A model generated the notes under the pieces. It did not search any database. It saw only the letters and a program-made list of their open reading frames with translations, and was not told where the DNA came from. 64,000 nt of DNA from assembly GCA_951406725.2 (NCBI GenBank), contig OX597816.1, positions 33,232,001 to 33,296,000 on the forward strand, read 5' to 3'. The DNA is from Octopus vulgaris. Lineage: Eukaryota. The translations under genes and the position numbers were made by a program. Below are positions 1-64,000 of this stretch, in pieces (position 1 is the stretch's first letter; every line of letters begins with the position of its first letter).

Positions 1-29842: not shown

Positions 29843-29901
29843 ACATATATATATATATATACATATGAATTTTTGATATATATAGATATATATAATTTAA
29901 G

Positions 29902-29933
<32 letters not shown>

Positions 29934-29934
29934 T

Positions 29935-29976
<42 letters not shown>

Positions 29977-31149
29977 TTACATATATATAAAAATCATACA
30001 TATAGACATGATTTTTTAAATATATATATGTATGTGTATGTGTGAGTGTGGGTGTTATATATATGCATATATATTGTTCATATATATATATATATATATA
30101 CATACATGATATATGTATAAATATATCTATCGTTTGTTCTTAGAAAATATTCAGCTGTTTTAAATTTATTGTAACTATCATTTATATTTAAAAAGTAAAT
30201 GGATTACTCTATGCGATGTAACATTTATTTTCTTGTAACCTACGAAACACAGTGAACCCAAGTTTATACAGAATTTCATCAAGAACAGATTAGCTGAAAA
30301 TGGATATAAAAAATATTCTTACTTAGAACAGCATTTAAACACATGCTCTTACCCATTTTAATCTAATAATATTTCATCTGATTTCTATTTTAAATTGATT
30401 ATTTTTGTTAGAATTCAATTTATTGTAAGAAGCAATTTTCTGGGAAACTGTCAGCAAACGTTATTTTTTAATAAACATAAGTTGTTGTATTACTGCTTGA
30501 ACATATGTGTATTATCCTGAATTTATTTCTTGGTAAAAAGAAAAGGGGAAAAACATTAGTACTTAAAGATTTATGTATATTTGAATTTACTTATAAACAA
30601 ACTTAAAACTTACACAGCTACAACAGGTGCTACGTATTGTTTGTTGCTACAATGTGAAAACATTTTGTTTTGAAATATGAGTAAATTCATGAGTTAACAA
30701 GTAGCAATGTGTATATAAATGTTATAGACACTCGTGCACTGGCACACATTCATGCGCATACATACGCACACATATATGCATATTTTCATGTACATGTGTG
30801 TAGACATGTATATATATATATATATATATATAAGTTTATACATATATACATTTACATCATAAGAAATTTAGAAGTTTTGCGAAATTTCAAACTCTTCGAT
30901 AATAAAATGTTGAAGGCTGCTTTGACTTTATGATCCAAAGAATGTTTTAAGCCAATATTCTAGATTCTATTATTAACAGTTTTATCTACTTAAGTTCCAT
31001 GGTGAAATGAAAGTGATAATGCAATACACACACATGCATATTTACATACATACAAATGCACACACACACACACATGTATATATTTATATATATACAGTTG
31101 AAATTTACAGAAAGGCAAAAGATGTAGACACATGTATAAACAAGAAGCA

Positions 31150-32195
31150 GATATATTAGTTTGATGCTTGGGAAGGTGAGAAAGTCTTTTCCATTTTGAG
31201 CCTACACTCTTCAACAGAAAAGAACACAAGGGAATAAACAGAGAGAGAATTAAAAAATCTTGTGGATTTAGCATTGAATTTTGGCAACTGGTTGGACAAG
31301 GGTAGTTAGAGAGGAGAGCTAGGAAAAAGGGGAAATAATAAACTACTGGTGGTCCCAAAGCGAAGACATGTCTGTGTGTATGTGAGAGTGCATAAGTGTG
31401 TGTGTGTGGATAGCGGCTGGTGACTTTGACGTGCAGACGTGTGCATATGTGTGTGTGTATGCCTGTAATGTGTGGGTGTGTGGATGATGGTGTAGATGCT
31501 GGGAAGTACTCAGTGCTAGTGTTTGGAGTGGTGTGGTGTGGTGGTGTGGTTGTGTGATGCGGTGTCTTGTGGTGTTTTGGGGGTTTGGTTATGTGAGGGT
31601 GGGGTGTGGTTTTGGGGTGAGGATGTTGGATGGAGTGAGGATGTGATGGTTAGGGTGAGGATGAGGGGGTTGGGGTGTGGTATGTGGGAATGGGATGTGT
31701 GTGGGTGGGGTGTGGATTGAGAGGGTATCGATGGATAGGAGTGAAGAGAGGAAGTAGATGTCAGATGAAGAGAGTGGAGGAGGGGAATCAGATGAAGACA
31801 GTAGGGGAGGGAGTTGAGCTCATGTGGTGCAAAAGAGCGGAGAGAACATTAATTCCTGTTCACAGGGGGAGTCCAGATGGCCCCTGTGCAAAGACAAACC
31901 GAACACAGACATGTGTTGTAATGAGTGACTGGTAGAGTGGAATTGGTGCGAGACTGGGGTGTCATTGCTGAGTCTAATGTCTTGGAGGTGCTCTGCGGAC
32001 CAGTCTGCCAAGTGGTGTCTGATTTGACCGATGTACAGAGAAGGACAGAAAGAGCAGGAGATGCAGTAAATGGCATTGTTAGAAGTGCAGGTAAAGGGGT
32101 CATTAACATGATAGGGATGATGATGGGTGCCTGTGAAGATGGTGGTGTTGGAGAAGTAGGGGCAAGTGTGGCAGCATGTAGGATATTGGAATAAC
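31150..32195 (-). mobile_element. Penelope-like element 3' part: GIY-YIG endonuclease + pseudo-LTR
   Basis: PFTCTSNNAIYCISCSFCPSLYIGQIRHHLADWSAEHLQDI..PVSHQF (YIG at 32027-32035), followed by a C/A-rich UTR and a hammerhead-like relic. Confidence 0.85.
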
Positions 32196-32600
32196 TTTAA
32201 GTATTATTTAATCTCTAATACACTTGATTCATTTGCTAATAGGAGTTAGTGATAGAAATCATGTGAGGTAAATAGTATTAGAATTTCTTCAGATAGAGAA
32301 TTAAATAATACAAATAGTTTTATATGATTGCTTGTCTGAAGAATTTCTAATAGGAGATGTTTTATATTTTTTTTCCTACATGTACAATTTTTTAACACCT
32401 ATATGAAAATAAAAAACGAGTAATGCTGAAAACAATCTTTTTTTCCATATATTATTACTCTGCAAAAGTATTTTCCTGTGCTTTCTACTCTCAAGCATAC
32501 AAGAGCATTACATCTATGTACATATTTAGAATACTGGAATATGCATATGCATGTCAAGAAGACACAGCTTGAATTTTAACAGTATATATATATATACACT

Positions 32601-32732
32601 TGACTTATTCTTTGTAAGCCCATTACTTATTCTATCTGTCTCTTTTGCCGAACTGCTAAGTGATGGGGACATAAACACACCAGCATCGGTTGTCAAGCAA
32701 TGCTAGGGGGACAAACACAGACACACACACAT

Positions 32733-32787
<55 letters not shown>

Positions 32788-33056
32788 TACGACAGGCTTC
32801 TTTCAGTTTCTGTCTACAAAATCCACTCACAAGGCTTTGGTTGGCCCGAGGCTATAGTAGAAGACACTTGCCCAAGGTGCCACGCAGTGGGACTGAACCC
32901 GGAAAGGATGAAAGGCAAAGTCGACCTCGGAAGAATTTGAACTCAGAACATAGCAGTAGAAACAATACTGCTAAGCATTTCGCCCAGTGTGCTAATGTTT
33001 CTACCAGCTCGCGGTTAGTAAGCAACCTACTTACCACACAGCCACTCCTGCACCTA
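32601..33056 (-). mobile_element. SINE A carrying an internal SINE B head fragment (32903-33012)
   Basis: A consensus is interrupted at GAACCCGGAA by AAAGGATGAAAGGCAAAG...CCAGCTCGC and resumes at GGTTAGTAAGC. Confidence 0.85.
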
Positions 33057-33081
33057 TAAACAGTATACTATCAACAGTATA

Positions 33082-33295
33082 TTTTATTTTTTATTTTATT
33101 TTATCTAGTTTCAGCTCACGAGCTGTGGCCATGCTGGGGCACCACCATTAGGTGTTGCTACATGATTTTACTTCACGAATGCTTTTTAGCAATTGCCATT
33201 TGGTGCATGAGAGAGTTCGATGCAGCTGCCCTCATCTGCACCTCCTGCCATGAAGTTGGTTCATCTGGGACAATTGACAAGAAAAGATCCAGTTT
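33082..33295 (-). mobile_element. CR1-like LINE 3' end sharing its tail with SINE A
   Basis: KLDLFLSIVPDEPTSWQEVQMRAAASNSLMHQMAIAKKHS* (stop 33173-33175), then GGTGGTGCCCCAGCATGGCCACAGCTCGTGAGCTGAAAC and (TAAAA)n. Confidence 0.8.
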
Positions 33296-33920
33296 TATAT
33301 ATATCTATATTTTACTATGTAAAATTATAATCATCATCAACATTTATAATTCAAATTATCCATGTCTGCATGAGTCAGAGGGAATTTATTGAAGCTGTTA
33401 TTCTATAGCTAGATGCTCGTTCTCTGTTCTAGTTAGTCCTCCGTGTACAAACAAGGTGATATTTCCTGATAGCCAGATTTGTTTTAACAGACTCTTGGAA
33501 ATGAAGGACGCTGCATGTATGACAGTGATGATCTTACAACTTTCATGCAATGTCAGGATGGAGATACACTAATACATACCTACAGTCAGAGTCTGACATT
33601 ATATGTGTCTGTATGTACGTATATATATGTGTGTTTGTATGAATGCTTGTGTCACCTTCTTAAGCTGTCATGTGATGATGATAACTGATTTTCATTATTA
33701 TACAAGCATTGTGATTGATTTCTAGTAATTTGTCAGAATTATTAACTTGCTTGGATATAAGATGGGGCTTGATACACAGGAATATCATCTTTCTATCAAA
33801 TATCTGCCTTAATAAATTTCATCTGAGCATGAAAATTAGACAATACATTGGAGATACAGACACGCACTCAGAGACATGTGTATATGCATGTGTGTTAGTG
33901 AACATATATACACACATACA

Positions 33921-33973
<53 letters not shown>

Positions 33974-34107
33974 GAATATGTAAGTATATATGTATGTATA
34001 TATGTATATATGCATGTATGCATATATGTATATATGTATGTATGCATATATGTATATATGTATGTATATATAAATGTATATATGTATGTATATATATGCA
34101 TACACAC

Positions 34108-34170
<63 letters not shown>

Positions 34171-34275
34171 TATGTAAGTATATATGTATGTATATATGTA
34201 TATATGTATGTATGCATATATGTATATATGTTTGTATATATAAATGTATATATGTATGTATATATATATATACAT

Positions 34276-34330
<55 letters not shown>

Positions 34331-34407
34331 TATGTAAGTATATATGTATATATGTATATATGTATGTATGCATATATGTATATATGTATATATATATATA
34401 TATACAT

Positions 34408-34444
<37 letters not shown>

Positions 34445-34677
34445 ATAGAAATATCATTATTTCTAATTCCCTGTAAAGGAAACTACAGCAGCAGTACTTG
34501 ATAGTAATAGTTATCACCAAGCTAACATAGCAGTCCAGAAAAATAGGATGAATGCTGCTGTTCATTAGCTGCAAGAGGTCATCACATCTAGCTAGCTATA
34601 TGACACACAAACCTGTGTCCATTACAACCTTCGAACAGGGTAGGTCAGCAGCTTCCCTTTGCTAGTTTGGCATCCAC

Positions 34678-34726
34678 AGACTAGTTTCGGGGTAGTTGAT
34701 AAAAGGCAACTACCTGAAACTAGTCT
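34678..34726 (+). ncRNA. 20-bp hairpin containing a minimal hammerhead-like core (U3-A8 variant)
   Basis: TTGATAA-A-AGG(caacta)CCT-GAAA-CTAG-TC; stem I is not formed in this copy. Confidence 0.35.
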
Positions 34727-34792
34727 CTCTCTGTGTATATATGTCACTCTGTGTATATACGTGTATATATGTCTGTGTGTGTGTGTATGTCA

Positions 34793-34835
<43 letters not shown>

Positions 34836-35239
34836 CATATGTATATATGGTCCAGATTGGTTATAGGTTCTTATAAGTTGTACCATATAAACAACAACTG
34901 AAAGCAAATGTATAATACATGAAAAGAATTGTGGTAATTGTTTTAGAAACACCGAGAGAAAAAAATAACAAAACAAACAAGTGTTATATCTCATTTAGAT
35001 ATATTAAATTTTTTTCACATACATTGTAACTAGTTCTGTCAATTCTGAACTAATCAAAGGAATATGAGAATGTAAGAATGCTAGTTGAAATATATAGAGT
35101 TGAAATCGCTGTAGCTAGATTAAAATTGAGGGTATCAGGTTACAAATCAAAGACTGCTTGGTAGAAATTTTAAGTTAAGGGTATAGTTTTTAAACAGTAA
35201 GGTAAGGAACGTTGAGTCAGTAATTTAATGCATACCCTT

Positions 35240-35592
35240 TAAATTTTATGCTTATTTACTCACATTATTTTGCATTAATCATGTGTTATTTCATAGCCTT
35301 GAGATTTCAATGATGTGATTCTTTTACATGTTTTAGTCATTAGATTATGGCCAAGCTGGTGCACCACCTTGAAAAGTTTGTAGTTGAATGAATCTACCCA
35401 GTACTTTTTTGTTTTTAAAGTCTGGCACTTATTCTATCGATGTATTTTTGATGAATTGCCAAGTTAAGGGGACATAAAGGCACCAACACCTGTTGTCAAG
35501 CCGTAATGGGGTGACAAAGACAGTCACAAATAAGCACACATGCGCAATTACACACATGCACACATATATATATATATATACATATATATATG

Positions 35593-35623
<31 letters not shown>

Positions 35624-35919
35624 GTATGCACATATATATATATATATATACATATATATATGTATATATATATATATATGTATGTATGTATGCATATATA
35701 TATATACATATATATATGTATATATATGTATATACATATAGATATATATAGATATATATATAACTTATAAAATAAGGGCAAGTTATTTATAAATTTAACC
35801 TTTAAAGGTATTCTTTAACATGCAGGCCATTGAGAAAATTTTAAAAAAAAAATTTTATCCTACATTTGATATATATATATATGTATGTATATATATATAT
35901 GTATGTATATATATATATG

Positions 35920-35962
<43 letters not shown>

Positions 35963-36238
35963 CGGTGGGCTTCTTTCAGCTTCCATCTACCAAATCCATT
36001 CACAAGGCTTTGGTTGGTCTAAGGCTATAGTTGAATGCAGTTTCTCAAGGTTCCACACAGTGGGACTGAAACTGGAACTATGTGGTTAGGAAGTAAGCTT
36101 CTTACCTCACAGCCATGCCTGTTTATTTATAGAATGATTTTGTCAGATAGGTGTGAAAGGCTAGATCTGGCTGGCCTGAATATAAAGCAGGTAGAACATT
36201 TTGGCAGGCTATGGCTGGTATAAATGTTACGGTGTTAT
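35240..36238 (-). mobile_element. MITE family 1 split by a SINE A (about 35330-36120, minus) and microsatellite expansion
   Basis: Flanking pieces match the reverse complement of 9587-10210; SINE A tail and head are recognisable on either side of TA-rich DNA. Confidence 0.6.
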
Positions 36239-36540
36239 GTGATAAGATTTTTAAACAATTGTCTGCCCTCCAGAGATTGATAGGATAATACTTAAAGGGA
36301 ATAAGATGATTAAATAAACAGAGCTGAGATTTTTGTGAGTAGATGTATGAGGTGGTCAGATTAAAAGATAAGATAAGGAATGGTGAGTTTTTAATTCTTT
36401 TAGGAAGGTCATAAATAATTAAATGCTTACGTTTGTCCTCTTACTTTTGTCTTGGAAAAATGAAATACTCTTTATAAGATATATGAAGATATACATGTAT
36501 GCGTATATACGTATACGATAATAAAATGAATGATAAACGT

Positions 36541-36843
36541 TGCCCTTTTCAAGCCTAGCCAGGCTCATGGGCCCGGTTTCCCGGTTTCTGTGGCGTATGT
36601 GTTCTCCCTAGCTGGACGGGACGCCAGTCCATCGCAGCATTCCTCAAGAAACAGAAGAGAGAGTGAGAGAAAGTTGTGGCGAAAGAGTAGAACAGGGGGA
36701 TGCCACCACCCCCTACTGGAGCCTCATGGAGCTTTTAGGTGTTTTCGCTCAATAAACACACACAACACCCGGTCTGAGAATCAAAACCACGATCCTCCAA
36801 CCGTGAGTCTGCTTCCCTAACCAATGGGCCATTGCGTCTCCAC
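36541..36843 (-). mobile_element. SINE, head D + tail 3
   Basis: Reverse complement head GTGGAGACGCAATGGCCCATTGGTTAGGG matches 60705; tail matches 10694-10790. Confidence 0.85.
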
Positions 36844-37606
36844 ATATACATACACACACACATACACATTCATTTGAACACACACACACACAAACATATA
36901 CATATACATATTTGCATATAGACATGTATGCACCTGCACATGTACACACACACACACACACACACACAAACATACACACAAAAGTTAATGGTCTAGTATA
37001 CATGCCCATACAATATGTGAATATGCGTATATGTCTGAATCACCCCTCATTGTATATAAGTGTTCTTAATTTTATAAGTCGAGGAAATTTTTTGTCAACC
37101 ATTTAAGCAAGTTTTATATTTCTGAATATATTTTTCTTCCATCATTATTTGTTTTTGTTCCTTATTCGTGAAAAACTATATCCTTTCAATTAAATTCTTC
37201 AGGGAACATTCTTTGATTTGTAGACTGGTACCCTAGTTCCCTGTCCAGCTGCAACAATTTCAACTCTATATATTTCAAATGCTATAATTATCTTCTCATT
37301 CTTATTTGATAAGCCCAACCAGAATGGATAGAATTGGTTATATAAGTTAAAAAAATTTAAGATATCAAAATAAAACATTGCACATTTTATCTTTTAATTT
37401 TTCTAAAAATATTAGAACAACACCTTTAGTATTATTGTGTATTTCACCTGTCTTTTGTTTATATAGCTACATTCAAATATATATATAATATAATATAATA
37501 TAATATAATATATAAATGAATAATGTATATATATATAACATATATATATATATATAATATATATATATATATAAATATGTATATAAATACATATATATAT
37601 ATATAA

Positions 37607-37639
<33 letters not shown>

Positions 37640-37640
37640 A

Positions 37641-37683
<43 letters not shown>

Positions 37684-37778
37684 TATATATATTTATATAT
37701 GCATATATATATATTTATGTACATATATATATATATACAGAGAGAGAGAGAGAGAGAGAGAGATTATATATGTATGTA

Positions 37779-38150
37779 TTCTTTTATTTTTTTACTTGTT
37801 TCAGTCATTTGAATGCAGTCATGCTGGAGCATCACCTTTAGGCGAATAAATTGATGCCAGGACTTATTCTTTGTGAGCCTAGTACTTATTCTATCATTCT
37901 CTATTGCCAAACCGCTAAGTTATGGGGACCATAAACACACCAAAATCAGTTGTCAACAATGGTGGGGTGACAAACACAGACACACACAGACACACACGCA
38001 CACACACACACACATATGACTGGTCTCTTTCTGTTTCTGTCTTCCAAATCCACTCAGAAGTCTTTGGGTGACCTAAGCCGATAGTTGAAAACACTTGCCC
38101 ATGATGCCATGCAGTGGGACTGAACCTGGGAACATATGGTTGGGAAGCAA
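37779..38150 (-). mobile_element. SINE family A
   Basis: Reverse complement matches the consensus. Confidence 0.85.
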
Positions 38151-38452
38151 TCTATATGTAAGTAGGAAGTTATAGATATCTCATATTTATCATTTTACAG
38201 CTGCTTTCCATGCTGGATGGATAATTGTTGTACCAATATTTTACATGTGTTGGGGGACCACACCTCTTTTGAAAATATTGCATTTGACTTGGTTTCTATG
38301 GGTGGAGGCATTCCTAATACTGACCATTTTACAGAGTGTACTCTGTGTTTAAGCGAGGCACCAATACAAGAGAGCACAAATGTGAGACATTATGGAGATG
38401 TACTTGCATAGCACGTGACTTGATCTGAGATCGTGTGCTGGGATGAAAACAA

Positions 38453-38704
38453 TTGCAGCATGGAAGGTGTTTATAAGCCAGTTAAGAAGCACACAAAACC
38501 GTTAGATTCACTTCAACATTAAAATTTAATTTGTCAAAATATTTTCGTTGCTTTGAGACCACGACCTGTTCACTGACAAAGCTTTGAACAGGTTGCAGTC
38601 TCAAAGCGATGAAAATATTTTGACAGATTAAATTTAAATGTTGAAGTGAATCTAACAGTTTTGTGTGTTTCTTAACTGGCTTATAAACACCTTCAATGCT
38701 GCAA
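38453..38704. mobile_element. Foldback element, ~120 bp arms, 12 nt loop
   Basis: 38453-38572 is the near-perfect reverse complement of 38585-38704. Confidence 0.9.
38530..38580 (-). ncRNA. Candidate minimal type I hammerhead ribozyme (G3-C8 variant)
   Basis: TTTGTCA-GTGAACA-G-GTCGT(ggtctcaaa)GCAAC-GAAA-ATAT-TT-TGACAAA: perfect 7-bp stem I, 5-bp stem II with one mismatch, palindromic loop III. Confidence 0.55.
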
Positions 38705-39224
38705 ATCTGAGACAATTACTGAGAATGTAAAACTTATGTCTTTGGTAAGTGAGAAATCTGATGTGATAGGCTTATTAAAGAGTGATGAGGGACTTTGTGT
38801 CCCTACATGTACTGGAAGCAATATATAGTGAACCAAAATGAGGCACTAATACGATTTCTCATACCAGCAGCATAGTACAGTGAGAAAAAGAAATGATTGA
38901 GAAATATGCATCTGAGGCATGAGTGCTGAAGGTACAAGTACTAGCTGCTTGAGTGTTAGAAGCATGAGTAATAAAAAAAAGTAAGAGTTCCATGGTCAAT
39001 AAGGACATGAAAGATGGTGTTATGAATACTAGACTTATGAATAATAGTAAGAATGTGAGATAGAATAGTGTGTGATAGAAGAGTGAGTATGAGAGGCGTG
39101 TTAGATAAGACTATCAGTGAGCCAACAAATCTAAAATTGATAGAATTCATTATATGTATGCATGTGTATGTGTGTACACAGATATATCCCTAAATATATT
39201 TATAAAAAAGATCAAAGGTTTGTC

Positions 39225-39453
39225 TTGAGTCATTGGCTCATGAGGTCAGTTTCCCCGATTCTGTAGTGTATAAAATCCCCTACTACTGGACAGGATACTG
39301 GTCTGACACAGAATTACTCATTTAGCCAACTGAGTGGACAAGAGCAACATGAAATGACGTGGTTAGCTCAAGAAGAGACTACATCCCCGGATCAGAAACT
39401 GAAACAGATTTATGATCATAAGTGCAACAGCCAAAATCACTGACCCACATGCG
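39225..39453 (-). mobile_element. Diverged SINE, head C + tail 3
   Basis: Parallels 10694-10932 (TTACTCATTT..GCCA.CTGAGTGGAC). Confidence 0.65.
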
Positions 39454-39498
39454 TATACATGTGTATTTAAACATACATGCATATACACATATTTGTCA

Positions 39499-39843
39499 TT
39501 TACTTATTTCAAATCATTAGACTATGGCCATGCTGGGGCACTGCCTTGAAGAATGTTTAGTCGAATGAATCAGTCTCAGTACTTACATTTTTGTTAAGCC
39601 TGGTACTTATTCCATCGGTATTTTTTACCAAATTGCTAAGTTATGGGAATGTAAACACACCAACACTGTCAAGCAGTGGTGGGGGACAAACACAGATATG
39701 AAGACACAAACACATTCATACAAACACATACACACACACACACATACACGCATGCGCGCATGCACATACATATATATGATGGGCTCTTTTTCAGTTTCCG
39801 TCTGCCAACTGCATTTTGGTCATTATTCAAGTGCAGTAGAAGA
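39499..39843 (-). mobile_element. SINE A, head-truncated
   Basis: Reverse complement matches the body and tail. Confidence 0.8.
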
Positions 39844-39895
39844 TGCAGGTTGTATCTAATGGAAATGAGACTAGTACAAAAGAAAATAATAAAAA

Positions 39896-40062
39896 AGGCG
39901 TAGGAGTGGCCATGTGGTAAGTAGCTTGCTTACCAATCACATGATTCTGGAGTCACTCACACTGCATGGCACCTTGGGCAAGTGTCTTCTACTATAGCCT
40001 CGGGCCGATCAAGGCCTTGTGAGTAGATTTGGTAGACGGAAAACTGAAAGAAGCCCGTCGTA

Positions 40063-40127
<65 letters not shown>

Positions 40128-40362
40128 GTGTGTATATGTTTGTGTGTCTGTGTTCATCCCCCAACATCACTTGACAACCGATGCCGGTGTGTTTGCGTCC
40201 CTGTAACTTAGCAGTTTGGCAAAAGAAACCGATAGAATAAGTACTAGGCTTCCAAAGAATAAGTCTTGGTGTCGATTTGCTTGACTTAAAGGTGGTGCTC
40301 CAGCATGGTCGCAGTCAAATGACTGAAACAAGTAAAAGAGTAAAAGTGTAAAAAAGAGTAAA
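39896..40362 (+). mobile_element. SINE family A, full length
   Basis: Head AGGCGTAGGAGTGGCC through tail GACTGAAACAAGTAAAAGAG. Confidence 0.9.
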
Positions 40363-40783
40363 TAACTATTGCCTGCTGAATACCTGAATGCAAAATTTTA
40401 TTTTGCTCCTTACTTGTGCAAGTAAAAACACATCTTCCACCACTGATCTAAAACACTATAAAATGTTCACCACAAATGCCTGCCAGTTATCCCTATTGCT
40501 TGTCTCTCCTTGACATTAGTACATTATTTTCAGTCTCTCTTTCTTGCATTACTCTCTTCCTTCTTTCAGGCATTTCTCTTATTATTTGCTTCTTTCTTTC
40601 ACTATTGTACTCATTCTTCCTCATTTCTATCTTTCTCTCTTTCCTTATCTTCTTAATTTATTCACTATTTCTCGTATCAGATGACATAATTCTTTGAGGT
40701 TGATGTTTGTGTTGCAGCTGCTCTTGCACGAGAAATATTTTGCCATAGGAAAAAATAATCCCTTATTAAATCTCCTGAAAAGC

Positions 40784-41009
40784 TTAACCCTTTTGCTACC
40801 AGCATGGCTGAAACCTGCTCTGGCTCTGTAGTACAAATATCTTGTTTTCTTAAGTCTTGAATTAAAATCTTCCACCAAACCTTAGTCACAATTTATGTTC
40901 TTAACACGAGCTCAATAACTAAGTTATTTTACTAAGTTCTTTGTTATATTTAAAGTACTTGAAAGAAACACAGAGCATCTCAAAATAAATACAGTAATGA
41001 AAGGGTTAA
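40784..41009 (+). mobile_element. piggyBac-type MITE (family 2), complete
   Basis: TTAA|CCCTTTTGCTAC...GTAATGAAAGGG|TTAA; TTAA TSD and CCC/GGG ends. Sister copies at 62461-62691 and 49840-50057. Confidence 0.85.
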
Positions 41010-41332
41010 TGAACATAGCTCACTCTTTCCACAGACAGTTTGAAGTGACACTCATATGCTCATGGACAATTTCATGGAGCTACAGTTGCATCCAGTTTTG
41101 TTCATGTACAATTACATAAAACAGGGCTATTTCTATTTCTCATATGCAGTGGTCCTATTTCTTTTGTTCTGTGAACCAAACCAAATTATATATGCATGCA
41201 CACATGTACATATGCACACATACATGCATACATACATACATACATACATACATACATACATACATGCATGCATGCATGCATGCATACATACATACATACA
41301 TACATACATACATACATACATACATACATACA

Positions 41333-41363
<31 letters not shown>

Positions 41364-41777
41364 GTATGTATATACATATGTCTATATCAAAAAGTAAACC
41401 TAAGCTATAGCCATTAACCTTGGTCATTAATATGGATGATGGAATTGTATGCTTAGTTGCCAGTCCTCACCAATGGATTCATTCAAAAGATAATTAACTC
41501 AATTTCTTTACTGTCTCTGATTCAAGCTTAGTAACTCAACTAAGATGAATTAAGTGGAATTAGCAGTATCACACTTGATGCAGTTCATGATAAAATTATG
41601 CAATCTACAAACACTCCTTTCTGGAGAAGCAGATTCTCAATAATAGATTCCTTTGACAACTTACGTGACAAACATTACAATGGATTCACACAACATGATG
41701 TCATTAAGTACTTCTATTTCTGAAAGCACTTTAATGAGAGCCCTTCAGTTCAGCCACAGGTATGTTACCATCAAATT

Positions 41778-42013
41778 ACCTATTTCTTTACTACCCACAA
41801 GGGGCTAAACACAGAGAGGACAAACAAGGACAGACAAATGGATTAAGTTGATTATATCGACCCCAGTGCATAGCTGGTACTTATTTAATCGACCCCAAAA
41901 GGATGAAAGACAAAGTTGACCTTGGCGTAATTAGAACTCGGAGCATAGCGGCAGACGAAATACAGCTAAGCATTTCGCCCGGCGTGCTAACGTTTCTGCC
42001 AGCTCAACGCCTT
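41778..42013 (-). mobile_element. SINE B with target-site duplication
   Basis: Flanked by TTACCATCAAATTACC at 41765-41780 and 42012-42027. Confidence 0.9.
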
Positions 42014-42039
42014 ACCATCAAATTACCATCAAACATTTA

Positions 42040-42212
42040 GGCTGGTGTGTTTACATCCCCGTAACTTAGCGGTTTGACAAAAGAGACCAATAGAATAAGT
42101 ACTAGGACTCAAAAGAATAAGTCCTGGTGTTGATTTGCTCGACTAAAGGCGGTGCTCCAGCATGGCCACAGTCAAATGACTGAAACAAGTAAAAGAGTAA
42201 AGTGTAAAGAGT
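42040..42212 (+). mobile_element. SINE A 3' half
   Basis: GCTGGTGTGTTTAC through GACTGAAACAAGTAAAAGAG. Confidence 0.85.
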
Positions 42213-43100
42213 ATACACACACATATTTACCACCTGCAACAGAGTTTTAGAATAGGTACATTGTAACTTCCACAATTGAAAACTAAATAGGTTGGTGACA
42301 AGAAAGACATATGCTTGTAAAATGCTACTTTGGAAAACCAGTCCCATGCTTGCCAGCATAGCAGTATCTTTGCTTGTGATAATAAAATGATAGCATTTTT
42401 GAGTTTGATCAATAATTCAAGTTTGGGTATTTTCTCTTCCGATGACCAAAGTAAGAGATGAAATGTGTAGATTCTAGGTTAAAGCTGCAAGTCTAATAAA
42501 TTCATTCCAAATACCCTAATATTGGTAGTTTACTCCATGCTGTTAATTTTTTCTCTTTTAATGTAATAAGCTCTTAGTTTTCTTTCTTTTTTTTTTTTTG
42601 GCTTTGATTCAACTAATTATGTCCAGTTTGACCTTTTCCTTGTGAAAATAATAATAAACAAACTAAAAAAAACCCAGAAGAAATCTCCAGGTCTAAAAAT
42701 ATAAAGAAATCAATAAATTCTCGTAAATGTTGACAATGTTTTTGTCTAAATGAAATGTTTTGGTAGGGGTTCAAGAAATGAAATGCTTAGTTTGACATCA
42801 AAGATATACTAATAATGTCCATATATCACAGACTTTGTTCAATAATCTGGTTCTTGTGGTGCCTCTAATATATATTTCCTTTCATCTATTTAATATATTT
42901 ATTACTATTTCAAGACCAAGACAGACAAGTTTTTGCTGAAATGGTTGGAGTCATAAAAAAAGACCTTATAGTCTTATTTATATTTCATATTCCTAGACAC
43001 TGCATTCAGAAATACTGAGTTTAGATCATCACACATTCAACATTGTCTTTCATTTACATTCTAGATTGATTTTGAAACAAAAACACACCAGTAATATTTC

Positions 43101-43430
43101 GTTTTCGGATTTGGTTTGCAAGATTCTTTATATGTGTTCGTGTGTTGAATAATATTCTATTGTGTCTGGGGAGAGTCATTTTCTTTTTGTGCTTTATAAT
43201 GTAACACACTCACTGGTAAAATTTCCACTTTTTTTCTTATTTTCATTTTCCTAAAATTTTCATTGCGTCTTGCAACCTTTTCAATAGTCTTGACTCTCAA
43301 TAGTCTTGAAAAGGTTGCAAGACACAACGGAAAGTTTAGGAAAATAAAAATAAGAAGTAAGTGGAAATTTTACCGGTGAGTGTGTTTGGTACATTATAAG
43401 GCACAAAAAGAAAATGACTCTCCCCAGACA
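43101..43430. mobile_element. Foldback element (arms about 43163-43284 and 43306-43430) with unpaired left extension
   Basis: Arms are reverse complements; the loop has TCAATAGTCTTGA duplicated; the extension matches the reverse complement of about 56840-56915. Confidence 0.85.
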
Positions 43431-44959
43431 TACTAGTAATATATTGTTTTGTTTATTCATTTGTCCATTCTAACTGTATCAAAACTATTAGTTCTTTAGT
43501 TTGTTTCACCCATCATGCTACAACCATACTGGCGACGCCCATTCATATAATAATTATATATAGCTTAAATAAAATAGAACACACACACACACACACACAC
43601 ACATACACACATACACATGCACTGACACACACATGCATGTTTGTATGTATAAGTATCTAAATTCTGTATTCTTTTACTTGCTTCAGTCATTGCACTGCAG
43701 CCATGCTGAAGCACCCCATTGAAGGGCTTTCTTTGAAAAGACTGGCCCTGAATTCATTTTATAAGCCCAGCACTTATTCTATCACTTTCTTTTGTTTAAC
43801 TGCTAAGTTGTTGGCACAGAAACAAGCCATCAACGATTGTCAAAGTATATAGGATGACAAACTCATGCACAAACACATATACGCACATATCATCACCATC
43901 ATCATCGTTATCATCATTATTGTCACCTTTTTAACATTTGTTTTCCATGCTAGCATGGCTTGATGGTTTGACCAGAGCTGACAAGATGGAAAGCTGCACC
44001 AGGTTCTGGTCTGATTTGGCCTGGTTTCTAGCACTGGATGCCCTTCCTAATACCAACCACTTTACAGAGTGTGCTGGGTACATTTTATGTAGCCCAGCAT
44101 ATACATACATACATATATATGTATGGGAGGGTTCTTATGAACTAACCCTGAAATCGGTCCGATATGGTAATAACAGAATTTTTTAGCAGTTTCTGTCGAC
44201 TTTTTTCGAGTAACGTGCTTATTGTGTTAAATTATATGGTTATGGACACTGTGTCTAGTTTCGGCATATATGACATTAGAAATTTTTTTCATTTGCCCTT
44301 ATTTATAAGTTGTATATATATATATATATATATATATGACTGAAGATTGACATCGCACTTGAAACTCAGAGTACCAAGGAATTTGAATCAAACTGTTTAG
44401 AACTATACATAAAACTCCCAATATATATATCCTCACCATCATTATCATAATTTTATGTTGATGATCCATAATGGTATGATTGCATGTTTGGCTTGATCCA
44501 ATGTGCCTAAAGATTGCATCATGATATAATGTCCATTTTGGCCTTGTTTCTATGGTTGGCTGCCCTTCCTAATACAGCATGGACTGGATCCTTTTTCAAG
44601 CGACCTACTCACCATGAATGAAGCCATGTAACTTACAGACCTAGAAATCTAGGAGCGGGTGAAGGGAATCAGCTGCATGCTAGTAGATATGGGGATTGAG
44701 CTATAAAAATGTGGGGGAGCAGTGCAAGTTCTTGTGGAGGACCTGCATGTCTACTTCAACTAGATGGGGAAGAGGAAAGAAATGAAGAATCAACAACAGG
44801 AGCTGTGTGAGATAGATAATGGCAATGAATTGCCTCAATGTGAGTTGAAAGAGAGTATGGGAAAGTGAAAGGGAGACATACTCGCTGAATGGGTAGGGTT
44901 GAAATGAGTAAGGAGTCTGTGAGTTTTCTTTGGTGGATCATTGACATGACCAATTCCTT

Positions 44960-45680
44960 CTAGCCTGTATTTTTCATCCAAGTGATTTTTCAAACAGTAA
45001 CATTGTGGTGGTATACGATGTGTGTCTCATTTGCAGGAATTGCCAGTCTAGCTTAAACCTGCATCTTCTATATATTGAGTTCTATCAACCTTAGTTAGAG
45101 CATTATTACAATAATATGCATGAGATTCGAAAATTTTACTGGTAGCAGATAATCTAGAAATTCTAGTAGAAATATTCTTAACTAGTCCCCGTATAATCGA
45201 GGGTGGATGGTTGGATGCTATGTTAATGTACTTAATATGATCATTCAGTTTATGAAATGGTTCAAATAATCCAGAATCAACACAGAAAATTCACTCTATG
45301 ATAATCCTTACTTATAGTAATATCTAGTTCTAAATTTTTGAAAAGTGTAAAGAAAATTTTCCTATGCCTTTCTAACTGTAATTTACTACTTGTGTCTAGA
45401 AAAAAAAGGCATCATCCCTATATAGACCCCCTGTTACTTCAGGAAAGGAAGACTGGATTAATGAAAGTATATATATTCCGACTAGGTCACTGGCATGAGC
45501 AGAATTGATGAGCCTTTTGCTATATGAAAAGCATTTTCCCTATCTAACCTACTCCATAATGTACCATCAAAATCTACTAAAGTGGATTGCGCAGCAAGAA
45601 TAATATCTATTTCACGTTGGGACAAATTGGAATTTTTCATGACAAAAATATTCGAAATAAGAAGACAAAGAAATACTTTA
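44960..45680 (-). mobile_element. Penelope-like element reverse transcriptase fragment (decayed)
   Basis: SAHASDLVGIYILSLIQSSFPEVTGGLYRDDA (YRDD at 45411-45422) and PFHKLNDHIKYINIASNHPPSIIRGLVKNISTRISRLS (SNHPP at 45201-45215). Confidence 0.85.
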
Positions 45681-46120
45681 ATACATTTTTAATGATCAGT
45701 TACAATAGTTCCTGTACCAACTCTGCTTTCAACACCAGCTCACAGGCAAGTTCCAGGTGAAAACTTACATAATATTTTTAGGTTTTAAACATTAGAGTGG
45801 CACTTCCTCAAACTTGCATCAAATGTATGCTCTTACATTGTGCGTCTGCCAGACTTTGTGTTTTGCTTGTATCAGAAGGAAATAAAATGTAAATAAAGAT
45901 GAAATGCAAATAGACAGTGAAGAGATGGACAGGGCCAGTACTGTATCAATACCAAAATAGATAAAATTATGGTTAGGGGATGCAGAAGAGGACTGACCAC
46001 AACAACACTAGAAATCAGAGGAAAATGAAAAGAAAATAATAATAAGAATATTACTACTACTATGATTAGTAGTAACAAAGACAATGATACTATATCAGAA
46101 ATGATAATAATAAAAGAGTA

Positions 46121-46452
46121 AAGACCACCTTCAGTTATGAATGACCATGAGATTGCATCTAGAAAGTTACCCTCTGAGGCACAAGTCCAGGCAAGGTTGT
46201 TTATGGAAGACCAGCAGTTGCCCATGCATATCAGCCTGCCCTCTCCATGTCAGCCATGCTATTTAAGGGAAAGGCAAAGGCCAATGCAGCTTGGCACCAG
46301 TGACATCACAGCTTATTTCTACGACTGAGGAAACTAGTGCAACATGAAACAAAGTGTCTTGCTCAAGAAGACAACACAGAGCCTGGTCCAGGACTTAAAC
46401 TCACTACTTCATGATTGTGAGACTGACATGCTAACCACTGATCCATGTGCCT
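46121..46452 (-). mobile_element. SINE, head C + tail 2
   Basis: Head has TTGAGCAAGACACTTT; tail GTGCCTCAGAGGGTAACTTTCTAG matches 61140-61165. Confidence 0.8.
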
Positions 46453-46491
46453 TCACATAAAAATGATAACAATATTATAATAATGATATAT

Positions 46492-46534
<43 letters not shown>

Positions 46535-46997
46535 GCAGTGATAGCCAATAGAGAAGAGGTAATTTGAACATGAACAATGTTATTGATGAAGATGACTAAA
46601 GGAAGATAGCATTGAGTGTAGTAAGGGAAGTACCAAGTGCATAGGCAATAAACCACATGAGTAAAGTGAGAGGGATGATATTGAAACTGAACAGAACTAT
46701 TCCTGCTGACTCTAGAGTTCATCATTTCAAAGCAAGAAGGAAAAATGGTTAACAGGGATGGATGGGCTTCAAGGAGGTAAAGCAAAACCCTAAAATATAG
46801 AAACTAAAGTGTGTGGTATGAAACTATTTATTTAATATGTTGGTGTTGAGTGAACATAGGACTGATAATGACAAAGAATAAATTAAAGTTATTAAAACTA
46901 GGAGAGAGTAGTAGAATTTAGGATTAAAGTATTAAAAGTAAAAAGTAAATAATTAATAATTAGCTACTTATAAAGTTATTAGAAATCATAATAATAA

Positions 46998-47212
46998 TCC
47001 TTTCTACTATAGGCACAAGACTTGAAATTTGGGAGGAGGGGAATAGTCGATTACATCTACTCCAGTACTCAACAGGTACTTAATTTATCGACCCCAAAAG
47101 GATGAAAGGGAAAGTAAACCTCAGCGGAATTTGAACTCAGAACGTAGCGACGAGCGAAATACCACTAGGCATTTCATTCAGCATGCTAACGATTCTGCCT
47201 GCTTGGCACCTT
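46998..47212 (-). mobile_element. SINE family B
   Basis: Matches the B consensus. Further decayed copies at about 50165-50560. Confidence 0.85.
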
Positions 47213-47584
47213 ATCATAATAATAATAATAATAATGAAATTATTGTATACAGTGCTCAGGTGCACCACATCATGGTAAAGAGAATAGTAGGAATAAGGAA
47301 TAAGATTTATTATCACATATCCTGTTGTTAAAAAAAATCAAAATCACTGGAACTAGGCAAACATTGGTGATAGACTTAGGAAGTCTCTAAAAAAGAACCT
47401 GAGTATTTCAGTTGGCCACTCTCAATGCTAGCAGTAAAAATAACAGTTGCCCATATCATCCCTCTTCTTCCTTCCAAGTGTTCATCTGTGCTTTCTCTTT
47501 CTTCTTCTCTTTCTTCCTCTTTTCTTCCTCTCCATTATCTTCTCCTACTACTTCTTGTCCTCTGCCTCCTCCTCTAATTTCTGC

Positions 47585-48015
47585 TCTTCTTCTTCTTCTT
47601 CTTCTTCTTGTTCTTCTTCTTCTTCTTCTCCTCCTCCTTCTTCTCCTCCTTCTTCTTCTTCTTTTTCTTCTTCTTTTTCTTCTTCTTCTTCTTCTCCTTC
47701 TTCTTCTTCCTCTTCTTCTTTTTCTTCTTCTTCTTCTTCTTCTTCTTCTTCTTCTTCTTCTTCTTCTTCTTCTTCTTCTTCTCCTTCTTCTTCTTCTTCT
47801 TCTTCTTCTTCTTCTTCTTCTTCTTCTTCTCCTTCTTCTTCTTCTCCTTCTTCTTCTTCTTCTTCTTCTTCTTTCTTCTTCTTCTCCTTCTTCTTCTTAT
47901 CCTTCTTCTTCTTCTTCTTCTTTTTCTTCTTCTTCTTCTTCTTCTTCTCCTTCTTCTTCTTCTCTTTCTTCTTCTTCTTCTTCTTCTTCTTCTTCTTCTT
48001 CTTTTTCTCCTCCTT
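47585..48015. repeat. (CTT)n polypyrimidine microsatellite
   Basis: Directly visible. Confidence 0.97.
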
Positions 48016-49039
48016 CTGCTTGATACCTTCTCCTTCCTCTCTACTGCTTCTTCATCCCTTAACCATACTTTTGTCCCCTTTGATATTGATGCTTTACTTG
48101 CTCTGGTCATCTCTTCATAGTCTATTTACATTCCATCTTTATTTGCTTTTTGTTTCCTCCTAAGTATAAACAAAACACAAAGTCTGACAGCCATACAATG
48201 TATGCGCACACCTTTGATAAAGGTTTGATAAAGTGCCTCTCTAACGTTTCCACTTTTTACAAAACTCATACAATAGTTTTACAAATGCAAAACCTGGATA
48301 TTCTACACCTGAAGAATTTTGATATTAATATGTAATACGATGTAGATAGCCTGAAGCTTATATTGAGTGATGCATAGTAAATACCATAACCTTCTTCCCT
48401 CCCAGAATCTTATATAAATATGTATATATTGTTCATTTATTTTTCATTCTCGGTACAAGGCATGGAGCAAACTTGCACTCTTTACTGCAACTTGATGTAT
48501 CGCCAGCATTGACAATGATCAGCTGAAATACTCAGGGTTTTGTTTAAGGATTTCCTAAACCTATCACCAATTTTTGCCAAGTCCCAGTGGTCCTAATTTT
48601 TCCAGCAATAGAGTGTGATATTAGAAATCAGAATTGATTGATAGAAGAAAACCAGATACTTCAATTCACCTCATCTGCCTTTCTAACTTTATGTGGTTAT
48701 TCTAGCTATTGACTCTGAGAGAATGAAACAGTGTTGAATTAGAAAGCATTTGAATTTAGTAACCAGAAGGGTGGACGGTCATGTACTAAATGCTCTTGTT
48801 AGGCCCACCCTGGACTAATGCTCTGATATGGGAGTTAGTGCTGTTGCTATGCACTCAGACATCCAAGAGAAGGATCACTCAACTGACAAACATTATATCA
48901 TTACCAAACACACCCAAATATTCTTTCACAGCAATGTTTCTACTCTATAATAACCTCTGTTTCTTCAGAGATGGTTGGTCTCGAATTTCTTTTCGTCAGG
49001 CTTCTGTTAGTCTAGATCTCTCTACACAACTCATCTTGT

Positions 49040-49600
49040 AGGTGCATAACTAACTGGTTTGGGTATTTGGCTCATGATCATAAGTTTATGAGTTCAATAC
49101 CAAGCAGTGTGTTGTGTCTTTGAGAAAGTAACTTTATTTCACATTGCTCCAGTCACCTCAGCTGGTAAAAATTAGTTGTATCAGTATTTCAAAGGGCCAG
49201 CCGTGTTACACTCTGTGACACTCTGCATGTCTCTGAGAACTATGTTAAATGTATGTATATCTATGGAGTGCTCAACAAGAAGGTTATGGTATTCACTATG
49301 CATCACTCAACATAAGCTTCAGGCTATCTACATCGTATTACAGATTAATATCAAAATTCTTCAGGTGTAGAATATCCAAGTTTTGCAATTGTAAAACTAT
49401 TGTATGAGTTTTGCAAAAAGAGGAAATGTTAGAGAGGAACTTTATCAGACCTTTATCAAAGGCGTGTGCATACATTGGATGGCTGTCAGACTTTGTGTTT
49501 TGTTTATACTTAGGAGGAAACATTAATTTCATGAGCAGGCAGTTTCATTAATTGGATCAATTGGAACCCTCTACATCATGACCAATGGAGTGCTGCCAGT
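49040..49600 (+). mobile_element. SINE head C + tail 1, interrupted by an inverted copy of local DNA (49277-49522)
   Basis: Consensus breaks after GGAGTGCTCA and resumes at TTAATTTCATGAGCAGG. Confidence 0.8.
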
Positions 49601-49839
49601 TACATCGCTTATCATATGCTTTATAGATAACAGCTTCAGCTTCACACTAGCTACTATGTCCAGATTTTCATATCCAGAAAAATCAGCCTTCTTAAATTTT
49701 ATCCCTGCTAATTTGATTCCTCAAAATTCTGACCAATGACATTGTAAATAGAAACTTAATGGTATCAAGCTCAAAAGCCTCAGAGGATCAACAAGAGTCA
49801 TTGGTACCATCCTTCCTCTAGACTCAGTAGATAAAAACA

Positions 49840-50057
49840 TTACCAACCTGGCTGAAACCGGCTCTGACTCTGAAGTACAAATGTCTTGTTTTCATAAGTT
49901 CTGAGTTAAAATCTTCCACCAAACCTTAGTCAAAATTTATGTTCCTAACACTAGTTGAATGATAACTAAGTTATTTTACTAAATTCTTTGTTCTATTTAA
50001 AATTAATTGAAAAAAACACAATACATCTCAAAATAAATACAGTAACGAAAGGGTTAA
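49840..50057 (+). mobile_element. MITE family 2, left TIR truncated
   Basis: Aligns to 40784-41009; ends GAAAGGGTTAA. Confidence 0.8.
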
Positions 50058-50641
50058 TGACTGACATTTTGATGAGATTATCTACATATATATTGGCTGC
50101 ATAGTAAGAAGTTTCCCACTGCCTTAAATAATAATAAGAATAATAACAATAACAATAATGACTTCAAATTTTTGACACAAGGTCAGCAATTTTGGGAGGG
50201 ATAAATTGACTATATCAAGCCTAGCGCTCAATTGGTATGTAATGCATCAATTTCGAAAGGATGTAAAGAAGTTGACCATTGTTGAATTTGAACTCAAAAT
50301 GTATAGACAGACAGAATGTCACTAAGCATATTGTCTAGTGTCCTAATACATTTGTCAGGTCTAATGATAATAATAAGAATGATGATAATGATAAGGGTTT
50401 CAAATTTTGGCACAAGGCCAGCAATTTCAGGGGAGTGGTTAAGTTGATTACATTAATCCCGGTGCTCTACTGGTGTTTATTTTATTGACCTTGAAAGAAT
50501 GAAAAGTAAAGCCGACCTCAGCACAAGTTGAATTCAGAATATAAAGCAGTTTGCCCAGCAAACTAATAATAATGATGATGGTGGTGGTGGTGGTGACAGT
50601 GATGATTATGGTGATGATGATAATGATGATGATGATGATAG

Positions 50642-51202
50642 TACAATGCCCTGATGCAGTACCAGGCAGTGGCTCTCGCAGCTTCTGATCTTAAGTGGTT
50701 GGAAGTGTTATCATGTATATTGTTTTGTCTTGGTATAAAAGATGGGCTACAGCAAATATTCTGCTCAATACCACAGATTTGCTTGTCAGTTGTTTGACCT
50801 TAACCAGTTGAGCATGTCCCTTAGTGGCTGATGATATGGGCATCTCTGATCACAAGCAGAAGTCATGGGGGCGCATCATAGCCATATGTTGAGAGGGATT
50901 CTTTGGGGTTTGAATAATTCACCTCTGGAAACATGGGTGTTTTGTTCAACATCCTTAAGCAACCCTTATTCAGGGACCTTTGGATTGGGATTGTTACTCG
51001 ACCAGAAGAAAATTCCTACTGGGCCTTACCTGCAAGATCATGTGTTGTTTATCTTGATATGAGATCACCATGTCGCGCACACATATGGTAGTGATGCATT
51101 TGCCTAGTGTACTCTTATCAGACAGGTAGTCATGATTGGTATACTGGGCTTTGTATATTTTACACCAGTGTCACTTTGATGGCATGCACTGCTCTCTCAC
51201 TA

Positions 51203-51203
<1 letters not shown>
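50642..51203 (+). mobile_element. Probable retroelement UTR or non-autonomous element between (GAT)n and (AAT)n
   Basis: Sharp-edged, GC-richer non-coding block ending directly in an (AAT)n tail like the Dong fragment. Single copy in this window. Confidence 0.4.
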
Positions 51204-51234
<31 letters not shown>

Positions 51235-51853
51235 TAATGATGATGATGATGATGATAATATTATGATGATGTTGATTATGATTTTTAACACACGTAAAAT
51301 CCTACCAAATCTCTTGATGTCATCCAGTATGGAAATGTTTCTGTCAGCTTATCACATTCATTATATCAGTAACTAACTGATGGTTGTGCAACAAATTCTA
51401 CTTTCCCTTTATATTAAAAAAAACAAAAAGGTATCATGATCCATATTTATTTCAAAATATCAAAACCCAATAATTCACTGGAGTTCATTCATTCAAATAT
51501 TCTTCCCTACTTTACTTCTATGATAGATTGATATACGTATACATATACATTTTAACCCTTGTGGCTACGAATATCAAATTGTGCTATATACAAGCCATTT
51601 ACGCTACTGTACTGAAATGTTGAACTTGTGCCTACCCTAAAGGAATGAAATATAAAGGAATGGAATATATAACATTTCATAGAAAAGGAGAAACAGAAAG
51701 GGAAGTTATGTATTTATACCTACATTTACTTTTTTATTTTTATCTTGATGTTTATTTTCTATTTATTTATTTCTGATAATTTTTGTGCGATTTTTATCTA
51801 TGTTCTTCATAAGAATGTACTATTTTCTTTTTCATAGTATCGTACATAAACAT

Positions 51854-51905
<52 letters not shown>

Positions 51906-51956
51906 TGTGTCCTTGTAAGGATGAGAATGAGTGTGTGTGCATGTGTGTGTGTGTAG

Positions 51957-52004
<48 letters not shown>

Positions 52005-52203
52005 TATAATATATATACACATACACACACACATATAAGTATGTATGCCTCTGTACAACTTTAGAGTTATATATTTGCACACATATATATACATATGTAT
52101 GTATTTATATATACACACATATATATATGAATATATACATATATATATATAAATATATATATATATGAGTATATATATACATATATATGAGTGTATATAT
52201 ATA

Positions 52204-52316
<113 letters not shown>

Positions 52317-53183
52317 TGTATTATCAGCTATTTAGCTGATTCTTGTCAGCCCTGTTCTTTATTTAATTTTCAATAGTATTTCTGTTATTATATATTCTCT
52401 TTTTTTATTTATCCTTTGCTAGAGGACATATTTCATTTGTTGTCATTCACTTCTATAGTACCTGAGGCACAATGTGTAACCTTAATAATAAGATTTTTAT
52501 TATAAAGAAACTCATATCAATAACCAGTAGATTCAACCAAACACAATACAATCTACCAAACTATGGTATTATTGAAATCTATAATTCTTTTTACTTATTT
52601 GTTTACACATTTATTGATTTACTTATTGATGGCTTTTTTTTTCTTGTTGTGCTCTTGGTCAAGTTCTGGTCATGACTGATTGAGCAAAACCTATGATTAA
52701 AGTTTTTCTAGCCATGACAATACTGTATTTCATTCAGAAGTATTTAGATGATATTATACAATGGGTCTGTCTTTTATTTTCAGTACAACAGGGAATGATT
52801 TGGGGGACATTTAACTGCTTACTCTAGTATGTCACTTTCATACTTTTAGTTAACTAAGTTTAGTCATGTGCATATGAATATAATAAATGTATAGATATAT
52901 ATATATATATATAGTATATATGTATATATGTATATATATTTATATATATATGTATATATGTATATATATTTGTATATATGTATATATATTTATATATATA
53001 TGTATATATATAGGTATATACATGTATGTATGTTTATATATATATGTATATATATATGTATGTACACCCATACATATTTTTCAGAGGGATAACATAATTC
53101 ATAAGGTATGGTAATGCAGGATGTGCAATGTAACCAATGGTGTATAACAACATCTGATAGTCTGGTCAATCTAGTGATGTATT

Positions 53184-53240
<57 letters not shown>

Positions 53241-53399
53241 GTGTATGTGTGTATTTGTGAGTGGTGTGGTGTGGTTTGGTATGTTGTGTGTGTGAAAAAT
53301 TCTACCTTTTTTATAGCTTTCCTTTCAATGTATTATAAGTTATATTTTATTGCTGTTTTTGCTTTAAAAGTCATTGTTAATAAATATCAAGTTATAAAG

Positions 53400-54720
53400 A
53401 TCACAGGGAAAGTCATTGCACAATTGATTTATGACATGGTTTTGTTCCTGGAAGAGGTGCCACAAATGCATTCTTCATAGTGAGTCTACTACAGGAAAAT
53501 ACTTGGCTAACAGTAAATCACTATTTCTGGGGGGTTTTTTTGTTTCTTTTTGAACTGGAGAAGGCATTTGAGGGTGTACCAGATACAGTTATCGTGTGGT
53601 CAATAAGGAAACTAAGCACTAGCAAAAGAGTTGTGGAAGTTGAGCAGAAAGATACGGTGAGTAAACTGTGGGTCAAGAATGGCTTCAGTGAGGTATTTAG
53701 TATGAGAGTTGAAGTCAAGGGGTCAATTCTCAATCCCATCATATTCATGATGGTCCTACTGGACACAAAACAGTTTAAGAATGGATGTGCATTGGAACTC
53801 CTATATGGTGATAAACTAGTTCTTATAACTGAAGTTATAGAGGAATTAGACAGGCAGGGAAGAAATTCCAGGCAGGGAAGCTAAACTGTATTTAAAATTT
53901 TTTTTAGGCAAACTTAGCTAAGATGAAAGTCTTTTTTAATGGGAAGGAATACAGGACTTCAGCACGCTAATGGAATTGGCCTTGCTCAAAATGCATAAAA
54001 GATGTGAATATAAATTCCACATCCTTCACTTAATGTAAGCTATGTTCACATCAGAGATGTAGCAGAATCAGAGGCAGACAATCAGAAAATATAAGCTTCA
54101 TGTGTAAAAGATACAATGGAACACAGTGTTCAATGAACACACCAGAAATGGAGCTCCTTGAATGCCTTAGTGGTTCACTAAGAGCAGTTGATAGATTTTG
54201 CTAAGAGATGTCATCAGTAAATGTAGTGGGTGTTCAGCAAGCATAGTAGCCAGAGTAAGAATGAGTTAGAGAAAGTCGAAGGAGTTGTTACTGCTGATGG
54301 TAATACAGGTCTTTTCCCACAAAGTGAAAAGCAATATGTATTAGGACTGCACTGCAGCCTGACAGTGAGATGTGGGCCTTGAACAAAGAGGACATGAGAA
54401 GACTGGAAAGAAATGAAGCAAGTATGCTCTGTTTGCTGTGCATTGCAATTGAGCATAAATGACATAGCATAAATTTACTGAGAGAAAAATTGGGCATAGG
54501 TAGAATTAGAAATAGTGTGCAAAAAAGAAGATTGCACTGGTACAGATATATGATGCATATAGATCAGGAAAGCTCTATGAAGAAGTGTTGATCACAAAAT
54601 GTGGCTGGAGCTTTTGAAGGAAGAAAATCCAGGAAGACATTGGATGGAGTAGTGAAGGCTGAACTCAGGACCCTCAGCTTCACAGGTAAAGTCAAAGGAA
54701 TAGGATATCTGGTGATATGA
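53400..54720 (+). mobile_element. Decayed RTE-like LINE reverse transcriptase
   Basis: GFVPGRGATNAFFIV..ELEKAFEGVP..KGSILNPIIF..ELLYGDKLVLI, i.e. degenerate DLEKAFDRVP / QGSVLSPLLF / LYADDL, with many stops. Confidence 0.85.
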
Positions 54721-54965
54721 GGTTCTCATGACCACCCACTTATTGCAGGTAAAGTGACTCCTGGGAGCATGGTGGGGGTATATATGGTGTGTGTGTATGT
54801 TTGTGTGCGTGTGTTTGTGTGTGTACGTGTGTGTGTTTTGTGTGTGTGTGTGTGTGTACGTACAGCCTTATCTCTAGCAATGTAGGTGCTACCCTGCACT
54901 GTCAGTCCATAATTAGTGGCAATTAAATTTTTCCTTTTTGGTTTTACATTGTATCTAGTCACCTT

Positions 54966-55009
<44 letters not shown>

Positions 55010-55447
55010 GCACACACAGAGGTGTATATGTGTCTTTATGTTATGTTTGTGTGTGTGTATATATATGAGCACCTCACATTGCCCTCCCCTTAAATATTCC
55101 CCACCATAGCTCTTCACCCCTCCATAATACCACTATTCTTTCTCACTACTCAGTCATCTCACTTTTCAGCCATTCTTCATCCAACCCATGGTGTATCTCG
55201 GACACTTCATCAACACCATCTATCTCTTTGCAGATACCACTAATTCATTCTCCCTCTCTTTCTCCTAAATGTAAATAGCTATGTAGCTCCTCTACAGCAT
55301 GGACCTGCTCCCCCACAACCTCCCTTTTTATGATTTAACACCCATCTAACATATGAAAGCAGCATCCCCAACACCACCTTCTATCTATGTTTTGTAGACT
55401 TTTAAGCTACATGGTGACCTAAAGACTGATGGAACTGGTATTGGGTT

Positions 55448-55681
55448 AAGGCGGAAAGCTTGCAGAATTGTTAGCACGTCGGGGCGAAATGCTTAGCGGC
55501 ATTTCGTCTGCTGCTACATTCTGAGTTCAAATTTTGCCGAAGTCAACTTTGCCTTTCATCCTTTCGGCATCGATAAATTAAGTACCAGTTACACACTGGG
55601 GTCGATGTAAATGACTTAATCCCTTTGTCTGTCCTTGTTTGACCCCTCTACGTTTAGCCCCTTGTGGGCAATGAAGAAATA
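55448..55681 (+). mobile_element. SINE family B
   Basis: Full consensus; followed by a SINE A tail to about 55800. Confidence 0.9.

Positions 55682-64000: not shown

What the first reader, a model, noticed from the sequence alone, without database searches (positions are those of the whole stretch)
38453..38704. Foldback element built from inverted hammerhead-ribozyme units with a swapped G3-C8 core pair
Seen: the minus strand of 38530-38580 reads TTTGTCA GTGAACA G GTCGT-ggtctcaaa-GCAAC GAAA ATAT TT TGACAAA. That gives a perfect 7-bp stem I, a 7-nt core, one inserted purine, a stem II, GAAA, a palindromic 4-nt loop III and UH. The other arm has GTTGC/GCGAT, so the two arms together imply an ancestral GTCGC/GCGAC stem eroded at CpGs. 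Known: Penelope pseudo-LTRs and retrozymes carry minimal type I hammerheads with a palindromic loop III, and core positions 3 and 8 form a Watson-Crick pair (normally C3-G8). Inference: GUGAACA is a compensatory G3-C8 version that CUGANGA-based screens would miss, and this MITE-looking hairpin is an inverted pLTR/retrozyme derivative. Caveats: the UUU cleavage triplet is atypical, and a full-length transcript would fold into the long hairpin and mask the ribozyme.
Basis: partly seen in the sequence, partly recalled or inferred. Interest (0 to 1): 0.8.

Follow-up and report, generated by a model that had tools for sequence, protein, structure and literature searches.

The report
Penelope hammerhead with flipped core pair
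This hairpin is a dead, head-to-head double copy of the front end of a jumping gene (a Penelope-like retrotransposon) of a likely octopus genome, and it carries a predicted self-cutting hammerhead RNA whose central C-G pair is flipped to G-C, a form that lab mutants showed to be partly active but that standard searches miss.

Summary
The hairpin and hammerhead-shaped motif are real. The insertion is larger than reported (38389-38704, between ~11-13-bp target duplications) and asymmetric: only the left arm has a complete motif. It is one of thousands of copies (6,057 exact matches of a 24-nt piece). I found the parent: a Penelope-like element (RT plus GIY-YIG, Nematis-like by eye). The ~209-nt unit is its pseudo-LTR, i.e. 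the 5' UTR plus the first 31 codons of its ORF. Young parent copies keep G3-C8 and both stems while loop II differs. Sister lineages carry the same motif at the same place with C3-G8 or U3-A8, so the pair covaries. The hairpin most likely forms at insertion rather than in the RNA: 30 of 35 head-to-head insertions join one arm ending at the far reverse-transcription start with one shorter arm. Most arms keep the motif uncut. It is not a MITE and not a tandem retrozyme. Hammerheads, inverted pLTRs and tails are known for Penelope elements; a natural G3-C8 family did not appear in my five literature searches, but one key paper was unavailable. Cleavage is untested.

The parts
38379..38391 (+). 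Left target-site duplication (about 11-13 bp, overlapping the element end by AT-rich microhomology)
   Evidence: 10 of the first 11 bases match 38704-38714
38389..38584 (-). Long arm: pLTR unit positions 13-209 (5' UTR, hammerhead motif, ORF start, tail)
   Evidence: 92% identical to a full-length short copy; the same unit is the pLTR of the autonomous parent
38530..38580 (-). Minimal type I hammerhead motif with G3-C8 core pair (G3 38573, C8 38568, U17 38537); stem II has one mismatch in this copy
38389..38481 (-). Remnant of the first 31 codons of the parent's ORF; the start codon reads CTG in both arms of this copy
   Evidence: translation; the same frame runs on into the RT-GIY-YIG ORF in L373 and aligns with the sister family's N-terminus
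38389..38452 (-). 64-nt 'tail' present on this arm only: the stretch between the two inferred reverse-transcription start sites
   Evidence: 3' ends fall in two classes, ~146-153 and ~200-209; interpretation from PMC11167929
38578..38585 (.). Short palindrome at the head-to-head junction
   Evidence: sequence; arm limits
38585..38704 (+). Short arm: unit positions 25 to ~146; no G3, no 5' strand of stem I, no tail
38704..38717 (+). Right target-site duplication

Best explanation
The hairpin is a dead insertion of two head-to-head copies of the pseudo-LTR of a Penelope-like retrotransposon, and the motif in it is that element's predicted minimal hammerhead ribozyme with a naturally flipped G3-C8 core pair. 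Shown: the unit is the parent's 5' UTR plus its first 31 codons; young parent copies keep the core and stems; sister lineages have C3-G8 or U3-A8 at the same place; arms end at two fixed points. Inferred mechanism: the parent is transcribed from a start about 23 nt upstream of the core, probably as a capped RNA. Its RT/GIY-YIG protein nicks both strands of AT-rich DNA about 9-14 bp apart and primes one cDNA at each nick, one from the far internal start (~nt 205) and one from the near start (~nt 148), on uncut RNA. The two cDNAs run toward the RNA's 5' end and are joined head to head. Starting on the 5' copy of the unit gives 150-350-bp insertions like this one; starting on the 3' copy gives the kilobase inverted forms. 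The ribozyme most likely cuts only slowly, as a dimer through its palindromic loop III or with the protein's help, and is not needed for insertion. Odds: PLE pLTR origin ~0.95; homology to PLE hammerheads ~0.93; two-nick, two-start origin of the hairpin ~0.6; measurable cleavage by the parental motif ~0.5.
For: Parent: L373 has the unit running in frame into the ORF and a second unit 1.6 kb after the ORF's end; L377 shows this layout for the window's own loop-II subfamily. L260 has a 1,025-aa open frame with RT and GIY-YIG; 12 of the 20 loci fetched (L260-268, L277-279) have the unit with an intact G3-C8 motif downstream of the ORF. GIY-YIG hits at E~1e-4, at the Pfam cut-off; RVT_1 only weak, E=0.01. 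Motif: between a short copy and the young parent no difference falls in the core or stems, all motif differences are in loop II, and about a dozen lie outside the motif. Sister families: C3-G8 in L270, U3-A8 in L382 and L386, in one clade with the parent at SH-aLRT 99 in a quick tree. Metagenomic relatives show C3-G8 (L351, L353, L363) and U3-A8 (L350). In 15 aligned motifs the 3-8 pair is Watson-Crick in 14 of 14 rows with letters, in four types (UA 6, CG 4, GC 3, AU 1); covariation score 0.69 against 0.20 shuffled, 0 of 500 shuffles as high. No C3-G8 form among the 17 genomic copies changed at both positions. Insertion pattern in 66 loci picked on a motif outside the ribozyme: 35 head-to-head, 27 solo, 4 complex; 30 of 35 join one arm reaching nt 200-209 with one ending at or before nt 160 (p=1e-5 against 50%). 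The same asymmetry is in 7 of 7 kilobase-scale inverted young copies. 45 of 65 loci lie in microsatellites; 17 of the other 20 show an exact 7-14-bp duplication. 57 of 109 aligned arm pieces begin at or before nt 18, upstream of the core, and none begins at 54-65, around the cut at 60/61. An extra G precedes the start in 14 of the 23 loci that lack the parental upstream sequence (p=6e-6). The two arms of one insertion share 10 variants that are at or below 5% in the family (35 two-armed insertions). Literature: two internal RT starts define the tail, both strands are cut and extended, C3G/G8C partly rescues a PLE hammerhead, and cleavage is not needed for insertion (PMC11167929); inverted pLTR, one-sided tail, 8-10-bp TSD and ORF start inside the pLTR are typical (PMC3846280).
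Against: No cleavage was measured, and no RNA run on record holds the unit as raw reads. Core letters drift in relatives: A9C in L270 and L350, U4C in L101/L104, GCAA in L082/L088, GAAT in L351, and the L270 loop III is not palindromic. That fits relaxed or lost catalysis as well as slow catalysis. The 15 motifs were picked by a stem-pairing descriptor or by eye, and those partly by a filter requiring a 3-8 pair, so the covariation figures are inflated; three rows are one family and several rows are misaligned. Of 22 metagenomic loci only 4 gave a motif; many end close to the ORF. Seven arms begin at nt 66-68, just past the cut site, which could be trimmed cleavage products. Shared arm variants also fit snap-back copying or later gene conversion. 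The 5' end lies exactly at a branch-point/pyrimidine/AG motif, so a splice junction is an alternative to a capped start; contigs showed no such joint but do not cover the repeats upstream. The clade name rests on reading motifs by eye against a supplement, not on a tree with reference sequences.
Confidence: 0.8

Rival explanations
1. Same origin, but the motif is a catalytically dead or non-catalytic fold. The 3-8 pair and stems are kept as a structural or protein-binding element of the pLTR, or simply because the lineage is young.
For: Most arms come from uncut RNA. Core variants expected to be harmful occur in related lineages, including the intact young sister family. G3-C8 gives only partial rescue in mutants (PMC11167929; PMC8495972). 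PLE minimal hammerheads are weak in vitro (PMC4209133).
Against: U4, G5, A6, G12, A13 and A14's neighbours stay fixed and the 3-8 pair stays Watson-Crick across lineages that are only 45-57% identical in protein, which points to the active-site geometry being kept. Uncut templates are also the rule for the anole element, whose hammerhead does cut.
Confidence: 0.4
2. The head-to-head form arises by snap-back: one cDNA folds on a short palindrome at its end and copies itself (or an antisense template self-primes), then joins the target near nt 148 by microhomology.
For: Palindromes at junctions (window 38578-38585; L260:1-350), arms sharing private variants, and the published proposal of self-priming (PMC3846280).
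Against: In about 10 of the 30 long-plus-short pairs each arm holds more than ~20 nt that the other lacks, which a single self-copy cannot give unless the centre was deleted later. Solo copies also end at both sites, so nt ~148 behaves as a start site by itself.
Confidence: 0.3
3. The short copies are a self-propagating non-autonomous family (SINE-like or retrozyme-like) that has left its parent.
For: Thousands of copies with fixed ends; short copies far outnumber long ones (1 of 66 loci had the parental upstream sequence).
Against: Both loop-II subfamilies of the parent occur among the short copies (23 and ~38 of 62 arms), so they track the parent's lineages. The copies lack the upstream sequence, and tandem arrays are not the usual form.
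Confidence: 0.15
4. A MITE or foldback DNA transposon in which the motif is a coincidence.
For: Hairpin shape and TA-rich targets.
Against: The ends are not inverted repeats of each other, 27 of 66 copies are single arms, duplications vary from 7 to 14 bp, and the parent encodes RT and GIY-YIG. The motif is not expected by chance.
Confidence: 0.02

Closest known systems
Minimal hammerheads in the pLTRs of metazoan Penelope-like elements (Cervera and de la Pena 2014, PMC4209133)
   Same: Type I layout, extra nucleotide between 9 and 10.1, G10.1-C11.1 pair, palindromic 15-16 region with no stable stem III, position in the pLTR, thousands of dispersed single motifs and opposite-strand pairs.
   Different: Core pair is G3-C8. 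The parts of that paper I read report C3-G8 and, as an exception, U3-A8. Stem I is longer here (7 bp against 4-5).
PAc, the Poseidon element of Anolis (Frangieh et al. 2024, PMC11167929)
   Same: Hammerhead at the pLTR-ORF junction, ORF start inside the pLTR, two internal RT starts bounding an optional tail, AT-rich targets, uncut RNA as template.
   Different: There G3-C8 is an engineered rescue mutant; here it is the wild type. The tail is ~60 nt here against 30-40. The protein has a CxxxCxxC linker (absent in Penelope/Poseidon).
Nematis and Neptune clades of endonuclease-bearing PLEs (Craig et al. 2021, PMC8557442)
   Same: Single ORF with RT, Cys-rich linker, C-terminal GIY-YIG with CCHH; (TA)n targeting; tandem and inverted insertions with a one-sided tail.
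   Different: Only ~24% identical to this genome's Neptune-type RT over the core and far from it in the tree. The compact linker and nuclease resemble the Nematis rows of the supplement, but membership was not tested by phylogeny.
Animal non-LTR retrozymes (Li, Clavereau and Pollet 2026 preprint, 10.64898/2026.07.22.740005)
   Same: Non-coding, hammerhead-bearing, derived from PLE pLTRs.
   Different: Retrozymes are head-to-tail tandem repeats with a motif in each unit; these copies are single or head-to-head and keep the first codons of the ORF.
Natural U3-A8 hammerhead variants (Perreault et al. 2011, PMC3088659)
   Same: Natural covariation at the 3-8 core pair.
   Different: Different pair; G3-C8 and A3-U8 were not named in the passages I read.

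Membership tests
Endonuclease-bearing Penelope-like element (pLTR copy) | Parent ORF with RT and C-terminal GIY-YIG nuclease | tested here: met
   1,025-aa open frame in L260; GIY-YIG at the Pfam cut-off; RT motifs visible, RVT_1 weak
Endonuclease-bearing Penelope-like element (pLTR copy) | Unit repeated before and after the ORF and containing the ORF start | tested here: met
   L373 and L377; N-terminus aligns with the sister family, 35% over 144 aa
Endonuclease-bearing Penelope-like element (pLTR copy) | Inverted pLTR, optional one-sided tail, variable short TSD | tested here: met
Nematis clade | CX2-5CxxC linker and CCHH nuclease motif | tested here: met
   seen in the L260 translation and compared by eye with supplement rows; Neptune shares these motifs
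Nematis clade | RT groups with reference Nematis elements | not testable with these tools
   no reference sequences were available as stored records; the tree shows only that it is not with this genome's Neptune-type elements
Minimal type I hammerhead ribozyme | Stems I and II, core U4-G5-A6...A9, G12-A13-A14-A15.1, U16.1-H17, Watson-Crick 3-8 pair | tested here: met
   the pair is G-C, not the consensus C-G
Minimal type I hammerhead ribozyme | Consensus C3 and G8 / match to an Rfam hammerhead model | tested here: not met
   no hammerhead family at E<=10; no C3-G8 copy among 17 double variants
Minimal type I hammerhead ribozyme | Site-specific self-cleavage | not testable with these tools
   only assembled contigs were available
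Non-LTR retrozyme | Head-to-tail tandem units each with a hammerhead | tested here: not met
   35 head-to-head, 27 solo, 4 complex among 66 loci
Non-LTR retrozyme | Abundant circular RNA | not testable with these tools
   no raw RNA reads were listed
MITE / foldback DNA transposon | Terminal inverted repeats, fixed-length TSD, transposase partner | tested here: not met
   asymmetric ends, 7-14-bp duplications, RT-encoding parent

The most novel reading that the evidence does not exclude
This is a natural, working G3-C8 hammerhead family. Octopus Penelope-like elements have tried all four Watson-Crick pairs at the catalytic 3-8 position, so CUGANGA-based censuses miss whole lineages. The near-obligate pairing of one long and one short arm is the genomic footprint of a protein dimer that primes from both internal start sites in one insertion event.
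Probability: 0.4. Interest if true: 0.6.

Novelty: new variant of a known kind. Interest (0 to 1): 0.45.

Why it matters
G8 supplies the general acid of the hammerhead through its 2'-OH, and C3-G8 is treated as near-invariant in searches. A whole retrotransposon lineage with G3-C8, beside sisters with C3-G8 and U3-A8 and a Neptune-type element with A3-U8 in the same genome, is a natural version of the classic swap experiment. It also means that hammerhead counts in animal genomes are probably too low. The family offers thousands of short, countable insertions for two open questions about Penelope elements: how head-to-head inverted ends form, and what the hammerhead is for, given that the copied RNA is mostly uncut. 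It is not a new kind of system: pLTR hammerheads, inverted pLTRs and tails are all described.

Tried and rejected
Rfam scan: no hammerhead model matched. Whole-window repeat search was swamped by microsatellites; the element has no second copy in the window. Convergent pairs 2.7 kb apart (L061, L062) were copies carried inside a larger composite repeat, not the parent; 11 such loci and 7 duplicate loci were dropped before the counts. The Pfam GIY-YIG search returned mostly Neptune-type families; none of its 30 loci had the unit as a pLTR. The sequence upstream of a fragment in L095 was an unrelated MITE. A search for other G3-C8 families with a CATG loop gave 150 matches against 84 for the control, and no convincing family among the 100 listed; other loop types were not searched. 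Sequencing runs: no RNA holder listed on record; only contigs could be laid, which cannot show starts, ends or cleavage, and no splice joint to the unit start was seen. Conservation of the core across copies was rejected as a test: the figure is biased because half the loci were chosen on the core, and the unbiased set shows ordinary decay. One search failed through a script error and was redone. The tree is the quick version, and the L353 row was out of frame and is ignored. Earlier scan findings: none by sequence or by the full word set; the eight listed concern other genomes and did not change the reading. The paper by Lunse, Weinberg and Breaker on PLE hammerhead variants was not held and may already list G3-C8 forms.

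Full report
Observation. The window is G000:C3:33232001-33296000 of a 2.8-Gb animal genome. The host is probably an Octopus species: a protein named Octopus vulgaris lies 0.025 changes per site from an element of this genome. The hairpin is there (87.6% over 258 nt) and the motif reads as described, with G3 at 38573, C8 at 38568 and the predicted cut at 38537/38536. A hammerhead descriptor allowing any Watson-Crick 3-8 pair was met by 1 of 20,000 shuffles of a natural 209-nt copy, and by 0 with the palindromic loop. Rfam has no hammerhead hit here.

Real limits of the insertion. Against a full-length copy, the left arm is unit nt 13-209 (38584-38389, minus) and the right arm nt 25 to ~146 (38585-38704, plus), between duplications at 38379-38391 and 38704-38717. 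Only the left arm has a whole motif, and its stem II has one mismatch (z -1.29 against about -3.1 for cleaner copies). Both arms have CTG in place of the start codon.

The family. There are 1,254 exact matches to the 31-nt motif, 601 to the 24-nt start and 6,057 to a 24-nt piece outside the ribozyme; reversed controls gave 0. Contigs from runs labelled with four organisms hold parts of it; three of those organisms were laid and match. I took 66 loci from the first 40 Mb of contig C1, chosen on the outside piece (26 distinct of the first 30, then 40 more; a few already seen were skipped). Of these 35 are head-to-head, 27 single and 4 complex. The 3' ends fall at ~146-153 or ~200-209 (the ends at 135 are an alignment artefact of the reference copy). 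In 30 of 35 head-to-head cases one arm reaches 200-209 and the other ends at or before 160; two are long-long, two short-short, one intermediate (p=1e-5). 45 of 65 loci sit in microsatellites, and 17 of the other 20 have an exact 7-14-bp duplication. 57 of 109 arm pieces begin at or before nt 18, none at 54-65 and seven at 66-68; the cut would be at 60/61.

The parent. Among 30 loci with the unit's start, 6 share a long upstream sequence and one shares part of it. Following it led to a GIY-YIG remnant and to RT-GIY-YIG ORFs with the unit downstream. A young subfamily has long open frames, up to 1,025 aa; 12 of the 20 loci show the unit with an intact G3-C8 motif after the ORF (six more were the sister family, two were fragments). 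In L373 the unit runs in frame into the ORF and recurs after it; L377 shows the same layout, with breaks, for the window's subfamily. So the unit is the pseudo-LTR: 5' UTR plus 31 codons. The protein has a CxxxCxxC linker and a CCHH nuclease, is ~24% identical to this genome's Neptune-type RT, and resembles the Nematis rows in the supplement of PMC8557442 by eye. I call it Nematis-like without a reference tree.

The 3-8 pair. Between a short copy and the young parent, core and stems are identical and the motif differs only in loop II. A sister family (57% protein identity, intact 1,312-aa ORFs) has, at the same place before a homologous N-terminus, a motif with C3-G8 and compensatory changes in both stems, but also A9C and a non-palindromic loop III. 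A third family has U3-A8. The three group together at SH-aLRT 99 in a quick tree. Four of 22 metagenomic relatives gave a motif: three C3-G8, one U3-A8. Neptune-type elements of this genome add U3-A8, C3-G8 and A3-U8. In an alignment of 15 motifs the 3-8 pair is Watson-Crick in 14 of 14 rows with letters, in four types, and the covariation score is 0.69 against 0.20 shuffled. These motifs were chosen for pairing, so this shows consistency, not a probability. Within the family, dead copies decay normally (G3 58 of 62, C8 56 of 62), and none of the 17 copies changed at both positions is C3-G8: the swap predates the family.

How it most likely works. Shown: the anatomy above. Taken from the literature: the anole PLE protein cuts and extends both target strands, starts reverse transcription at two internal sites that bound the tail, is predicted to be a dimer, uses mainly uncut RNA, and its hammerhead cuts only with protein and is partly rescued by C3G/G8C (PMC11167929, parts 1-2 of 4 read). 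Inferred: the RNA starts at unit nt 1. An extra G precedes the start in 14 of 23 loci without the parental upstream sequence, as a copied cap would give, although the site is also a plausible splice acceptor. Two nicks prime two cDNAs, one from each start site, which meet head to head. The hairpin is then a product of insertion, and the parental RNA folds stems I and II without competition. Arms share 10 rare variants, which fits one template, snap-back or later conversion. About 10 long-plus-short pairs are not nested, which argues against simple snap-back unless centres were deleted afterwards. Self-priming is the published alternative (PMC3846280, passages). Short copies carry both parental loop types, so they look like by-products of the parent, not a separate family.

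What is known. Minimal hammerheads in pLTRs, with an inserted base, G10.1-C11.1, palindromic loop and a U3-A8 exception, are in PMC4209133 (parts 1-2 of 4; supplement file 2 part 1 of 3 and passages; file 1 not searched). U17 is common in its table. Natural U3-A8 is in PMC3088659 (passages). G3-C8 appears as a mutant in PMC11167929, PMC8495972 and PMC3884650 (passages). Five searches aimed at natural G3-C8 found no report, but the library lacks most subscription papers, and Lunse et al. (PMC5785218) was not held; I saw only its citation. Inverted pLTRs and tails: PMC8557442 and PMC8969392 (passages). Retrozymes: preprint 10.64898/2026.07.22.740005 (part 1 of 5). An Octopus repeat annotation lists 31 recently active Penelope-like families and does not mention ribozymes in its main text (PMC13282606, passages). 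PMC6765202 and PMC6466107 (passages) added background only.

Verdict. This is a new variant of a known kind: a PLE pseudo-LTR hammerhead with a natural G3-C8 pair, multiplied as short head-to-head insertions. Activity is untested, and core drift in sister lineages keeps a non-catalytic reading alive. Interest 0.45.

Noticed in passing
G000 contig C16 (loci L196-L224): Long copies of the older subfamily are concentrated on C16: 31 of 42 hits to an upstream anchor, on a contig with about 2% of the genome. The young subfamily's top RT hits are spread over many contigs. A sex chromosome or low-recombination chromosome is a guess, not tested.
   Followed up: partly
L087:2042-2082; L074, L083, L097, L070, L101, L082, L088 (3' ends): Neptune-type PLEs in this genome carry minimal hammerhead motifs with A3-U8, U3-A8 or C3-G8 pairs, and with U4C or GCAA core changes.
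   Followed up: partly
L269-L274: An apparently active sister PLE family with many intact 1,310-1,312-aa ORFs that include a long Asn/Ser-rich insert, and an intron-like stretch just after the stop codon.
   Followed up: partly
L097, L098, L100: Intact Neptune-type elements with a separate upstream ORF before the 781-aa RT-nuclease ORF and repeated CCAAT/CRE/TATA-like boxes in the 3' UTR.
   Followed up: no
L022, L034, L043-L045, L051, L054-L057, L059-L062, L064, L065: One head-to-head insertion has been multiplied inside a larger composite repeat of several kb that itself forms inverted structures.
   Followed up: partly
L105-L124: An abundant ~380-bp MITE with ~15-bp terminal inverted repeats in TA targets; one copy holds a truncated copy of the unit.
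   Followed up: partly
L085:19-65: A short element with a U3-A8 hammerhead motif that is not the pLTR of the adjacent ORF; its parent was not sought.
   Followed up: no
window 31823-32203 (minus): Remnant of a Neptune-type GIY-YIG domain (33% to L097 over 67 aa).
   Followed up: no
window 17389-17847 and 53435-53881 (plus): Frames that look like fragments of LINE reverse transcriptases (read by eye; family names not tested).
   Followed up: no
window 25800-27570: About 1.8 kb of nearly pure AT microsatellite (GC 10% in 26001-28000) that dominates the repeat search.
   Followed up: no
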